In this document: positions 1 to 64,000 of the stretch, piece by piece
How positions within the stretch are numbered: position 1 is the first letter of the stretch
Layout of the letters: each line of letters begins with the position of its first letter
Assembly: GCA_965231055.1 (NCBI GenBank)
Contig: OZ246411.1
Location: forward strand, 473,875-537,874
Origin: an uncultured Candidatus Saccharibacteria bacterium
GTDB lineage: Bacteria > Patescibacteriota > CALEFQ01 > G965231055
Direction of reading: 5' to 3'
Length of the DNA stretch: 64,000 bases
Program-made: the position numbers and the translations under genes
The notes under the pieces: model-generated
Databases searched by the model: none
What the model was told of the DNA's origin: nothing
What the model saw: only the letters and a program-made list of their open reading frames with translations

Positions 1-1108
1 AGCTTCCAGCCGCAGAGCCTCTTCCTGGTCCTACCAATATTCCTTGATCTTTGGCCCAGGTGATAAAATCTTGAACTATGAGAAAATATGCGGCGTACCC
101 AGTTTGCTTTATAATATCAAGCTCATAATCAAGTCTTTTCATGTATTCAGGATCCACTTCTTTTAGATCTTTGTAGCCATATCTGTATTTGAGTCCTTCT
201 AAAGAAAGGTTTCTCAAGTGGCCATCTGCTGTTTCTCCTTTTGGTAGGGGAAACTCTGGGAGGAGTATTTTCCCAAGCTCCATTTCGAAATTACATTTTT
301 CAGCTATCTTCACTGTGTTTTCTACTGCTCCTGGAAAATCCTTGAAATCTTTTTCCATCTGTTCTGGTGGTCGCATGGAATAATCTTCATTTATCATTTT
401 CATTCTGTTTTCCTCGTGTACTTTTCTTCCGGTTTGCACGCAAAGCAAAACATCATGAACTTTGTTGTCCTCCTTGTTTACATAATGCGTGTCGTTTGTA
501 GCGACGAGCGGTATATCAAGCTCCTTGGAAAGTTTTTTCATGCCCTCGTTTGAGCGCACCTGTTTTTGTAGGGTCGGTATGTATTGAACTTCTAGATAAA
601 AGTTGCCCTTGCCAAACATTTCTTGGTATTTGAGCGCTGCTTTTTTTGCTTGCTCGTAGTGCCCATTTGATAGTAGAGATGGAACTTCGCCAGCAACGCA
701 ACCAGATAGTGCTATGAGGCCCCTTGTGTGTTTTGCGAGGAATTCTTTGTCTATTCTGGGTTTATAATAAAATCCTTCAAGTTGCGCAGCGCTAGATATT
801 TTTAGAAGATTTAAGTATCCTTCTTTATTTTTTACAAGCAATGTTAGGTGAAAAGGATTGGTGTCTATCTTAGCTCTTTTGTTATACATCCTATTGGGAG
901 CTATGTAGGTTTCCATTCCCACTATTGGTTTGATTCCCAGATCTTTTGCTTTTTGATAAAATTCCACAACTCCGTACATGCATCCATGATCAGTAAGCGC
1001 GCACGCTGTCATTTTGTGTTCTTTTACTTTCGCCAAAATATCATCGATCTTCCCGAGACCGTCTAGTAATGAATAATGAGAATGTAAGTGGAGGTGTACG
1101 AAGGACAC
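1..1108 (-). CDS. dnaE: DNA polymerase III alpha subunit DnaE, N-terminal PHP domain. Partial: the ORF runs off the window start and is absent from the ORF track. It has no in-frame ATG; the likely start is GTG at 1108.
   Basis: Hand translation of the minus strand gives (M/V)SFVHLHLHSHYSLLDGLGKIDDILAKVKEHKMTACALTDHGCMYGVVEFYQKAKDLGIKPIVGMETY..., the canonical DnaE PHP-domain N-terminus. The frame stays open to position 1. Confidence 0.85.
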   Translation of the reverse strand, partial: MSFVHLHLHSHYSLLDGLGKIDDILAKVKEHKMTACALTDHGCMYGVVEFYQKAKDLGIKPIVGMETYIAPNRMYNKRAKIDTNPFHLTLLVKNKEGYLNLLKISSAAQLEGFYYKPRIDKEFLAKHTRGLIALSGCVAGEVPSLLSNGHYEQAKKAALKYQEMFGKGNFYLEVQYIPTLQKQVRSNEGMKKLSKELDIPLVATNDTHYVNKEDNKVHDVLLCVQTGRKVHEENRMKMINEDYSMRPPEQMEKDFKDFPGAVENTVKIAEKCNFEMELGKILLPEFPLPKGETADGHLRNLSLEGLKYRYGYKDLKEVDPEYMKRLDYELDIIKQTGYAAYFLIVQDFITWAKDQGILVGPGRGSAAGS

Positions 1109-1263
1109 TTTTGTTTTTATGAAATTATATCTATTGATTCTATCATTTTATTTGAAAAAGGGAATTCGTATTTTGTTTTGTCACAATGGTCGTTTTTTGT
1201 AAACCCCAGTTGTCGTGTAACATAGTATTGGAAATTATGGTATAATAAAAAAAATATAAAAAT

Positions 1264-2181
1264 ATGAACAACAAAAGAGAACTAGAAAAAATAGACAAAG
1301 AAATACGAACAGCGATTTTTGTAGTACGTTATAAAAAGCTCATCTTTAGGTCGGCGATAATAGCTGTAGTGGTTATTATAGCCTTGATTGTGGGCATAAC
1401 TGTGTACAATAAAAACAAACCCGTCATAGAATGTAATATTGATAACCAATGCTCTGATGGGTATGTATGTAGAGAGGGGAAGTGTACCATTTCGCCGGAT
1501 CTTTTGCCTCCAGCTGATTTAAATATTCAAATTCTGGACCAAGCAATTATAAAAACTGGTTCCGAAAAGTCTGATATCGCCATTAAAGTCAAAAACTCAG
1601 ATCCTGATTGGGGTATAAAAGAACTTAAGTATTCTTTTGTTTTTTCTTATTCGGATTCGGGCAATGCTGAACAGAAAAAATTCGAGGGAGTTACTTATAT
1701 TCTGCCAAATGAGGAGAAATACATTGTCTATCTTGGAGCAGAGGGCATAGGTGATTATTCGGACTTTGATGTTATGCTAGAACCTGTTACGTGGAGAAAA
1801 CTCACCAGGTTCAATGAACCAGAGCTAGATGTTAAAAACATTGTTTCATCTGTCTCTGACGATGGAGTTTCCAAATACAAGGTTTCTGCAAATATTACAA
1901 ATAATAGTGATTATGATTTTGAGAGAGTTGATGTTTTTGTGGTTTTAAGAAATAAAGACGGTAAAATAGTGGGTGTAAACGCTACCAATATAAATGCATT
2001 TCTCAGATCAACGAGAAGAGATGTTATTGTGCAGTGGTATGGTAAGATTGATGGGGCAGTTAGTAAAACAGAATTTTATGTAGAAGCAGATGTTTTTTCT
2101 TCGGAGAACTTTATAAATAGATTTGGTCAAGATAAAGAAATCTATCAGCAGTTTATAATTGAAGAAGAATTGGCGGAGTAA
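1264..2181 (+). CDS. Hypothetical membrane-anchored protein (N-terminal TM segment and a Cys-rich segment, CSDGYVCREGKC)
   Basis: 305-aa ORF with one N-terminal hydrophobic helix. It lies upstream of and co-directional with the SEDS-family gene. No recognisable catalytic motif. Confidence 0.5.
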   Translation: MNNKRELEKIDKEIRTAIFVVRYKKLIFRSAIIAVVVIIALIVGITVYNKNKPVIECNIDNQCSDGYVCREGKCTISPDLLPPADLNIQILDQAIIKTGSEKSDIAIKVKNSDPDWGIKELKYSFVFSYSDSGNAEQKKFEGVTYILPNEEKYIVYLGAEGIGDYSDFDVMLEPVTWRKLTRFNEPELDVKNIVSSVSDDGVSKYKVSANITNNSDYDFERVDVFVVLRNKDGKIVGVNATNINAFLRSTRRDVIVQWYGKIDGAVSKTEFYVEADVFSSENFINRFGQDKEIYQQFIIEEELAE

Positions 2182-2186
2182 TTTGA

Positions 2187-3320
2187 GTGATATTCAAAAA
2201 TATGTTTTCCTTTGCGAAAAAATATGATTTTGGAGTAATGATTCCTGTATTACTCTTGATGGTACTTGGTATAGCTTTGATATATAGCGCTACGCTTGGT
2301 AGAGAAAATGCAGATATGGGAAATACTGTGAAGCAGGCCATAGCTTTTGGTATGGGCCTGTTTTTTATTTGGTTGCTTACCATTATGGATTATAGGATAT
2401 GGAAAAATTATAGCGGTATTTTATATATAGTTATGATTGTGATGCTTGTCTTGGTTTTGTTTTTGGGTGTCCCTGTGAGGGGATCTAGAAGCTGGTTTTC
2501 TATCGGAGGTTTTCAGCTACAACCTGCGGAGTTCGCCAAGATCATTCTTATTATCGCTTTGTCCAAATACTTTTCTATCAATGGAGGAGATGTTTGGAGA
2601 ATTAAGCACCTTGTTATTACCGGACTATATACTCTGATTCCCGTTGGACTTATTCTTGTCCAGCCCGATCTTGGGTCGGCCTCGGTTTTGATTGCTATTT
2701 GGGTGGGAATGCTGGTGATAGCTGGAATTGGAAAACTGCAAGCCCTGATACTTTCACTGGGTACTGTTTTTATTGTTTGGGCTGGCTGGGTTTTTGCACT
2801 CAAAGATTATCAAAAAAATAGAATCAAAGTATTTCTTGATCCATCCCTTGATCCATTAAAAGAGGGGTACAATGTTATGCAGGCCAAAATTGCGATTGGC
2901 TCAGGGGGTTTTTGGGGGAAAGGACTGGGACATGGTTCCCAAAGTCAGCTCAATTTTTTGCCAGAACAGCATACTGATTTTATATTCGCAGTTTTGGGAG
3001 AGGAGCTGGGTTTCGCTGGATGTCTGTTTGTTTTTGGAGCTTTTACTTTCTTATTTTATAGAATGTTTGTTTTAGCTAAAAAAATCAAAGATAGTTTCGG
3101 ATTCTTTATTGTAGTTGGAGCTGGAGTTCTTATACTGTTTCAGGTATTTGTAAATATAGGCATGAATGTGGGGCTACTACCAGTTACTGGAGTTCCTTTG
3201 CCCTTTTTGAGTTATGGAGGAAGCTCTACTTTGGCGATGCTTATGCTGATAGGTTTTGTGCAAAGTGTAGCTATAAGGACTGGAAAAAGTATCTTTCCCG
3301 CTTCAAGCAGAGAAGATTAA
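2187..3320 (+). CDS. SEDS-family peptidoglycan glycosyltransferase (FtsW/RodA/SpoVE)
   Basis: Multi-TM protein with the characteristic FQLQPAEFAKI, DLGSA and PVTGVPLPFLSYGGSS motifs. Confidence 0.9.
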   Translation: MIFKNMFSFAKKYDFGVMIPVLLLMVLGIALIYSATLGRENADMGNTVKQAIAFGMGLFFIWLLTIMDYRIWKNYSGILYIVMIVMLVLVLFLGVPVRGSRSWFSIGGFQLQPAEFAKIILIIALSKYFSINGGDVWRIKHLVITGLYTLIPVGLILVQPDLGSASVLIAIWVGMLVIAGIGKLQALILSLGTVFIVWAGWVFALKDYQKNRIKVFLDPSLDPLKEGYNVMQAKIAIGSGGFWGKGLGHGSQSQLNFLPEQHTDFIFAVLGEELGFAGCLFVFGAFTFLFYRMFVLAKKIKDSFGFFIVVGAGVLILFQVFVNIGMNVGLLPVTGVPLPFLSYGGSSTLAMLMLIGFVQSVAIRTGKSIFPASSRED

Positions 3321-3391
3321 ATCTTAACGTAGAGCGAATTGTGGTTAAGTCAGGATTTTAGCTCTAGACAGAATAAAAAATATAGTATAGT

Positions 3392-4126
3392 ATGGCTTTT
3401 GTTATGGAAATAGCTTTAAATGTAAACAAAAGGAATATAGAAGACAAAGCGGGGAGCTTGAGAAAGTCAGGTATGGTCCCCGGTGTTTTGTATGGAACTG
3501 GCAAAGAAAATGTCATTTTTCAAGTTTCACTGAAAGATTTGAAAAAAGTATATGAAGAAGCGGGGGAAAGCACCTTGGTTGCGCTTTCTGTGGATAAAGC
3601 CAAACCAGAATATGTACTTATAAGCGATATGGATCTAGATCCAGTAACTGATACTCCTATTCATGTGGATTTGCTTAGGGTTAAAATGGACGAACTCACG
3701 GAAGCTGAAGTAGAGCTTGAATTTGTGGGAGTTTCAAAGGCAGTTAAGGATGATAAGGGTGTTTTGATCAAGAACCTAGATACGGTTGAAGTTAAGGCTC
3801 TTCCTATAGATCTTCCAAAGAGCATAGTTGTAGATATTTCGACTTTAAATACATTTGAGGATGTTATTACTATTGGTGACCTAAAAGTTTCTGCTAAAGT
3901 AGAAATTTTGGCAAGCAAGGAAGACGTGGTTGCTACTGTAACTCCTCCTAGATCAGATGAAGAGCTTGCTGCTCTCGATGAAACTGCAACTGAAGATGTT
4001 AGCTCTATTGAAGTTGAAGAAAAAGGCAAGAAAGAAGAAGATGAAGAAGGTGCAGAGGGTGAAGAAGGTGCTACTCCAAAGAAAGAAGGTGCCCCAGAAG
4101 CCAAGAAAGAAGAAACAAAGAAATAA
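3392..4126 (+). CDS. rplY: 50S ribosomal protein bL25 (general stress protein Ctc form) with a Lys/Glu-rich C-terminal tail
   Basis: N-terminal ...RKSGMVPGVLYG... and the conserved L25 beta-barrel region; low-complexity E/K tail. Confidence 0.85.
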   Translation: MAFVMEIALNVNKRNIEDKAGSLRKSGMVPGVLYGTGKENVIFQVSLKDLKKVYEEAGESTLVALSVDKAKPEYVLISDMDLDPVTDTPIHVDLLRVKMDELTEAEVELEFVGVSKAVKDDKGVLIKNLDTVEVKALPIDLPKSIVVDISTLNTFEDVITIGDLKVSAKVEILASKEDVVATVTPPRSDEELAALDETATEDVSSIEVEEKGKKEEDEEGAEGEEGATPKKEGAPEAKKEETKK

Positions 4127-4169
4127 TCTTTTTAGATTTTATCTATCCTTCTTTTTAATAAAAACAAAA

Positions 4170-5321
4170 ATGAAAAACAGTAAAAACTCAAATGTTTTGG
4201 ATTTGAGAGAGGACTCATCTGAGAAAAAGAATTTGAAAAAAGAGGATAAGCCAAGAAAAAAGCTTACAAAAAAACAGAAAATAGTAATTTTGATTTGTGT
4301 TTTTGCCGCCATCGTTGCAGTAGGCCTTTGGTGGTATTTTATTTATGCGAAGAATGATGAACCTGAAAATGTTGTTGTTGAAGAACCAGTAAGAGAAGAG
4401 GGTAATAAAATAGAAAGTCAGCTAAATGGAGTAATGATTGATAAGGAAATAGCAAAAACGAGACCCTTTGCCATGATGATAGAAAACCATCCAGATAGTA
4501 GACCCCAGTCGGGACTAGTTGACGCTGACGTTGTATATGAAGCTCTTGCTGAGGGTGGAATAAGCAGATTTTTAGCTATTTTTCAAAGCAAGTTGTCTAG
4601 TGAAATAGGTCCCGTAAGGAGTGCTAGGACTTATTATGTAGATTGGGCTGCTGAATACGAAGCGATCTATGGACATGCTGGCGGAGACGAGATGGGACTA
4701 AGGAGAGTTTTGGAGCACGGACTACGAGATCTAAATGGAATTGCGATTGGTTCTAGATTTTTCTGGAGAGATGATAGCAGGGTAGCTCCACATAATCTTT
4801 ATACTTCAAATGAAAAATTGTCTCTTGCAAAAAGAGATGAGGTGGATGATTGGGGAAATGACGAGTATCCAAATAACTCAATAGGACACTGGAAATATGA
4901 AGAGGGTGAAAATTCCACAGAAGATCAAACTATTACAGTAAATTATTCTTCTGATTCATATAGGGTTGATTGGGAATACGACAAAGAAAACAATATTTAC
5001 AAAAGAAAACTAGCCGGATCTGAACATAAAGATAAAAAAACAAACGAACAAATAGTAGCATCTACAGTGATCGTAGAAAAAGCTGATACCAATCTAAGAG
5101 ATGCTCAGCACCTTGATATCAAAACAATAGGTAGTGGAGACGGATATCTATTTAAAAACGGAAAGACATATGAGATCAGATGGGAAAAGGATGGTGCGGC
5201 AGATAGAACTAGATTTTTCAAAAAAGATAGTACAGAAGAAATAACCTTGGTTCCTGGTAAGATATGGATTCATGTTTTGCCTCTTGATAGAACTGTGGAT
5301 TTTACCGGAGAAGCTCAATAA
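4170..5321 (+). CDS. DUF3048-family (YerB-like) putative lipoprotein or secreted protein
   Basis: The tracked ORF starts at 3957 inside rplY. It is trimmed to the ATG at 4170 (MKNSKNS...), which is followed by a TM segment. It carries the PFAMMIENHPDSRPQSGLVDADVVYEALAEGGISRFLAIF segment typical of DUF3048. Confidence 0.7.
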   Translation: MKNSKNSNVLDLREDSSEKKNLKKEDKPRKKLTKKQKIVILICVFAAIVAVGLWWYFIYAKNDEPENVVVEEPVREEGNKIESQLNGVMIDKEIAKTRPFAMMIENHPDSRPQSGLVDADVVYEALAEGGISRFLAIFQSKLSSEIGPVRSARTYYVDWAAEYEAIYGHAGGDEMGLRRVLEHGLRDLNGIAIGSRFFWRDDSRVAPHNLYTSNEKLSLAKRDEVDDWGNDEYPNNSIGHWKYEEGENSTEDQTITVNYSSDSYRVDWEYDKENNIYKRKLAGSEHKDKKTNEQIVASTVIVEKADTNLRDAQHLDIKTIGSGDGYLFKNGKTYEIRWEKDGAADRTRFFKKDSTEEITLVPGKIWIHVLPLDRTVDFTGEAQ

Positions 5322-5408
5322 TTTACTAAAAAATCCGCCTGACTCTCTCATGCCGTTAAAGAATTTGTCTTTAACGATAGAGACTGGGAGTAGGGGCGGA
5401 TTTTTGTT

Positions 5409-6248
5409 TTATCTTATTTCAATCACGCGATCGTGTCCTTCGAGATCTTTGTGAACCTTTATTTTTCTATGGGGGAGAATATATTTTACTAGATCTCGTA
5501 TTCTTTCTTTCTGCATTGGTGAGATTTCAAAGTATATAGAGTGAATGGGTGTAATACTTTCCAGGTATTCAATTTCCTTTAACAATTCTTTGTATAGAGC
5601 TAGTCCACCTGACTTTGCTACCAATGCTTTTTTTGGATCGTGCTTCGTTTCATTGTCTAGAAGTGAGTATTCTTTCTTTGATACGTATGGCAGATTGGCG
5701 ATCAATATGAGTGGCTTTTTGATCTTGTGTTTTCTCGTCCATCCGTAAATGGGTTCAGATAAGTGCCCCCTGAGAATTGATATTTGATCGGACACTTTGT
5801 GTCTAATGGTGTTTAGCTTGGCTATTTTGATAGCCTTTTTTGAGATATCGGTCGCTAGCCCATGGATATTTTTGCTTTTTGTGGCGATAGTTATTGCGAT
5901 GCATCCAGATCCTGTGCCAATATCAACGAAGGGGAGTTTGTTTTTTATGATTTCAGGCAAAGCTTTTTCTACTAGCGTTTCTGTGGCTGGTCTAGGTATT
6001 AGTGTGTCTTTGGACACAAAAAAAGGAAGTCCAAAAAATTCCTTTTCATTTAAGATTTGTGCGAGCGGAATTCCTTTTTCTCTCTGCTTTAGGTCCTCAA
6101 TTATTTTCTTGGCAAGTTCGCTATCTACTTTGTGTTCAGAATAAGATAAAACGAAGCTTTTGGATTTTTTGATTGCTTTTGAGATTATGATCTCGGCGTC
6201 AACTCTTGGCGCGTTTGTTTTTTCTAGTATTTGTTTTATTGTTGGCAT
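5409..6248 (-). CDS. prmC: Release-factor glutamine N5-methyltransferase PrmC (HemK)
   Basis: SAM motif VDIGTGSGCIA and an NPPY-type motif (ANLPYV). It sits immediately downstream of prfA, with the start overlapping the prfA stop. Confidence 0.85.
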   Translation of the reverse strand: MPTIKQILEKTNAPRVDAEIIISKAIKKSKSFVLSYSEHKVDSELAKKIIEDLKQREKGIPLAQILNEKEFFGLPFFVSKDTLIPRPATETLVEKALPEIIKNKLPFVDIGTGSGCIAITIATKSKNIHGLATDISKKAIKIAKLNTIRHKVSDQISILRGHLSEPIYGWTRKHKIKKPLILIANLPYVSKKEYSLLDNETKHDPKKALVAKSGGLALYKELLKEIEYLESITPIHSIYFEISPMQKERIRDLVKYILPHRKIKVHKDLEGHDRVIEIR

Positions 6249-7307
6249 TTATTTTTGTTTGATTTTTAATTTAGCTTCTTTGTCAGCATCAGCTAGCGCG
6301 ATTAGTAGAGGATCGAGCTTTCCTTCCATGACAGAGCTTAGGTCTTTGGTAGTATATTTAATTCTGTGATCTGTGACTCTTCCTTGTGGAAAATTGTATG
6401 TGCGTATTTTTTCGCTTCTATCTCCTGTACCGATTTGTGATCTTCGTAGGTCTCCTTCTTCTTTGTGTCTTTTCTCTTCTTCGAAATCAGCAATTCTTGC
6501 GGCCAAAACACTCATAGCTTTGTCCTTGTTTTTGTGCTGGGATCTTTCGGATTGGGAAGCGGTAACTATTCCGGTAGGAATGTGGGTGATGCGTACTGCA
6601 GATTCAGTTTTGTTTACGTGTTGTCCGCCAGCTCCGGATGCTCTATAAATATCTATTCTAAGGTCCTCTGGATTTATATTTATTTCAGCTTGTTCGATCT
6701 GTGGCATCACAGCTACGGTAACAGTAGAAGTATGAACTCTGCCTGATTTTTCTGTTTCAGGTACTCGCTGAACCCTGTGAACTCCACTTTCGTATTTAAA
6801 AGTTTTGTAAGCATCTTTTCCTTTGATTTCAAAAATTACTTCTTTGAATCCGCCTATACCTATGCGATTTGCTGAGATAAGCTCGTGCCCTAGTTTTCTT
6901 GATTCTGCGTAGCGTGAGTACATTCTGAGTAGTTCGGCCACGAAAAGTGCTGATTCATCTCCTCCAGCTCCTGCTCTGATTTCTACTATGGCATTTTTCT
7001 TGTCTCGTGGATCTTTGGGGAGTAGCTCGTATTCTATTTCATTTTTCATTTCTGCTATTTCTTTCTCAAGTTTTATCACTTCTCGTTCCGCCTCGGCTCT
7101 CATGTCAGAGTCGTTTAGTAATTCTTTTGCATCCACTAATTCCGTCTCTCTTTTTTCAAAAAGTTCTATTTTCGCTGCAAGTTCTTTGATGTCAGCGTAT
7201 TCTTGTGATAGTTCTTTGAGTTTTGCTGGATTTGAAGTAACAGAAGGTTCGTTCAGTTGTTCTGAAAGTCGTTTGAATTTATCTTTGGTTTCCTGAAATA
7301 CTTGCAT
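6249..7307 (-). CDS. prfA: Peptide chain release factor 1
   Basis: GGQ motif (SGAGGQHVNKTESAVRITHIPTGIV) and an RF1-type N-terminal coiled coil. Confidence 0.93.
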   Translation of the reverse strand: MQVFQETKDKFKRLSEQLNEPSVTSNPAKLKELSQEYADIKELAAKIELFEKRETELVDAKELLNDSDMRAEAEREVIKLEKEIAEMKNEIEYELLPKDPRDKKNAIVEIRAGAGGDESALFVAELLRMYSRYAESRKLGHELISANRIGIGGFKEVIFEIKGKDAYKTFKYESGVHRVQRVPETEKSGRVHTSTVTVAVMPQIEQAEININPEDLRIDIYRASGAGGQHVNKTESAVRITHIPTGIVTASQSERSQHKNKDKAMSVLAARIADFEEEKRHKEEGDLRRSQIGTGDRSEKIRTYNFPQGRVTDHRIKYTTKDLSSVMEGKLDPLLIALADADKEAKLKIKQK

Positions 7308-7390
7308 GGCGTAATTAGTTAAAAATAATCTCTTCTAATAAAATCCCCCTCTAGTTTATCACAAAGCGGGGGATTTAAAAATTGGAGTTG

Positions 7391-7654
7391 TTATTTCTTG
7401 GTTTTTGTAGCTTTTTTCTTGGCAGGAGCTTTCTTTTCGGCCTTCATCTTGGTTGCTTTTTCCATTCTTGCCTTGAATTTGTCTACTCTTCTTGCAGTAT
7501 CAACTAGCTTGCTTTTACCAGTATAAAAAGGATGGCAAGATGAACAAATTTCAACTTGGATTTCTTTTTTGGTTGAACCTGTGGTAAATGTATTTCCGCA
7601 AGCGCAAGTGACCTTGGCGTCAGTGTAAAATTGTGGGTGTATTTTCTTTTTCAT
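7391..7654 (-). CDS. rpmE: 50S ribosomal protein bL31
   Basis: [10 protein letters not shown]...[11 protein letters not shown]: a classic L31 with a zinc-binding Cys pair and a Lys-rich tail. Confidence 0.9.
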
Positions 7655-8009
7655 GAAATAAGTATTAAACGTTGGATTGTAAGCGATTCTCGATTAAGAT
7701 TTTTGAAAAACTTACTTGCCTAAATTATCACCAATTTTGTGTTGTGTCAAATGGGGGACGGCATTCAGTTGTCAGTGGTCAGAGTTCAGTTAATAATAAA
7801 GCTGAGATGCGATTGCTGATTGCTGAATACCGACTACTGAAAGCTATGGCTAGGCCTTGCCAAGCTCATTTTTTATGGTATACTTCTGCTAACACCCAAT
7901 AGGTGTAATTTTTTACTTAAATAATCACTCACATACCAAATAGTTTCCTGTCCCTCGCCAAAGTTGGCGATAGGGATAACTGGTATGGATGTGAAAGGAA
8001 CTAAACAAC

Positions 8010-8696
8010 ATGAAACCAAAAGCATCTCTAATGGAAATGCTAAAAGCGGGGGTTCATTTCGGTCACCAAACTTTTAGGTGGCATCCTTCAATGAAGCCCT
8101 TTATTTTTGCGTCCAAAAACGACATCCACATCATCGATCTTGAGAGAACTCAAGAACAGCTTGAAAAAGCTTTGGAATTTGTTGCCGGAGTTGTAAAAAA
8201 CAACGGTCAAATCCTTTTTGTGGGTACAAAGAAACAAGCAAAAGAAATAATGAAAAAATCAGCTCAAAAAGTTGATATGCCATTCGTGGTAGAGCGATGG
8301 CTTGGTGGTATTTTCACCAATTTCACTACAGTAAGAAAGCAGGTTGATAAGCTTGAGAAAATGATCAAGGAAAAAGAAGATGATCTCAAGAAAAGATATA
8401 CCAAAAAAGAATTGCTTGTTAGAAAACGAAAAATAGAAAAGCTTACCAAATTCTTTGAAGGTCTTTTGATTATGAAAAGACTTCCAGAAGCTATATTCGT
8501 TATAGATGTTAAGCAAGAGAAAAATGCTATCGCAGAAGCTAAGAAGAGAAAGATTCCTGTAATTGCTCTTGTTGATACAAATTCTGATATGAGAAAAATT
8601 GATTATCCAATTCCTTCAAATGATGATGCTGTGAAAGTTATCCAGCTCATGTGCGATGAAGTGGTCTCAGTTATTTCTGAAACAAAGAAAAAATAA
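8010..8696 (+). CDS. rpsB: 30S ribosomal protein uS2
   Basis: MLKAGVHFGHQTFRWHPSMKPFIF... The start could instead be the in-frame ATG at 8031. Confidence 0.93.
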   Translation: MKPKASLMEMLKAGVHFGHQTFRWHPSMKPFIFASKNDIHIIDLERTQEQLEKALEFVAGVVKNNGQILFVGTKKQAKEIMKKSAQKVDMPFVVERWLGGIFTNFTTVRKQVDKLEKMIKEKEDDLKKRYTKKELLVRKRKIEKLTKFFEGLLIMKRLPEAIFVIDVKQEKNAIAEAKKRKIPVIALVDTNSDMRKIDYPIPSNDDAVKVIQLMCDEVVSVISETKKK

Positions 8697-8710
8697 TAAA
8701 TTCTAAAAAA

Positions 8711-9295
8711 ATGATAACAGCTAAACAAATAAAAGAATTAAGAGATAAAACCGGTGCTCCATTGATGAAAATAAAAAAGGCTTTGGCTGAAAGCAAGGGA
8801 AATGTAGAAAAAGCAATAGAGACTTTGCGAAAGCAGGGTGCCGAAATACTTGCCAAAAGAGCAGATAAGCAAGCCAAGGAAGGCTATATTGGTTCATACA
8901 TTCATTCAAACGGCAAAGTTGCTGCTTTTGTTCAGCTTTTAACTGAGACTGATTTTGTTGCGAAGAACGAAGAGTTCAGACAGCTTGCAAATGATATTGC
9001 TATGCATGTGGTTGCGATGAGTCCAAGATATTTGAAAATTGAAGATGTTTCTGCGGAAGACCTTGCGAAAGAAAAAAAGCTTTATGAAGAGCAGGCCAAA
9101 GAAGGTGGAAAGCCAGCAAATGTAGTTGAAAAAATAGTGGAAGGCAAGCTTGAAAAGTTCAAAGAAGAAATGTGCTTGCTTACCCAACCATTCGTCAGAG
9201 ATGATAAGATGACTATAAATGATCTTATCAACGAAAAAGTTTCCAAGATGAGAGAAAAAATAGAGATAGGAAAGTTTGTTAGATTTGAAATATAA
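8711..9295 (+). CDS. tsf: Elongation factor Ts (short, about 194 aa form)
   Basis: N-terminal UBA-like region (ITAKQIKELRDKTGAPLMKIKKAL) and the FVAKNEEF core. Classic rpsB-tsf linkage. Confidence 0.92.
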   Translation: MITAKQIKELRDKTGAPLMKIKKALAESKGNVEKAIETLRKQGAEILAKRADKQAKEGYIGSYIHSNGKVAAFVQLLTETDFVAKNEEFRQLANDIAMHVVAMSPRYLKIEDVSAEDLAKEKKLYEEQAKEGGKPANVVEKIVEGKLEKFKEEMCLLTQPFVRDDKMTINDLINEKVSKMREKIEIGKFVRFEI

Positions 9296-9297
9296 TT

Positions 9298-10134
9298 ATG
9301 AGTTTTATCATAAATGTCAGACTGAGACCATGGGAGAGCGTGAAAGCTTTTGTATCTGAAGAAGAAGTTGCAAAAGGTGATATGGTGGAAGTGGAAGATG
9401 AGTTTGGAACTGAAGACGGAGAAGTGGTTTTCGTTAAGTCTGAATCAAAAATCTCTCAGAGTTCAATGCCTAAGGTTTTGAAAAAACTCAGTTTTGGCGA
9501 GATTCAAAAAGCCAAGGAATACAAGGCGAGAGAGGGTGAAATAATTTCGAGATGCAGAGATTTGATAAAACAACACAATCTCCCAATGAAACTAGTCGGA
9601 GCTAAATTTATGTATGACGGTTCCAAGGTTACGATAGCTTTTACCTCTGAAAGCAGAGTAGATTTCAGACAACTGGTAAAAGATCTAACAAGAGAGTTTC
9701 AAAAATCAGTGAGACTTCAGCAAATAGGATCTCGAGACGAAGCAAGGGAAGTCGGTGGACTAGGGCATTGTGGGCACGCTGTGTGCTGCAAAACTTTTAT
9801 GAAAGATATGAAGAGTATCACGACTGACATGGCTGTGGATCAGGATATTGCCCACAGAGGAAGCGAGAGGCTTTCTGGTTTGTGCGGCAGATTGATGTGC
9901 TGCTTGGCTTTTGAGGAAAATGCATACAAAGAAGTTGCCAAGAATTTTCCATCAAAATGGGATGTGGTTATTGATAAGAAAAATAAAATAGAAGGTGTTG
10001 TTGTCGATAGAAATGTTTTAAGAGGAGAAGTTTTGGTTCAAGATGCAGAAAAAAATAAACACAAGTGCGAAATAGCAAATATCAAGATTAAGACAAAGTT
10101 TCAAGGGAAAAGACCCGCAAATAAGAAAAAATAA
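9298..10134 (+). CDS. PSP1 C-terminal-domain protein (RicT/YaaT-like)
   Basis: Conserved Cys cluster GHCGHAVCCKTF...GLCGRLMCCLAFE, typical of the PSP1/YaaT family. Confidence 0.75.
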   Translation: MSFIINVRLRPWESVKAFVSEEEVAKGDMVEVEDEFGTEDGEVVFVKSESKISQSSMPKVLKKLSFGEIQKAKEYKAREGEIISRCRDLIKQHNLPMKLVGAKFMYDGSKVTIAFTSESRVDFRQLVKDLTREFQKSVRLQQIGSRDEAREVGGLGHCGHAVCCKTFMKDMKSITTDMAVDQDIAHRGSERLSGLCGRLMCCLAFEENAYKEVAKNFPSKWDVVIDKKNKIEGVVVDRNVLRGEVLVQDAEKNKHKCEIANIKIKTKFQGKRPANKKK

Positions 10135-10980
10135 ATGTTTGTACAATATTTACCACAAATCATAATATTGGTAGCGCTCGTAGGGATAGTGATTTTTATA
10201 GTTAGAAAAGTTCCCAAAATCAAGGATCAGGTTGCTGAAGTAATTCCTGAAGCAGAGCCCTCATCTGTAGAGAAAAAAATCAAATCAAAGGCTTTTTGGG
10301 AAAAATTTAGAAAAATCATATCAGCTGTTTTTAGTGCTACTGCAAAAGGTGTTGTAGCTATCACAAAAGGTTTTGGTGCTGGATTTGCGATGATTAAAAA
10401 GGAGATAAACAAAAAACCCTTTATAAGAAAAGAGAAAGCTATAACAAATGTTGGGGAGTTTTCTGAAAATTCAAAGGATAATATGATGAGCAAAGCGAGT
10501 GCAGTGAAAAATGTTTTCAAAACTGCATTGGCAAAAAAATTGGATGAGGCAAGAAAATTAAAAGGTGAGGGAAAATTTCAAGAAGCAGAAAAAATTTATA
10601 TAGATCTAGTTGTTTCAAATCCAAAAAGTCCTAAACCATATGAAGAGTTGGGAAGGGTGTATATGGAAATGCAGAATTTCAAAGATGCTTCTGCGTCTTT
10701 TGAGCAAGCGATCTCACTTGGCACCAAAAACCAAAACAACATATATCCTCTTACTGCCAAATGTTTTTTCAAATCAGAGTTATATAAAAAAGCTTTGGAA
10801 TATGCTGAGCTGGCAATTGATGTTGATTCAAAAGATATAGAATCGCTCAAAGTAATAGTTGGCGTGCACAGGAGAAATAAAAATGAGATGCTTGAGCGTA
10901 TAGCTTTGGAAAAAATTGTGGCAATAAATCCGCAAGATAGCGAGTCGGTGTCCAGATTAAATACATTGAAGAGCATTTAG
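10135..10980 (+). CDS. Membrane-anchored tetratricopeptide-repeat protein
   Basis: N-terminal TM helix, then TPR-like repeats (EAEKIYIDLVVSNPKSPKPYEELGRVYMEMQNFKDASASFEQAISLG...). Confidence 0.65.
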   Translation: MFVQYLPQIIILVALVGIVIFIVRKVPKIKDQVAEVIPEAEPSSVEKKIKSKAFWEKFRKIISAVFSATAKGVVAITKGFGAGFAMIKKEINKKPFIRKEKAITNVGEFSENSKDNMMSKASAVKNVFKTALAKKLDEARKLKGEGKFQEAEKIYIDLVVSNPKSPKPYEELGRVYMEMQNFKDASASFEQAISLGTKNQNNIYPLTAKCFFKSELYKKALEYAELAIDVDSKDIESLKVIVGVHRRNKNEMLERIALEKIVAINPQDSESVSRLNTLKSI

Positions 10981-11063
10981 TTCACTTGCCAAAACTGCGA
11001 TTTTGTTTTATTTTTTGTTGCATAGGGTGATATGATGATTATTGATGTATTAAGTGCCAATAT

Positions 11064-11138
11064 GCCGACTTAGCTCAGTGGTAGAGCAGCTGTTTTGTAA
11101 ACAGCAGGTCATCGGTTCAAGTCCGATAGTCGGCTCCA
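11064..11138 (+). tRNA. tRNA-Thr (anticodon TGT)
   Basis: Cloverleaf folded by hand: acceptor GCCGACT/AGTCGGC, anticodon stem GCTGT/ACAGC, loop TTTGTAA, T-arm GGTTCAAGTCC, 3' CCA encoded. Confidence 0.85.
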
Positions 11139-11202
11139 CGTCGCCACTGCGTTCGAGTGGAATCAAGGCAAGGTGTAGTACATTTAAAAGCAAAATAATT
11201 CT

Positions 11203-11288
11203 GGGTAGGTACCAAAGCGGTCAACTGGGTCAGACTGTAAATCTGATGCCTCCGGGCTTCGGGGGTTCGAATCCCTCCCTACCCACCA
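11203..11288 (+). tRNA. tRNA-Tyr (anticodon GTA), with a long variable arm
   Basis: Acceptor GGGTAGG/CCTACCC, anticodon loop CTGTAAA, long variable arm, T-arm GGTTCGAATCC, CCA encoded. Confidence 0.85.
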
Positions 11289-11407
11289 TGAAGTTAGGTT
11301 TTAGGTTCTAGGTCATGACTTCTTAAACAATGCAGTATTAAAACTTATAACCTCACACCTAAAACCTACCATCTAACACCTAGCACCTATAACCTAACAC
11401 CTCGTAA

Positions 11408-11483
11408 GGGCAGTTGGCTCAGTTGGTAGAGCGTTCGCGTCACATGCGAAAGGTCATAGGTTCGAATCCTATACTGCCCACCA
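11408..11483 (+). tRNA. tRNA-Val (anticodon CAC)
   Basis: Acceptor GGGCAGT/ACTGCCC, anticodon stem TTCGC/GCGAA, loop GTCACAT, T-arm GGTTCGAATCC, CCA encoded. Confidence 0.8.
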
Positions 11484-11585
11484 CTGATTAGCTTTTAGGT
11501 TATAGGTTTTAGGTCGCGACTTCTTAAAAAACGCTTGGTGCTAAAACCTAAAACCTGACATCTAAAATCTAATACCTAGTAATTA

Positions 11586-11662
11586 GGCCGTTGTAGCTCA
11601 GATGGTAGAGCAACTCCATGGTAAGGAGTAGGTCCGCGGTTCAATTCCGCGCAACGGCTCCA
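11586..11662 (+). tRNA. tRNA-Thr (anticodon GGT)
   Basis: Acceptor GGCCGTT/AACGGCT, anticodon stem ACTCC/GGAGT, loop ATGGTAA, T-arm GGTTCAATTCC, CCA encoded. Confidence 0.8.
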
Positions 11663-11764
11663 CATAACTAGGTTTCAGGTGATAGGTTCTAGGGATCAGA
11701 AGAACTAGGAATTGGCGATTTCTTCTAATCCACCCAATTTATTAATTATTAATTGATATATATT

Positions 11765-11935
11765 ATGAGCAAGAGCAAAGAAAATCTAGTAGTTCTGAAA
11801 TGCACAAAGTGTAATGAAGAAAATTACCACACTTTTAAAAATCGCAAGCTTCATCAGGACAAACTTGAGTTAAACAAGTATTGTTCCAAGTGCAAGATTC
11901 ATACTCCTCACAAGGAGATTAAGAAAAAAGGATAA
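11765..11935 (+). CDS. rpmG: 50S ribosomal protein bL33
   Basis: MSKSKENLVVLKCTKCNEENYHTFKNRKLHQDKLELNKYCSKCKIHTPHKE: a four-Cys zinc-ribbon L33. The tracked ORF is trimmed to the ATG at 11765. The gene is embedded in the tRNA cluster. Confidence 0.88.
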   Translation: MSKSKENLVVLKCTKCNEENYHTFKNRKLHQDKLELNKYCSKCKIHTPHKEIKKKG

Positions 11936-11974
11936 TTGGTAAGGGCTATTAGCGATAAGCTAATAGCTTCTGTT

Positions 11975-12048
11975 AGGGGGCATGGTTTAGTGGTAGAACA
12001 CTGGTCTCCAAAACCAGGGATGTGGGTTCGATTCCTACTGCCCCCGCC
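11975..12048 (+). tRNA. tRNA-Trp (anticodon CCA)
   Basis: Acceptor GGGGGCA/TGCCCCC, anticodon stem CTGGT/ACCAG, loop CTCCAAA, T-arm GGTTCGATTCC, CCA encoded. Confidence 0.82.
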
Positions 12049-12135
12049 AGACGGTTTTGTGTTTATCTGTTTGTATTTGCTTTTTTTATTCAATAGTACT
12101 GGTTGAATTTTTAAAGCAGGATTTAAGTTTAATAC

Positions 12136-12225
12136 GGAGAGGTGGCAGAGTGGTCGATCGCGCTGGTTTTGAAAACCAGTGTCCACTTTTGTGGACCGGG
12201 GGTTCGAATCCCTCCCTCTCCGCCA
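12136..12225 (+). tRNA. tRNA-Ser (anticodon TGA), with a long variable arm
   Basis: Acceptor GGAGAGG/CCTCTCC, anticodon loop TTTGAAA, long variable arm (GTCCACTTTTGTGGACC), T-arm GGTTCGAATCC, CCA encoded. Confidence 0.85.
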
Positions 12226-12245
12226 GCAATATGATGCGGTAAATT

Positions 12246-12310
12246 TGGGTTCGAACTTGCTTGCGCAAGCAAGTCCCACCCCTGCCTACCGGAAGGCAGG
12301 CTCTCCGCCA
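12246..12310 (+). repeat. Degenerate duplicate of the tRNA-Ser 3' end (GGGTTCGAA...CTCTCCGCCA). It carries the 18-bp palindrome CTTGCTTGCGCAAGCAAG (12256-12273) inside the T-loop, plus a second hairpin insert.
   Basis: Direct comparison with the tRNA-Ser 3' end at 12199-12225. The same palindrome recurs at 49563-49580 and 59663-59680. Confidence 0.7.
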
Positions 12311-12529
12311 TTAACAAAGGATTTCACGGTTGAGCGTAAAAGAATAGTTAGTCTTTGAGATTAATCGAGAAAAGAAGTTTATAGTTTTTGAAAATTTATT
12401 TTTGAGATTTATGTATAGGTCATTCAGTAGTTTTGGAGGCCTTTTTTTGTTTGCCCATTCTTCATCTAGCTTTATATTTTTAGGTAAAAACGGTATAATT
12501 TAAGCAAATATACAATAATTAAATAACAT

Positions 12530-13336
12530 ATGAATTTTAAAGACAAGGTAGTGCTGATCACTGGGGCGGGGAGTGGAATAGGTAGAGAATTGGTTATGTC
12601 TTTGCTTGCTCGCGGATCAAAAATTATTGCTAGCGACATAAACGAAGCCAGCCTAGAAGAAACGAAAAAATTGGCAGGAAATATGGGGGATAGAGTTTCT
12701 ATTCATGTTTTAGATGTCGCTGATAAAACTTCCGTTGATGTATTTCCCGAAATGGCGATGAAGATTTTTGGGCAAGTTGACGCAGTGATAAACAATGCCG
12801 GAATTATTCAGCCATTTGTGAAAATAAACGAGCTTGATTATGAAGCGATAAACAGGGTAATGAATATAAATTTTTATGGCACACTTTTTATGACAAAGGC
12901 ATTTTTGCCGATTTTATTGAAACGTCCAGAGGCGTACATTGCCAATGTTTCTAGTATGGGAGGATTTTTGCCTGTGCCCGGACAAAGTGTTTATGGTGCA
13001 TCAAAGGCAGCAGTAAAATTGTTTACCGAAGGACTTTCTGCGGAGCTAGCAGATACCAATGTGCATGTGAGCGTGGTATTTCCAGGAGCTACTAAGACAA
13101 ACATAACAAAAAACTCAGGACTCAAAGAACCCAAGATGGAAAAAAATGAAAAGCAAAAAAGTTTTCCAATGCTCTCGGCAAAAGAGGCATCTGAGATAAT
13201 TTTAAAAGGCATGGAAAACAATAGTCCTAGAATCCTGGTTGGAAGTGATTCCAAATTCATGGATAAAATTTATAGATTAAATCCGGTATTTGCTAAGAAC
13301 TTCATAGCCAAGAAAATGAAGTCTTTATTGAATTAA
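12530..13336 (+). CDS. Short-chain dehydrogenase/reductase (SDR) family oxidoreductase
   Basis: TGAGSGIGRE Rossmann motif, NNAG and a YGASKAAV catalytic Tyr-x3-Lys. Confidence 0.88.
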   Translation: MNFKDKVVLITGAGSGIGRELVMSLLARGSKIIASDINEASLEETKKLAGNMGDRVSIHVLDVADKTSVDVFPEMAMKIFGQVDAVINNAGIIQPFVKINELDYEAINRVMNINFYGTLFMTKAFLPILLKRPEAYIANVSSMGGFLPVPGQSVYGASKAAVKLFTEGLSAELADTNVHVSVVFPGATKTNITKNSGLKEPKMEKNEKQKSFPMLSAKEASEIILKGMENNSPRILVGSDSKFMDKIYRLNPVFAKNFIAKKMKSLLN

Positions 13337-13348
13337 GTTATTATTTAC

Positions 13349-13489
13349 ATGAGAAGAAGCTGGTTTTTAGGATTTTTGGGTTTTATGTTTTTGCTAGGGA
13401 TTCCCGGAATTTTAACCCAGGATTGGCTTGATATGATTTGGCTTGTTTGGATAGTATGGTTTTTTTATTTCATTCCTCATAAAGAGTAG
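13349..13489 (+). CDS. Possible small hydrophobic protein (46 aa, MRRSWFLGFLGFMFLLGIPGILTQDWLDMIWLVWIVWFFYFIPHKE). Not in the ORF track because it is under 60 aa.
   Basis: Hand-found ORF in the intergenic region. It is strongly hydrophobic and Trp-rich. No homology could be assessed. Confidence 0.25.
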   Translation: MRRSWFLGFLGFMFLLGIPGILTQDWLDMIWLVWIVWFFYFIPHKE

Positions 13490-13581
13490 TAAATCAAGCA
13501 TAACGGGGTTTTCAAGTTTTAGTATTAGGTGTAGTATATTTTTTGTACAAATTTATTTTTTAAAAATCATAAATAAAAGCA

Positions 13582-14505
13582 ATGGAAAAGTATGATATCG
13601 CTATTGTTGGCACAGGAGCCGCGGGATTAACTGCCGCAATTTATTCGTGCCGATATAAAATGAAAACAGTCGTTTGTGGAGAACTGGCTGGCGGAACTGC
13701 CACCCTTGCTCACAAGATTGAGAATTATCCAGGAATCCCAAGTATCTCTGGGGTAGAGCTTATGCAAAATATGCAAAAACAGGTAGAGAGTTTTGGTGCA
13801 ACTATCGTAAATTCAAAAGTAAGTGGTGTAAAAAAAGCAGATAAAGAATTTGTGGTGAAGTGCGAAAACGGACAAGAATTCGAAGCCGCTACGGTTGTTT
13901 TGGCTACCGGATCAACGAGAAGAAAAATGAATATTCCTGGTGAAAAAGAATTCTTAGGAAAAGGAGTTAGCTATTGTGTCACTTGTGATGGACCATTTTT
14001 CAAAAACAAAGAAGTGGCAGTGATAGGCGGGGGAGATGCTGGGGTGACAGGAGCCCTGATGCTTTCAGAATACGCCAAAAAAATATATATTATTCATCGT
14101 GGTGATCAGTTCAAGGCTGAGCCAACTTGGGTTGAAAAAATGAAAGAAAGAGAAAACATAGAAACCATAATGAATACAAATACTTTGTCTTTTGAGGGCG
14201 ACGTGAAGCTTCAATACATTAAAATAGACAAACCACATAATGGCTCAGATCAGATCAAGGTGGATGGTGCTTTTATAGAAATAGGATCTATTCCTTCGAC
14301 TGAACTTGCTAAGAAAATGGGCGTCAAAATAAACGAAAGAGGAAGAATAATAGTTGACGAAAAACAGATGACTTCTATTTCAAATGTTTTTGCTGCGGGA
14401 GATGTGACTGATAATTCTTCTGAGTTTGACCAGATTACTACTGCTCTCGCTGAGGGTTCTATCGCGGCCTTTTCTGCGTATAAGAGGGTAAACGACAGTA
14501 AATAG
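13582..14505 (+). CDS. trxB: Thioredoxin-disulfide reductase
   Basis: FAD motif DIAIVGTGAAGLTAA, redox-active CVTCDG, and an NADPH motif VIGGGDAG. Confidence 0.88.
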   Translation: MEKYDIAIVGTGAAGLTAAIYSCRYKMKTVVCGELAGGTATLAHKIENYPGIPSISGVELMQNMQKQVESFGATIVNSKVSGVKKADKEFVVKCENGQEFEAATVVLATGSTRRKMNIPGEKEFLGKGVSYCVTCDGPFFKNKEVAVIGGGDAGVTGALMLSEYAKKIYIIHRGDQFKAEPTWVEKMKERENIETIMNTNTLSFEGDVKLQYIKIDKPHNGSDQIKVDGAFIEIGSIPSTELAKKMGVKINERGRIIVDEKQMTSISNVFAAGDVTDNSSEFDQITTALAEGSIAAFSAYKRVNDSK

Positions 14506-14515
14506 AAAATCTTCT

Positions 14516-15577
14516 ATGGATATAAAAACCAAGCTAAAAACTAATAAGGATAAAATTGATTCATTTTTTGATTCATTTTTTGATCAAAAAATGAAGACTA
14601 CCAAAAATCCTCTGGTGAAAAAAGCTATAAAAAGCGCCAAGGATTATGTAATGGGCGGAGGAAAGAGACTTAGATCTGCTCTTGTAATTGCTGGCTACCA
14701 ATGTTTTAGCGAAAAGCAGGATAAAGAAATTTTCAAAATAGCTTCTGCGATAGAAATGATTCATCACTATGTTTTGCTTATAGATGATTTTCAGGATAGA
14801 GCTACGATGCGACATGGAGTGAGCGCGCCCTCTGAAATTTTTGCCTCATATTTTTCAAATAAATTTGGACAAGAAGGCGCTAGACATTTTGGTGATTCTT
14901 TTCAGGTCAATCTCGCGCTCGTACTTAGTGCGTATGCTCATGAGATTTTTGCAAATTCCAAATTTGATTCAGAAAAAAAGAATAAGGCGCTATTGCACTT
15001 GAGCGAGATTTTGTATGCTACTGGTTATGGTCAGTTTGTTGATATAGAGCTAGGGCACAAAAAGACGGCTACGGAGAAAGATGTACTCAGCGTGCATGAT
15101 TTTAAAACTTCCAAATACACCATAGAAAATCCTTTGACGGTTGGAGCTATTTTGGCGGGTGCTAGTGAAAACGAAATAAAACAATTTGCCAAAATTTCAT
15201 TGTATTTGGGTAGAGCTTTCCAAATTCAAGACGACATACTTGGTGTTTTTGGTACAGAAGAAAAAATTGGTAAATCTGTAACTTCGGATATTGAAGAGGG
15301 AAAGAAAACTTTGCTTACGGTAAATGCAATGGAGAAGGGCACCAAGGATCAGAAAAAAACACTTCAAAATCTTTTGGGTAAAACCAATGTATCAAAAACA
15401 GATATGGAAAAAGTGAAGCGAATTATAATAGAGACAGGCTCTTTGGATTATTCCATTCGTTACGCAAAAAATCTTGCCAAAAAGGCAAAGGATTTGATAC
15501 TAAAAACGAATTTCAAAAAAGCTGGTAAAGATTTTCTTTTTGATGTAGCCACCTACATAGTAGAAAGAGATTTATAA
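14516..15577 (+). CDS. Polyprenyl diphosphate synthase (trans-isoprenyl diphosphate synthase family, IspA/GGPPS-like)
   Basis: First Asp-rich motif LLIDDFQD and second Asp-rich motif FQIQDDILG. Confidence 0.85.
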   Translation: MDIKTKLKTNKDKIDSFFDSFFDQKMKTTKNPLVKKAIKSAKDYVMGGGKRLRSALVIAGYQCFSEKQDKEIFKIASAIEMIHHYVLLIDDFQDRATMRHGVSAPSEIFASYFSNKFGQEGARHFGDSFQVNLALVLSAYAHEIFANSKFDSEKKNKALLHLSEILYATGYGQFVDIELGHKKTATEKDVLSVHDFKTSKYTIENPLTVGAILAGASENEIKQFAKISLYLGRAFQIQDDILGVFGTEEKIGKSVTSDIEEGKKTLLTVNAMEKGTKDQKKTLQNLLGKTNVSKTDMEKVKRIIIETGSLDYSIRYAKNLAKKAKDLILKTNFKKAGKDFLFDVATYIVERDL

Positions 15578-15582
15578 AATAC

Positions 15583-16419
15583 ATGCTAGTGTGTCTTGCT
15601 AAAAATGCTGGCTTTTGCGCAGGAGCAAAGCTTGCCATAAAAAAAGCCATGGATGCTAGTAAAAAATACCCCAAAAAAGTTTATATGCTTGGGGATATTT
15701 TGCATAATCAAACCGTAATAAATAAACTGGCAAAAGCGGGGATAAAAGTGGTTGAGAGTTTGGATGATATTCCTAAGGGCTCAGTTTTATTGATACGGGC
15801 TCACGGTTCTTCCGCCTCTGTTTTTTCTGACGCTATTGATATGGGTTTAACAATAGTTGACGCTACTTGTCCAATGGTTCAGGATATACATGACGAAGCT
15901 GTATTTTTTAGCGTAGAGGGCTACAAGGTGATCATTATAGGGGACAAGGGGCATGACGAAGTGATGGGTATAGCGGGAGATATTGAGAGGCCTATTATAG
16001 TTTCAGATATCAAGGATGCAAAGAGTGTCAAGGGTAAATTTAAAAAAGTCGGATTAGTGGTGCAGTCAACGCAAGAAAAAGAAAAAGTTTTGGAGATAGT
16101 AAAAGTTTTGAGAAAAAAATTTCCCAATTTGGTTTTTAAAAATACTATTTGCACCCCTACGCTTACGCATCAGAAGGAATTAAAAGAGTTGCCAAAGAAA
16201 AATGATGCGATGGTTATAATAGGATCAAAAAAATCAGCAAATACAAAGAGATTGTTTGAAATAGCAGTACGACTAAATCCTAAAACTTTCTGGATTGAAA
16301 CCGAGAAGGAAATTGATTCAAAGTGGTTTTCGGGGATTAAAAGTGTGGGAGTAACTGCCGGTGCATCTACGCCAGATGAAGTTATAAAAAAAGTTGTGAA
16401 GATTTTGAAAAAAATCTAA
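15583..16419 (+). CDS. ispH: 4-hydroxy-3-methylbut-2-enyl diphosphate reductase
   Basis: LytB/IspH signature (CAKNAGFCAGAKLAI, RAHGSS, VDATCPMVQ) with three Cys cluster ligands. Confidence 0.88.
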   Translation: MLVCLAKNAGFCAGAKLAIKKAMDASKKYPKKVYMLGDILHNQTVINKLAKAGIKVVESLDDIPKGSVLLIRAHGSSASVFSDAIDMGLTIVDATCPMVQDIHDEAVFFSVEGYKVIIIGDKGHDEVMGIAGDIERPIIVSDIKDAKSVKGKFKKVGLVVQSTQEKEKVLEIVKVLRKKFPNLVFKNTICTPTLTHQKELKELPKKNDAMVIIGSKKSANTKRLFEIAVRLNPKTFWIETEKEIDSKWFSGIKSVGVTAGASTPDEVIKKVVKILKKI

Positions 16420-16428
16420 TCATTTTTT

Positions 16429-17472
16429 ATGTACAAGCGAGTTAAAACCAAAAAAATAAAAGTAGGTTCTATGTATATTGGAGGTGATGCTCCTGTTTCT
16501 GTTCAGACTATGACCAACACCAAAACTTCTGATGTGTTTGCTACGGTGCGTCAGATACTGTCGGCAGAAAAAGCCGGGTGCGATCTTGTGAGAGTGGCTG
16601 TTCCCGACAAAGAGTCCGCCATGGCAATTTCCAAAATTAAAAAGCGCATCCACGTACCTCTAATAGCTGATATACATTTTGATTATAAACTTGCTTTGCT
16701 TTCTATGGAGCAGGGCATAGATAAGCTCAGAATAAATCCTGGGAATATAGGAGGTGACGATAAAGTTGCCAAAGTTGTTGCTCTCGCGAAAAAGAAAAAA
16801 ATTCCCATCAGGATAGGTGTGAACATGGGGTCACTCGAAAAAGAAATAGAGAAAAAATATGGAATGACCTCAAGAGCTATGGTTGAATCCGCCATGAGAC
16901 ATATCAAGATTTTGGAAAAACATGGGTTCAGAGATATTCTTATAGCCCTAAAAGCTAGCGATGTAATAAGGACCGTCGAGGCATATAAAATGCTTTCCAA
17001 GAAAGTAAACTATCCTTTACACTTGGGAATCACTGAGGCAGGAAATGTTTTTTCTGGAACTGTAAAATCTGCTGTGGGTTTGGGCTCTTTGCTTTTGGAT
17101 GGAATTGGAGACACGATAAGAGTTTCATTGACTGGTCCCATTAAAGAAGAAGTAAGAGTTGGAAAAGAAATATTGAAAAGCCTTGGTATTAGACAATATG
17201 GTCCGGAGATAATCAGCTGTCCTACTTGTGCGAGAAAATCTATCGATGTTGAAAAGCTCTCGAAGGAAGTTGAAAAAGCGTTAAAAGGCATTAAAAAACC
17301 AATAAAAGTTGCTGTGATGGGGTGCGTGGTAAATGGCCCTGGAGAGTCAAAAGAGGCCGATTTTGGGGTGACAGGCACAAATAGCTATGGTATCATCTAC
17401 GCACATGGAAAAATGGTTAAAAAGGTAGATAAAAAGCGTATTGTTAGCGAATTATTGAAGCTTATAGGATAA
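16429..17472 (+). CDS. ispG: 4-hydroxy-3-methylbut-2-en-1-yl diphosphate synthase (GcpE)
   Basis: IGGDAPVSVQTMTNTKT... and a C-terminal ISCPTCAR...GCVVNGPGE iron-sulfur motif. Confidence 0.9.
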   Translation: MYKRVKTKKIKVGSMYIGGDAPVSVQTMTNTKTSDVFATVRQILSAEKAGCDLVRVAVPDKESAMAISKIKKRIHVPLIADIHFDYKLALLSMEQGIDKLRINPGNIGGDDKVAKVVALAKKKKIPIRIGVNMGSLEKEIEKKYGMTSRAMVESAMRHIKILEKHGFRDILIALKASDVIRTVEAYKMLSKKVNYPLHLGITEAGNVFSGTVKSAVGLGSLLLDGIGDTIRVSLTGPIKEEVRVGKEILKSLGIRQYGPEIISCPTCARKSIDVEKLSKEVEKALKGIKKPIKVAVMGCVVNGPGESKEADFGVTGTNSYGIIYAHGKMVKKVDKKRIVSELLKLIG

Positions 17473-17501
17473 TTTTTACACTTTAGTTTTTGTGAAAACA
17501 T

Positions 17502-18242
17502 ATGGCAAAATCAAAGCATCTTGAAAATGTAGCAATACCCAAACATGTGGGAATTATTATGGATGGAAACAGGAGATGGGCATACAAAAATGGTAGCAAG
17601 GATTATATGCTCGGACACAAGAAAGGTGCAGAAAACCTAGACAATATAGTGAAGCATGCAGTTGATCTTGGAATCGAAGAGCTTACCGTATATGCTTTTT
17701 CAACTGAAAATATGGGACGAGCTAAGAGGGAAGTCAAGGATATTTTAGCTTTGATAAAATTGGTTTTGAAAAACAAGATGAAAATGATGCGACAAAATGG
17801 AGTGCGTATCCAATTTTTGGGTGAGTTAAAGGCATTGCCAGCATCTCTTCGCAAACTTTGCAATTACGCAATTAAAATTCTAAAGAAAAATCATAGAATC
17901 AAACTCAATATAGCATTGAACTATGGTGGGAGAGATGAAATCATCAATGCTTTTAAAAATATGATTAGTAAGGGCGTGAAGGCAGATGAAATAAACGAAG
18001 CTTTGGTTTCCCAAAATCTATACACTGGTAATTCTCCTGATCCAGATCTTATAATTAGAACTGGAGGAAACTTGAGGCTAAGTAATTTTCTAGTTTGGCA
18101 ATCAACTTATAGCGAACTTTATTTTACAGATACTCTGTGGCCAGATTTCAACGAAGTGGAATTTGACAAAGCACTTGCCGAATACGCAAATAGAAAAAGA
18201 ACATTTGGCAAAGCGCATGCCCTTGAGACGGTAAAACCGTAA
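17502..18242 (+). CDS. uppS: Isoprenyl transferase / undecaprenyl diphosphate synthase
   Basis: HVGIIMDGNRRWA and a C-terminal RTGG...RLSNFLVWQS motif. Confidence 0.9.
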   Translation: MAKSKHLENVAIPKHVGIIMDGNRRWAYKNGSKDYMLGHKKGAENLDNIVKHAVDLGIEELTVYAFSTENMGRAKREVKDILALIKLVLKNKMKMMRQNGVRIQFLGELKALPASLRKLCNYAIKILKKNHRIKLNIALNYGGRDEIINAFKNMISKGVKADEINEALVSQNLYTGNSPDPDLIIRTGGNLRLSNFLVWQSTYSELYFTDTLWPDFNEVEFDKALAEYANRKRTFGKAHALETVKP

Positions 18243-18504
18243 CGAGATTTTAGGCCGGAGAAATTAGTCGAACTAGAAGTATTAGAGGTTTTAGTGGGCT
18301 AGGCTGTTATCGGCAATCAGCTTTCGGCTTTTAGCAATCGACTATTAGTTCTCGGATTTTTTGTGAGCATCAATGCTTAATATTTAATCCTCCTATTCAG
18401 GAGGTTTTGTTTTATGCTAAAATGGATATATGAAGATTGGCTATTAGTAGTGTCGTACCTTAAAAACTATACTTTAGTTACGCTTATCTAGAAAGGAGGA
18501 GGAG

Positions 18505-18930
18505 ATGTGGTGGCAACGTTTAATAGAGACTTATCATAATTTGTTCAATGTTAAGTTTGCAATCATTTCGGCTATATTTAATAGTGCGATTGTGGTTGCG
18601 GTTAATTGGTCGTATGGCCCCGCGGAATTCTTAATGGCTGGTCTCGCGCAAGCTATATCTAGCTTTTTATCAACTGGAGTAACTGCGCGGATAGTGCAGC
18701 ATTTCTCACCCATTAAGTCGGTATTCGTTTCATACTTTTTTGGGAGTCTGATTCCCGCTACGCTCACTTTTTTTATGAGCTTTGTGATTCACTGGTGGAA
18801 TAATACTCCTGAATTACTTATCAGCTGTATTTTACCTACAGCAATTAGTTATACTACTAGTTACATAACCAACTTCATTACTCGTAGTGGCTATATGCTA
18901 CCTAGCAACTATCGAAAAGTGAAAAATTGA
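18505..18930 (+). CDS. Hypothetical small integral membrane protein (about 4 TM segments)
   Basis: 141-aa hydrophobic ORF with a strong upstream RBS (AAAGGAGGAGG). Confidence 0.5.
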   Translation: MWWQRLIETYHNLFNVKFAIISAIFNSAIVVAVNWSYGPAEFLMAGLAQAISSFLSTGVTARIVQHFSPIKSVFVSYFFGSLIPATLTFFMSFVIHWWNNTPELLISCILPTAISYTTSYITNFITRSGYMLPSNYRKVKN

Positions 18931-19019
18931 ACCCGCGCTGTCGTTTTCTTATGACGGTGCGGGTCCTTACTCTAGAAAAGCAAGAATTACTTTATAGTTT
19001 ATCGCTTAATGCTTATTAT

Positions 19020-20090
19020 ATGATCCCAGTAATAATATGTGGTGGAGTGGGTACAAAGATGTGGCCCCTGAGTAGAAAATCAAATCCCAAGCATTTTCTT
19101 CCACTTATTGGGAAGAAGTCTTTGTTTGTGCTTAATTATGAAGCGTTGAGGAAGAGGTTCAAGCCAAGTGAAATTTATATTCAAACCAATGAGCTTCAAG
19201 CCAAGATAGCTCGAGCTCAGGTTCCCGAGATACCAAAAAAGAATTATTTTATAGAGCCAGATACGAAAAACCAAGGTCCTGCAATGGGTTTTGCCATGGC
19301 AAAGCTTTTCAAATTTGCTCCTGACGAACCATTTATAATTGTTCAGGCGGATGTGGTGAGAGAGCCGTCATCAAGTTTCATAGAGATGATTAATGAAGTA
19401 GAAAAAATAGTAAAACAAAAAAAGAAATTAGTTACCGGTGGATTTAGGTCTGAAAAAGCGGTGATGGGCGTAGATTATCTGATTCGAAGCAAAGAGTCTG
19501 TGGGTATGGGAAAAGTTACGCTATATAAAATGGAAAAATGGCTCGGACGTGATTCCAAAGAAAAGGTTAATAAATATGTTTCTGAGGGTAGAGCGTATCT
19601 CCACGCAAACCATTACGCATGGACTCCTAGGCTCATGCTAGGTGCATATAAAAAGCATATGCCTTCTTGGTATAACCCGCTTTCAAAAATGATTAATGCA
19701 ATTGGAAGTGCTAATGAAGAAAAGATCATAAAAAGCGAATACTCAAAAATGCCAGAAGGACCAGCCGAAAAAGTAACCACGAATGAATTGCAAAATGGCT
19801 ATATCGCAGAGCTCAATTTCAAGTGGACTGATTTTGGCACTTGGGAATCAGTTGATAATTATGTTGAAAACAAGAAAGGATTGGATAACAACAAATCAGT
19901 GTTATCAATTGATGGTAAAAACAACTATATCATTTCCTCCAAAAACAAATTTGTAGCAACTATCGGAGTTGATGACTTGGTTGTTATTGATACTGCCGAT
20001 GCTCTTTTGATTTGCAAGAAAGACCAAAGTGGAAATGTGGGGGAGGTAGTAAAACACCTTAAAGAAAACAAAAAGCATAAGCTTATTTAG
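19020..20090 (+). CDS. Sugar-phosphate nucleotidyltransferase, mannose-1-phosphate guanylyltransferase-like
   Basis: IICGGVGTKMWPLSR nucleotidyltransferase N-terminal motif. The tracked ORF (18927) is trimmed to the ATG at 19020. Confidence 0.75.
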   Translation: MIPVIICGGVGTKMWPLSRKSNPKHFLPLIGKKSLFVLNYEALRKRFKPSEIYIQTNELQAKIARAQVPEIPKKNYFIEPDTKNQGPAMGFAMAKLFKFAPDEPFIIVQADVVREPSSSFIEMINEVEKIVKQKKKLVTGGFRSEKAVMGVDYLIRSKESVGMGKVTLYKMEKWLGRDSKEKVNKYVSEGRAYLHANHYAWTPRLMLGAYKKHMPSWYNPLSKMINAIGSANEEKIIKSEYSKMPEGPAEKVTTNELQNGYIAELNFKWTDFGTWESVDNYVENKKGLDNNKSVLSIDGKNNYIISSKNKFVATIGVDDLVVIDTADALLICKKDQSGNVGEVVKHLKENKKHKLI

Positions 20091-20142
20091 TCGATTGACA
20101 GAAGTGAAAAAACTTACTAGTTTTATATCTTGTAACTAAAAC

Positions 20143-20592
20143 ATGAGACTACCAGAAAATCTATACAGTCAGGTTCTTAGATCAATGCCAGTTGTAGCTG
20201 TTGATGGCGTTTTGTTTTCAGAAAATAAATTGCTTTTGCTAAAACGAAAGGACGATCCTTTCAAGGGGAGCTGGGTATTACCGGGGGGTATGGTAAAATA
20301 TGGTGAGACTTTGGAAGAAGCAACCACTCGGGAATTTGAAGAAGAAACAAAGATAATAGTTAGGGTTCGTTCGCTTGTGAATGTATATTCTCAACCACAT
20401 AGAGACCCGAGGGGGCATATTGTTGCCATTGCATATCTATGCGAGCCGCTTGCTGGAAATATTGCAAACAGAATAGAGGAGAATCCTGGTCTCGAACTTT
20501 TTTCGCTGGACAAACTACCGAACAACATGGGGTTTGATCATAGAAAAATAATCGAGGATGCACTTAGAGTCAAAAAAACACTCGATATTTAG
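20143..20592 (+). CDS. NUDIX hydrolase
   Basis: Nudix box GGMVKYGETLEEATTREFEEETKI. It sits immediately downstream of the ManC-like gene. Confidence 0.85.
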   Translation: MRLPENLYSQVLRSMPVVAVDGVLFSENKLLLLKRKDDPFKGSWVLPGGMVKYGETLEEATTREFEEETKIIVRVRSLVNVYSQPHRDPRGHIVAIAYLCEPLAGNIANRIEENPGLELFSLDKLPNNMGFDHRKIIEDALRVKKTLDI

Positions 20593-20617
20593 TCTAAAAT
20601 TTTATATCCAAACAAAA

Positions 20618-21622
20618 ATGCAAAAAAATAAACTTATAAAGATATTGATTTTAGTAGTCGCTGTTTTTGTAGTTGTGATATTTGTGTCACTAGAAATGAA
20701 GGCGAAGACTGCGCAGTTTCCAGATTCAAAATCAGCTGTGGAATTTGAAATAGAAAAAAATCTCGGGCTTTCGGATATAGCATCTTCGTTAGTTGAAAAA
20801 GGTGTTCTCAAAAAAAGCAATAAAAATAGTTTCGTCTATTTCATTTTGACTAGGGGAATTAAGAGTGATCTCAAGGCAGGTAAGTATAGTATCAGTCCTT
20901 CTGTGTCTCCTGCGAGCATAGCTCAAAAAATAAGCTTGGGAGACTCTATCGATGACGTAAAAATCACATTCCCAGAAGGCATTACTTCCTCTGACATGGG
21001 AGTACTTCTTGAAGAAAGGGGAGTGGTGTCATCGGATAATTTTGAAAAAGCCTTAAACAATGATTGGTCATCTGATTTTTCGTGGATAGGGGATGTAGAA
21101 AGCATTGAGGGGTTTCTTTTTCCAGATACCTATATGTTCTATCTAAACTCAGACGCCGAAAGCGTGGTAAAGAAGATACTTCAAAACTTTGAGAGTAAAA
21201 TCGTTGATGAACTTTATGTAGATAGAGGGGTCAGCGAACTTTATGATGATTTGATTTTGGCGAGTATCGTCCAAAATGAGGTTTCAAAAACAGAAGATAT
21301 GAAATTGGTAGCGAGCATATTTATCAATCGATTAGAGATAGGCAAGGCTCTTGAATCGGATGCGACTGTGAATTTCGTGACTGGAAAAAATGCTCTTCAG
21401 CCTACTTATGACGATGTTGCTATCGATTCGCCCTATAATACTTATAAAAACACGGGGCTTCCTCCTGGTCCGATAGGAAATCCAGGTATTGAAGCTATGG
21501 GAGCGGTGATAAATCCTGAAGAAAGTGATTATTTGTTTTTCTTGAGCAAGGAAGATGGCGAGACGGTTTTTAGTAAGACATACGAAGAGCATATAAAAAA
21601 CAAGGGTATATATCTAGACTAA
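20618..21622 (+). CDS. mltG: Endolytic murein transglycosylase MltG (YceG family)
   Basis: N-terminal TM segment and the YceG signature region (...GLPPGPIGNPG...). The tracked ORF is trimmed to the ATG at 20618, after the upstream stop. Confidence 0.85.
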   Translation: MQKNKLIKILILVVAVFVVVIFVSLEMKAKTAQFPDSKSAVEFEIEKNLGLSDIASSLVEKGVLKKSNKNSFVYFILTRGIKSDLKAGKYSISPSVSPASIAQKISLGDSIDDVKITFPEGITSSDMGVLLEERGVVSSDNFEKALNNDWSSDFSWIGDVESIEGFLFPDTYMFYLNSDAESVVKKILQNFESKIVDELYVDRGVSELYDDLILASIVQNEVSKTEDMKLVASIFINRLEIGKALESDATVNFVTGKNALQPTYDDVAIDSPYNTYKNTGLPPGPIGNPGIEAMGAVINPEESDYLFFLSKEDGETVFSKTYEEHIKNKGIYLD

Positions 21623-21631
21623 TTTTTAAAC

Positions 21632-22132
21632 ATGACAACAAAGATTTACAAATTTGACACTGGTTATGCTGGGGACGATTTTTGTTCCAAGAGTGATTTT
21701 ACCTTGTACCATGATCAAGGTAGTGTTTTTTCAGAAAAGTGTCAGTCAAACTTTGCTGGTTCTGATGTGAATATAGTACAACTAAAAAGGATGGAGGGTG
21801 GTGGAGCTGGTGCGCCGGATTTAATCAATTTTATCTTCACAACCTTGTTGTTATATGTAGCTATCCCAATAGCACAGGGTTTTTTTGAAACACTAGGGGC
21901 AGAGATATTGAAAGGTATAATAGCTAGTTTCCGTAGTAATAAGGGTGTATCCTCCATCATTATTGCCACAAAAGAAATAGTAATTCTTTTCCCCCCTAAT
22001 TGTTCAAAGAAGGATATTGAAGGAGCATTAAACGAAATCAATAAGTTATACCCAGTAATTCACAATTCTAAAAAAAAGTATGTATATTCAAAAGAATTCG
22101 GAAAATTAATAGAACTCGATCGGGGAAATTAG
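21632..22132 (+). CDS. Hypothetical protein
   Basis: 166-aa ORF, co-directional and tightly packed between mltG and rplJ. No recognisable motif. Confidence 0.45.
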   Translation: MTTKIYKFDTGYAGDDFCSKSDFTLYHDQGSVFSEKCQSNFAGSDVNIVQLKRMEGGGAGAPDLINFIFTTLLLYVAIPIAQGFFETLGAEILKGIIASFRSNKGVSSIIIATKEIVILFPPNCSKKDIEGALNEINKLYPVIHNSKKKYVYSKEFGKLIELDRGN

Positions 22133-22139
22133 ATTTGAC

Positions 22140-22296
22140 AAATAAATCTGGTAGGGTATACTATCAAACATAATATTTCCACAGACCGTAGGTTTGGCCC
22201 TAAAAGTCAAATAAATCCTGCGCAGGAAATTAAAACAGCCTTTTTGGCTATTTTAGTTAATCTGTGGAAATCCCACAGTTTTTTATTTAATTTTTA
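22140..22296 (+). promoter_or_regulatory. Putative rplJ (L10) leader region
   Basis: A roughly 150-nt untranslated region upstream of rplJ contains paired segments (CCACAGACCGTAGGTTTGGCCC ... CTGTGGAAATCCCACAG). In other bacteria the L10(L12)4 complex autoregulates through such a leader. The assignment is positional. Confidence 0.4.
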
Positions 22297-22308
22297 ATGT
22301 TTTCACCC

Positions 22309-22830
22309 ATGGCAGTATCACGAAATAAAAAAGAAGAAGTACTCAAAAAAGTAATAGAAGAATTTAAATCAAGTAAGGCAGTTGTTTTTAGTAACTACAA
22401 AGGGCTTTCAGTTTCTGACATGGATAAGCTAAGAAAAGAGCTAAGAGAAGCCAAGTCAAACTACATTATTGCAAAGAAAACTATTATAAAGCTTGCTTTG
22501 GATAATGCTGGTATAAAAGTTGAACTTCCTAAATTTGATGGTCCAGTTGGAGTGGCATTTGCAAGAGAAGATGAAACAGCTCCAGCTAGAATAATCTATA
22601 ATTTCGGAAAAGAACACAAAGCGCTAACGATTTACGCAGGAATGCTCGGAAACGAAGCAATTGCAAATACCAAAGTAGAAGAGCTAGCAAAACTTCCAAA
22701 CAAGGAACAAATGCTAGGAAAATTGGTCGCTACTATAAATGCTCCAGTTTCAGGGTTCGTAAATGTGCTTGCTGGAAATCTTAGAGGACTTGTCCAGGTT
22801 CTAAAAGGCGTAGCTGATTCTAAAAAGTAA
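22309..22830 (+). CDS. rplJ: 50S ribosomal protein uL10
   Basis: MAVSRNKKEEVLKKV...VVFSNYKGLSVSDMDKLRKELRE. The start is trimmed to the ATG at 22309. Confidence 0.9.
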   Translation: MAVSRNKKEEVLKKVIEEFKSSKAVVFSNYKGLSVSDMDKLRKELREAKSNYIIAKKTIIKLALDNAGIKVELPKFDGPVGVAFAREDETAPARIIYNFGKEHKALTIYAGMLGNEAIANTKVEELAKLPNKEQMLGKLVATINAPVSGFVNVLAGNLRGLVQVLKGVADSKK

Positions 22831-22855
22831 TTTATTTAAATATTAATCAAAACAT

Positions 22856-23290
22856 ATGGCAGATGATAAAAAAGAAGCCCCAAAGGCTGAAGCCAAGAAA
22901 GAGGTTGAAGTTCCAGCCAAATTCAAGGCTATCGTAGAGGAAGTAGAAAAGATGAGCGTTCTTGATCTCTCAGAACTTGTAAAAGTTCTTGAAGACAAAT
23001 TTGGTGTCTCGGCTTCAGCTCCAGTAGCTATGGCCGCTATGCCAGGTGCCGCAGGTGGTGCCGCACAAGCTGAAGAGAAGACTGAGTTCACATTAGAGCT
23101 CAAAGCAGCTGGTGATAAGAAAATTCAAGTTATCAAGGTCGTAAGAGAAATCACCGGAAAAGGACTAAAGGAAGCCAAAGACATGGTTGACGGAGCTCCA
23201 AAGGTTCTAAAGGAAAATGTAGCGAAAACTGAAGCAGAAGAGCTAAAGAAAAAGCTTGAAGCAGCTGGTGCTACAGTAGAACTCAAATAA
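22856..23290 (+). CDS. rplL: 50S ribosomal protein bL12 (L7/L12)
   Basis: Ala-rich hinge and the conserved C-terminal domain ([56 protein letters not shown]). Confidence 0.93.
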
Positions 23291-23307
23291 TATCAAATAT
23301 TATTCAA

Positions 23308-23336
23308 AAGCCTCGGGATTGTCCCGGGGCTTTTTC
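23308..23336 (+). terminator. Rho-independent terminator after rplL
   Basis: Hairpin CCTCGGG-ATTGT-CCCGGGG followed by a T-tract. Confidence 0.7.
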
Positions 23337-23494
23337 AATTACAAAGCTGATTATCATTTTGACAAATCGATTCATTTTTTGTAGTGTGAATTTGTTCATT
23401 GAAAACAAGGTCCTCGTAAACTAAACACGCTGCTTGTTAAGCCAAGAAAGGGCCTTAACGGGTGGCATTTCGCTTGTCAACCAGGGGTTGATGG

Positions 23495-24088
23495 GTGAGG
23501 AGAAGAGTAATGCATATGGATGATTATCAAAGTCCCACGCATAGGCAAATGTCAGAGTTCTATCGTCAAGTGGAGCAAAGGCGGATTTGCAGGGAAACCT
23601 TGCAGCTTTTTCTCGATGATCCAGACAGGGTGCTTACTCTTTGGGATGATCCGAGATTGATCACAGGGATTTCTCATGAAAGCATGGGGGAAGTAAGAAA
23701 GGATTCTTCTTTTTCTGAGATCAATATCTGGTCAAGTCTAGATCGCTTGTCATTTCTGAATTTACCGATCCCCTCGAGTCTTAATGTGCAAGTTAGGACG
23801 AGTCGTTTTCAGCAGGATCACGCCCGTTTTGAAATGCCCGCTTCGGCAGATCGTCTTGTGCGTCTGGCTCTGTCGCTCAGGAACACCAAGATTCATCGCA
23901 AAATTGTCGCCATGCATCCTTCAACGATGGTTAAAAATGCCAACAACTATCCAGATCCAGTAGAGAACTATGATGTGGCTTGTTTGGATGTATCCAATAG
24001 CGGGCGACCGAGAATTTACGGTATTCCACTCGTTTCTATTGTGGGAAATCCGCGACAGTTTTTGTATCTTATCATGTCACCAGCCTAG
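23495..24088 (+). CDS. Hypothetical protein encoded by a compositionally atypical, GC-richer, Arg/Asp-rich ORF
   Basis: The 197-codon frame is open, which is unlikely by chance at this GC content. Codon and amino-acid usage differ from the Lys-rich neighbours. A strong terminator follows. No motif recognised. Confidence 0.45.
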   Translation: MRRRVMHMDDYQSPTHRQMSEFYRQVEQRRICRETLQLFLDDPDRVLTLWDDPRLITGISHESMGEVRKDSSFSEINIWSSLDRLSFLNLPIPSSLNVQVRTSRFQQDHARFEMPASADRLVRLALSLRNTKIHRKIVAMHPSTMVKNANNYPDPVENYDVACLDVSNSGRPRIYGIPLVSIVGNPRQFLYLIMSPA

Positions 24089-24112
24089 TCGTTGTACTTT
24101 TGAACAAAACGA

Positions 24113-24147
24113 AATCCCAGGTCAGAGGACCGCCTGGGATTTTTTAT
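24113..24147 (+). terminator. Rho-independent terminator
   Basis: Hairpin ATCCCAGG-TCAGAGGACCG-CCTGGGAT followed by TTTTTT. Confidence 0.7.
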
Positions 24148-24189
24148 TTGAATCATTTGATGTTGAATGCTGACAGCTAAATACTTTTT

Positions 24190-26397
24190 CTATAAATCAA
24201 AGCTTCTTATTTCAGTATCTGTGAGCAGGTATATTGTTTTTGCACTTTCATCTACAAACATTGATTTTACTCCATCCTCGTTCCATTTGTAGCTGTTTTT
24301 GAAGTTTCCTGATTTATCTATGGCTACTATGCTTTTGGTCTCGGTAGATAATAGGTAGATGAGGTTGCTATTTTCTGATGTTTGAATTTCAGTATATTTG
24401 TCTCCACTTGGCATGTCTTTGGTATCAAATTTTTCTTCTTCACCTCTCATAAACTTCACTATGCTATTGTCAGACTTGAGTACGTAGATTGCTCCGTCTA
24501 TGGCGAAATCAATGGCATTATCAAGTGATGTGTCTGTGTTCTTTAACCATCTTTCTCCCTCACTGTATCCGAGCTCACCTTTGACGAACATATATACCAT
24601 GTCCTTGCTTGGCATGAGGCCGTAGATTTTTTCGCCATAGCTTCCTATCGCGGAAAGATTTACAAAAGAATTGTCTGAAAATTCACTCTTGATGGATTTA
24701 AATCCTTCTGTGCTATTCTGAATCAAGCTTGGTGTAGAGGTAAGTCCTATTATGCTATCTCCCATAATCCCAAGGAGTAGTGGAGTGGCTTTTTGGGGAA
24801 TACTTAGAACTCTTCCTTTTTCTGAGCTAGTAGAATATTCAATTATTGAATTGTCTGCGGAATTTATAGCATACAATTCGCTTCCAATCTTTTTGATATG
24901 GTTTGCGTTGATATCATTTCCTGCGAAATCTTTTAGGTTAGAAACTGTTTCTAGTGTCACCGTGGACTTGTTTGAGGATCTATCTAGTCCATCTTTTATA
25001 TCTGCAAGCAAGCTTTTGGCGTTTTCGTTGTTTGGATCTTTGCTGAGCACATTGTTCGCTTTTTCCTCAGCTTCGGAAAAATACTTTAGGGCCTCATTCT
25101 TTTTGCCAAAAACCAATTCGGCATTACCCTTATTATTCAACTCTTCAACTTCTTTTAATATGGCTGGGATATCTGTGTTTTCAACTTTTTGTTCTTTGCT
25201 TCTAGCTATTGCTACGGAAATGCTGATTATGAGAATTATAGCAAGTACCACGGCAGCCACTAAAAACAGTCTGCTAGATTTTTTTAATCCCATAAACCAA
25301 TTAAATAGGGGAGATATAACTTTGCTTTTGAGTTTATCGTATGTTGAAATCATTATTTTTTTAAATCCTCCCTGCGATCTTCTTTTTGCTGCCAAATCCT
25401 CGTGTGACGGTTCAGTTTTTTCTACTGGACTTGATTGTTTTTTTGGTATTTTGGACAAGATGGCTGAAAAAGCTCGTTTAGATTTTTCTGAGGTTTTCTT
25501 TCCAAAAGCAATTATTCCTTCTTTTGTCTGTGAGGAAAATATCTTTCCAGGAAGGGATTTGATTTTGGCAACTGTTTCTGTTTTGTGTTCAGGCTCCTTG
25601 ATTTCTGGCATCGGTGCTGCTTCATCTAGAATACTTGGTTCTTCGGATACTGGCTTTATTTCTTCTGATAGTTCTGGATCTATCGTCGGTGGTACTGGAG
25701 TCGCTTGCTCTTCTTCGTCTTCTTGACCGAGTGATATGAATAAAGAGGCAACATTGGTCTCTTCCTTGTAGGAAGATAGGATTTCAGTAAATGACTCTAC
25801 TGCTTTTTTAGCACTCATATTCTCAAAAGTACGAAGGATTTTTTCAGAAGAGAGGTATTCGGTTAGTGCTGGTGTTGTTACAATTATCTTGTCGTCATTA
25901 TAAAGTCTGCCACTCGCTACATTTGTAAATGTTTTTAGTGGGTTTTCTCTTTCTGCATCTGTGGGGAAGTGCTTGGCCTTGATACTTGCTATTTCTCCGC
26001 TTCTAACGAGGTAGGCATTTGCTTTTCCAGTAGTTGCGACATGTAGCTCGTTTTCGCTTATTACAGCTATTGTGGCATTGAGTTTACCTATCCATGAGGT
26101 GATGCCATTTTCAGCTAGCTCCGAAAGTGTTTCGTTTACTTTTTTAAGACTTGCCTCGAAGTTTTTTAGTATAGTATCTTCGCTGTTTTGATAGTACTCG
26201 TACTGCATTAGTTCTGCGATGCCGTTTACTATCTGTGAAGCGTGTTTTCCGGGCTTCGCAATCTCAGCTACGATAAGGAGAATGCCGAGTTTTTTCTCTC
26301 TTGTAGTCTCTGGTTCAAATATAAAAGTATCAGCAAATCCGTTTCTCTGATCCTCTGATATTAGAATAAGCTCTCTTATTGTTGATGGAATATACAT
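24190..26397 (-). CDS. Large single-TM membrane protein with an N-terminal PP2C-like, possibly catalytically degenerate, domain and a C-terminal repeat region
   Basis: The N-terminal 230 aa follow PP2C/SpoIIE-like topology (ISEDQRNGFADTF..., LNATIAVISENELHVATTGKANAYLVRSGEI). The canonical metal-binding Asp residues are not evident. A central TM helix (LFLVAAVVLAIILIISISVAIA) is present. Confidence 0.5.
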   Translation of the reverse strand: MYIPSTIRELILISEDQRNGFADTFIFEPETTREKKLGILLIVAEIAKPGKHASQIVNGIAELMQYEYYQNSEDTILKNFEASLKKVNETLSELAENGITSWIGKLNATIAVISENELHVATTGKANAYLVRSGEIASIKAKHFPTDAERENPLKTFTNVASGRLYNDDKIIVTTPALTEYLSSEKILRTFENMSAKKAVESFTEILSSYKEETNVASLFISLGQEDEEEQATPVPPTIDPELSEEIKPVSEEPSILDEAAPMPEIKEPEHKTETVAKIKSLPGKIFSSQTKEGIIAFGKKTSEKSKRAFSAILSKIPKKQSSPVEKTEPSHEDLAAKRRSQGGFKKIMISTYDKLKSKVISPLFNWFMGLKKSSRLFLVAAVVLAIILIISISVAIARSKEQKVENTDIPAILKEVEELNNKGNAELVFGKKNEALKYFSEAEEKANNVLSKDPNNENAKSLLADIKDGLDRSSNKSTVTLETVSNLKDFAGNDINANHIKKIGSELYAINSADNSIIEYSTSSEKGRVLSIPQKATPLLLGIMGDSIIGLTSTPSLIQNSTEGFKSIKSEFSDNSFVNLSAIGSYGEKIYGLMPSKDMVYMFVKGELGYSEGERWLKNTDTSLDNAIDFAIDGAIYVLKSDNSIVKFMRGEEEKFDTKDMPSGDKYTEIQTSENSNLIYLLSTETKSIVAIDKSGNFKNSYKWNEDGVKSMFVDESAKTIYLLTDTEIRSFDL

Positions 26398-26571
26398 TGT
26401 GTTATTTTAAAATAAACTAAAATGCAATAAACTCTGCTATTAGTCAAATACTGATTACCTACCTATTATAAAAAGGATTGGCCTTATTGGCAAGGTTTTT
26501 GCACACAACATTTCACTTGCAAAATTCTTGGTAGCTGGTAGAATAACTGAATTAAATTTGTGTTCACAACA

Positions 26572-27153
26572 ATGGCAAAGCAAAATATACTCGAACAACT
26601 TTTTAGTTCAAAGACCAGGGTAAAACTATTGACCTTGTTTTTGTTAAACACTGATAAGTCATACTTTGTTAGAGAGATAACTAGGATGCTAAAAGAACAG
26701 CTCAACTCAGTGAGGCGAGAATTGGACAAGCTTGAGGGAATGGGATTGATCAAAAGTGAAGTGGTAAAGCAAAAAAAATTCTACAGCATAGATTCTGACT
26801 TTGAGTACCTAAAGGAATTTAGAAATTTCATATTAAAAGCAGGCGAAGTGATACAGGGAGCGGTGGGTGATAGGATGAGACCAATTACCGGAATAAAGCT
26901 CGTAGTTCTTGTGGGAGTTTTCTGCGACAGAAAGAGTGATGAGACAGATATGCTCATAGTCGGTAAAGTAAATAAAAACAGATTGGTGAAACTGATAAAA
27001 GATATTGAAGATGAGCTTGGCAGAGAGGTGAGATATTCTCTTCTTGAGCCGGAGGAGTATGGATTTAGACTAAATATGGGAGATCAGTTTTTGCTTTCAG
27101 TATTGAACAATCCAGAAAAAATAGTACTCATTGATAGGATAAAATCTGAATAA
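26572..27153 (+). CDS. Putative winged-helix transcriptional regulator
   Basis: N-terminal HTH-like region (ILEQLFSSKTRVKLLTLFLLNTDKSYFVREITRMLKEQLNSVRRELDKLEGMGLI). The tracked ORF is trimmed to the ATG at 26572. Confidence 0.5.
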   Translation: MAKQNILEQLFSSKTRVKLLTLFLLNTDKSYFVREITRMLKEQLNSVRRELDKLEGMGLIKSEVVKQKKFYSIDSDFEYLKEFRNFILKAGEVIQGAVGDRMRPITGIKLVVLVGVFCDRKSDETDMLIVGKVNKNRLVKLIKDIEDELGREVRYSLLEPEEYGFRLNMGDQFLLSVLNNPEKIVLIDRIKSE

Positions 27154-27164
27154 ATATAAAATCA

Positions 27165-27193
27165 ACAAAAAACGGGCTCGCGCCCGTTTTTTT
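27165..27193. terminator. Bidirectional rho-independent terminator between convergent genes
   Basis: AAAAAACGGGCTCGCGCCCGTTTTTTT: a GC hairpin flanked by an A-tract and a T-tract. Confidence 0.75.
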
Positions 27194-27206
27194 AGTATGC
27201 TTAGGT

Positions 27207-28589
27207 TTAAACGCTTAGTTTTAGTTCTAGTTTCACGATGCATTCTAGCTGAGATGTTTGAGGAAACATATCTATTGGCTGTATTTCTTTGATTTCAAAA
27301 TTATTTAGTTTTAGTATCTTCAAATCTCTCGCTAGCGTTATGGGATTACACGAGACGTAGATGAGTCTAGGTGTGAAGATGTTGATGAGTTTTTGCATTG
27401 CTTGCTTTGAGAGCCCAGCCCTGGGTGGATCAACTATGGTTATATTTGGATATATGTTTTGTCGTGCGAGGTCTGAAGCTGAACTCAGGGCGTCGCCTTT
27501 GATAAAGGAGATGTTGTCGCATGCGTTCATCTTTGCATTTTGTCTTGCGTCCGCTATGCTTTCTCTTTCTTCTTCTATTGAATACACTTTTCTTGCAAAT
27601 TTTGAAAGCATGATTGCCATCGTACCAGTTCCTGAATAAAGATCGAAAACAATTTCGTTGTCTTGCACGTTGGCCATCTCTATTACTTTATTGAAAAGCT
27701 TCTCAGCTTGTTTTGTATTGGTCTGAAAAAATGAAGTAGGGGATATATTGAACCTGTGGGTTACGATTTTTTCTGTTTTTCCTGAGTTTATATATTCTCT
27801 TATAAACTTTCTTCCGTAAATTAGTTTTTGCTTTACGATCTCGTTTTGTCCTCCTTTTGCCTCTGCCAAGTAAAAACTTCTCATTCTGCCATATTTCTTA
27901 ACTAGTTTTTCGGTTAATTGCTTTAGCATCTTTTCTGGCATTGGATTGGCTATCACAAGTATTACCATAAATTCATTATTGTTTTTGCTTTCCCTTATTG
28001 TTATGAACTTTAGTATTCCTTCGGGATTAGTTTTGCTAAAGACTGAAAGGCTATTTTTGTTTGCGAAATCGCAAATATAATTGCAGAAAGAATTTGATCT
28101 TTTTGACATGAGAAGGCATTCGGTAATGGGGACATTTGAATCGCTAGAAAAGGGTGAGTGTCTGGAGATTGAGATCTTTCCTCCGATGTCTTTAAATGAG
28201 TGTCTGATTTTATTTCTATGCCAAAGTGTTTCTTCGGATGGAATTATCTCATTGATTTGGTCGGGCTCTATATCTGCTTTTTCTTTCAAAATTTTGACTA
28301 GATTTTCTTGTTTGTATTTAAGCTGAAGTGAGTAGGGTATGTGTTGAAGCTCGCAACCTCCACATTTTTCAAAAAATGGACATGGAGCTTTGGTTCTTTT
28401 TTCGGAAGGTTTTATCAGATTAAAGCTTTTCACGATAAATACATTGGGATTCTTTTCTTCGCTATTCGCTATTTCTATTTCGTCATTTGGTACGGTTTTG
28501 GGGACTATAAAAACCTTTCCGTCTTTTTTGGCGATTCCTAGTCCATTCATATTTAGCTCTGTGATTGTTACTTTTTCCATATAATACAA
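27207..28589 (-). CDS. 23S rRNA (uracil-C5)-methyltransferase, RlmD/RumA family
   Basis: TRAM-like N-terminus, iron-sulfur cluster motif CPFFEKCGGCELQH, and a SAM-MTase motif VFDLYSGTGTMAI. Confidence 0.82.
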   Translation of the reverse strand: MYYMEKVTITELNMNGLGIAKKDGKVFIVPKTVPNDEIEIANSEEKNPNVFIVKSFNLIKPSEKRTKAPCPFFEKCGGCELQHIPYSLQLKYKQENLVKILKEKADIEPDQINEIIPSEETLWHRNKIRHSFKDIGGKISISRHSPFSSDSNVPITECLLMSKRSNSFCNYICDFANKNSLSVFSKTNPEGILKFITIRESKNNNEFMVILVIANPMPEKMLKQLTEKLVKKYGRMRSFYLAEAKGGQNEIVKQKLIYGRKFIREYINSGKTEKIVTHRFNISPTSFFQTNTKQAEKLFNKVIEMANVQDNEIVFDLYSGTGTMAIMLSKFARKVYSIEEERESIADARQNAKMNACDNISFIKGDALSSASDLARQNIYPNITIVDPPRAGLSKQAMQKLINIFTPRLIYVSCNPITLARDLKILKLNNFEIKEIQPIDMFPQTSQLECIVKLELKLSV

Positions 28590-28741
28590 TCTAACCCGTT
28601 ATTGACTTTTTGACAAATCAAAAGCGAGCGTTGTGTTTATAGTGAATCTGGAAAGTACATTTGATATTGACAATATTTGAGTACGGTGGCAGTTTTAAAA
28701 CAATAAGTGCTCTTTGAAATCTTATCCATGGGGAGGTTTTT

Positions 28742-29308
28742 ATGAAACTGTTTTGGTTCTTTTTCTGTTACGCTTCGTTGTCTCTCTTCCTTTACTGGCT
28801 TATGGGAAAAGAATATGACTTCTCAAAAAATTCAGTGATCAATTTCTTCGTAAGACCAATCTCCGGTTCGATATTTCTGGTTTTGTTTTTTCTGAGCGGA
28901 GAGGCTTGGGCTTGCACGGACGATGTGAGAAACAGGATAAAATCTTTTCTCGCTGATAAAACTGTCGTACTCGTTTTCCTTTTTACGATGGTGCTTGGTC
29001 TGTTGTTCGTGTTGATCGCGCACATTCACGAGCGTATCCGAATAATGCACGAGAGACATCATTTCCTTTTCAACTTCTTTATCTCTGCGTTTTTGGTGAC
29101 CACTGCTTTATCTCTTTTGTGGAATGGAAAGATTCTCTTTCTTCTCTTGCTCTTTACTATCTACGTCGCGTCCTCTGTGTTTGTGCTCGTTAAATCTGAA
29201 AATAAATCTGAATGGGCATTTTATCCGGGGGCATTTGCGGCACTCTTTGTTTTGGGCTTTGTCGTCGAGGGTCTGATGGGCTTAGCAGAAGAAGGGTTGC
29301 CGGAGTAA
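28742..29308 (+). CDS. Hypothetical integral membrane protein
   Basis: 188-aa polytopic ORF with an upstream RBS (GGGGAGG). Codon usage is somewhat GC-shifted. Confidence 0.5.
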   Translation: MKLFWFFFCYASLSLFLYWLMGKEYDFSKNSVINFFVRPISGSIFLVLFFLSGEAWACTDDVRNRIKSFLADKTVVLVFLFTMVLGLLFVLIAHIHERIRIMHERHHFLFNFFISAFLVTTALSLLWNGKILFLLLLFTIYVASSVFVLVKSENKSEWAFYPGAFAALFVLGFVVEGLMGLAEEGLPE

Positions 29309-29321
29309 AGTGATTGTATTT

Positions 29322-29348
29322 CAGAGCTGTCTTTTGACAGCTCTTTTG
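29322..29348 (+). terminator. Rho-independent terminator
   Basis: AGAGCTGTC-TTTT-GACAGCTCT hairpin followed by TTTTG. Confidence 0.65.
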
Positions 29349-29349
29349 C

Positions 29350-29395
29350 TTATCCACAGTTATCCACTTGACGTTCGTATTTTGTTCGGTACAAT
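29350..29395 (+). promoter_or_regulatory. Near-consensus sigma70-type promoter (TTGACG-16-TACAAT), overlapped upstream by two tandem DnaA-box-like 9-mers (TTATCCACA, TTATCCACT)
   Basis: The promoter is read directly from the sequence at 29368-29395. The first 9-mer (29350-29358) is a perfect DnaA-box consensus. The promoter would drive the small ORF and lexA. Confidence 0.5.
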
Positions 29396-29478
29396 GTAGT
29401 TGTTAGTAATAAGTATTAGGTATTAAGTTTGATGAATAACTGCTTATCACCTAATACTTACAACTTAACAATTCAAAT

Positions 29479-29649
29479 ATGACAGTCGCATCAAAACAAG
29501 ACACTATTATTATCCAAAACTATGTTCGCAAATTGCAGGAGATCAGAGCATTTCTACAAAAGGCCCAGTCTTCGGAGAATCCTACTGAAACGAGAAGGCC
29601 TATTAGGATAAATACTTACTGGGATGAGAACAATGGCTACTCTTATTAA
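29479..29649 (+). CDS. Possible small protein (56 aa) upstream of lexA. Not in the ORF track because it is under 60 aa.
   Basis: Hand-found ORF MTVASKQDTIIIQNYVRKLQEIRAFLQKAQSSENPTETRRPIRINTYWDENNGYSY. It is co-directional with lexA and lies downstream of the promoter above. Confidence 0.3.
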   Translation: MTVASKQDTIIIQNYVRKLQEIRAFLQKAQSSENPTETRRPIRINTYWDENNGYSY

Positions 29650-29731
29650 TTTATTTATCAAAATGAAAAAAGAAGAATCGTTTCCTCATTGGAAAATCTA
29701 GAAGTTTATATTTATTTGTTAAATCCTATTT

Positions 29732-30343
29732 ATGAGTCTTACAAAAAAACAAAAGCAAATACTTGATTACATCGAAGAATTTGTAAAAGAATTTGGATAT
29801 GCACCTAGCTACCGAGAGATAGGTGAGCATTTTGGTCTCACTTCACCTGCCACTATTTTTCAACACATAAAATCCCTTGAGGACAAGGGATACATAAAAG
29901 TAAAGACGGGAGAGGCGAGATCTATAGAAATAATTGAAGATGGCACTATTAGTTACAATGAACGTACTATTGAGCTTCCTTTGGCTGGACTTATTACCGC
30001 AGGAGAACCCATTGAAGCTATAGAAGAAAGTGAAACAATCTCTATTCCATCCGAAATGAAACCCATTGGTGAGTGCTTTGCGCTTTTGGTTAAGGGAGAA
30101 TCTATGATAGAGGAGGGTATTCATGATGGGGACTATGTGATAGTTGAAAAGAAAAATACAGCAAAAAATGGTGATACTGTGGTAGCTCTTATAGATGATC
30201 AATTCGCTACCCTCAAAAAGTTTTATAAGGAAAAAGGATATATTCGTCTCCAGCCAGCCAATAAAACCATGAAACCAATAAAAGTAAAAGGTGATCTCAA
30301 GGTTCAAGGCAAAGTCGTTGGACTCATTAGAAAATACAAATAA
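29732..30343 (+). CDS. lexA: LexA repressor (S24 peptidase)
   Basis: N-terminal wHTH (LTKKQKQILDYIEEFVKEFGYAPSYREIGEHFGL) and the C-terminal S24 catalytic region (VKGESM...DGDYVIVEK...NGDTVVALIDDQFATLKKF). Confidence 0.9.
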   Translation: MSLTKKQKQILDYIEEFVKEFGYAPSYREIGEHFGLTSPATIFQHIKSLEDKGYIKVKTGEARSIEIIEDGTISYNERTIELPLAGLITAGEPIEAIEESETISIPSEMKPIGECFALLVKGESMIEEGIHDGDYVIVEKKNTAKNGDTVVALIDDQFATLKKFYKEKGYIRLQPANKTMKPIKVKGDLKVQGKVVGLIRKYK

Positions 30344-30507
30344 TTTTTAAAAATACAAATAAATGTTTTACCCCATGGTATTAACTTGGAAGCAGATCAA
30401 TTATAAAAAGCGCAGAATCTTTTCCTCAAAAGACTATTTTGGCTTTGGTCTTTTTATGGGTTTTGTGGTTTGTATTTTGGTTGTTTTTCTGGCGTTAATT
30501 TAAGGAA

Positions 30508-31665
30508 ATGAAAAGGGTGATCGCCCACATAGATATGGATGCTTTTTTTCCATCTGTTGAAGTGCTTTTGAATCCTAAACTAAAAGGATTACCTGTTGTG
30601 GTTGGTGCGAAACCCTGGGAAAGAGGAGTAGTCTCTTCAAGTAGCTATGAAGCTCGCAAATATGGTGTTCGCTCTGGTATGTCTTCCCACGAGGCGGGTT
30701 CACTTTGTCCTCATGCCGTATTTATCCATGGGCATTTTGATGAATACAGTAAATACTCAAAAATAATCCATACTATTTTTTGTAAATACTCTCCATGTGT
30801 TGAAATGGTTTCTTGCGATGAGGCTTATTTGGATTTTTCGAATTGCAACTACATATATCCCGATCTCAAGAAAACAATTCTTCAGATTCAGTCAGAGGTT
30901 AATCGTGTAACAAAGGGGCTTACTTGTTCTGTGGGGGTTGGCACTTCAAAAACAATTGCGAAAATAGCTAGTGACTATAAGAAACCCATTGGTTTTGTTT
31001 GGATTGATTCTGGAAAAGAAAAAGATTTTTTAGAGCCCCTAGAAATAAGAAAAATGCCGGGAATAGGTCCTTTCACAGAAAAGAAATTGATCAATATGGG
31101 TTGTAGAAAGCTTGGAGATATACAAAAGATGCCTTACGCGAAGCTATTCAAAAGTTTTGGGAAACTTGGTTGGGAGCTTAGAAACAAATGCATGGGCATA
31201 GATGACTCTGAGATTGTGAGCAATCACGATCCCAAATCTTTTTCAAAAGAATCGACTTTTGAATGTGATACCTGCGATACGGGTAAAGTTTTGGGGGAGC
31301 TTAAATTTCTCGTTGATAGAGTTGCTACTACGCTCAGATCAGAATGTAAGAAGGCTAGAAATTTTGCCGTTAAGATAAGATATAGTGATTTTTCTACTCT
31401 TACGAGATCAAAGACAATAGTGCTTTCCACCGATTCTACTAAAAAAATCTGGGGACTCGCTAAGTCACTTTTTTTAGAAAACTATATTGGATATCGTAAA
31501 ATCAGACTAATAGGAGTTAGAGCATCTGATTTTGAATCAAATCTGGTTCAATCTAATATTTTTAGCGTATTGGAGGGTCAATTAAACGATAAACTTTCAA
31601 ATATAGATAGGGGTGTAGACAAAATAAGAGAAAAGTATGGAAATAATGCTATCCAGACTTTTTAA
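30508..31665 (+). CDS. dinB: DNA polymerase IV (Y-family)
   Basis: IAHIDMDAFFPSVE...SSSYEARKYGVRSGM, the Y-family palm and fingers signature. It lies directly downstream of lexA. Confidence 0.9.
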   Translation: MKRVIAHIDMDAFFPSVEVLLNPKLKGLPVVVGAKPWERGVVSSSSYEARKYGVRSGMSSHEAGSLCPHAVFIHGHFDEYSKYSKIIHTIFCKYSPCVEMVSCDEAYLDFSNCNYIYPDLKKTILQIQSEVNRVTKGLTCSVGVGTSKTIAKIASDYKKPIGFVWIDSGKEKDFLEPLEIRKMPGIGPFTEKKLINMGCRKLGDIQKMPYAKLFKSFGKLGWELRNKCMGIDDSEIVSNHDPKSFSKESTFECDTCDTGKVLGELKFLVDRVATTLRSECKKARNFAVKIRYSDFSTLTRSKTIVLSTDSTKKIWGLAKSLFLENYIGYRKIRLIGVRASDFESNLVQSNIFSVLEGQLNDKLSNIDRGVDKIREKYGNNAIQTF

Positions 31666-31747
31666 TACTTATTTAGGTTAAAGTGGGGAATGGTAAAGTG
31701 TGGATAAAAAGTGAATAGTGGACTTAGTTTGTCCTAAATAACCTAGT

Positions 31748-31775
31748 AAAATGCCTTAGATAAGGCATTTTTTTG
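31748..31775 (+). terminator. Rho-independent terminator after dinB
   Basis: AAATGCCTTA-GAT-AAGGCATTT followed by TTTTTT. Confidence 0.7.
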
Positions 31776-31929
31776 ATATAGTTCTTTATTGAAAATGGTG
31801 TAGGCGGGTGGTTGATTAAATATGTATGGTGGTGTATAATGGCATAACAGTATGTGATTGTGGATGAAAGTGGGGACAACTAAGAGAATTAGTGGATAAC
31901 AAAATATAAAACAGCTTAACCTAGCGAAA

Positions 31930-32361
31930 ATGTTTATAGGCGAATATCAACATTCAATAGATCAAAAAGGAAGATTGGCTATACCAGCCAAGTTTAGAGC
32001 TAGCCTAAAAACAGGCGCTGTGGTTACTAGAGGATTGGATAATTGTTTATTTCTATATACAAAAGAAGAATGGGAGAAGCTAGCTTCGAAGCTTGTTAAT
32101 CTACCTATAAGTCAAAAAAATACCAGAGCCTTCTCTAGACTCATGCTCGCTGGAGCTATGGATGTAAAGCTGGACTCTCAGGGTAGGATAATACTGCCTG
32201 AGTATCTGAGATCTTTTGCAAGGATCACCAAAAAAACCATAGTTGCTGGACTATATAATCGCTTGGAAATTTGGGACAAAGAAGAATGGGATAAATACAA
32301 AGGTGCTACAGAAAAAAATAGCGGAGATATAGCTGAGCAACTCGGAGAATTAGGAGTTTAA
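31930..32361 (+). CDS. mraZ: Transcriptional regulator MraZ
   Basis: MFIGEYQHSIDQKGRLAIPAKFR and the duplicated MraZ half-domains. Confidence 0.9.
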   Translation: MFIGEYQHSIDQKGRLAIPAKFRASLKTGAVVTRGLDNCLFLYTKEEWEKLASKLVNLPISQKNTRAFSRLMLAGAMDVKLDSQGRIILPEYLRSFARITKKTIVAGLYNRLEIWDKEEWDKYKGATEKNSGDIAEQLGELGV

Positions 32362-32387
32362 AACAAAAAATAAAATAAAACAAAAAA

Positions 32388-32747
32388 ATGACAGTAGTGT
32401 TTACCAACGGAAGCATCTCGAGAATAGGTGCTAGAAATCAATCACTCAGAAAAATAAAAGCAGGACCAGCTACATTAGGATATATAACGCTGGGTCTTAT
32501 TTGCGTTGTCAGTGTATTTTATCTTTTGGTTTTGATGTCTGCTCAGGCAGAGGGCTACAAAATACAGCAGCTCAATAGCCAGATAAAAACTCTTGCAGAT
32601 GATCAGAGAGCTATTGAACTAAGAATTGCTGAAAGCAAGAGTCTTAACAATGTAGAAGAGAAGGACAATATAAAGAGTCTCAACATGGTACCGGTGAAAA
32701 GCGTTTCATATGTTTCAACTGGAACTTCGGTTGCTTCATCTCGCTAG
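32388..32747 (+). CDS. FtsL-like cell-division protein (single TM, coiled coil)
   Basis: About 119 aa with one TM helix and a heptad-like region. It occupies the ftsL position between mraZ and ftsI. No rsmH lies between them. Confidence 0.55.
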   Translation: MTVVFTNGSISRIGARNQSLRKIKAGPATLGYITLGLICVVSVFYLLVLMSAQAEGYKIQQLNSQIKTLADDQRAIELRIAESKSLNNVEEKDNIKSLNMVPVKSVSYVSTGTSVASSR

Positions 32748-32815
32748 CTTAAAATGGTGATTTTTTAGTATAATATGCGTGGAGTCTCTTCCACGCATTA
32801 TTTATAGAAACAAAA

Positions 32816-34540
32816 TTGGAAAATAGTCTAATAGACAAAAGAATAAAGATTTTTCTCTGGCTCATAAGTTTTTTGGGAGCTATTGTTTTTATGCGCTTGG
32901 TGTCTTTGCAAATCCTTGATCACACCAAATACAAAGCTTTGGCTGAAGGGCAGCGAAGCTTTTTTGAATCGCTAGAACCAAAAAGAGGAGAGGTTGTAAC
33001 CAAGGATAGTAAAACTCAAGAGCTTTATCCTTTGGCGATGAATAAAGTGTATTTTCAAATCTATGTTGTTCCAAGGGAAGTAGAAAATCCTGATGAGGTA
33101 GCCAGGGTTGTTTCGCAGATTTTGGATATGGATATAAATGAAATTTATTCCAAAGTCACTAAAGATAAAGATGATCCTTATGAGCCAATCGCTGACAAGG
33201 TGGAAAAAGACAAAATTGATCAGATTGAATCTTCAAATCTCAAGGGTGTTCACTTCCAAGAAAAATATTTCAGAGCATATCCTGAAGGGTCGCTTGCATC
33301 TCATATTCTCGGGTATCTAGGTTATGACAATGAGGGAGTTCTCAGAGGATTTGGGGGAGTTGAAGCCTATTACAATTCAGAGCTTCAAGGGGAAAAGGGA
33401 GAAGTTGAGCTGGAGCGCGATGCTGCTGGGAGATGGATACCAATAGGATCAAAGGATGAAAAACCGGCGAAAGATGGAGATACTATAGTATTAACCATAG
33501 ATAGATCAGTTCAGGCTGTTCTTGAAAAAGAGCTAAGAACAATAATGGAAAAACTTACTCCCGATTCTGTGTCTGGAGTCTTTATGGAACCCAAGACTGG
33601 AAAAATCATAGCCATGTCAAATCTTCCAAATTATGATCCAAATAAATACAACGAGGTTGAAAACGTAAGTATTTTCAACAACAACGCTGTGTTTGATGTT
33701 TTTGAGCCAGGTTCTATTTTCAAACCATTCGTAGTTGCTTCGGCATTGGATCAGGGGGTTATTAATCCTGAAGACAAATTTAATGATTCTGGTGCGGTTA
33801 AAATAGGTTCATATACTATTAGAAATTCTGACAATAAAGGACACGGAGAAGTGAGTGTGGTTCAGGCACTTGATAAATCGCTCAATGTTGTTATGGTGGA
33901 GATAGCTAGAAAAGTCGGGATAGATAAACTCTATCCATATTACGAAAAATTTGGATTCAATTCCTATTCTGGAATTGATTTGCTTGGCGAGAATATAGCT
34001 GGTCTTGATGATAAGAAAAAATGGCAAGAATTGGATTTGGCAACTTCGAGCTTCGGTCAGGGTAAAATAGTGCTAAACGCCATGCAAATACTCAAGGCTT
34101 ATTCTTCATTTGCGAATGGTGGAGCCATGGTCAATCCTAGAATTGTAGAAAAATTTATACATCCAGATGGGACAGAAAGCGTGGTTGAAACCAAGTTTGA
34201 TTCTCAGCCAATATCTTCAAAAACAGCTACTACTATTAGCGCCATGCTTATTAGTAATGTTGAAAATGGATATTCTCATTACGCCAAAGTCAATGGATAT
34301 ACAATAGCTGGAAAAACCGGTACGGCTCAAATGCCAAATAAAGACAAGCCAGGATATGGAGGCGAGAAGCTTGTTTCTTTTGTGGGGTATGGTCCGGTAG
34401 AGGATCCTGAGGTGATAGCTATTATATGGGCAAAGAATCCAAAAGGAAGTTCTGTCTGGGGAGAAACCATAGCAGCTCCAGTATTTAGCAAGGTGGCTTC
34501 ATTTATTTTTCAAGATAGACAAATTATTCCCACAGAATGA
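32816..34540 (+). CDS. Penicillin-binding protein 2 / FtsI-type transpeptidase
   Basis: N-terminal TM segment, transpeptidase motifs SIFK (SxxK), SDN (SxN) and KTGTA (KTG). Confidence 0.88.
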   Translation: MENSLIDKRIKIFLWLISFLGAIVFMRLVSLQILDHTKYKALAEGQRSFFESLEPKRGEVVTKDSKTQELYPLAMNKVYFQIYVVPREVENPDEVARVVSQILDMDINEIYSKVTKDKDDPYEPIADKVEKDKIDQIESSNLKGVHFQEKYFRAYPEGSLASHILGYLGYDNEGVLRGFGGVEAYYNSELQGEKGEVELERDAAGRWIPIGSKDEKPAKDGDTIVLTIDRSVQAVLEKELRTIMEKLTPDSVSGVFMEPKTGKIIAMSNLPNYDPNKYNEVENVSIFNNNAVFDVFEPGSIFKPFVVASALDQGVINPEDKFNDSGAVKIGSYTIRNSDNKGHGEVSVVQALDKSLNVVMVEIARKVGIDKLYPYYEKFGFNSYSGIDLLGENIAGLDDKKKWQELDLATSSFGQGKIVLNAMQILKAYSSFANGGAMVNPRIVEKFIHPDGTESVVETKFDSQPISSKTATTISAMLISNVENGYSHYAKVNGYTIAGKTGTAQMPNKDKPGYGGEKLVSFVGYGPVEDPEVIAIIWAKNPKGSSVWGETIAAPVFSKVASFIFQDRQIIPTE

Positions 34541-35862
34541 ACATAAAAGTATTTCTAAGAAAATTAGTTGAGAGAATGCTTATGTCTCTCGCAAAATCAA
34601 TGCTTAAAAAACACAACCCAGATGTTGTGGGGATTACCGGGAGCGTTGGTAAGAGTAGTACTAAGGAAGCCGTGTACATGGTTTTGAGTTCAAGTAAATC
34701 CGTAAGAAAAAGTGAAAAAAACTACAACAATGAAATCGGATTACCTCTCACGATTCTTGGAATAGGAAGTGCTGGGTTCAATATTTTTGCTTGGATAATT
34801 AATCTGACAAAGGCATTGTTTTCAGTTTTGTTTTCCAAAAAATATCCTGAAATTTTGGTGCTGGAAATGGGTGCGGATAGGCCAGGAGATATAGGAGTGC
34901 TTTCTGCTGTCGCAAAACCAAATATAGGAATTATCACCTCAGTTGGGCCAAGCCATTTGGAATATTTTTCTGGTATAGATGAGATTGCAAGAGAAAAGGG
35001 AACTCTCATTGCAAATTTACCAAGAGATGGCTACGCTATTTTAAACAACGATGATCCGAGAGTCAGAATAATGCAAGATAGAACCAGAGCCAATGTGATC
35101 ACTTATGGTTTTTCTGGCGATGCTGATGTTTATGTGGATATTGATAAGCAAGCATATCTTTTGGATGCCGATAGGTGGATAGATGAAAAAGGTACCACTA
35201 AAAGCGGTATGAGTTTCAAGGTTTATTGCAGAGGAAATATTTTTCCAGTAAGGATGCCAAAGGTCGTGGGGATGCATTATATTTATGTCGCACTTGCTGC
35301 TATTAGTTGTGGAGTTGTTTTCAAGATGGATTTTGTGGATATAGAAAGAGCCTTGGTCAATTACAATCCTCCAGTGGGTAGAATGAATCTTGTAGGGGGA
35401 ATTAAACAAACTCTTATTATTGATGACACATATAATTCGGCTCCAGTATCTGCTATCGCAGCTATTGATTCTCTTGCCAAAATCAAAACTTCTGGTAGAA
35501 AAATTGCTGTGCTTGGAGATATGTTTGAACTAGGTGTGTTTTCAGAGAAAGGACATGAAGATGTGGGAGTAAAAGCTTCGGAGATCGTAGATATTCTGAT
35601 CACAGTAGGGCCTCTTTCAGAAAATACTCAATCAGCATTTATCAGGGGTAAGGGTAACTCGAGCACGACCACTTTTCATTTTAGAAATAGTGTTGAAGCT
35701 GGAAAAGCACTTCAGGATATTTTGAAAGAGAAGGATGTGGTGCTTGTCAAAGGTTCGCAGGGTATGAGAATGGAAAGGGTGGTCAAGGAAATCATGCTAG
35801 AACCACTAAGAGCCAAAGAACTTTTGGTGAGACAAGATTCGCGGTGGCTCAAGAAAAAATAG
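34537..35862 (+). CDS. murF: UDP-N-acetylmuramoyl-tripeptide--D-alanyl-D-alanine ligase
   Basis: Mur-ligase P-loop GITGSVGKSSTKE and the MurF-type C-terminus (DDTYNSAPVS...VLGDMFELG). Its start overlaps the ftsI stop. Confidence 0.8.
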   Translation: MNIKVFLRKLVERMLMSLAKSMLKKHNPDVVGITGSVGKSSTKEAVYMVLSSSKSVRKSEKNYNNEIGLPLTILGIGSAGFNIFAWIINLTKALFSVLFSKKYPEILVLEMGADRPGDIGVLSAVAKPNIGIITSVGPSHLEYFSGIDEIAREKGTLIANLPRDGYAILNNDDPRVRIMQDRTRANVITYGFSGDADVYVDIDKQAYLLDADRWIDEKGTTKSGMSFKVYCRGNIFPVRMPKVVGMHYIYVALAAISCGVVFKMDFVDIERALVNYNPPVGRMNLVGGIKQTLIIDDTYNSAPVSAIAAIDSLAKIKTSGRKIAVLGDMFELGVFSEKGHEDVGVKASEIVDILITVGPLSENTQSAFIRGKGNSSTTTFHFRNSVEAGKALQDILKEKDVVLVKGSQGMRMERVVKEIMLEPLRAKELLVRQDSRWLKKK

Positions 35863-36076
35863 ATTTTGTATATTGACTAACGTGCTTAGTATTGATAATG
35901 TTTCATTCTGTTAGTCCCGCCGCTGCGGGATCCCGCAACGGCGGGATGTTCGATATTCAGTATTCAATGTTCATTATGCTATAAGATTAAAACAAAACGT
36001 TGAGCTACGAAAATTTATTGATTGAAGCTCATATCTGAGCACTGAACACTGAAAACTGACTGCTGACACCTAATAA

Positions 36077-36154
36077 GGCGCTATCGTCTAGCCTGGCCTA
36101 GGACGCTAGGTTCTCATCCTAGTAACTCGGGTTCGAATCCCGATAGCGCTGCCA
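36077..36154 (+). tRNA. tRNA-Glu (anticodon CTC)
   Basis: Acceptor GGCGCTA/TAGCGCT with a G1-U72 wobble, anticodon stem CTAGG/CCTAG, loop TTCTCAT, T-arm GGTTCGAATCC, CCA encoded. Confidence 0.7.
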
Positions 36155-36190
36155 AATTTTTTTGTGGATAAAATAAGCTGAAAAACAAGT

Positions 36191-36217
36191 AAAAACCCCC
36201 GAGAGGGGGATTTTTTG
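36191..36217 (+). terminator. Rho-independent terminator after tRNA-Glu
   Basis: CCCCC-GAGA-GGGGG followed by TTTTTT. Confidence 0.7.
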
Positions 36218-36379
36218 TGCTTGTTTCAGCGCAAAAGCCGGTCAAAATAAATTGTTTCCCATGGGAAGCAGTTTTTCTGCGCTATGACATATCTTGGTGA
36301 ATCAAGCAATATCCATGTGGGACGTTTGAACTTCGCTTATGCAGCTTGCCGTGAGTCTTATTCGTGATATCATTTATTT

Positions 36380-36919
36380 ATGGAAAAATTCGACATAATT
36401 GACAAGGACGGAAATAAAACGGGAGAATCTATTCCTCGCGACAAAGTGCATCGCGAGGGGCTTTGGCATAAGAGCGTCCATGTTTGGATTATTAATGATA
36501 AAAACGAGCTCCTTCTTCAGAAGCGATCGCCGGAAAAAGATTCTCACCCCAATGAATGGGACATATCTACAGCCGGACATATTCATAGTGGAGAAACTCC
36601 AATTAATACCGCAATTCGTGAAGCCAAAGAAGAACTGGGCATAGACGTAAAAGAGAACGAGCTTGAAAAGCTTTGTACTCTCAAGAATCAAAGTGTCCAA
36701 CGAGATGGAAAATTTATAAATAATGAACTTGTGGATGTTTATCTCGTCAGAAAGAACCTTGATTTAAACAAGCTCACGCTTCAGCCGGAAGAAGTTTCAG
36801 AAGTTAAGTTGATACAATACAAAAATCTCCAGAGGATCATTGCCAGAGAAACTCCCGGCTATGTTTTGCACAAAGAAGAATGCGCGAAGTTATTTGAAGT
36901 TCTAGATAAACGCGTCTAA
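36380..36919 (+). CDS. NUDIX hydrolase
   Basis: Nudix box GHIHSGETPINTAIREAKEELGI. It is the first gene of the tRNA-Glu-adjacent island. Confidence 0.85.
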   Translation: MEKFDIIDKDGNKTGESIPRDKVHREGLWHKSVHVWIINDKNELLLQKRSPEKDSHPNEWDISTAGHIHSGETPINTAIREAKEELGIDVKENELEKLCTLKNQSVQRDGKFINNELVDVYLVRKNLDLNKLTLQPEEVSEVKLIQYKNLQRIIARETPGYVLHKEECAKLFEVLDKRV

Positions 36920-36922
36920 CGA

Positions 36923-37072
36923 CTACTTATTTGCATCTTCCCGATAGATGACCTTGAATAGCCTCAAGACTTTGGATGCAACTCTGTGCGCTTCTTCATC
37001 ATCCATCTCCGTGCCGTAGTCCTCGCGCATGATCTGTTTGAATTCCTCTAGCTTGTGCTTTGGAATTTCCAT
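36923..37072 (-). CDS. Possible small acidic protein (49 aa, MEIPKHKLEEFKQIMREDYGTEMDDEEAHRVASKVLRLFKVIYREDANK). Not in the ORF track.
   Basis: Hand-found ORF on the minus strand between the Nudix gene and the next gene. No homology could be assessed. Confidence 0.25.
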   Translation of the reverse strand: MEIPKHKLEEFKQIMREDYGTEMDDEEAHRVASKVLRLFKVIYREDANK

Positions 37073-37166
37073 ATTTGTCTATTTATTATCCAAGATGTGT
37101 GTATTTTAACGTACAGTCAAAAAACCAGCCAGTGGATTTAGTAAAAACTTTATTAAGGCAATAAAA

Positions 37167-37877
37167 ATGGTTGATGTTAAAACAATCAAAATACTGGACG
37201 AGGTTGGCGGTGATCGATTCGAAAAAGCTTACTATGATATTTTTCTTCAGAATGAATTTTCGAATTACGAGAAATTCTGGCAAAAATATGTAGTTCCTCT
37301 TACCAACAGGCCGGCAGACTTGAATTTACTGGATCCTGTTGAATTGAGTAAACGAGGAAACGATGACCGAGATGTATGTATCGCACAACTTCACTACACA
37401 GTCTTAATGCATCTCATCCGCGTTTATAACATTAGACAAATAAAAACTCTAAATCTGGACGAATTCACGGAAGGCATTGTCAGATTGTCAGCTTCAACGG
37501 ATGTTGCAGATGAGCTTCTTGGACGAATGACATCGAAAGAAAAATATGACCCCTGGAATGAAGAACATGAAAAAGATTCTAGGCGAGACTGGCGAAAAGC
37601 CGGAAACGATCAGCTCCAATGGTTAAGAGATTATAGAAATAGGCAACTACACAGCATGGTTGCGCCATCGATAATCATTTATGGGAGTTACGAGCGACTT
37701 CGCGTTCCTAGATTTCGAAAGGAAAAAAAATATATGGATTGGCGTAATGTTACAAGTGTATCCATCGGTAGCGGGGGTATAGTAAGGAACGACTACGATT
37801 CGCCAAATAATTTAATTAATCACGCTTGGTCAGAAGTCCTCAAATATCTCAATGACCAGTGGGCAAAAGTTATATGA
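37167..37877 (+). CDS. Hypothetical protein, first gene of an overlapping pair. It contains an Rx4H motif (RNRQLH) that could indicate a HEPN-like fold.
   Basis: 236-aa ORF. Its stop overlaps the next gene's start in an ATGA arrangement. The short motif match alone is weak. Confidence 0.5.
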   Translation: MVDVKTIKILDEVGGDRFEKAYYDIFLQNEFSNYEKFWQKYVVPLTNRPADLNLLDPVELSKRGNDDRDVCIAQLHYTVLMHLIRVYNIRQIKTLNLDEFTEGIVRLSASTDVADELLGRMTSKEKYDPWNEEHEKDSRRDWRKAGNDQLQWLRDYRNRQLHSMVAPSIIIYGSYERLRVPRFRKEKKYMDWRNVTSVSIGSGGIVRNDYDSPNNLINHAWSEVLKYLNDQWAKVI

Positions 37878-38425
37878 TTATAAAAATTTATTGGAGGTGT
37901 AATAGTCTAGAAAGAGAAGTTTATGTTATAAAAAAAGAATGGGGATACGTCTCTGGTTTCGTGTACCCCATTATGCTGACGGATATTAAACATTTTCTAC
38001 CTCATTGGACTTATCACGGGGAATCAGGAAGGCCACCAGTAATACACCACAAGTCGTTTACTGGAAAAGAGATAGAGTTTATGACATTAAAAGCCGACTA
38101 TTTAAGAAAGTTTTCTGAATTTAATAATACGGTGATACATTCAACGCCTTCGTATGGCGCCAGTTTCCAAATTTTAGGGTGGGCCAATAATACAAAGGAT
38201 TATCCAGCTCATTACGACAGAAAAATCGTTTTTGATATCGATCTGTGTGATGCGAATCAGACTAGATATGTTCACATTCTTCTGCTGGATCGAAACTCGA
38301 AACAGCTAAAGGAAAAATGTGCAGATCTCGTCGGCAAGCATTATGAACTGATATCCTACGAGGTAATAGATGACGGTAATCAGCCGAACATTATGATATT
38401 ATTTACAGCAAATAAATCGATTTAA
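37874..38425 (+). CDS. Hypothetical protein, second gene of the overlapping pair
   Basis: ORF translationally coupled by the ATGA overlap at 37874-37877. The tracked ORF begins at 37859; the start is chosen at the ATG at 37874. No recognisable domain. Confidence 0.45.
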   Translation: MIIKIYWRCNSLEREVYVIKKEWGYVSGFVYPIMLTDIKHFLPHWTYHGESGRPPVIHHKSFTGKEIEFMTLKADYLRKFSEFNNTVIHSTPSYGASFQILGWANNTKDYPAHYDRKIVFDIDLCDANQTRYVHILLLDRNSKQLKEKCADLVGKHYELISYEVIDDGNQPNIMILFTANKSI

Positions 38426-38459
38426 ATGAAGTTTAGAAAAAAGTCTAGAGACTTAAATA

Positions 38460-38984
38460 TTGAAGAAAAATATGGCTCTGAGTAGAAAAATTGTGAAATT
38501 GGTTGAATACAATCCTGAGTGGCCAGGTTTTTTTAAGACGGAAGCTCGAAAACTTGGAAAGATTTTGAAATTGGATCGCTCAAGAATCGAACACGTCGGT
38601 AGCACTGCAATACCAGGTATGTCGGCGAAATCGGTTATAGATATTGCAGTTGGCGTCAGCTCAGTAGGTGAATTTGGCAAATATCAAGAGATGCTCAAAA
38701 AAGCCGGATATGTACTTCGTCCAAATGCGGGCTCGACTGGCAGGCAGTTCTATGCCAAGGGAGCAGAGAATTCTAGGACCCATTATGTACATCTAGTCGA
38801 ATACAAGAACGGTGAATGGGAAAACCTAATAAAATTTAGAGATTATCTAATCAAGAATCCTGACAAGGCGCAGGAATATGCAACGCTCAAGCAGGAGCTT
38901 GCCGATAAGTATCCCAATGACAGAGATTCATATAAGAGAGGTAAGGAGGAATTTATTGCAAAAATATTGGTTATGTCTAAATAA
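38460..38984 (+). CDS. GrpB-family protein (UPF0157, nucleotidyltransferase fold)
   Basis: LVEYNPEWPGFF...IEHVGSTAIPGMSAKSVIDIAV...HYVHLVEY, the GrpB signature. Confidence 0.75.
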   Translation: MKKNMALSRKIVKLVEYNPEWPGFFKTEARKLGKILKLDRSRIEHVGSTAIPGMSAKSVIDIAVGVSSVGEFGKYQEMLKKAGYVLRPNAGSTGRQFYAKGAENSRTHYVHLVEYKNGEWENLIKFRDYLIKNPDKAQEYATLKQELADKYPNDRDSYKRGKEEFIAKILVMSK

Positions 38985-39117
38985 CTATCCACAGAAACAC
39001 TTCTCTCCAGAAACAACCAAGATTGTGTAGTTCCTTGAATATGCCATTATTATTTTTATAATTAGTGATATATGAAATACTCAAGAAGAAAATTAAATAA
39101 AAAAGAGTGTATAAAAA

Positions 39118-40464
39118 ATGCTAATCGCATCGGTTAACTTAAATAAAAGACTGGGGAATTTAAAATCCAGGAATAAAGCTCACAATTGGATGTTGAGCGG
39201 CGATTTTGGAATTGTGGTAGCCCAAGAACCTTGGCGAAAATCATCAGATTTTAATGGGATGTTTGATGAGTTTAAACCCATCGGTGGGAATGAAAAAGTA
39301 TTTGCTTGGATTGACTCTAACTATGAAATACCAAGCCAAAAGCTTATAAAAGAATATTTGCAGCGGATAGAGCTTGATTATGTGATTATTTATAATGTTT
39401 ATTTGGATGCTTATAAGCAATCAAAAAGAGCTGAGCAGATAAGCGAGATAAAGAAATGTGCCATGCATGAAGGAAATAGACCGATACTTATCGTTGGTGA
39501 TTTTAATCTTGCGCCAAATCCAAAGGACGGCTTGTTTAATGGGAAATCAAGCGCCTTTAATTCTGAAATCGATAGGAAACCCTTTAGGGATTTGCTAACT
39601 AAATGCAAATTAAATGACTCCACAGCTGATTTTTCAAAAGAAAAATTCACGATAGAAAAATGCATTCACGGCAAGACATCTAAATTCAGGTGTGATTTGG
39701 CTTTGGTTTCTGACTATCTGTTGGATGATATTTCTGTTTCCTATGATCACTCTATTAGGATAGGTGGTGGCGCTTTTACTGATCATTCGGCGATAAGGCT
39801 AAATGCTCCCGTGAGTCTTCCAGGGTCACTCAATAAAACTGGATTGCTTTTTTCGACGAAGAATGAGCAGGGGAATAAATTTGAAAATGATTACGGCGCT
39901 CCATGCTGCTCTTATAAAACAGCTATGTCACGAAAATCGGAATCTCCGATAGCACGTTTTGTGCACGAGGAGCTGAGTAGTAGCTTGAAAATAGCGTCAA
40001 TTTTGGACTATGGATGTGGAAGAGGCGTAGATGTAGGATATTATTTAAAAAATGGCTATCAATGCGATGGTTATGATCCGCATGAGCTTTTTGGCTTCAG
40101 CATCTTGCCAAATAAGCAATATGATTTGATTACTATAATATTTGTGTTGAACGTACTTCCCGATCCATTTCAAAGACTTCAAGTCTTGGAAAAAGCAGCA
40201 AAGTATATGAAAGATGACGGCATGATGTTGGTGGTTTGTCGTTCTCCTAAAGAAATAGCCAGCGAAGTCTCTAAAAAATGCTGGATAAAACATAATGATG
40301 GATTTTGGTCGCACCAAGGTAGGAAAACTTTTCAAAAAGGAATCTCTCGTGAAGAAATTATTAGGCTTGCGAAAAGAGTAAACCTAGTTCCTTATGACCT
40401 AAGCGAAAGCATTAAATATCCGAATAATGCCTCTTTCCTTATATTGAAAAACAAAATCCATTAA
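39118..40464 (+). CDS. Fusion protein: N-terminal endonuclease/exonuclease/phosphatase (EEP) domain plus C-terminal class-I SAM-dependent methyltransferase domain
   Basis: EEP motifs (VVAQEPW; ILIVGDFNLAPN; FTDHSAIRLN) are followed by MTase motif I (ILDYGCGRGVDVGYY) and a post-I acidic motif (DLITIIFVLNVL). Confidence 0.7.
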   Translation: MLIASVNLNKRLGNLKSRNKAHNWMLSGDFGIVVAQEPWRKSSDFNGMFDEFKPIGGNEKVFAWIDSNYEIPSQKLIKEYLQRIELDYVIIYNVYLDAYKQSKRAEQISEIKKCAMHEGNRPILIVGDFNLAPNPKDGLFNGKSSAFNSEIDRKPFRDLLTKCKLNDSTADFSKEKFTIEKCIHGKTSKFRCDLALVSDYLLDDISVSYDHSIRIGGGAFTDHSAIRLNAPVSLPGSLNKTGLLFSTKNEQGNKFENDYGAPCCSYKTAMSRKSESPIARFVHEELSSSLKIASILDYGCGRGVDVGYYLKNGYQCDGYDPHELFGFSILPNKQYDLITIIFVLNVLPDPFQRLQVLEKAAKYMKDDGMMLVVCRSPKEIASEVSKKCWIKHNDGFWSHQGRKTFQKGISREEIIRLAKRVNLVPYDLSESIKYPNNASFLILKNKIH

Positions 40465-40712
40465 ACTTCTGATCTTGACTTTGATCAGGTCACAGATTGT
40501 ACAGATCAACTAGGGTGCTATTATATACACAGAACTTAAGTGGTTACTGCGGACTAATTTTCTAAAGGCCATGTTGGAACATGGAAATCACCATCCAATT
40601 CGCAAAAAAAGGTTCCGATTGTGTCCGCCGCCTTTGGCGGGGCAGGCTACTGTGGCCTGCCACAAAAGCATTCAGTATTCAGTTGTTAGTGTTAAGCGAT
40701 AAGCATATAAAT

Positions 40713-40735
40713 ACCCGCGAAAGCGGGTTTTTGTT
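40713..40735 (+). terminator. Rho-independent terminator
   Basis: CCCGC-GAAA-GCGGG followed by TTTTTG. Two further GC-rich hairpins precede it (40625-40662). Confidence 0.65.
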
Positions 40736-40781
40736 TACATTGGCAAATAATTTCTGTTTTTGGTATTATTAGCTTTGTCTT

Positions 40782-41867
40782 ATGAAAAACAAAGAAAAAA
40801 ATATATCTGTATTCTGGATAGTAAAAAAGCTAATCACACTCAATAAAAAGGGTGTTTTTAGATATTTATTTAGAGCATGGAGAGTTATTTTCAATATTCC
40901 CGTCGCGTATTTCCGCAGAAAAGCCAATGCAAGGAATGGGCTAGAAGTTTCAAAGGGGGTAGGTATTAGCCCCACCTCAAGATGCAATTATAGTTGCAAG
41001 GGATGCTACGCGAGATTTAATATTGACGAAAAAGAATTGGATACTAGTGTTTTTGATAGATTTCTTTTTGAAGCTGAAAAAGAAGGAGTTATATTTGTTG
41101 TGGTGAGCGGGGGAGAACCTTTCGCTAAACCCGACATGATTGATTTGTTTGAGAGACATAGAAAGATGTTTTTTCTCGTGATAACGAATGGTAGTTATCT
41201 AAATAAAAAACTCATTATGCGGATTCGGAAATCTGCAAATGTAGTTGTTGTCGTGAGCGTGGAAGGAGATAAAAATCAGACTGATTTTAGAAGGGGATCG
41301 GGTGCATATGAAACTTCCTTAAACGCGATGAGGTTACTTCGTTTGTCAGATGTTCCTTTTGGTTTTTCTGTGACCCTGACTAGGCGCAATATTTCTATGT
41401 TTCAAGAATATTCGTTTATAGGTAAAATGATTGATGAAGGGGCTTTACTTGGTTTTTTCAATACGCTAGTTCCTTTTTCAAAAGAAGACATAGAATTTGT
41501 TCCCGACAAAGAAGATCTAATAAAGTTTACTGAGAACATAAATAATATTAGAAAAAAGCGTTCTATTGCTATCATGCATCTACCTGACGATGAATATATT
41601 GGGTACGAAAAATGTTTATTTGTAAATGGAGGCGCTTTTCATGTAAATTCCCAGGGATATGTGGAACCGTGTCCTTTTGCTCATTTTGCTGTTGAAAATA
41701 TATCAAAAAGCTCATTCAAGGATGTCCTTAGGTCTCCTTTTTTGAAAGCGATACGAGAAGATGATAAGCTATTGAAGAAGGGGGAGCTTGGATGCTCTTT
41801 AGTTAGCCATTATGAAGAATTAAATAAATTAGCTATAAAATATGGAGCCAAAATCACAAAAAACTAA
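40782..41867 (+). CDS. Radical SAM enzyme with a C-terminal SPASM/twitch-type auxiliary Cys motif
   Basis: CX3CX2C (SPTSRCNYSCKGCYA), GGEP motif (VVSGGEPF), and a C-terminal CLFVNGGAFHVNSQGYVEPCPF...GCSL pattern typical of SPASM/twitch domains. Confidence 0.78.
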   Translation: MKNKEKNISVFWIVKKLITLNKKGVFRYLFRAWRVIFNIPVAYFRRKANARNGLEVSKGVGISPTSRCNYSCKGCYARFNIDEKELDTSVFDRFLFEAEKEGVIFVVVSGGEPFAKPDMIDLFERHRKMFFLVITNGSYLNKKLIMRIRKSANVVVVVSVEGDKNQTDFRRGSGAYETSLNAMRLLRLSDVPFGFSVTLTRRNISMFQEYSFIGKMIDEGALLGFFNTLVPFSKEDIEFVPDKEDLIKFTENINNIRKKRSIAIMHLPDDEYIGYEKCLFVNGGAFHVNSQGYVEPCPFAHFAVENISKSSFKDVLRSPFLKAIREDDKLLKKGELGCSLVSHYEELNKLAIKYGAKITKN

Positions 41868-42786
41868 TACCGTTGAACTTTTGCATAGACACGATGACGC
41901 CACATCAAATTTTATAATAGAGTATTTGAAAAATGATGATGGGTTTATTGAACTAGCAAAAAAAGAAACAGCTCGCATATTGAAACGAGACCAGGATGAT
42001 CTCGAAAAGCTTGAAAAAGGAATACAGTATTCAATAAAAAGAGGAATCTTAAGGAGTGATATCTCGATTCCCTCTGCCAAAAAAGTTTTTGTGGAAAATA
42101 AAAATTCAGATGAAGTGGCTGATGAAATACTTTCTCAGGTTGCGGGGAATGCTGATGTTGGGGGAGTTTTGGTGGCTATAGATGGGCTATCTGGAACTGG
42201 CAAGGGTACTACCGTAAAAAAACTTCTCAAGAAAATGCCAAATAGTCTACCATGGTCAAACGGGGATGTTTTTAGGAGTCTCACTTATTTTGTTGTGAAC
42301 TATCTTAATTCACACAAAATTAATTTTAGCGAAAAAGAATTAGCTCCTGATTTAATGAAAGAGGCAGTTGGAAAAATTGCCTTTGAAGAAAATAAAAACG
42401 GATTTGATTTGTTTGTGATTGGAGATAATAAAAAAGAAAGAGTCGCTGACATAAGGGATACAAGACTCAAAGAGCCAAGAGTAGCAGAAAGAATTCCTAT
42501 GATTTCATGTCTCACTCAGGGTGAAGTAATAAATTTTACTAACGACGCCGTTTCAAAACTTAAAAATCATGGAAAAAATATAATTATTGAAGGTAGGAGA
42601 GTGACACTACGATATCTTGATACCCAAAATAGATTTGAGCTTTCTATTTCTGACAAAAATGTATTGGGTCAAAGAAGGGCTGCTCAGAGAATTTCAGCAA
42701 TGGCAATGGATCTACTTAATTTGGGGAGCGTCTCCCAATCAGCATTAATAAATGAAGCGCTCAATAAAATAATTAAAGAAGACTAA
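41842..42786 (+). CDS. Cytidylate-kinase-like P-loop NMP kinase with an N-terminal extension of about 110 aa
   Basis: Walker A LVAIDGLSGTGKGTT, a Cmk-like IIEGRRVTL (compare DGRDIGT), and a C-terminal LGQRRAAQR. It overlaps the radical-SAM gene by 26 nt in another frame. Confidence 0.6.
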   Translation: MEPKSQKTNTVELLHRHDDATSNFIIEYLKNDDGFIELAKKETARILKRDQDDLEKLEKGIQYSIKRGILRSDISIPSAKKVFVENKNSDEVADEILSQVAGNADVGGVLVAIDGLSGTGKGTTVKKLLKKMPNSLPWSNGDVFRSLTYFVVNYLNSHKINFSEKELAPDLMKEAVGKIAFEENKNGFDLFVIGDNKKERVADIRDTRLKEPRVAERIPMISCLTQGEVINFTNDAVSKLKNHGKNIIIEGRRVTLRYLDTQNRFELSISDKNVLGQRRAAQRISAMAMDLLNLGSVSQSALINEALNKIIKED

Positions 42787-43794
42787 ATGAAGAAAATACA
42801 TTTTATTATTATTGGATTGCTTGCTCTCGGGATTGTTTTGGTTTGGATTTTGATGCCTGAAAAGAAAGAGAAAATAACTGAAACCAAGAATGCGGAAGTA
42901 GTTGAGGAAGAAGTGGAAGATGTAGAAAAACCAAAGGAGCCCATAAGCTTAATTGCCGTGGGGGATGTGATGCTTTCTAGGCACGTTTGGACCAAAATAA
43001 AACAATCTGGTGATATGGCACTTCCTTTTAGGGAAACTCATGAAATCACCTCCATGGCTGATGTTAGTTTTGCGAACCTAGAAACTTCAGTTTCCACAAT
43101 GCAAGAGCCTCCTAGTGAAGGTATGAGCTTCATGGCAGATCCTAGGTCGCTTGAAGGGCTAAAACTTGGCGGGTTTGATGTGATTTCATTGGCAAACAAT
43201 CATTCACATAATTTTGGAGACCAGGCGCTACTTGATACTATAGAAATCGTAAATGAAAATGGCTTCAAAACGATAGGAGCAGGTAAGGATTACGATGATG
43301 CGAACAAGCCTCTTATTTATGAGGTGAAAAACCAGAAAATAGCATTTTTTGCATATGAAGATGTGGTTCCTGATTCTTATGCTTCCGGAGTGGGTGATCC
43401 AGGAGTTGCGTGGATGGATACGGAAGTTATGAAGAAAAATGTTTCAGCTTTGAAAAAAGCAAATTTGGTTGATTACATTATTGTGTCTATGCATTCGGGT
43501 GTTGAATATGTGAAAACTCCCAATGATATTCAGGTTAAGTTTGCTCGTTCGGCAATAGATGCTGGTGCCAATCTAGTTATGGGGCATCATCCTCATGTAA
43601 CTCAAACCAAGGAAACTTATAAAAATGGATATATAATATATAGTCTTGGAAATTTTGTTTTTGATCAAATGTGGTCAGAGGAAACTAGGATGGGAGAAAT
43701 ATTTAAATGCACATTGGATAACGGAGAGATAAAAGACATTGAATTTATGAAAACCAAAATATACGACTACAATCAACCAAGAGTGGAAAACTAA
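42787..43794 (+). CDS. CapA/PGA_cap-family metallophosphoesterase, membrane-anchored
   Basis: N-terminal TM segment, then LIAVGDVMLSRHV...FANLETS...SLANNHSHNFG...GHHPH metallophosphatase motifs. Its start abuts the upstream stop (TAAATG). Confidence 0.75.
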   Translation: MKKIHFIIIGLLALGIVLVWILMPEKKEKITETKNAEVVEEEVEDVEKPKEPISLIAVGDVMLSRHVWTKIKQSGDMALPFRETHEITSMADVSFANLETSVSTMQEPPSEGMSFMADPRSLEGLKLGGFDVISLANNHSHNFGDQALLDTIEIVNENGFKTIGAGKDYDDANKPLIYEVKNQKIAFFAYEDVVPDSYASGVGDPGVAWMDTEVMKKNVSALKKANLVDYIIVSMHSGVEYVKTPNDIQVKFARSAIDAGANLVMGHHPHVTQTKETYKNGYIIYSLGNFVFDQMWSEETRMGEIFKCTLDNGEIKDIEFMKTKIYDYNQPRVEN

Positions 43795-43862
43795 TTTTCT
43801 TGCATTCTTTTTTGGACTTCTGTATAATTCAACTTCCGCTTAAAAATAATAAAATAAAATTT

Positions 43863-44180
43863 ATGGCAACAAAAATAACAGATGCTGAGTTTGAGGAAAA
43901 AGTAATTAAATCAAATAAGCCAGTTTTAGTGGATTTTTTCGCAGAATGGTGTGGTCCATGCAAGATGATGGGTCCTGTGATAGATGAACTTGCCAAAGAA
44001 TACGAAGGCAAAGTTGATATATACAAGATAGATACAGATCAAAATCCCGAGACAGCTCAGAAATTCGGTATTATGAGCATTCCAACATTGATAATCTTTC
44101 AAAACGGAGAAGTAAAAGAACAACTTATGGGAGCTCAAGCCAAAGAAATGCTCAAATCCAAACTAGACGAACTTAACTAA
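43863..44180 (+). CDS. trxA: Thioredoxin
   Basis: WCGPC active site and the thioredoxin fold. The tracked ORF is trimmed to the ATG at 43863. Confidence 0.9.
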   Translation: MATKITDAEFEEKVIKSNKPVLVDFFAEWCGPCKMMGPVIDELAKEYEGKVDIYKIDTDQNPETAQKFGIMSIPTLIIFQNGEVKEQLMGAQAKEMLKSKLDELN

Positions 44181-44190
44181 TACTCAAACT

Positions 44191-44220
44191 AAAACCCCTG
44201 CAATTCGCAGGGGTTTTTTG
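44191..44220. terminator. Bidirectional rho-independent terminator at the 3' boundary of the island
   Basis: AAAACCCCTGC-AATTC-GCAGGGGTTTTTT. Confidence 0.8.
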
Positions 44221-44234
44221 TTATCGTTATTTTT

Positions 44235-44777
44235 CTATTTTTTGTCTACAGTAAGAGTTACTGTTGTTAGGTTCTCGTCTGAGCTGTCTTGTCCTATTGA
44301 GATCAATAGATTTCTTTCGCTCTTTGTGTAGCTTACTAGTGTTGAATCTACACCATCTGATGAAGAAGAGAAATTGCTTTCTTCAGTCCATCCTTCTTGC
44401 GATAGAGAATCGGCGTACCAGGTTTTTACCTTGTCTGCTGAGTCAGAAGTAGCAAGAGTTATCCAGCCTCCAAATTGTCCTTCGCTAGAGCTTGAAAATG
44501 ATCCCGAGATTGTAGCTCCTGTATATGTAGGTACATCGCTTGGCCAATCTGATGGAAGTTTTGCTGAGCTTGTGATTTCTGTGTCTCCGCTTTTTATGGT
44601 CATTTCTCCTGTTTCTGAATCTATATCTACATCAGTTCCTTCTCCTCCTGCAGTTTCTAGCATTTTTTCAGTAGCTTTTTCAGCTAGTTTTTCTCCTGGG
44701 CTTTTGCATCCAGTTGCAATTAGTGCAAATGCTAAACATAGCATTATTACACCTCCGCTAATAATAATTTTCTTCAT
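44235..44777 (-). CDS. Putative lipoprotein (Ser/Thr/Asp-rich)
   Basis: Signal peptide with a lipobox (LIATGCKS). Low-complexity mature region. Confidence 0.6.
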   Translation of the reverse strand: MKKIIISGGVIMLCLAFALIATGCKSPGEKLAEKATEKMLETAGGEGTDVDIDSETGEMTIKSGDTEITSSAKLPSDWPSDVPTYTGATISGSFSSSSEGQFGGWITLATSDSADKVKTWYADSLSQEGWTEESNFSSSSDGVDSTLVSYTKSERNLLISIGQDSSDENLTTVTLTVDKK

Positions 44778-44790
44778 TTGTTTGTTTAAA

Positions 44791-45297
44791 TTATTTTTTT
44801 TCTTCGTTTGAATTTTGTTTAGTAGGCTTTTTGTTCTTTCTAAATTCTAGGTATCCACCAGCTATTATAGCTATTTGGCCTATTAGTGCCAGGAATATTC
44901 CAAAACTTAGAGCACTACTATATATTCCTAGCGTTGCCAATATTGAAATAGCACCTATTACTCCAATGCAAAGGTATATAATGTTGTCGTTTTTTATTGA
45001 TTCATGCTTTTTTGAAACATAGGGCATGAACAATACAAACAACGCTATCAATGACATAATGAAAGAAGCTGTGCCTCCGCTATGAAATCCGTTCCATGTG
45101 CCGTGCGCTAGGGGATATCCGAGTACGCTGTATTTAAATTGCCACCATGGCAAGAATGTTGCTATGAATGCAACTAATGCTCCCGCTAGTACTATCTTAC
45201 GATTGCGGTTCAGATGTTTTGCGCCAGATATAACTTCGTCGACCTTTTTACCTAAATCGAAGTTTCCTTTTTGTGGCGCCTCATGTGGTGTTGTCAT
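44791..45297 (-). CDS. Hypothetical membrane protein
   Basis: 168-aa ORF with about 4 TM helices, co-directional with the lipoprotein gene. Confidence 0.5.
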   Translation of the reverse strand: MTTPHEAPQKGNFDLGKKVDEVISGAKHLNRNRKIVLAGALVAFIATFLPWWQFKYSVLGYPLAHGTWNGFHSGGTASFIMSLIALFVLFMPYVSKKHESIKNDNIIYLCIGVIGAISILATLGIYSSALSFGIFLALIGQIAIIAGGYLEFRKNKKPTKQNSNEEKK

Positions 45298-45428
45298 TTT
45301 GTTTTATTTAATCGGATTTAACATCATTATTATATCATATTTCATGATTTTTGTAGACAACCACTGGCTCTGAGTTAATTATTGCTTCGAGATTTTTTAT
45401 TTAAAATCTGGGTTTTGTGGTGGGCACT

Positions 45429-45487
45429 TGACACTTATGAAACTAAACGTATAATTGTATTAGCACTCAATGCAATAGAGTGCTAAG
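45429..45487 (+). promoter_or_regulatory. Consensus sigma70-type promoter (TTGACA-16-TATAAT), followed by a perfect CIRCE operator (TTAGCACTC-N9-GAGTGCTAA at 45461-45487)
   Basis: Read directly from the sequence. CIRCE is the HrcA operator and sits in front of hrcA-grpE-dnaK. Confidence 0.9.
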
Positions 45488-45499
45488 TAATCAAAATAC

Positions 45500-46243
45500 A
45501 TGTTAACCAAAAGGCAAAGCGCAATACTAGGCGCCATAGTAAAAGAATATGTTGATAGTGCGGTTCCTGTGGGCTCAAAGGTTTTAGTTGAAAAATATAA
45601 TTTTGACTTGTCTTCGGCTACTATGAGAAATGAAATGTCGGAACTGGAAGATTTGGGATACTTACTTACTCCACACACTTCCGCAGGAAGAGTACCAACA
45701 GATAAAGGATATAGATATTTTGTTGATTCGCTAATGAATTATACGAATCTCGCAAGGTTAGAACAGCAAAAAATGGAAAAGCAACTCGCAAAAATGCGTC
45801 AAGATTTAGATTCGCTTTGGGAGTCCACAGCTGACCTACTTGCCCAAATGACCGATAGCGTTGCCATAACTTCGGGAGAACCCAGCAAGGCTTTTACTAC
45901 AGGTATCTCAAAAATATTGAAACAGCCAGAATTTTCTTCGGTAGAGAGAGCATGCGAAATGGCAGAAATGTTTGAAGAGCTTTCGCGTCATATAGAAGAG
46001 TTAGAACCAGCAAATAGTGGAAATGAGGTTCAAGTTTATATCGGAAACGAGCATTCACTCACCAAGAAACTAGATTGTGCGATAGTGTTTTCTGATTTCA
46101 AGCTCAAGTCAGGAAAAAAAGGAAGAATCGCTATACTTGGTCCAGCTCGAATGAAATATGGAAAAAATATTTCAATAGTTTCATTCCTTTCCAAGCTTTT
46201 GGGTGGTGGTATGGGTGTGATATTTTTAACAATACTATTCTAA
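45500..46243 (+). CDS. hrcA: Heat-inducible transcription repressor HrcA
   Basis: N-terminal wHTH (RQSAILGAIVKEYVDSAVPVGSKVL) and HrcA family architecture, with CIRCE upstream. Confidence 0.88.
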   Translation: MLTKRQSAILGAIVKEYVDSAVPVGSKVLVEKYNFDLSSATMRNEMSELEDLGYLLTPHTSAGRVPTDKGYRYFVDSLMNYTNLARLEQQKMEKQLAKMRQDLDSLWESTADLLAQMTDSVAITSGEPSKAFTTGISKILKQPEFSSVERACEMAEMFEELSRHIEELEPANSGNEVQVYIGNEHSLTKKLDCAIVFSDFKLKSGKKGRIAILGPARMKYGKNISIVSFLSKLLGGGMGVIFLTILF

Positions 46244-46253
46244 TAGATAGATT

Positions 46254-46760
46254 ATGGAAAAAAAATTAAAAAAAGAAAAAGATAGAGATGTATCTGAAAA
46301 GATTGATTATGAAAAGATTGCGCAGGATAATCTCAGAGGATGGCAAAGAGCAAAGGCTGATTATGAAAATCTTTTGAAAAGAAGCAGGGAAGATCTTTCA
46401 AAGACAATCAAATTTGGAAATAGGGATTTGATTTTGCAGATTTTGCCCGTGATAGATAATTTCGAACACGCACTAAAACATGCCCCCAAAGAGCTTCAGG
46501 AAAATGATTGGGCAAAGGGAGTGCTATATATCCAAAAACAATTATTGGATGTGTTGAAGGCCAATGGGGTAGAGCAAGTTGATTCTCTTAATAAAGATTT
46601 TGATCCCAAAATTCATGACGCCATAGAAACTACCAATGATGATGACGAAGTAGGTTTGGACAAAGCTGAATATGTTGTTACCGAAGAAATTTCCAAGGGA
46701 TACAAAATGAATGGCGAGGTTATAAGACCCGCCAAAGTCAAAGTTGGTATTAAAAAGTAG
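46254..46760 (+). CDS. grpE: Nucleotide exchange factor GrpE
   Basis: Coiled-coil N-terminus and a GrpE C-terminal beta domain. Lies between hrcA and dnaK. Confidence 0.88.
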   Translation: MEKKLKKEKDRDVSEKIDYEKIAQDNLRGWQRAKADYENLLKRSREDLSKTIKFGNRDLILQILPVIDNFEHALKHAPKELQENDWAKGVLYIQKQLLDVLKANGVEQVDSLNKDFDPKIHDAIETTNDDDEVGLDKAEYVVTEEISKGYKMNGEVIRPAKVKVGIKK

Positions 46761-46832
46761 TAAGCAATAAACGCTAAGCATTAAGTTCTCGTGACTTATA
46801 GCTTATCGTTTATAACTTAAAATTTTAAAGCT

Positions 46833-48761
46833 ATGTCAAAAATCCTAGGAATCGATCTTGGAACCACTAATTCAGCAATGGCTATTGTTGAAGGAGGTAG
46901 CCCAAAGATTATTGAAAACAAGGAAGGAAATAGAACCACTCCTTCTGTAGTCGCTATAACTTCTTCTGGCGAAAGACTTGTTGGCCAAACTGCCAAAAGA
47001 CAAGCCGTAACCAACGCCCAAAACACTATTTATTCTGCCAAAAGATTTATAGGTCGAAAATTTAGTGATCCAGAAGTTCAAAGAGATAAATCCCTTGTGC
47101 CTTTTGAATTGCGCGAAGGAACAAATGGGGCCGTGGAAGTAAAAATCACAGATAAATGGTATAGACCTGCAGAAATTTCAGCAATGGTTTTGCAAAAACT
47201 TAAAGCTGATGCTGAAGCTCACGTGGGGGAGGAAATAAAAGAAGCCATAATTACTGTTCCTGCCTATTTTGACGATTCGCAAAGACAAGCAACAAAAGAC
47301 GCTGGAAAAATCGCTGGCTTTGATGTAAAAAGAATTATCAACGAACCTACTGCAGCAGCTCTAGCTTATGGCCTTGATAAAAAGAAAGATGAAAAGGTTG
47401 TGGTTTATGATCTTGGTGGTGGAACTTTTGATGTTTCCGTACTTGAACTTGGCAATGAAGAGGGGGAGAAATCAGTTGAAGTACTTGCGACCAATGGAGA
47501 TACACATCTTGGGGGAGATGATTTTGATCAGAGAGTTATTGATTGGCTAGTTTCAGAATTCAAAAAAGATCAGGGAATAGATCTATCAAAAGACCAAACA
47601 GCATTGCAGCGCCTCAAGGAATCAGCAGAAAAAGCCAAGTGCGAACTTTCTACTGCAATTGAAACAGATATCAATCAGCCTTTTATAACCGTGGATTCTT
47701 CTGGTCCAAAACATTTGAATCTAAAATTAACCAGAGCCAAGCTTGAAGAATTGGTTGATGATTTGGTGAAAGGTACGATGAAGCCACTTGAACAAGCATT
47801 ATCAGATGCCAAGCTTTCCAAGTCTGACATAGACGAAATTATCTTGGTCGGAGGTCAAACCAGAATGCCAGCAGTTCAGAAACTAGTTATTGACTATTTT
47901 GGAAAGAAACCAAACCAAAGCATAAATCCTGATGAAGTTGTAGCACTTGGTGCCGCAACTCAAGGTGGAGTGATGAAGGGGGATGTAAAAGATGTTTTGC
48001 TTTTGGATGTGACTCCTTTGTCTCTTGGAATAGAAACGCTTGGTGGAGTTTCAACTAAGCTTATAGAAAAAAATACCACTATTCCTACTTCAAAAACTCA
48101 GATATTTTCTACTGCCGCTGACAATCAGCCATCAGTTGAGATCAATGTGCTTCAAGGCGAGCGCCCTATGGCAACTGACAACAAATCTTTAGGAAGATTT
48201 ATGCTTGATGGTATCCCACCAGCGCCTCGTGGAGTTCCACAGGTAGAAGTGAAATTTGATCTAGATGCAAACGGAATTCTAAATGTCTCGGCAAAAGACA
48301 AGGCAACTGGAAAAGAGCAAAAAATTACAATCACCGCTTCATCCGGACTTAGCGATGAAGAGATTGAAAAAATGAAAAAAGAAGCAGAGATACATGCTGA
48401 TGAGGATAAAAAGAAAAAGGAATTGATTGATGCTAGAAACAATGCCGACTCACTTATTTTCCAAACTGAAAAAGTCTTGAAAGATGCTGGAACAAAAGTG
48501 GGAGATGATATCAAAAAACCAGTCAATGAAAAGTTGGATGCACTAAAAAAGATTAAAGACAAAGATGATACCGAAGCTATAAAAAAAGCTTGCGATGAGC
48601 TTTCAACAGAGATTCAGAAAATAGGAGCCCAGATGTACAAAGATTCAGGCGCCAAGCCAGGAGCGGGGCCAAATCAGCAGGGTAGTGCCACTGGGGGAGA
48701 TAAAAAGAAAGACGACAACAGACCTGTTGAGGGCGAATATGAAGAAGTAAAAAAGAAATAA
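46833..48761 (+). CDS. dnaK: Molecular chaperone DnaK (Hsp70)
   Basis: [32 protein letters not shown] and a C-terminal lid. Confidence 0.95.
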
Positions 48762-48789
48762 ATAATAATTTAGGCACCGCTTTCACGCG

Positions 48790-49497
48790 GTGCCTTGTGT
48801 AGTTATGGAAATAATTGAGGCAATAAAAATTAGTATTGTATGGATGAGTAATCATGCTTCTTATTTGAGCATTTTTACTTTTCTTTTCGTATTGTTTGGA
48901 TTTTTAGGGATTAGATCTGTTAATGATTTTAAGAAAAAATTTAGAATAAGTAATGCTGGGGCTTTTGATTTGAGCTTCAGTGATAGGTCGATTGATTTTC
49001 ACTTCTCTTTTAGTATTGAAAATAGAAGCAACACCAATATTTTTTTAAAAAGCCCATGCTTAAATATTGAAAGTCCTACTTATTTAAACAAAATCAAGGG
49101 GGAGCCCACATATGTCATTGTCGGATTGCGGGAAATCGATGGTGGATGGAACCTACCTGCTAAATCTGGGTTGAGAGATGTTGTGGTTAAATGCGTAAAT
49201 GTTAGTAGTGTTCGCGGGGATGTTGCTCCAAGTAGCTTTGATGAATTTTTGATTTGGCTGCAAGAGTGCTTTGATGACCATGGTAATTTACCACTAAAAG
49301 TTTTTGTTGAATTTAAGTCCGGCAAGAAATTGTATAAAACCAAGACACTGAAGATTTCAATCAAACAAGCTATATTAAATAGGATAAATAAGGAAAGAAG
49401 TGAAATAAAAGAAGACAATCCCAACAAAAGTGTAATAGAATCAAAAGATAATATTATTAATAAGCTTGAGGAATTTCTAAGAAAAAACTTTTCTTAA
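48790..49497 (+). CDS. Hypothetical protein with an N-terminal TM segment
   Basis: 235-aa ORF; the start is uncertain (alternative ATG at 48844). No recognisable motif. Confidence 0.4.
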   Translation: MPCVVMEIIEAIKISIVWMSNHASYLSIFTFLFVLFGFLGIRSVNDFKKKFRISNAGAFDLSFSDRSIDFHFSFSIENRSNTNIFLKSPCLNIESPTYLNKIKGEPTYVIVGLREIDGGWNLPAKSGLRDVVVKCVNVSSVRGDVAPSSFDEFLIWLQECFDDHGNLPLKVFVEFKSGKKLYKTKTLKISIKQAILNRINKERSEIKEDNPNKSVIESKDNIINKLEEFLRKNFS

Positions 49498-49828
49498 ATC
49501 TTGAGGTCATCCTAATCCTGAGCGTAGCGAAGGGGAATCTTATCTCTCGTCGTCATCCCCGACTTGCTTGCGCAAGCAAGCTTGATCGGGGATCCAGACG
49601 TCGTCACGAAGTGCTTCGCAGAATTACTTTTCGTAACCGAAAAGTAATCAAAAGTTTTCGGGGTGTTCAAGGTCGCTAGTTGCAAAGATATAACACTTCA
49701 TGATTTTCAGAAGGACGCTCCAACAAGCGAACACCCCCGAACCCCCAATTGATACATGAAATAGTGCGTACTTTATTCTTGAGATATGCAATCAAAAAAG
49801 ACCCGTGAGGGCCTTTTTTGGTTGAAAG

Positions 49829-50155
49829 TTAGTAATCTTTCTTCTGGCTTCTGAAACAATCTCTGCAGTAAATTGGCTTTTGTCCATCTGGTTCGAAAGG
49901 AAGTTCTGTGATTTCCTTTCCGCATCCGGAACAAGTCCAGTTACCTTGAAACATTTGTCTCTGTCTTCTTTCTCCGCCGAATCCGCCGCCTCTGCGATCA
50001 TCTCGATCGCCGCGCTTCTTCTGGTGGCAAGCTTTGCAGAATACTGGTCTGTCGCCGCTTGGTTCGAAAGGAAGCTCAGTGATTTGGGCACCGCACTCTG
50101 AGCATGTCCAACTTCCTTGGAACATTTGGCGGTCGCCTCTTGATTGATTGTCCAT
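49829..50155 (-). CDS. Tandem-duplicated CxxC...CxxC zinc-ribbon protein with Arg/Gly/Asp-rich linkers
   Basis: Two near-identical modules: MFQGSWTCSECGAQITELPFEPSGDRPVFCKACHQKK and MFQGNWTCSGCGKEITELPFEPDGQKPIYCRDCFRSQKK. Confidence 0.65.
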   Translation of the reverse strand: MDNQSRGDRQMFQGSWTCSECGAQITELPFEPSGDRPVFCKACHQKKRGDRDDRRGGGFGGERRQRQMFQGNWTCSGCGKEITELPFEPDGQKPIYCRDCFRSQKKDY

Positions 50156-50414
50156 TTTTAATAGACTTTCTGTTTTGATCTAGTCTAACTAACAACTTAT
50201 CGTAAGATATTTGATTTTAAACTAAACAAAACTTAATTAAATTAACTGTGCGTAGTGTACTGCATAATAGCTTTTTTGTCAAATATACGGAGTTTTCAGC
50301 ACTCAGTATTCAGTTTTTAAAGACCCAAAGACTGATGCATATAGTGAATACTGAAAACTGATTGCTGAGTGCCTAGTGCTGACAACTAGGTGTTGATTTG
50401 ATATACTTTTACCT

Positions 50415-51383
50415 ATGAGAAAAAAGACCACAATTGGTATTCCTCGAGCAGGATTTTTTTATCTACATTTTCCTTTCTGGAAGGCTTTTTTTGAGAATTT
50501 AGGTTTTTCTGTTGTTGCAAGTAATCCAACTAACAAAAAGATTTTTTCAGAGGGACTAAAAAAAGCAGAGAGTGAAATCTGTCTTCCCGTAAAAATCTAT
50601 TTTGGGCATGTTTCCTCGCTTATCGGAAAAGTAGATTATATTTTAGCTGAAAGCTATTTAGAATTTTTTGATGATAATCATGAAAAGGGCTGGTCTGAAT
50701 ACATGTGTCCATATTTTGTGGCGATGGTGGATGTATTGAGGGCAAATTTTTCAAACCAAAACTTTTTATCGATAGATATAAAAAGCAAAAATGGTATTTT
50801 TGAGATAGATTCTTTTTACTCGCTTTGTGATGATTTCGGATTCTCAAAAGCCAAGGTGAATAGTGCATATCAAAAGGCAATAGAAAAGCAAGCTGAGTTT
50901 GAAAAAAAGCTTTTGGCAGATAAAAACCCAGTTAATATTATTAATGGCAACAAAGATGAGTGTGTGAATAGTAGAAAAATAGCTGTAGTAGGAAGACCTT
51001 ATGTTTTATACGATACATTTGGAAATGTGGGAATTATAGAAAAACTCAGGGAAAAAGGCTTTGATATAGTAACCAATTACAATTTGTCGCTAAAAACCAA
51101 ACAGGAGTATTTGAAAAAATATGATTTTGATTTCAAGAAGTCTCACTGGTTTATGACCAACGAGCTCATGGGTGCTATTAAATATTTTAGTGAAGACAAA
51201 AGTATCGCAGGAATTCTTTATCTAATACCGTTTAGCTGTGGTCCAGATTCCATGGTGAATCAGCTTATAAAGGAAAAAATAATGGGGAAAAAACCTTTTA
51301 CCACAATATCGGTAGACGAGTCTTCTGGCGATGCCGGTATTATGACTAGGCTAGAAGCATTTATAGATATCTTAGGAAAATAA
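50415..51383 (+). CDS. DUF2229-type protein (acyl-CoA dehydratase-component-like)
   Basis: N-terminal IGIPRAGFFYLHFPFWKAFFENLGFSVVASNPTNKKIF...EICLPVKIYFGH, the DUF2229 signature. Confidence 0.65.
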   Translation: MRKKTTIGIPRAGFFYLHFPFWKAFFENLGFSVVASNPTNKKIFSEGLKKAESEICLPVKIYFGHVSSLIGKVDYILAESYLEFFDDNHEKGWSEYMCPYFVAMVDVLRANFSNQNFLSIDIKSKNGIFEIDSFYSLCDDFGFSKAKVNSAYQKAIEKQAEFEKKLLADKNPVNIINGNKDECVNSRKIAVVGRPYVLYDTFGNVGIIEKLREKGFDIVTNYNLSLKTKQEYLKKYDFDFKKSHWFMTNELMGAIKYFSEDKSIAGILYLIPFSCGPDSMVNQLIKEKIMGKKPFTTISVDESSGDAGIMTRLEAFIDILGK

Positions 51384-51384
51384 A

Positions 51385-52491
51385 ATGAAAATAACTTCGT
51401 TTCCAGCTCTAAATACTCATATAGCATTCAAAGTCCTAATTGAATGGATTGGACATGATTTTGTTGAACCTGAAAAGCTAAATTTCAACATGCTTAAGTG
51501 GGGTTCTAGATATATTTCTGAGTATTCTTGTTTGCCATGCAAAGGTTATGGCGGATTTTATGAATCTTGTAGGCAAAAGGGGATTGATGCGGTGATTATG
51601 TTTGGGACAAGGGATGTGAGAGCTTGTAGATACAATGAAATAGGGGATGGATATTTGCATGAGGTAAAGAAAGAAAACAAAGGTTTTAAAATTATTTATT
51701 GGGGTGGATTTGGTAAAAAGAGCGCGATCTCGTGTCTTCAAACACTTTCTGATTCTGGGAAAAATCCTATCAAAATTACTTTCGCTAAACTTGCTTATGC
51801 CAGTCTTCTTTTTGCCAATGTTTTGGACTTGGTTGACTATGTGGAGCAAGAGGCGAATAGATTACGTCCGAGAGAAAAAAATAAAGGTGAAATTGATAAA
51901 TGGTTAAAATGGTCTTTAGATAGAGCTAAAAAAGAGATAAAAACTATTAAAGATGCTAAAAATCTCAGAAAAGAAATAGAAATAAAAAAGAAGCAAATCC
52001 CAATTGAACTAAATAAAAAAATCCCCAGAGTTATTTTTGTGGGAGATTTATTCAAAGTGCACGAAGATTTTTATCATTTTGACAGCTTTAGAAAATCTAG
52101 TGAAATAGGGCTTGAGATAGTGAGAACTATAAATTTTTCTGATATATTTAGAGCAATAAACAAAATACCTCCTCTTGCCAAAGAAAAAACTGCAAAATAT
52201 AGAACCAAGCTTTCAAAAAAATACCTTCACACCATTCCTGCTTCCTATTTGGATTGGACTGTGGGAGACTTGGTTCATGAATGTAAAAATGAAAAAGTAG
52301 ATGGTATAATTCACTTCCAGACTTTTAATTGTATGCCGGATATTATCCTAAAATCCGTAATAGATAAAATAGCTAGGGATTATAAAAAGCCGATAATGCA
52401 TTTTATGCGAGATGAGCATTCATCTGACACTGGCTACATGACTAGATTAGAGGCCTTTGCAGATCTTATAAAAAGCAATTCAATAAAATAA
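51385..52491 (+). CDS. Second DUF2229/HgdB-like dehydratase-component-like protein
   Basis: Paralogous architecture. Conserved Cys residues (SEYSCLPCKGYGGFYESC; FQTFNCMPD) are compatible with iron-sulfur ligation. The gene is tightly packed, starting 1 nt after the upstream stop. Confidence 0.55.
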   Translation: MKITSFPALNTHIAFKVLIEWIGHDFVEPEKLNFNMLKWGSRYISEYSCLPCKGYGGFYESCRQKGIDAVIMFGTRDVRACRYNEIGDGYLHEVKKENKGFKIIYWGGFGKKSAISCLQTLSDSGKNPIKITFAKLAYASLLFANVLDLVDYVEQEANRLRPREKNKGEIDKWLKWSLDRAKKEIKTIKDAKNLRKEIEIKKKQIPIELNKKIPRVIFVGDLFKVHEDFYHFDSFRKSSEIGLEIVRTINFSDIFRAINKIPPLAKEKTAKYRTKLSKKYLHTIPASYLDWTVGDLVHECKNEKVDGIIHFQTFNCMPDIILKSVIDKIARDYKKPIMHFMRDEHSSDTGYMTRLEAFADLIKSNSIK

Positions 52492-52500
52492 TTTTAAAAT

Positions 52501-53445
52501 ATGTTTCTTGGAGTAGATGTGGGATCAGTTTCATGCAACTTTGTTCTTATAGATGAAAAGGGCAAAGTAGTTTTTAAGTCTTATGAAAGAACAAAAGGAG
52601 ATCCGGTGAACTCCATAAAACTATCTCTTGAGAAACTCCAAAAAAGTTTCCCTAATGCTACTATCAAGGGCGTTGCAACTACGGGAAGTGGAAGAAAACT
52701 AGCGGGAGCCGTGTTGGGAGCTGATTTAGTGAAAAACGAGATTACTACACACGCCACTGCTTCGGTACATTCAATTCCAGATGTGAAAACCGTGCTTGAG
52801 ATAGGTGGTCAGGATTCAAAGATTATTATTATTCGCGATGGACAAGTGGTTGATTTTGCTATGAATACGGTTTGCGCTGCCGGTACTGGATCATTTTTGG
52901 ATCAGCAGTGCGGAAGACTAGGGATAAAAATAGATGATTTTGGAGATATGGCCCTGGCATCAAAAAGTGATGTGAGTATCGCTGGCAGATGCACTGTTTT
53001 TGCTGAGTCAGATATGATTCACAAACAACAATTTGGCGCAAAGAAGGAAGATATCATAAGAGGACTTTGCGAGTCCTTGGTTCGAAACTACATGAACAAT
53101 GTTGGTAAGGGTAAGGAAATTTTGGAACCGATTGTTTTTCAGGGTGGAGTAGCGGCCAATAAAGGAATTATTAAAGAGTTTGAAAAAGAAATAGGTAAAA
53201 AGGTTACTGTGCCAGAGAATTTTGATGTGATGGGGGCTCTTGGTTCCGCGCTTTTGGTAAAACAGCTTAATCCTCAACATACCAAATTCAAGAGCTTTAA
53301 TATTCTCAAAATAGATTATAAAAGTTCTTCTTTTAAATGCACTGATTGTGCCAATCATTGCGAGGTTGCAGAGCTAAAAGAAGGAGAAAAAATTATCGCG
53401 AGATGGGGAGATAGGTGTGGTAAATGGAGTAGCAAAATATCATAG
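52501..53445 (+). CDS. BadF/BadG/BcrA/BcrD-family ATPase (acyl-CoA dehydratase activase / CoA-substrate-specific enzyme activase)
   Basis: ASKHA-fold motifs (FLGVDVGSVSCNFVLIDEKG; GVATTGSGRKLAG; LEIGGQDSKIII) and a C-terminal Cys pair (CTDCANHC). Confidence 0.8.
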   Translation: MFLGVDVGSVSCNFVLIDEKGKVVFKSYERTKGDPVNSIKLSLEKLQKSFPNATIKGVATTGSGRKLAGAVLGADLVKNEITTHATASVHSIPDVKTVLEIGGQDSKIIIIRDGQVVDFAMNTVCAAGTGSFLDQQCGRLGIKIDDFGDMALASKSDVSIAGRCTVFAESDMIHKQQFGAKKEDIIRGLCESLVRNYMNNVGKGKEILEPIVFQGGVAANKGIIKEFEKEIGKKVTVPENFDVMGALGSALLVKQLNPQHTKFKSFNILKIDYKSSSFKCTDCANHCEVAELKEGEKIIARWGDRCGKWSSKIS

Positions 53446-53462
53446 AAACTAATTTCTCTAAT

Positions 53463-55346
53463 TTGAATACAGAAACAATAAAAAAGATTCTTGTTTCCAT
53501 TTGTTTGGGAGCTTTTTTATCTGTGATTGTTTTTGATATTTGCACGGCGTATAAAGAAAACTCCATTACTTTTACTTTTGGTGCTATCGCTATGTTTTTT
53601 GTTATGGCGATATGCGTTTTTGGAAAAATAAAATGGCGTGAGTTTGCTTTGTCTTTCGGTGCCACGTTAATTATCTATTGCTTTAATTGGGTAGCTGAAA
53701 AGGGTTTTATCGGAGACTCTTTTGTTTTTCTTAAAAATCCATTGGTAATTATTTGTCTCTCAATAGCTCTAGCATTTCCACTTGCTAGATTATTTAAAGC
53801 CAATAAAATTGCGGTTTTGCTTGGGGGGAGACATGGTTTTTATATAGCACTCAGTATTTCGATTTTGCTTTCTTTGTTTTATGGAATTTTGAGTTTACTT
53901 AGACATTTCGGATTTGAGAGTCATGCATATGATTTTGGGATATTTGATCAGGCTATTTTTATGCTTTCAAAATTTCAGTTACCAGCTTCAACGGTAAGGC
54001 AGTTTGGTAATTTATTTTTTGATCATCAACATTTTGCTATAGCGATACTTGCTCCATTGTATTTTTTGGGAGATGGATTTAGGGGAGTTGCACTCTCTCT
54101 TTTTACGCCATTTCTGCTGATTACTTTTCCTAGTCTGATTTTATATAGAACTATTCTTGGTGTTGCTAAAATATTCAAAATTAATTTTGTTTGCAAACCC
54201 TATTGGCTGATAATTTTGAGTTCATTCTTTTTAGCTATACATCCATTTACTCAGTCTGCGATAGCCTTCTTTTTTCATGAAAAATATCTGATGCCAGTGT
54301 TTTTTAGCCTTGCTTTGATGTTTTTCGTGCTTTATTTGGAAAAGCGAAAGGTGAGATATTGGTTTTTGGGAATGATTTCTTTGGCTCTTTGGTTGATGAT
54401 TAAAGAGGATCAATGGATTTTTATTTTGGCTTTTGCGATGACGATTTTGTTTTGGCTCTTGTTCCTCATTAAAAAGAAGGTGATCGTATTAAATAAGCTA
54501 GCTATTGCTTTTTGTCTTGTGGCCGTTGTTATTAGTTCTTTTTATGGCTTATTCTTTCTGCCACGCTTTCAATCTTTGGGTGCGAACAATCAATACAATA
54601 GGGAGTTTGAAGAATCATCATTGGCATTTTTTACCTTTATCAAAAATGGAAATGCTAGTGAGTTTTTTGAAAAGATTCATTGGAACGAAGACGTTAAAAA
54701 GTACATGTATCAGAACTTTTTGGTTTTTGATCTTGGTGGCGTTGCGGTATTTCCACTTAATACACTTGGAAATTACGCTGAAAGAATTTTTGCAAAAACT
54801 CACTCGTATCGCAATCCTATATTTCATCACGGAGTTGATGTACCCATTTATACTATTTCGGGCGCGCTTTTGATTTATATCTGGTTATTAAAAACTAAAA
54901 ATAGCAAAGCCTTGGTTTTTGTTGCTTTTTTTGCAATGAGTTCTTTTTTGGGGTTTGAGAGTATTCTCGGCTGGAATAATGTTTATTACTTTGCTCTTGA
55001 GAGCAAGTCAGTTGTTTCCAATTATAAAAATACCAAAACCGAAAGACTTGAGTTTTATTCTATTTCAGAAAAAATTCCCAAAGATGCTTCTGTTGTGACT
55101 AGTGAGTATTATTTACCACACCTGAGTGCGAGAGAAGATATAGCGTCATGGCCTGATCTCGCAAATCTTGACGAGGGAGCAAGGGGAAAAATTGATTTCA
55201 CCTCTTTTGAATACTGGTTACTTCCCAAGCGAAGACTAAGGGGTGCTGAAAATATTAATTTTGGAGAAAAAATAATGAAACTAAAAAACTCCGATTATGG
55301 AGTTGTAGCTGAGAATGATTTTCAGATTCTACTGCGTAAGAAATAA
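53463..55346 (+). CDS. Large polytopic membrane protein, possibly a glycosyltransferase-like membrane enzyme
   Basis: 627-aa ORF with more than 10 predicted TM helices and a C-terminal soluble region. Any family assignment is unsupported. Confidence 0.5.
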   Translation: MNTETIKKILVSICLGAFLSVIVFDICTAYKENSITFTFGAIAMFFVMAICVFGKIKWREFALSFGATLIIYCFNWVAEKGFIGDSFVFLKNPLVIICLSIALAFPLARLFKANKIAVLLGGRHGFYIALSISILLSLFYGILSLLRHFGFESHAYDFGIFDQAIFMLSKFQLPASTVRQFGNLFFDHQHFAIAILAPLYFLGDGFRGVALSLFTPFLLITFPSLILYRTILGVAKIFKINFVCKPYWLIILSSFFLAIHPFTQSAIAFFFHEKYLMPVFFSLALMFFVLYLEKRKVRYWFLGMISLALWLMIKEDQWIFILAFAMTILFWLLFLIKKKVIVLNKLAIAFCLVAVVISSFYGLFFLPRFQSLGANNQYNREFEESSLAFFTFIKNGNASEFFEKIHWNEDVKKYMYQNFLVFDLGGVAVFPLNTLGNYAERIFAKTHSYRNPIFHHGVDVPIYTISGALLIYIWLLKTKNSKALVFVAFFAMSSFLGFESILGWNNVYYFALESKSVVSNYKNTKTERLEFYSISEKIPKDASVVTSEYYLPHLSAREDIASWPDLANLDEGARGKIDFTSFEYWLLPKRRLRGAENINFGEKIMKLKNSDYGVVAENDFQILLRKK

Positions 55347-55664
55347 ATATTGCCAATTTTCTAGAAATGAAAAGGCCCGCGAGTGGTAGATGGTGAAGAG
55401 AAAGAGTGTAGATGTGATTTTGAGAAATGTTTTGTGTTATCCAGAGGATAACGACAATGTCCGAATTGGACTAATTTCTTTAGATCAACGATCTAGCCTT
55501 TTCTTTTACCCCACAAACGCGGAGCCTGTTTCTAATGATTCCGAAGAATCAACTTGGATGCGAGACTTCTCTCTCATCCAGGGTTATAATTATACTCTCT
55601 TTATAAAAAATGTCAATAGATCTTCGAGGTAGGTGATTAGTTAAATTATTGGTATAATTAAAAC

Positions 55665-56540
55665 ATGGTAATTACTTCCGGAAAAATAAAAACGAGGTGT
55701 TTTGATTTGGATAAGACTCTTGATTCAGGGCAGTGTTTTAGGTGGAAAAAAGTAGGAAAAAAATGGGAAGGTATAATAGGAGATGAATTTTGGGCAATAT
55801 GGCAAGTAAAAAATATTCTATTCTACAAAATATTTTCCGGAACGAAACCCAAAAAACCAAAAGAAAAGATAGTCAGCTACTTTAATCTTGATAAAGATTA
55901 TGAAAAAATATTGTCCAAGATAGCGATAGATGATGTTATGACTCAAGCTGTCAGTTTCTCCAAAGGAATGAGGATTTTGGACCAAGACTTTTTTGAGGTG
56001 CTAGTGTCTTTTGTGATTTCTCAAAATAGCAATATACCAAAAATAAAATCTTCCATAGAAAAGCTCTGTGTAAAATTTGGAAAAAAGATTATTTTTTCTG
56101 GCAAAACTTATTGCACCTTTCCTTTGCCAAATGCACTGGCAGATGCAAAAATTTCAGAGATAAGAATGTGCGGTGTGGGTTTTAGAGATAGATATATTCA
56201 AGGAGTCGCTAGGGCTTTCGCCTCGGGAAGGCTCAAATTGCCTGAACTCAAAATCGCATCACATAAAACTGCACTTGAAAAATTGATATGCTTTACTGGG
56301 ATAGGTCACAAAGTCGCATCGTGTGTTATGTCTTTTGGACTTTCAATGGGCGAAGCTTTTCCAGTTGATGTTTGGGTGGAGCGCGCTATGCATAAGTTTT
56401 ATCCGGAAACACGAAAACTAAAAAAACTTGAAATACCCGAATTCATGCAGGCAAAGTTTGGTAAATACTCAGCGCTAGCCAATTTATATTTATTTGAATA
56501 TATTCGAAAAAATAAAACAAAACCCAATGGAAAAAAATAG
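55665..56540 (+). CDS. ogg: 8-oxoguanine DNA glycosylase / AP lyase, OGG1 type
   Basis: N-terminal LDKTLDSGQCFRW OGG_N signature, and an HhH-GPD motif with the catalytic Lys (FTGIGHKVASCV) and Asp (FPVDVW). Confidence 0.82.
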   Translation: MVITSGKIKTRCFDLDKTLDSGQCFRWKKVGKKWEGIIGDEFWAIWQVKNILFYKIFSGTKPKKPKEKIVSYFNLDKDYEKILSKIAIDDVMTQAVSFSKGMRILDQDFFEVLVSFVISQNSNIPKIKSSIEKLCVKFGKKIIFSGKTYCTFPLPNALADAKISEIRMCGVGFRDRYIQGVARAFASGRLKLPELKIASHKTALEKLICFTGIGHKVASCVMSFGLSMGEAFPVDVWVERAMHKFYPETRKLKKLEIPEFMQAKFGKYSALANLYLFEYIRKNKTKPNGKK

Positions 56541-57567
56541 TAAACTTGCTAAGTCTGTCATGATTTTTTGCATAACCATCGTGGCTGGATTTTTTATGTG
56601 GTATTTCTGGAAAAATGTAATTTTTCTAAATGTTGCTAATTTTACAGGTGGAAGTATCTGGAAAATAATTCTTTCTATGTCTCCTAGTGTGATTATGTTT
56701 TGCCTTCTTTTTGCGATGTTTGGGATTTTGGCAGCCATTATTAGATCAAAGTTGTTTATGGCTATTTCTGCAGTGGTAACTGGTTCATTCATTTTCATAT
56801 TTTTTGGATTCGACATGTTTTCTTTTGTAGCTTTTTTGCTTTTTGTTTTAGCGAGTATTCTCTATATGGTGGGTGTTGCAAGAGAATCAGCTCTCAGGAT
56901 TCAGTTTCTAATTAGCAAGATTGTAGTGAGGGGGCTAGCCATGTTGATATTTGTTTTTATTCTTACATCTTCTCTTTTGTTTTTTAGCCAAATAAAAAAC
57001 TCTCAGAGTGAATTCTTGGTTCCGGACAATGTTTTGAACGCAGGTTATATGTTGGCTGAGGGTATACTTAAAACTAGAATAGAAAATTACAATTCAGATA
57101 TGTCGGTGGATGAATTTCTTTTACTTTCATTGGTTGAAGAAAACAAACTAATAAAAGGACAATCTTCCGTGACCAATGAGCTTACCAAATATAAAAATTC
57201 TGAGGGCAGACTTGATGTTGAGGGTTTTCTCTCTTCTTTGCCTTATGAAACGCGAGAGCTTTTTGATAGTTCTAAAAAAGAGTTTTATCGAGGGCTTGGT
57301 ATTGATAATGATTTGAATTCTGATTTGACGATGAAAGGTCTTATTAAAGAAGTTATGAATCAAATGATCTCTGGTTTTGTGGGTGAAAACAAGTTTTTGA
57401 CTTCGGTATTGCTTTCGGTGCTTTTCTTCGTGGGACTTGAAATTTTTAATCCTTTGTTCTATTTTATTACTTTGTTGATCGCTTTGCTGGTTTATGAGAT
57501 ACTCAGGGCTACTAAATTCATAAATATGAGCACTGAAAAGGTAGATGTTGATAGAATTGAATTGTGA
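56527..57567 (+). CDS. Hypothetical integral membrane protein
   Basis: Polytopic ORF. The tracked start 56494 is trimmed to the ATG at 56527, which overlaps the ogg stop by 14 nt. Confidence 0.5.
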   Translation: MEKNSKLAKSVMIFCITIVAGFFMWYFWKNVIFLNVANFTGGSIWKIILSMSPSVIMFCLLFAMFGILAAIIRSKLFMAISAVVTGSFIFIFFGFDMFSFVAFLLFVLASILYMVGVARESALRIQFLISKIVVRGLAMLIFVFILTSSLLFFSQIKNSQSEFLVPDNVLNAGYMLAEGILKTRIENYNSDMSVDEFLLLSLVEENKLIKGQSSVTNELTKYKNSEGRLDVEGFLSSLPYETRELFDSSKKEFYRGLGIDNDLNSDLTMKGLIKEVMNQMISGFVGENKFLTSVLLSVLFFVGLEIFNPLFYFITLLIALLVYEILRATKFINMSTEKVDVDRIEL

Positions 57568-57727
57568 TCAAGGTCCAGCGATCAGTATTTAGTTTTCAAC
57601 TGATTAATCTTGTCACCATTCGTTATTGATCGGTACTTCATCTTTCATTATTTTGCAGATGAAACTGAACGCTGAATACCGACTACTGAAACCTTATTGT
57701 GCTTATCACTTAAAGCTTATTGCTTAG

Positions 57728-58867
57728 ATGTCCAAAGATTACTATAAAATTCTTGGAGTAGATAAAGAGGCAGATGATGCCTCGATTAAGCGTGCCTATA
57801 GAAAACTTGCCCATAAACACCATCCAGATAAAAACAATGGCAATGCTGAAAAATTCAAAGAGATAAACGAAGCATATCAGGTGCTTTCAGATAAACAGAA
57901 AAGAAGTCAGTATGATCAGTTCGGTCAAACTTTCGATGGTTCATCTGGATCTGCGGGAGGACAGGGATTTCAGGGATTTAGCGGATTTGGTGGGCAAGGT
58001 ATGAATTTTGATTTTGGCGATCTCGGGGATATTTTTGGAGATGTTTTTGGTGGCAGGGGTAGATCAAAAACAGGACCAATTCGCGGAAGCGATCTTCAAA
58101 TGGAATTGGTTATAGATTTTGATAAATCTGTTTTCGGGGGAGAGGATGTAATAGAACTATATAGAAGTGTGCAGTGTCCCAAGTGCAAGGGCGAAGGCGT
58201 GGAGCCAGGATATAAAATAAATACTTGTGAAACTTGCGGAGGTGTTGGACAAGTCAAAAGACAATCTCAAACTATGTTTGGGGTATTTTCTCAGGTTACC
58301 ACTTGTCCCAAGTGTAATGGAACTGGAAAAATTCCTGAAAAGCCATGTTCAAGATGTGGTGGGGATGGAATAAGCAAAGAATCTGAGAATATAAAAATAA
58401 AAATACCTGCAGGTATAGACGATGGAGAAACCATAAAACTTTCCAAAAAAGGAGAAGCCGGCAGGAGAGGTGGAGAATACGGAGATTTGTATATTAGAAT
58501 CAGAGTAAACCCAAGCAAGGATTTTGTAAGAAAGGGTTATGACATCATATCTGAAATTCCACTTAGTTTTACAGAGGCAGCATTGGGATCAAATGTTTTG
58601 GTGAAAACCATTGATGGAGATGTGATTTTGAAAATTCCCTCAGGAACTCAAACTGGAAAAGTTTTTATACTTAAGAGCAGGGGGGTTACTAGACTTGGTA
58701 GATCAGGTAGGGGAGATCATTTGGTGAAGGTCACAGTAGTTACTCCCAAAAAACTTAGTCAAAAAGAGAAAAAACTTTTTACGGAGCTTTCATTTATAAA
58801 AGGCCAAGCCACCGAGGTTTCAAAGGGATTCTTTGATAAGATAAAAGAAAAATTGCGAAAAGAGTAA
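57728..58867 (+). CDS. dnaJ: Molecular chaperone DnaJ
   Basis: J-domain with HPD ([13 protein letters not shown]), a G/F-rich region, and four CxxCxGxG zinc-finger repeats. Confidence 0.93.
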
Positions 58868-58913
58868 TAGAGTGGTAAAATAATTTATCATCTAAAACAT
58901 AAAATAAAAACAA

Positions 58914-59453
58914 ATGGACATCTCTAGTCTTGTCGCTACTTTACATTTAGGTCAAATTCAAGCCAACTGGACTACGTTTACATTCTTGTTCTTTTTGGTG
59001 ATATTGTTTTTCTATTTTGGTATGAATTTGGGGAGGATTGCTACCACCGTTATGTCAGTTTATATTTCTTTGGCCATAGTAAATTCCATAGACTATTTTA
59101 GAGCTGACGGTCCTTTGTTTGGAGTAAATGGTATTTTCGCTTTCAAGCTCGCTTCTTTTATTTTTATTATCGTAGTTGTTTTGCTCCTGGTGTCTCGAGT
59201 TGCTGTGAAGTCTATTTTGGATATAAACAAGCCAGGCAATTTCTTTGAGCGCTTGGTCTTTGCGATTCTTGCTTCGGGAATGCTAACTACAGCTATCGTT
59301 TCTTTTCTTCCTGATAATCTAGTTTCCAAGCTTTCTCCACTTGCGGTGAATTTATTTTCTTCAAATCTCGCCTTATTCTTGTGGTTGATAGTACCTCTTT
59401 TTGCGATGCTATTGGTGAAGAACGATGATATGGGGGACGATAAGGGGGGATAG
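58914..59453 (+). CDS. Hypothetical integral membrane protein
   Basis: 179-aa ORF with about 4 TM helices. Confidence 0.5.
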   Translation: MDISSLVATLHLGQIQANWTTFTFLFFLVILFFYFGMNLGRIATTVMSVYISLAIVNSIDYFRADGPLFGVNGIFAFKLASFIFIIVVVLLLVSRVAVKSILDINKPGNFFERLVFAILASGMLTTAIVSFLPDNLVSKLSPLAVNLFSSNLALFLWLIVPLFAMLLVKNDDMGDDKGG

Positions 59454-59526
59454 ACTTGAAAAGTTTTTATTGTTGTGTATAATGGGGCAGTCTTGGCTAT
59501 CCAAGACTATTTTATATGTGTTATGC

Positions 59527-59602
59527 GGGTGCATAGCTCAGCCGGTAGAGCAGCTCCCTTTTAAGGAGAAGGTCGGGGGTCCGAATCCCTCTGCACCCAC
59601 CA
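59527..59602 (+). tRNA. tRNA-Lys (anticodon TTT)
   Basis: Acceptor GGGTGCA/TGCACCC, anticodon loop CTTTTAA, T-arm GGGGGTCCGAATCCCTC, CCA encoded. Confidence 0.75.
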
Positions 59603-59653
59603 AAATAGAAAAGCTTGTTTAAAATTCAGAAGCAAAGGACTAAGTATCAAGCG

Positions 59654-59697
59654 TGGTCCGAACTTGCTTGCGCAAGCAAGTCCCTCTGCACCCACCA
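59654..59697 (+). repeat. Duplicate of the tRNA-Lys 3' end (GGTCCGAA...TCCCTCTGCACCCACCA), with the 18-bp palindrome CTTGCTTGCGCAAGCAAG (59663-59680) inserted in the T-loop
   Basis: Direct comparison with 59574-59602. It lies 52 nt downstream of the intact tRNA. Confidence 0.75.
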
Positions 59698-59857
59698 CTA
59701 CTAGATATTAGGTTTTAGTGATTAGAGGAATTAGAGGTTTTAGATCTTACGAATTTGATTCAAAATAAAATATCTGAAACAAGAGCTAAGACATCTAATA
59801 CTTCTAGATCTTCTAACACCTGAAACCTATAACCTAACACCTAGCGCCACCTCGTAA

Positions 59858-59934
59858 GGGCCTGTAGCTCAGTTGGCTAGAGCGTTCCCATGGCATGGGA
59901 AAGGTCAAGGGTTCAACTCCCTTCAGGTCCACCA
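59858..59934 (+). tRNA. tRNA-Ala (anticodon GGC)
   Basis: Acceptor GGGCCTG/CAGGTCC with the G3-U70 wobble identity element, anticodon stem TTCCC/GGGAA, loop ATGGCAT, T-arm GGTTCAACTCC, CCA encoded. Confidence 0.78.
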
Positions 59935-60045
59935 ACGAAGTAATAAGCTTTGAACTATCTATTATAAAACAGCTGTTAGGCTGTTTTTTTGTTATCCAAA
60001 ACCCAATTTTGTGTTATTATAATTGAATACATTCTATAAAAAATA

Positions 60046-62769
60046 TTGATGAAAGATAACGCGCATTGGTATCAAGAAAGCATCGCAGATACTTTTTCTT
60101 CGCTTAACTCAAATAAAAAAGGCCTAAGTAGTGAAGAGGCCATTTTACGTTTAAAAAAATATGGAGAAAATAAACTGCCAGAAGGGAAGGCAAAAAGTAT
60201 TTTTTCTATTTTCTTCTCTCAATTCACGAGTCCACTTATTTATATATTGCTCATAGCTAGCGTAGTTATATATCTAATTGAAGATCCTGTTGATGCGTAT
60301 GTGATTTTAGGTGTTCTGATTTTTAATGCGATCATCGGTACTATTCAAGAAGGAAGAGCTCAAAATACTCTCAATGCTCTAAAAAGTTTTGTAAAAACAA
60401 AAGCAACGGTTCTCAGAGACGGCAAGGAGCAAATACTAAATGACAAAGATGTGGTACCTGGAGATGTTTTGGTGCTTCAAGAAGGTGAGAAAGTCCCAGC
60501 AGATGCTAGGATTATTTTTTCATCAAACTTAGCCATTGAGGAAGCAGCACTTACAGGAGAGTCAAAACCAGTACATAAAATCTCAGAGACTATCACTAAA
60601 AAAGATACAAATATTGCGGAGCAAAAAAATATGGTTTTCAAGGGAACTTATGTGATTTCTGGAAATGGAATGGCAGTTGTCGTAGCTACTGGGGAGACAA
60701 CTTTTATCGGTAAGATTTCAAAAGAGGTTGCGGGCGTCGATACAGAAATACCTTTGAAAAAGAATATAAGATATTTTTCCAAATTGGTTATTTACGCCGT
60801 TGCCGTGGTCGGTGTACTAATGATGGTTTTTGGTGTTTTTGCTGGTAAACCGCTTGCTGATATTTTTGCTACAGTAGTTTCTTTGGCGGTCTCGGTAATT
60901 CCAGAGGGACTTCCTATTGTATTGACTTTGGTTTTGGCATCAGGTGTTTGGAGAATGTCCAAGCGCAATGCATTGGTTAAAAAACTTCAGGCTGTAGAGG
61001 CACTTGGTCAGGCTCGAGTTATCGCAGTTGATAAAACCGGAACACTCACCAAAAACGAAATGGTGGTAACTGAGATTTATGTCGGTGATAATTTGTACGA
61101 AGTCAGTGGGGTTGGATATAAACCAGAAGGTTTAGTATCTCTAAATAATATAAAGATAAATCCCGTAGATTCAAAAGATCTCATTCTAGCTGGGCAAATT
61201 TCTGCTCTCTGTTCAAGTTCAAGGGTGATGTTTTCAAGCGAAGAAAAAGTTTGGAAAGTTGCTGGTGATCCCACGGATGCGGCGATGCTCGTTTTTGCTA
61301 AAAAGCTTGGATTGTATAAAGAAAAACTTGAATCAGATTTTAAACTTACTGGGGAATTACCATTTGACTATAAACTCAAATATCACGCTATCTCTTGTGA
61401 GCACAAAGGAGAGGGAAGATTGTTTGTTGTCGGTGCGCCTGAGGTAATATTGGATTTGTCCAAAAATATTATTAGAAATGGAAAATCAGTTGTCCTTGAT
61501 AAAAAAGAAAAACAACTTCTTGATTCAAAATTTTCTTCCATGCTTGCTTCTGGGTTAAGAGTAGTTGCGATTGCGGAAAAATCTGGAGAAACAAATTATG
61601 ATTTTGAAAAAATTAGCGAACTTAATTTTGTGGGATTTTTGGGTATGAAAGATGCTTTGCGACAAGAAGTGGCGCCAGCCATGAAAAAAGCCAAAGAAGC
61701 AGGAATAAAGGTGGTGATGATTACTGGAGATCATAAATTGACCGCCCAGTCTATAGCGAAAGAGGCAGGTATTTTTAACTTTGGGGATCTGATTTTGTCT
61801 GGTGATGACGTTGATTTGATGACTCAAAAAGAGCTTTCAAGCAAGCTCGGAAAAACTTCTGTTTTTGCTAGAGTTACTCCCGAGCATAAACTTAAAATCA
61901 TAAAAGCATATAGAGCTCGAGGAGAAATTATTGCCATGACGGGGGACGGTGTTAATGATGCGCCATCTCTTGTGGCCGCTGATTTGGGAGTTAGTATGGG
62001 TAGGATAGGCACAGAAGTTGCGAAGGAAGCATCCGACATAGTTTTATTGGATGATGATTTTGGAAGCATCGTTTCAGCGGTGGAAGAGGGTAGAAATATA
62101 TACAAAACTATAAAAAAAGTTATCTTGTATTTAGTCTCCACTGGTATTGGAGAAGCGCTCATGATTTCATCTGCGCTATTTCTTGGATACCCTATTCCTC
62201 TATTTCCCGTTCAGATTATTTGGCTCAACTTTGTGACTGATGGATTTTTGGATATTTCTCTTGCGATGGAGCCCAAAGAAGAGGGTATGTTGAAATCAAA
62301 ATTTGAAAAACCCAAAAAATATCTTATCGATAAACTCATGTCTGGTAGAATTATTTTGATGGCACTTACCATGGTTATCGGAACATTTTTACTTTTTAGG
62401 CAATATCTAGATTATGATATTATCAAATCAAGTACGATTTCGCTCACAACCCTTGCGGTGTTCCAGTGGTTCAATGCTTGGAATTGTCGCCATGAAACCA
62501 AGTCAATTTTTCAGATGAATCCTTTTTCAAATAAATTCTTGGTGGGAGCCACTGCTATAGTTATTGCTCTTCAAATACTTGTTGTGTATAATCCAGTGAT
62601 GCAAAATCTTTTTAGAACAACGTCGCTAACTTTTAGAGAGTGGATGATGATATTGCCAATAGCTTTTTCTATAATTATTGTGGAAGAAATACGAAAAGCT
62701 ATTGCTAGAAGTAAAAACAAAAAATCCAAAGGCGTATTACTTGGTATCGAACCAGTATTAAATAAATAA
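60046..62769 (+). CDS. P-type cation-transporting ATPase (P2-type, Ca2+-ATPase-like)
   Basis: DKTGTLT phosphorylation site, TGES actuator motif, MITGDHKLTA, and the GDGVNDAPSL hinge. About 10 TM helices. Confidence 0.9.
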   Translation: MMKDNAHWYQESIADTFSSLNSNKKGLSSEEAILRLKKYGENKLPEGKAKSIFSIFFSQFTSPLIYILLIASVVIYLIEDPVDAYVILGVLIFNAIIGTIQEGRAQNTLNALKSFVKTKATVLRDGKEQILNDKDVVPGDVLVLQEGEKVPADARIIFSSNLAIEEAALTGESKPVHKISETITKKDTNIAEQKNMVFKGTYVISGNGMAVVVATGETTFIGKISKEVAGVDTEIPLKKNIRYFSKLVIYAVAVVGVLMMVFGVFAGKPLADIFATVVSLAVSVIPEGLPIVLTLVLASGVWRMSKRNALVKKLQAVEALGQARVIAVDKTGTLTKNEMVVTEIYVGDNLYEVSGVGYKPEGLVSLNNIKINPVDSKDLILAGQISALCSSSRVMFSSEEKVWKVAGDPTDAAMLVFAKKLGLYKEKLESDFKLTGELPFDYKLKYHAISCEHKGEGRLFVVGAPEVILDLSKNIIRNGKSVVLDKKEKQLLDSKFSSMLASGLRVVAIAEKSGETNYDFEKISELNFVGFLGMKDALRQEVAPAMKKAKEAGIKVVMITGDHKLTAQSIAKEAGIFNFGDLILSGDDVDLMTQKELSSKLGKTSVFARVTPEHKLKIIKAYRARGEIIAMTGDGVNDAPSLVAADLGVSMGRIGTEVAKEASDIVLLDDDFGSIVSAVEEGRNIYKTIKKVILYLVSTGIGEALMISSALFLGYPIPLFPVQIIWLNFVTDGFLDISLAMEPKEEGMLKSKFEKPKKYLIDKLMSGRIILMALTMVIGTFLLFRQYLDYDIIKSSTISLTTLAVFQWFNAWNCRHETKSIFQMNPFSNKFLVGATAIVIALQILVVYNPVMQNLFRTTSLTFREWMMILPIAFSIIIVEEIRKAIARSKNKKSKGVLLGIEPVLNK

Positions 62770-62772
62770 ATT

Positions 62773-63096
62773 ATGCATATATTTTTGGAAGGAAAAACGG
62801 GGATTAGAGAGTCTGAACTTGTGCGCAAGTTCGGATATCATTTTTATACAGATCCTTTTACTGGCGGTAGGGCTTATGTCAGAAGACTTCGAGAGGGGAG
62901 CCGATATCCTAGATTTCATCTAAGTATCCATCCGATGGTAAAAAATGGTGCTTCGGGTGCTCTTGTGGATATTCACTATGATTGGAGAAAGCCTCTTCAT
63001 AAAAAATTCGCCAATAGTTCAGAAGATGAGGGTGATATTGTGAGCGCAGAAATGGAAAGAGTGAAAAAAGTTTGGGATGGTTTGGTCTTGGCTTGA
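62773..63096 (+). CDS. Hypothetical protein
   Basis: 107-aa ORF immediately downstream of the ATPase. No recognisable motif. Confidence 0.4.
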   Translation: MHIFLEGKTGIRESELVRKFGYHFYTDPFTGGRAYVRRLREGSRYPRFHLSIHPMVKNGASGALVDIHYDWRKPLHKKFANSSEDEGDIVSAEMERVKKVWDGLVLA

Positions 63097-63151
63097 TTTT
63101 ATTTAGCTTTATGATAGTTTGTTTTTTAGTTACTTGTTCATTTAACTATCA

Positions 63152-63601
63152 ATGAAAGAGAGGTTTATCATGTTTGGACACTATGAGATATTAAGAGACG
63201 CCGTGCAGAAAATTTTTGGAGGAGATTCTGGTGGTAAGGTGTTCGAAAAAGGTATTGCTTGGATTTCTGAAATGCCACTTTTTGTAGCAGATTCTAAAAC
63301 AATCATTGGGTTTAACGGTAGTTTTCTTGTTGTGCTGTTTATTTCGGAACCCATTTTGCTGAATACTCAAACCGAAAATATTACTCAAGTCGCCGAGTAT
63401 CCAATTCATAATCTTTGCTCCACCGTTGAAGATTTCCGGAATAAGATTGCGAGACTAAAACGATTGCTTTCCGGAGTTCATTCGACTAAGATGGAGTTGC
63501 TCAAGGATTTCAGATTTCAGATTCGTGTAAGCTTGTTTGTTGCTGGTCCAGAAAATTTCCTCGATACATTGCGGGGCATTTGCACAGCCGTGTTGAATTA
63601 A
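63152..63601 (+). CDS. Hypothetical protein
   Basis: 149-aa ORF followed by a terminator. No recognisable motif. Confidence 0.4.
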   Translation: MKERFIMFGHYEILRDAVQKIFGGDSGGKVFEKGIAWISEMPLFVADSKTIIGFNGSFLVVLFISEPILLNTQTENITQVAEYPIHNLCSTVEDFRNKIARLKRLLSGVHSTKMELLKDFRFQIRVSLFVAGPENFLDTLRGICTAVLN

Positions 63602-63619
63602 TCATTGATGTTTCTTGGA

Positions 63620-63649
63620 GGGGGCGATAACCGCATTGCCCCTTTTTTT
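63620..63649 (+). terminator. Rho-independent terminator
   Basis: GGGGC-GATAACCGCATT-GCCCC followed by TTTTTTT. Confidence 0.65.
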
Positions 63650-63787
63650 ATTTCGGGTTTTGGTTTATAATATACGAGTGGTATTAGTGGGGTTAGAGGT
63701 ATTAGAAGTGTTAGATTTCTAGTAGTTTTTTTGTTAATACTTTCTTCTATTTCCTCTGATACTTCTAAATCATCTAATTCCCCTAAA

Positions 63788-64000
63788 ATGAAAACTAGTC
63801 AGCGAACACATACTTGCGGTGAAATTACACTAAAAAACAAAGGCGAATCTGTTAAGCTTTGTGGTTGGATAAATTCAAGAAGAGACCATGGCGGGCTCAT
63901 ATTTTTTGATATACGAGATCGCTACGGACTCACTCAAGTTGTCTTTGATCCAAACGAGAGTGCCGAGGCATTTAAAATAGCAGAAACTTGCAGGTCAGAA
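63788..64000 (+). CDS. aspS: Aspartyl-tRNA synthetase N-terminal anticodon-binding domain. Partial: it runs off the window end.
   Basis: Hand translation gives [55 protein letters not shown], which matches the AspRS N-terminus (RTHYCGEL...GWV.RRRD.GGLIF.DLRDR.G..QVV). Confidence 0.8.

Follow-up and report, generated by a model that had tools for sequence, protein, structure and literature searches.

A conserved fusion of an EEP nuclease domain and a class-I methyltransferase domain, encoded in a very small bacterial genome apart from the cassette that accompanies most of its homologs

The 64-kb stretch of DNA analysed here (the window) carries on its forward strand a gene in which an EEP domain and a SAM-dependent methyltransferase domain are joined in one reading frame. 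The features of the gene and its immediate flanks, with positions counted from the first letter of the window, are as follows.

39035..39062, + strand: promoter-like site (TTGAAT, 16-nt spacer, TATAAT) from a consensus scan, 10/12 matches
39118..40464, + strand: ORF of the EEP-methyltransferase fusion, complete, 448 aa plus stop codon
39118..39828, + strand: EEP nuclease domain of the ExoIII/APE1/LINE-1 type, aa 1-237
39829..39900, + strand: interdomain linker, aa 238-261, gappy, poorly conserved and variable in length
39901..40461, + strand: class-I SAM methyltransferase domain, aa 262-448
40713..40728, bidirectional: intrinsic-terminator-like hairpin (ACCCGC-GAAA-GCGGGT) followed by a T-run

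The ORF begins with an ATG and runs without internal stop or frameshift. Its start codon is considered correct because the N-terminus aligns residue for residue with homologs, and the protein as a whole aligns end to end with 29 of them (30-sequence alignment A1). The identical protein (P0001) is present in public collections on an NCBI contig of 843,892 bp and was also recovered on an independently assembled contig from a sequencing run. Public annotation names the family "methyltransferase domain-containing protein" and nothing more. The first-pass annotation had described a single polypeptide combining an EEP domain with a class-I methyltransferase, and this description holds: the 448-aa ORF is intact, its architecture is common to hundreds of homologs, and the motifs quoted at the time, GDFN (D128/N130), DHS (D222/H223) and GCGRG (G299-G303), are all present. 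Since this architecture recurs in hundreds of homologs of equal length, the fusion is not a join created by sequencing error. Two ORFs split by a frameshift or stop, an outcome that would have undone the earlier description, were not found; an artefact of this kind is excluded by the single frame, by homologs that are collinear and by the recovery of the identical protein from an independent contig. Streptomyces does contain decayed or rearranged remnants of this family (e.g., a 397-aa protein in which only residues 343-444 of the methyltransferase survive), and the gene could in principle result from faulty annotation or assembly or be a pseudogene in decay. The window copy, however, is full length, collinear with ~445-aa homologs of several phyla and in possession of all invariant residues, and the probability of this explanation is close to nil; for the window copy it is already refuted by the intact ORF, the independent contig, the alignment and the invariant residues.

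The promoter-like site lies 56 nt upstream of the ATG and is suggestive only, the count of such sites in the region not being above shuffle expectation. The hairpin at 40713-40728 lies ~250 nt past the stop codon, where a structured spacer ends, and probably marks the end of the fusion transcript. The flanking terminators previously ascribed to the gene are weakly supported, since no terminator-like hairpin was detected upstream, the one at 40713-40728 being the only clean hairpin overall. Searched against Rfam at E<=1, the 317-nt spacer gave no credible match, merely three weak matches to unrelated families far below their gathering scores. An exact 23-mer of its GC hairpin recurs in 8 contigs, but these are unrelated and have unalignable flanks, so that the hairpin provides no synteny information.

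The N-terminal half contains the EEP catalytic set N7, E37, Y95, D128, N130, D193, D222 and H223, with N7, E37, D128, N130, D193, D222 and H223 invariant in 30/30 aligned sequences and in 18/18 solo and cassette copies of the gene (see below). The domain scores under the Pfam thresholds for PF03372 (13.8 vs 24.5 bits) and PF14529 (17.1 vs 27.4 bits), but homologs exceed the PF03372 threshold (e.g., 33.3 bits for the protein of locus L006) and it is, therefore, regarded as a divergent member of PF03372 rather than a non-member. A profile of the family searched against the PDB matched, for this half, only LINE-1 endonuclease, ExoIII and APE1 (best E=7.6e-7). In the AlphaFold2 model of the whole protein (pLDDT 88.2, pTM 0.88; linker residues 238-261 below a pLDDT of 50) it adopts the four-layer alpha/beta sandwich of the EEP fold, which in Foldseek aligns with LINE-1 endonuclease, APE1 and ExoIII at E down to 1.5e-13 and a TM, normalised to the target, of 0.64-0.75 (0.73-0.75 for the best matches); the top 50 matches comprise LINE-1 endonuclease, AP endonucleases and one regulator of AP-endonuclease fold (Crc). 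Structure prediction, which had been proposed as the means to identify the EEP subfamily, thus points to the ExoIII/APE1/LINE-1 type, and this clade is the closest affiliation of the EEP half judging from both profile and model. Against NCBIfam, this half hits xth with E=2.7e-5, but the Xth equivalogs TIGR00633 and TIGR00195 are reached with only 23.8 and 16.6 bits (cutoffs 99.05 and 182.55) in partial alignments. Because its score is so far below the xth equivalog cutoff, the fusion is not an Xth ortholog.

The C-terminal half matches PF13489 (Methyltransf_23) over aa 276-423 with 41.2 bits (cutoff 27, E=1.8e-10). Its motif I, D297-x-G-C-G-x-G-x-D305 (here D297-Y-G-C-G-R-G), is invariant, as is D320, the acidic residue that ends beta2, and the post-beta4 segment reads V343-L-N345. 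Family-specific motifs are W389, D394-G395 and T404-F-Q-x-G408 and, at the N-terminus of the domain, K-T-A-x-x-R (T268/A269/R272). The domain model (pLDDT 90.1) retrieved generic class-I methyltransferases with Foldseek, the nearest being CypM, Trm9, GNMT and DnrK (TM <=0.67), whose acceptors are small molecules, peptides or tRNA; CcbJ and toxoflavin methyltransferase were also among the structural matches, and a viral structure library yielded generic methyltransferases and capping enzymes only. No DNA methyltransferase occurred in the Foldseek top 50. The [DNS]PP[YFW] motif is absent from the fusion, which has no PP dipeptide in its 448 aa and reads V-L-N-V-L-P after beta4. As to DNA cytosine-5 hallmarks, there is no ENV motif, and the sole P-C lies in the linker (A-P-C-C, aa 258-261), where it is unconserved in homologs. 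Since both DNA-methyltransferase motifs and DNA methyltransferases in the top 50 are lacking, DNA methylation is not indicated, and the earlier suggestion of cleavage coupled to DNA methylation finds no backing in this half of the protein. On its motifs and predicted structure, the methyltransferase half is a divergent fold of the small-molecule/RNA type, related to part of TIGR04096. The same clade comprises the TIGR04096 region, stand-alone proteins of ~190 aa and recurrent methyltransferase-HIT fusions, and is also found in mobile operons of the FtsK/HerA type. Neighbourhoods of the stand-alone homologs are variable and mobile-looking and carry no functional information, and a search with a JGI-annotated TIGR04096 member of 183 aa retrieved short proteins and methyltransferase-HIT fusions only.

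Trm9, a tRNA methyltransferase, is the second-best structural match of this half, and weak similarity to cap guanine-N7 methyltransferases recurs. Both would fit an enzyme that heals or protects RNA ends by analogy with Hen1 and Pnkp, the EEP half removing a 3'-phosphate or cyclic phosphate and the methyltransferase 2'-O-methylating or otherwise capping the RNA end. EEP enzymes include 3'-phosphatases and RNA deadenylases, which counts in the same direction, and RNA-end processing or repair had already been suggested in the first-pass annotation. The nearest relatives of the EEP half, however, are all DNA-acting, Hen1 is absent from the top structural matches, and neither the window nor the homologs' cassette holds a ligase or kinase partner; we consider this explanation improbable.

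The fusion family is conserved at ~445 aa and comprises 282 hits and, at E<=1e-30, 315 cluster representatives; its members come from Actinomycetota, Acidobacteriota, Bacteroidota and bacteria with small genomes (CPR-type). The word "unusual", used of the fusion in the first-pass annotation, thus does not apply in the sense of rare, since the family is widespread and conserved. It had also been asked there whether this might be a common family with a known housekeeping role; the family is indeed widespread, but it is uncharacterised and no housekeeping role is known for it. The pairing of EEP and methyltransferase occurs as the ~445-aa fusion, as separate genes and together with extra HNH or DEDD nucleases, the further-fused relatives being EEP-MT-DEDD exonuclease (P0244), EEP-MT-HNH (P0245) and EEP-DEDD exonuclease (P0326), where DEDD denotes a 3'-5' exonuclease. 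Both domains are familiar, but their obligatory pairing is undescribed in the literature searched, in PADLOC and, beyond generic names, in curated families. No description of the fusion or of the cassette discussed below was found in a literature search that left subscription journals mostly outside, and a reappraisal of Dnd (NAR 2024, PMC10853773) makes no mention of EEP, DCD, LysR or the methyltransferase of the fusion.

A survey of gene neighbourhoods, suggested at the outset as a check, proved informative in that it revealed a conserved cassette of seven genes around the homologs, which is absent from the 64-kb window. The cassette, first observed at five independent loci with protein families defined by blastp, encodes a LysR-like regulator, the EEP-methyltransferase, a DCD-like protein, a HIT-like protein, a protein of ~310 aa (U310), a cysteine desulfurase and a MazG-like protein. 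It is found in 35/42 well-flanked reference-genome loci (the MazG-like gene in 37/42), a figure that overstates the number of independent observations because the genome sample is dominated by Streptomyces. In most genomes the fusion gene lies 9-56 nt downstream of the LysR-like gene in the same orientation; opposite these two runs a divergent operon for the DCD-fold (dCTP-deaminase/dUTPase) protein, the HIT-fold protein, the ~310-aa protein and the cysteine desulfurase, and the gene of the small MazG-like NTP pyrophosphohydrolase lies alongside. A divergent LysR gene and enzyme operon form a classic metabolic or stress layout, unlike known defence systems, which speaks against a conflict reading. 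The cysteine desulfurase matches the PADLOC models of DndA/SspA with E of about 1e-133; PADLOC (2023) has no models for the other cassette genes and none for the cassette as a whole. U310 had no match in the PDB by profile search, and its candidacy as a divergent PPDK_N/ATP-grasp protein, raised by an RSDGGxE motif, was rejected (hhalign probability 0.1%). Resolvase, integrase and transposase genes occur near cassette loci, and a full cassette is carried by plasmid pSMg1-2 of Streptomyces sp. Mg1, whose fusion homolog is WP_037791868.1. The cassette is patchily distributed and often plasmid-borne or near integrases.

In the window the fusion gene is an orphan. A tblastn search with all cassette proteins gave the fusion itself and otherwise no match with E below 0.03, and neither of the two upstream ORFs without annotation (236 and 188 aa) matched a cassette partner by tblastn or blastp. 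An Rx4H motif had suggested HEPN for the 236-aa ORF, which found no support in Pfam, NCBIfam, PADLOC, the PDB or plasmids. Other solo copies (L045, L051 and L052) occur in at least three other lineages, and the window fusion and these loci have no neighbours in common. The GC content around the gene is flat (0.36-0.40) without compositional break, and a search for an att-like direct repeat of the nearby tRNA-Glu was negative. These observations, together with the lack of shared neighbours, lend little weight to the placement of the gene in an accessory island that had been proposed before. All 18 copies examined, solo or in a cassette, keep the invariant residues. Without partners, yet with every catalytic and family residue kept, the window fusion must, therefore, be able to work alone. 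The solo copies likewise indicate that the cassette is not required, which weakens inference from the cassette to the window gene.

What, then, might the protein do? A nucleic-acid-directed role is favoured by the predicted affiliation of the EEP half with the ExoIII/APE1/LINE-1 clade and by the relatives that carry DEDD or HNH domains. The N-terminal half would be a metal-dependent phosphodiesterase of this branch of the EEP superfamily, which most likely introduces nicks into DNA or trims its ends, DNA being the presumed substrate. The C-terminal half would be a class-I methyltransferase of a distinctive clade, with SAM binding predicted from its intact motifs, that may either methylate what the nuclease acts on or produces, or couple nuclease activity to SAM. 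Because the cassette is conserved, patchy and linked to plasmids and integrases, the fusion is read as the nucleic-acid-acting arm of a mobile cassette. We propose a nuclease-methyltransferase that acts on DNA and derives from a mobile cassette for the modification of nucleotides or DNA, this cassette being probably a conflict or defence system; for this proposal we see the arguments as evenly balanced. The earlier idea of a defence effector keeps the status of a suggestion; PADLOC-DB v2.0.0 gives for the fusion a sole match, mad2, which is weak and partial (20.5 bits, E=4.4e-5, aa 323-379), and for its neighbours in the window weak or radical-SAM-core-only matches (PDC-S07, pVip). A bolder and distinctly more tentative version has the fusion as the DNA arm of an undescribed mobile seven-gene system in which a sulfur- and/or methyl-bearing nucleotide or DNA modification is made or read. 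Such a pathway, serving modification-based immunity or DNA modification, would be new and separate from Dnd, Ssp, Dpd and classical R-M; the LysR-like protein would be its sensor or regulator, and the fusion could also act alone in a small genome.

The same neighbours admit a reading in terms of repair, in which the fusion is a DNA-repair or nucleotide-pool-sanitising enzyme (an AP-endonuclease or 3'-end cleaner) and the cassette a LysR-controlled stress module, with MazG, dUTPase-fold and HIT proteins for house-cleaning and the desulfurase for Fe-S repair; the window copy would then be a stand-alone repair nuclease. The repair enzymes ExoIII, APE1, NExo and ExoA are indeed the nearest relatives in sequence and structure, the neighbours have folds typical of house-cleaning (MazG-like, DCD-fold and HIT-fold), the LysR-type regulator is divergently arranged, and a solo gene with intact sites is retained in small genomes. 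We nevertheless hold this reading to be unlikely, as the protein falls far short of an Xth ortholog (23.8 bits vs 99.05 for the equivalog), the family is patchy and mobile or plasmid-borne, relatives carry added HNH or DEDD nucleases, and a strictly conserved, obligatorily fused methyltransferase is left unexplained. Somewhat less likely still seems a small-molecule tailoring enzyme, acting for instance on a thio- or methyl-modified nucleotide or nucleoside, with the EEP half as a phosphatase on an intermediate from the DCD, HIT, U310 and desulfurase proteins and the methyltransferase methylating thereafter. The proximity of the methyltransferase fold to natural-product and small-molecule enzymes (DnrK, CcbJ, toxoflavin methyltransferase, GNMT) would agree with this, as would a LysR-linked cassette of nucleotide enzymes and a sulfur donor that is commonest in Streptomyces. 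However, the EEP half falls in a DNA-endonuclease clade and not in the phosphatase clades, some relatives bear a fused DEDD exonuclease or HNH domain, the solo copies in CPR-type genomes lack a pathway that would supply them, and members of the methyltransferase clade are found in mobile operons of the FtsK/HerA type as well.

The cassette combines a sulfur donor of the Dnd/Ssp type, dNTP-handling folds and an AP-endonuclease-like nuclease, and the fusion family offers a handle on it. If the cassette modifies DNA or nucleotides, it would represent new chemistry in bacterial self/non-self discrimination; should it be a stress-repair module, Streptomyces would have in it a new repair regulon under LysR control. 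The window gene, an apparent orphan import in a very small genome, represents a minimal, partner-free version of the enzyme that would be useful for biochemistry.

Compared with known systems, the EEP domain has the same fold as ExoIII/APE1 and LINE-1 ORF2p endonuclease and the same constellation N, E, Y/H, D-x-N, D, D-H. It differs from them in an identity of only ~16-20%, in its compactness (~237 aa), in invariant residues of its own (K10, R18, W24, W64, R104, R153, F190-R191-C192 and R214) and, throughout the family, in its constant association with a methyltransferase, fused or paired. Single-chain R-M enzymes also join a nuclease and a SAM-dependent methyltransferase in one polypeptide. 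The fusion resembles Type IIG/IIL enzymes such as BpuSI (discussed in PMC10853773) and MmeI in this respect. These, however, combine a PD-(D/E)XK nuclease, a gamma-class N6-adenine methyltransferase (NPPY-type) and a target-recognition domain, whereas the fusion has an EEP nuclease, no [DNS]PP[YFW] motif and a methyltransferase of small-molecule-type fold, and it does not qualify for this class; there is no room for a target-recognition domain because the two domains and the linker account for all 448 residues. Bacterial Hen1 is the RNA 3'-end 2'-O-methyltransferase of Pnkp/Hen1 repair, in which end-processing goes together with protective class-I methylation. The fusion may be likened to it in concept, in that it could couple end-processing with protective methylation, but its EEP half is of the DNA type, no Pnkp-like kinase/ligase is a neighbour, and the Foldseek top 50 do not include Hen1.

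The likeness to Dnd and Ssp lies in the DndA/SspA-type cysteine desulfurase of the homologs' cassette and in a methyltransferase related to a dnd-associated family. In place of DndB, C, D or E and SspB, C or D, for none of which a homolog was detected in the cassette, the partners are DCD-fold, HIT-fold, U310 and MazG-like proteins, and the window is without a desulfurase. The dnd-associated family is TIGR04096 ([quoted passage not shown], uncharacterised), to which the methyltransferase of the fusion is homologous at model positions 6-142 of 478 (E=4.2e-15); with 55.5 bits against a cutoff of 150 and below one third of the model covered, it is not a full-length member. Annotated TIGR04096 genes were recovered by tblastn; the TIGR04096 proteins of plasmids are 649-679 aa long, with extra N- and C-terminal regions and without an EEP domain, and their genes share an operon with that of a giant FtsK/SpoIIIE protein. 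What TIGR04096 and the fusion have in common, besides the homologous region, is their occurrence in mobile contexts with conflict or DNA-modification genes.

The gene at 39118..40464 (+) is a single ORF of 448 aa with an ATG start and without internal stops. The first-pass annotation had read it as a single-polypeptide fusion of an EEP nuclease and a SAM methyltransferase (MT), and this reading holds: Pfam, profile and model evidence supports both domains within one uninterrupted ORF, and the quoted motifs are present, i.e., L-I-V-G-D-F-N (D128/N130) and F-T-D-H-S (D222/H223) in the EEP half and L-D-Y-G-C-G-R-G (D297-G303) as MT motif I. In the alignment, homologs share its start position and open with M-x-L-A-S-(V/I)-N-L-N-K-R, and the annotated ATG is, therefore, correct. 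An identical protein is on record twice, from an NCBI contig of 843,892 bp and from a contig of a sequencing run that was assembled independently. An assembly or annotation artefact was considered and rejected, since the ORF is single and same-length homologs match across the full query; this explanation can practically be dismissed.

Methyltransf_23 was detected by Pfam at aa 276-423 (41.2 bits vs. a threshold of 27), whereas the EEP half of the window copy is sub-threshold (PF03372, 13.8 vs. 24.5 bits; PF14529, 17.1 vs. 27.4 bits), although it matches NCBIfam xth (E=2.7e-5). These scores alone are weak support for an EEP domain, but three independent lines decide the matter. With a profile of 30 family sequences, PDB matches for residues 1-230 were confined to chains of LINE-1 endonuclease, ExoIII and APE1 (best E=7.6e-7); homologs of the fusion pass the PF03372 threshold; and the N-terminal half of an alignment-based AlphaFold2 model (mean pLDDT 88.2, pTM 0.88; disorder only at linker residues 238-261) fits LINE-1 endonuclease and AP endonucleases in Foldseek (E=1.5e-13 to 1e-10), with a target-normalised TM of 0.64-0.75. 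A stress or repair module is an alternative reading that we consider unlikely.

In the 30-sequence alignment the EEP catalytic columns N7 (plus N9), E37, D128, N130, D193, D222 and H223 are invariant, and position 95 is Y or H. Homology to the known EEP motifs equates N7, E37, D128, N130, D193, D222 and H223 with N68, E96, D210, N212, D283, D308 and H309 of APE1. The EEP half also carries family-specific basic and aromatic residues (K10, R18, W24, W64, R104, R153, F190-R191-C192, R214). In the MT half, motif I (D297, G299, C300, G301, G303, D305), the acidic D320 ending beta2, V343-L344-N345 after beta4, an N-terminal K-T-A-x-x-R element (T268, A269, R272) and R375, W389, D394-G395, S398 and T404-F405-Q406-x-G408 are invariant, and stand-alone MT homologs conserve these same positions. 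Sequence and model show an intact EEP active site, of the kind seen in ExoIII, APE1 and LINE-1, and an intact class-I MT that is predicted to bind SAM and has a conserved family-specific substrate side, in a two-domain arrangement that the confident model presents as fixed.

The 448-aa sequence contains no PP dipeptide and, therefore, no [DNS]PP[YFW] motif; sequence and alignment likewise contain no conserved PC or ENV motif. Modelled separately, the MT domain is a generic class-I Rossmann methyltransferase (pLDDT 90.1) with CypM, Trm9, glycine N-methyltransferases, DnrK, CcbJ and toxoflavin methyltransferase as best PDB matches (E ~1e-7, TM <=0.67). DNA methyltransferases are absent among its best 50 PDB structural matches, and matches to viral structures were limited to generic and capping-enzyme methyltransferases. 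By these motif and structure comparisons, the nuclease half has the appearance of a DNA enzyme, and the MT half that of something other than a DNA base methyltransferase. Tailoring of a small molecule or nucleotide, for which an MT with such matches might be suited, seems quite unlikely for a protein with this nuclease half, and Hen1-like healing of RNA ends very unlikely.

A search of 5.8 billion clustered proteins returned 282 matches; the best 120 of these are nearly all 430-470 aa long, with 94-100% query coverage and 39-48% identity, and their precomputed Pfam content is PF13489 + PF03372. When 1.84 billion representatives (50% identity) were searched by HMM, 3517 matched at E<=1e-3; of these, 315 reached E<=1e-30, among which ~60-70 are full-length fusion representatives. 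Hosts include Streptomyces, Micromonospora, Saccharothrix, Nonomuraea, Pseudonocardiaceae and Kribbella, as well as Acidobacteriota; a Bacteroidetes MAG and one genome of candidate division Kazan (CPR) also encode the fusion. If "unusual" is read as unique, the description of the fusion is thus not borne out, given 282 matches and hosts in several phyla. The HMM search also yielded high-scoring separate EEP-only (~235 aa) and MT-only (~190 aa) proteins, and other, longer relatives carry additional nucleases:

P0244, 631 aa: EEP-MT-DNA_pol_A_exo1 (DEDD exonuclease)
P0245, 824 aa: EEP-MT-HNH_4
P0326: EEP-DNA_pol_A_exo1, without MT

These added domains are the strongest architectural argument for nucleic acid as the probable target of the family. 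EEP-only ORFs of 233-242 aa with close sequence kinship to the N-terminal half of the fusion, neither including the MT half, occur in an alphaproteobacterial MAG (L066, 7799-8500) and an Acidobacteriia MAG (L069, 10001-10729). MT-HIT fusions recur as a sizeable family of ~281 aa (P0344-P0367, e.g., Hymenobacter sp. M29).

A survey of gene neighbourhoods revealed a conserved cassette in five independent homolog loci, fetched by exact protein look-up, and this context is the most informative result of the analysis. Close to the fusion and LysR-like pair, a divergent operon encodes DCD, HIT, U310, usually the desulfurase and sometimes a PPDK-like protein:

LysR-like HTH_1 protein, 333-387 aa, adjoining the fusion gene, conserved in the five loci
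DCD, a dCTP-deaminase/dUTPase-fold protein, ~182 aa (PF22769; TIGR02274, E=9e-18)
HIT-fold protein, ~200-226 aa, invariant HxHxH (PDB profile matches CWF19L1, Fhit and HIT proteins)
U310, 296-314 aa, no match in Pfam, NCBIfam, PADLOC or PDB
Cysteine desulfurase, usually present (PADLOC DndA + SspA, E ~1e-133)
PPDK-like protein, present in some cassettes
MazG-like NTP pyrophosphohydrolase, ~105 aa, adjoining the fusion

Scanning one genome per species gave 48 loci with a full-length fusion, 42 of them adequately flanked. LysR-like, DCD, HIT, U310 and desulfurase genes were each found in 35 of the 42, the MazG-like gene in 37 and the PPDK-like gene in 5; Streptomyces dominates the sample, so that these counts do not represent independent events. 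In this reference-genome scan the fusion gene starts 9-56 nt after the end of the LysR-like gene. The same cassette occurs outside Streptomyces in a Bacteroidetes MAG, Kribbella (rearranged), Acidobacteriota and unclassified metagenome contigs, and is complete on plasmid pSMg1-2 of Streptomyces sp. Mg1, where three genes are "hypothetical protein" in RefSeq. Resolvases, integrases, transposases and an SLFN-type helicase lie near the fusion in other loci. PADLOC has no model for cassette members other than the desulfurase. The HIT/DcpS_C-type domain of the MT-HIT fusions parallels the separate HIT-fold gene of the actinobacterial cassette. Proteins named "transcriptional regulator" in many Streptomyces genomes (L087, 6143-7336, on a plasmid of Streptomyces sp. 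NBC_00667; also L060-L079) match only the last ~100 MT residues (aa 343-444, 33% identity), lack SAM motif I and are encoded directly beside the MazG-like gene of the cassette; they resemble rearranged cassette remnants or a reused C-terminal module travelling with MazG.

The window carries a solo copy, i.e., a fusion gene without cassette partners: tblastn with the partner proteins found nothing below E=0.03 in the 64 kb. Its surroundings are as follows:

36077-36154, tRNA-Glu(CTC)
36380-36919, NUDIX hydrolase
37167-37877 (+), 236-aa ORF, no family match
37859-38425 (+), 188-aa ORF overlapping the 236-aa ORF, no credible family match (marginal PADLOC match, E=0.0055)
38460-38984, GrpB
39118-40464 (+), EEP-MT fusion
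40465-40781, structured spacer, 317 nt
40782-41867 (+), radical SAM/SPASM protein
41842-42786 (+), cytidylate-kinase-like protein, 314 aa, weak (d)CMP-kinase-like P-loop region
42787-43794, CapA/PGA_cap protein
43800-44180, thioredoxin-like ORF, WCGPC motif as sole basis

The proposed accessory island is not supported, as there is neither a compositional break (window GC ~37%) nor repeats. A strong bidirectional terminator hairpin (36196-36209) directly follows tRNA-Glu(CTC), and no att-like repeat matching the tRNA 3' end was found downstream. As for terminators of the fusion's own, one bidirectional hairpin (40713-40728) was found; otherwise there is only a promoter-like site (39035-39062). 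No neighbour genes are common to the window and the other solo loci (Kazan L045, L005, Bryobacteraceae L051, Actinomycetota L052). In a neighbour-joining tree the window protein clusters with cassette-borne L002 and L004, beside solo small-genome L005 and L045, and solo L051 and L052 are placed elsewhere; these separate positions mean that the solo state has more than one origin. The small size of the contig, the GC of ~37% and this closeness in the tree to Kazan and other small-contig copies suggest that the host is probably a CPR-like organism with a small genome. No solo copy has lost any of the catalytic or family-specific residues, and the enzyme is, therefore, predicted to function without the cassette.

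For the 236- and 188-aa ORFs, neither Pfam, NCBIfam, PADLOC and the PDB nor plasmids gave a credible match. The 236-aa ORF, a singleton among 15 billion proteins, encodes an RNRQLH motif (Rx4H, HEPN-like), and its neighbourhood includes the GrpB (nucleotidyltransferase-fold) gene; a toxin-antitoxin or abortive-infection pair can be imagined here, albeit without support. The radical SAM/SPASM and (d)CMP-kinase-like genes overlap by 26 nt, a pairing (40782-42786) that, to our mind, recalls viperin/CMPK2. PADLOC pVip models match only the radical-SAM core, and the SPASM domain argues for a maturase-type enzyme different from viperin. The 317-nt spacer folds better than shuffles (z=-2.96), has a terminator at its end and no credible Rfam match (three weak matches far below gathering scores). 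Its GC-rich 23-mer CCGCCGCCTTTGGCGGGGCAGGC (40625-40647), single-copy within the window, is exact in 8 unrelated metagenome contigs that differ strongly in GC and have unalignable flanks, a recurrence well above chance by rough estimate; it might represent a small mobile/REP-like hairpin or belong to an RNA motif not yet described. Elsewhere, six tRNA genes (Thr, Tyr, Val, Thr, Trp, Ser) lie within 1.2 kb (11064-12225, +).

We propose that the EEP half would hydrolyse phosphodiester bonds in DNA, by nicking it or by processing AP sites or 3' ends, and that the MT half would methylate a target at or near the cleavage substrate or render cleavage SAM-responsive. In its usual setting the fusion would be the arm that acts on nucleic acid in a mobile, LysR-linked cassette, the remaining enzymes of which would handle (deoxy)nucleotides and mobilise sulfur. 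A role in conflict or modification, taken together, is favoured at about even chances, and defence specifically is rated lower, because the distribution is patchy and plasmid- and integrase-associated, relatives carry added HNH and DEDD nucleases, the cassette desulfurase is of the Dnd/Ssp type, and the MT is related to a clade of FtsK-type mobile operons.

The closest named family to the MT is NCBIfam TIGR04096, [quoted passage not shown], matched at E=4.2e-15 (55.5 bits vs. a cutoff of 150) over model positions 6-142 only. To our knowledge, this family is itself uncharacterised. Genuine members, on alpha- and betaproteobacterial plasmids, have 649-679 aa and no EEP domain, unlike the 448-aa fusion. 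Two loci on alphaproteobacterial plasmids were examined:

L085, 1-10452, Microvirga plasmid
L086, 1-10527, Azospirillum plasmid

In both, the TIGR04096 gene closes a four-gene operon: a pair of hypothetical genes (products of ~510-610 aa) comes first, followed by a giant FtsK/SpoIIIE gene (1660-1770 aa) and the MT gene, with no dnd genes in the vicinity; the Microvirga locus has a further 209-aa hypothetical gene, and an integrase adjoins the operon in one of the two. A 2024 reappraisal of Dnd systems contains no discussion of TIGR04096 (PMC10853773). Neither the fusion nor the cassette was found described in full-text searches, whose coverage of subscription-journal papers is small. Both domains are of known kinds and the family is already in databases under generic names ("methyltransferase domain-containing protein", "exonuclease III/SAM-dependent methyltransferase"); the fusion does not, therefore, form a new category, and the window copy adds a further member to an existing family. 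However, we found no described enzyme class or system in which an AP-endonuclease-like EEP is obligately joined to a non-DNA-type MT, and likewise no counterpart of the seven-gene cassette. It is possible, though on balance doubtful, that the cassette represents an undescribed sulfur-/methyl-based nucleotide/DNA modification or immunity system, with the fusion as its DNA-acting arm.
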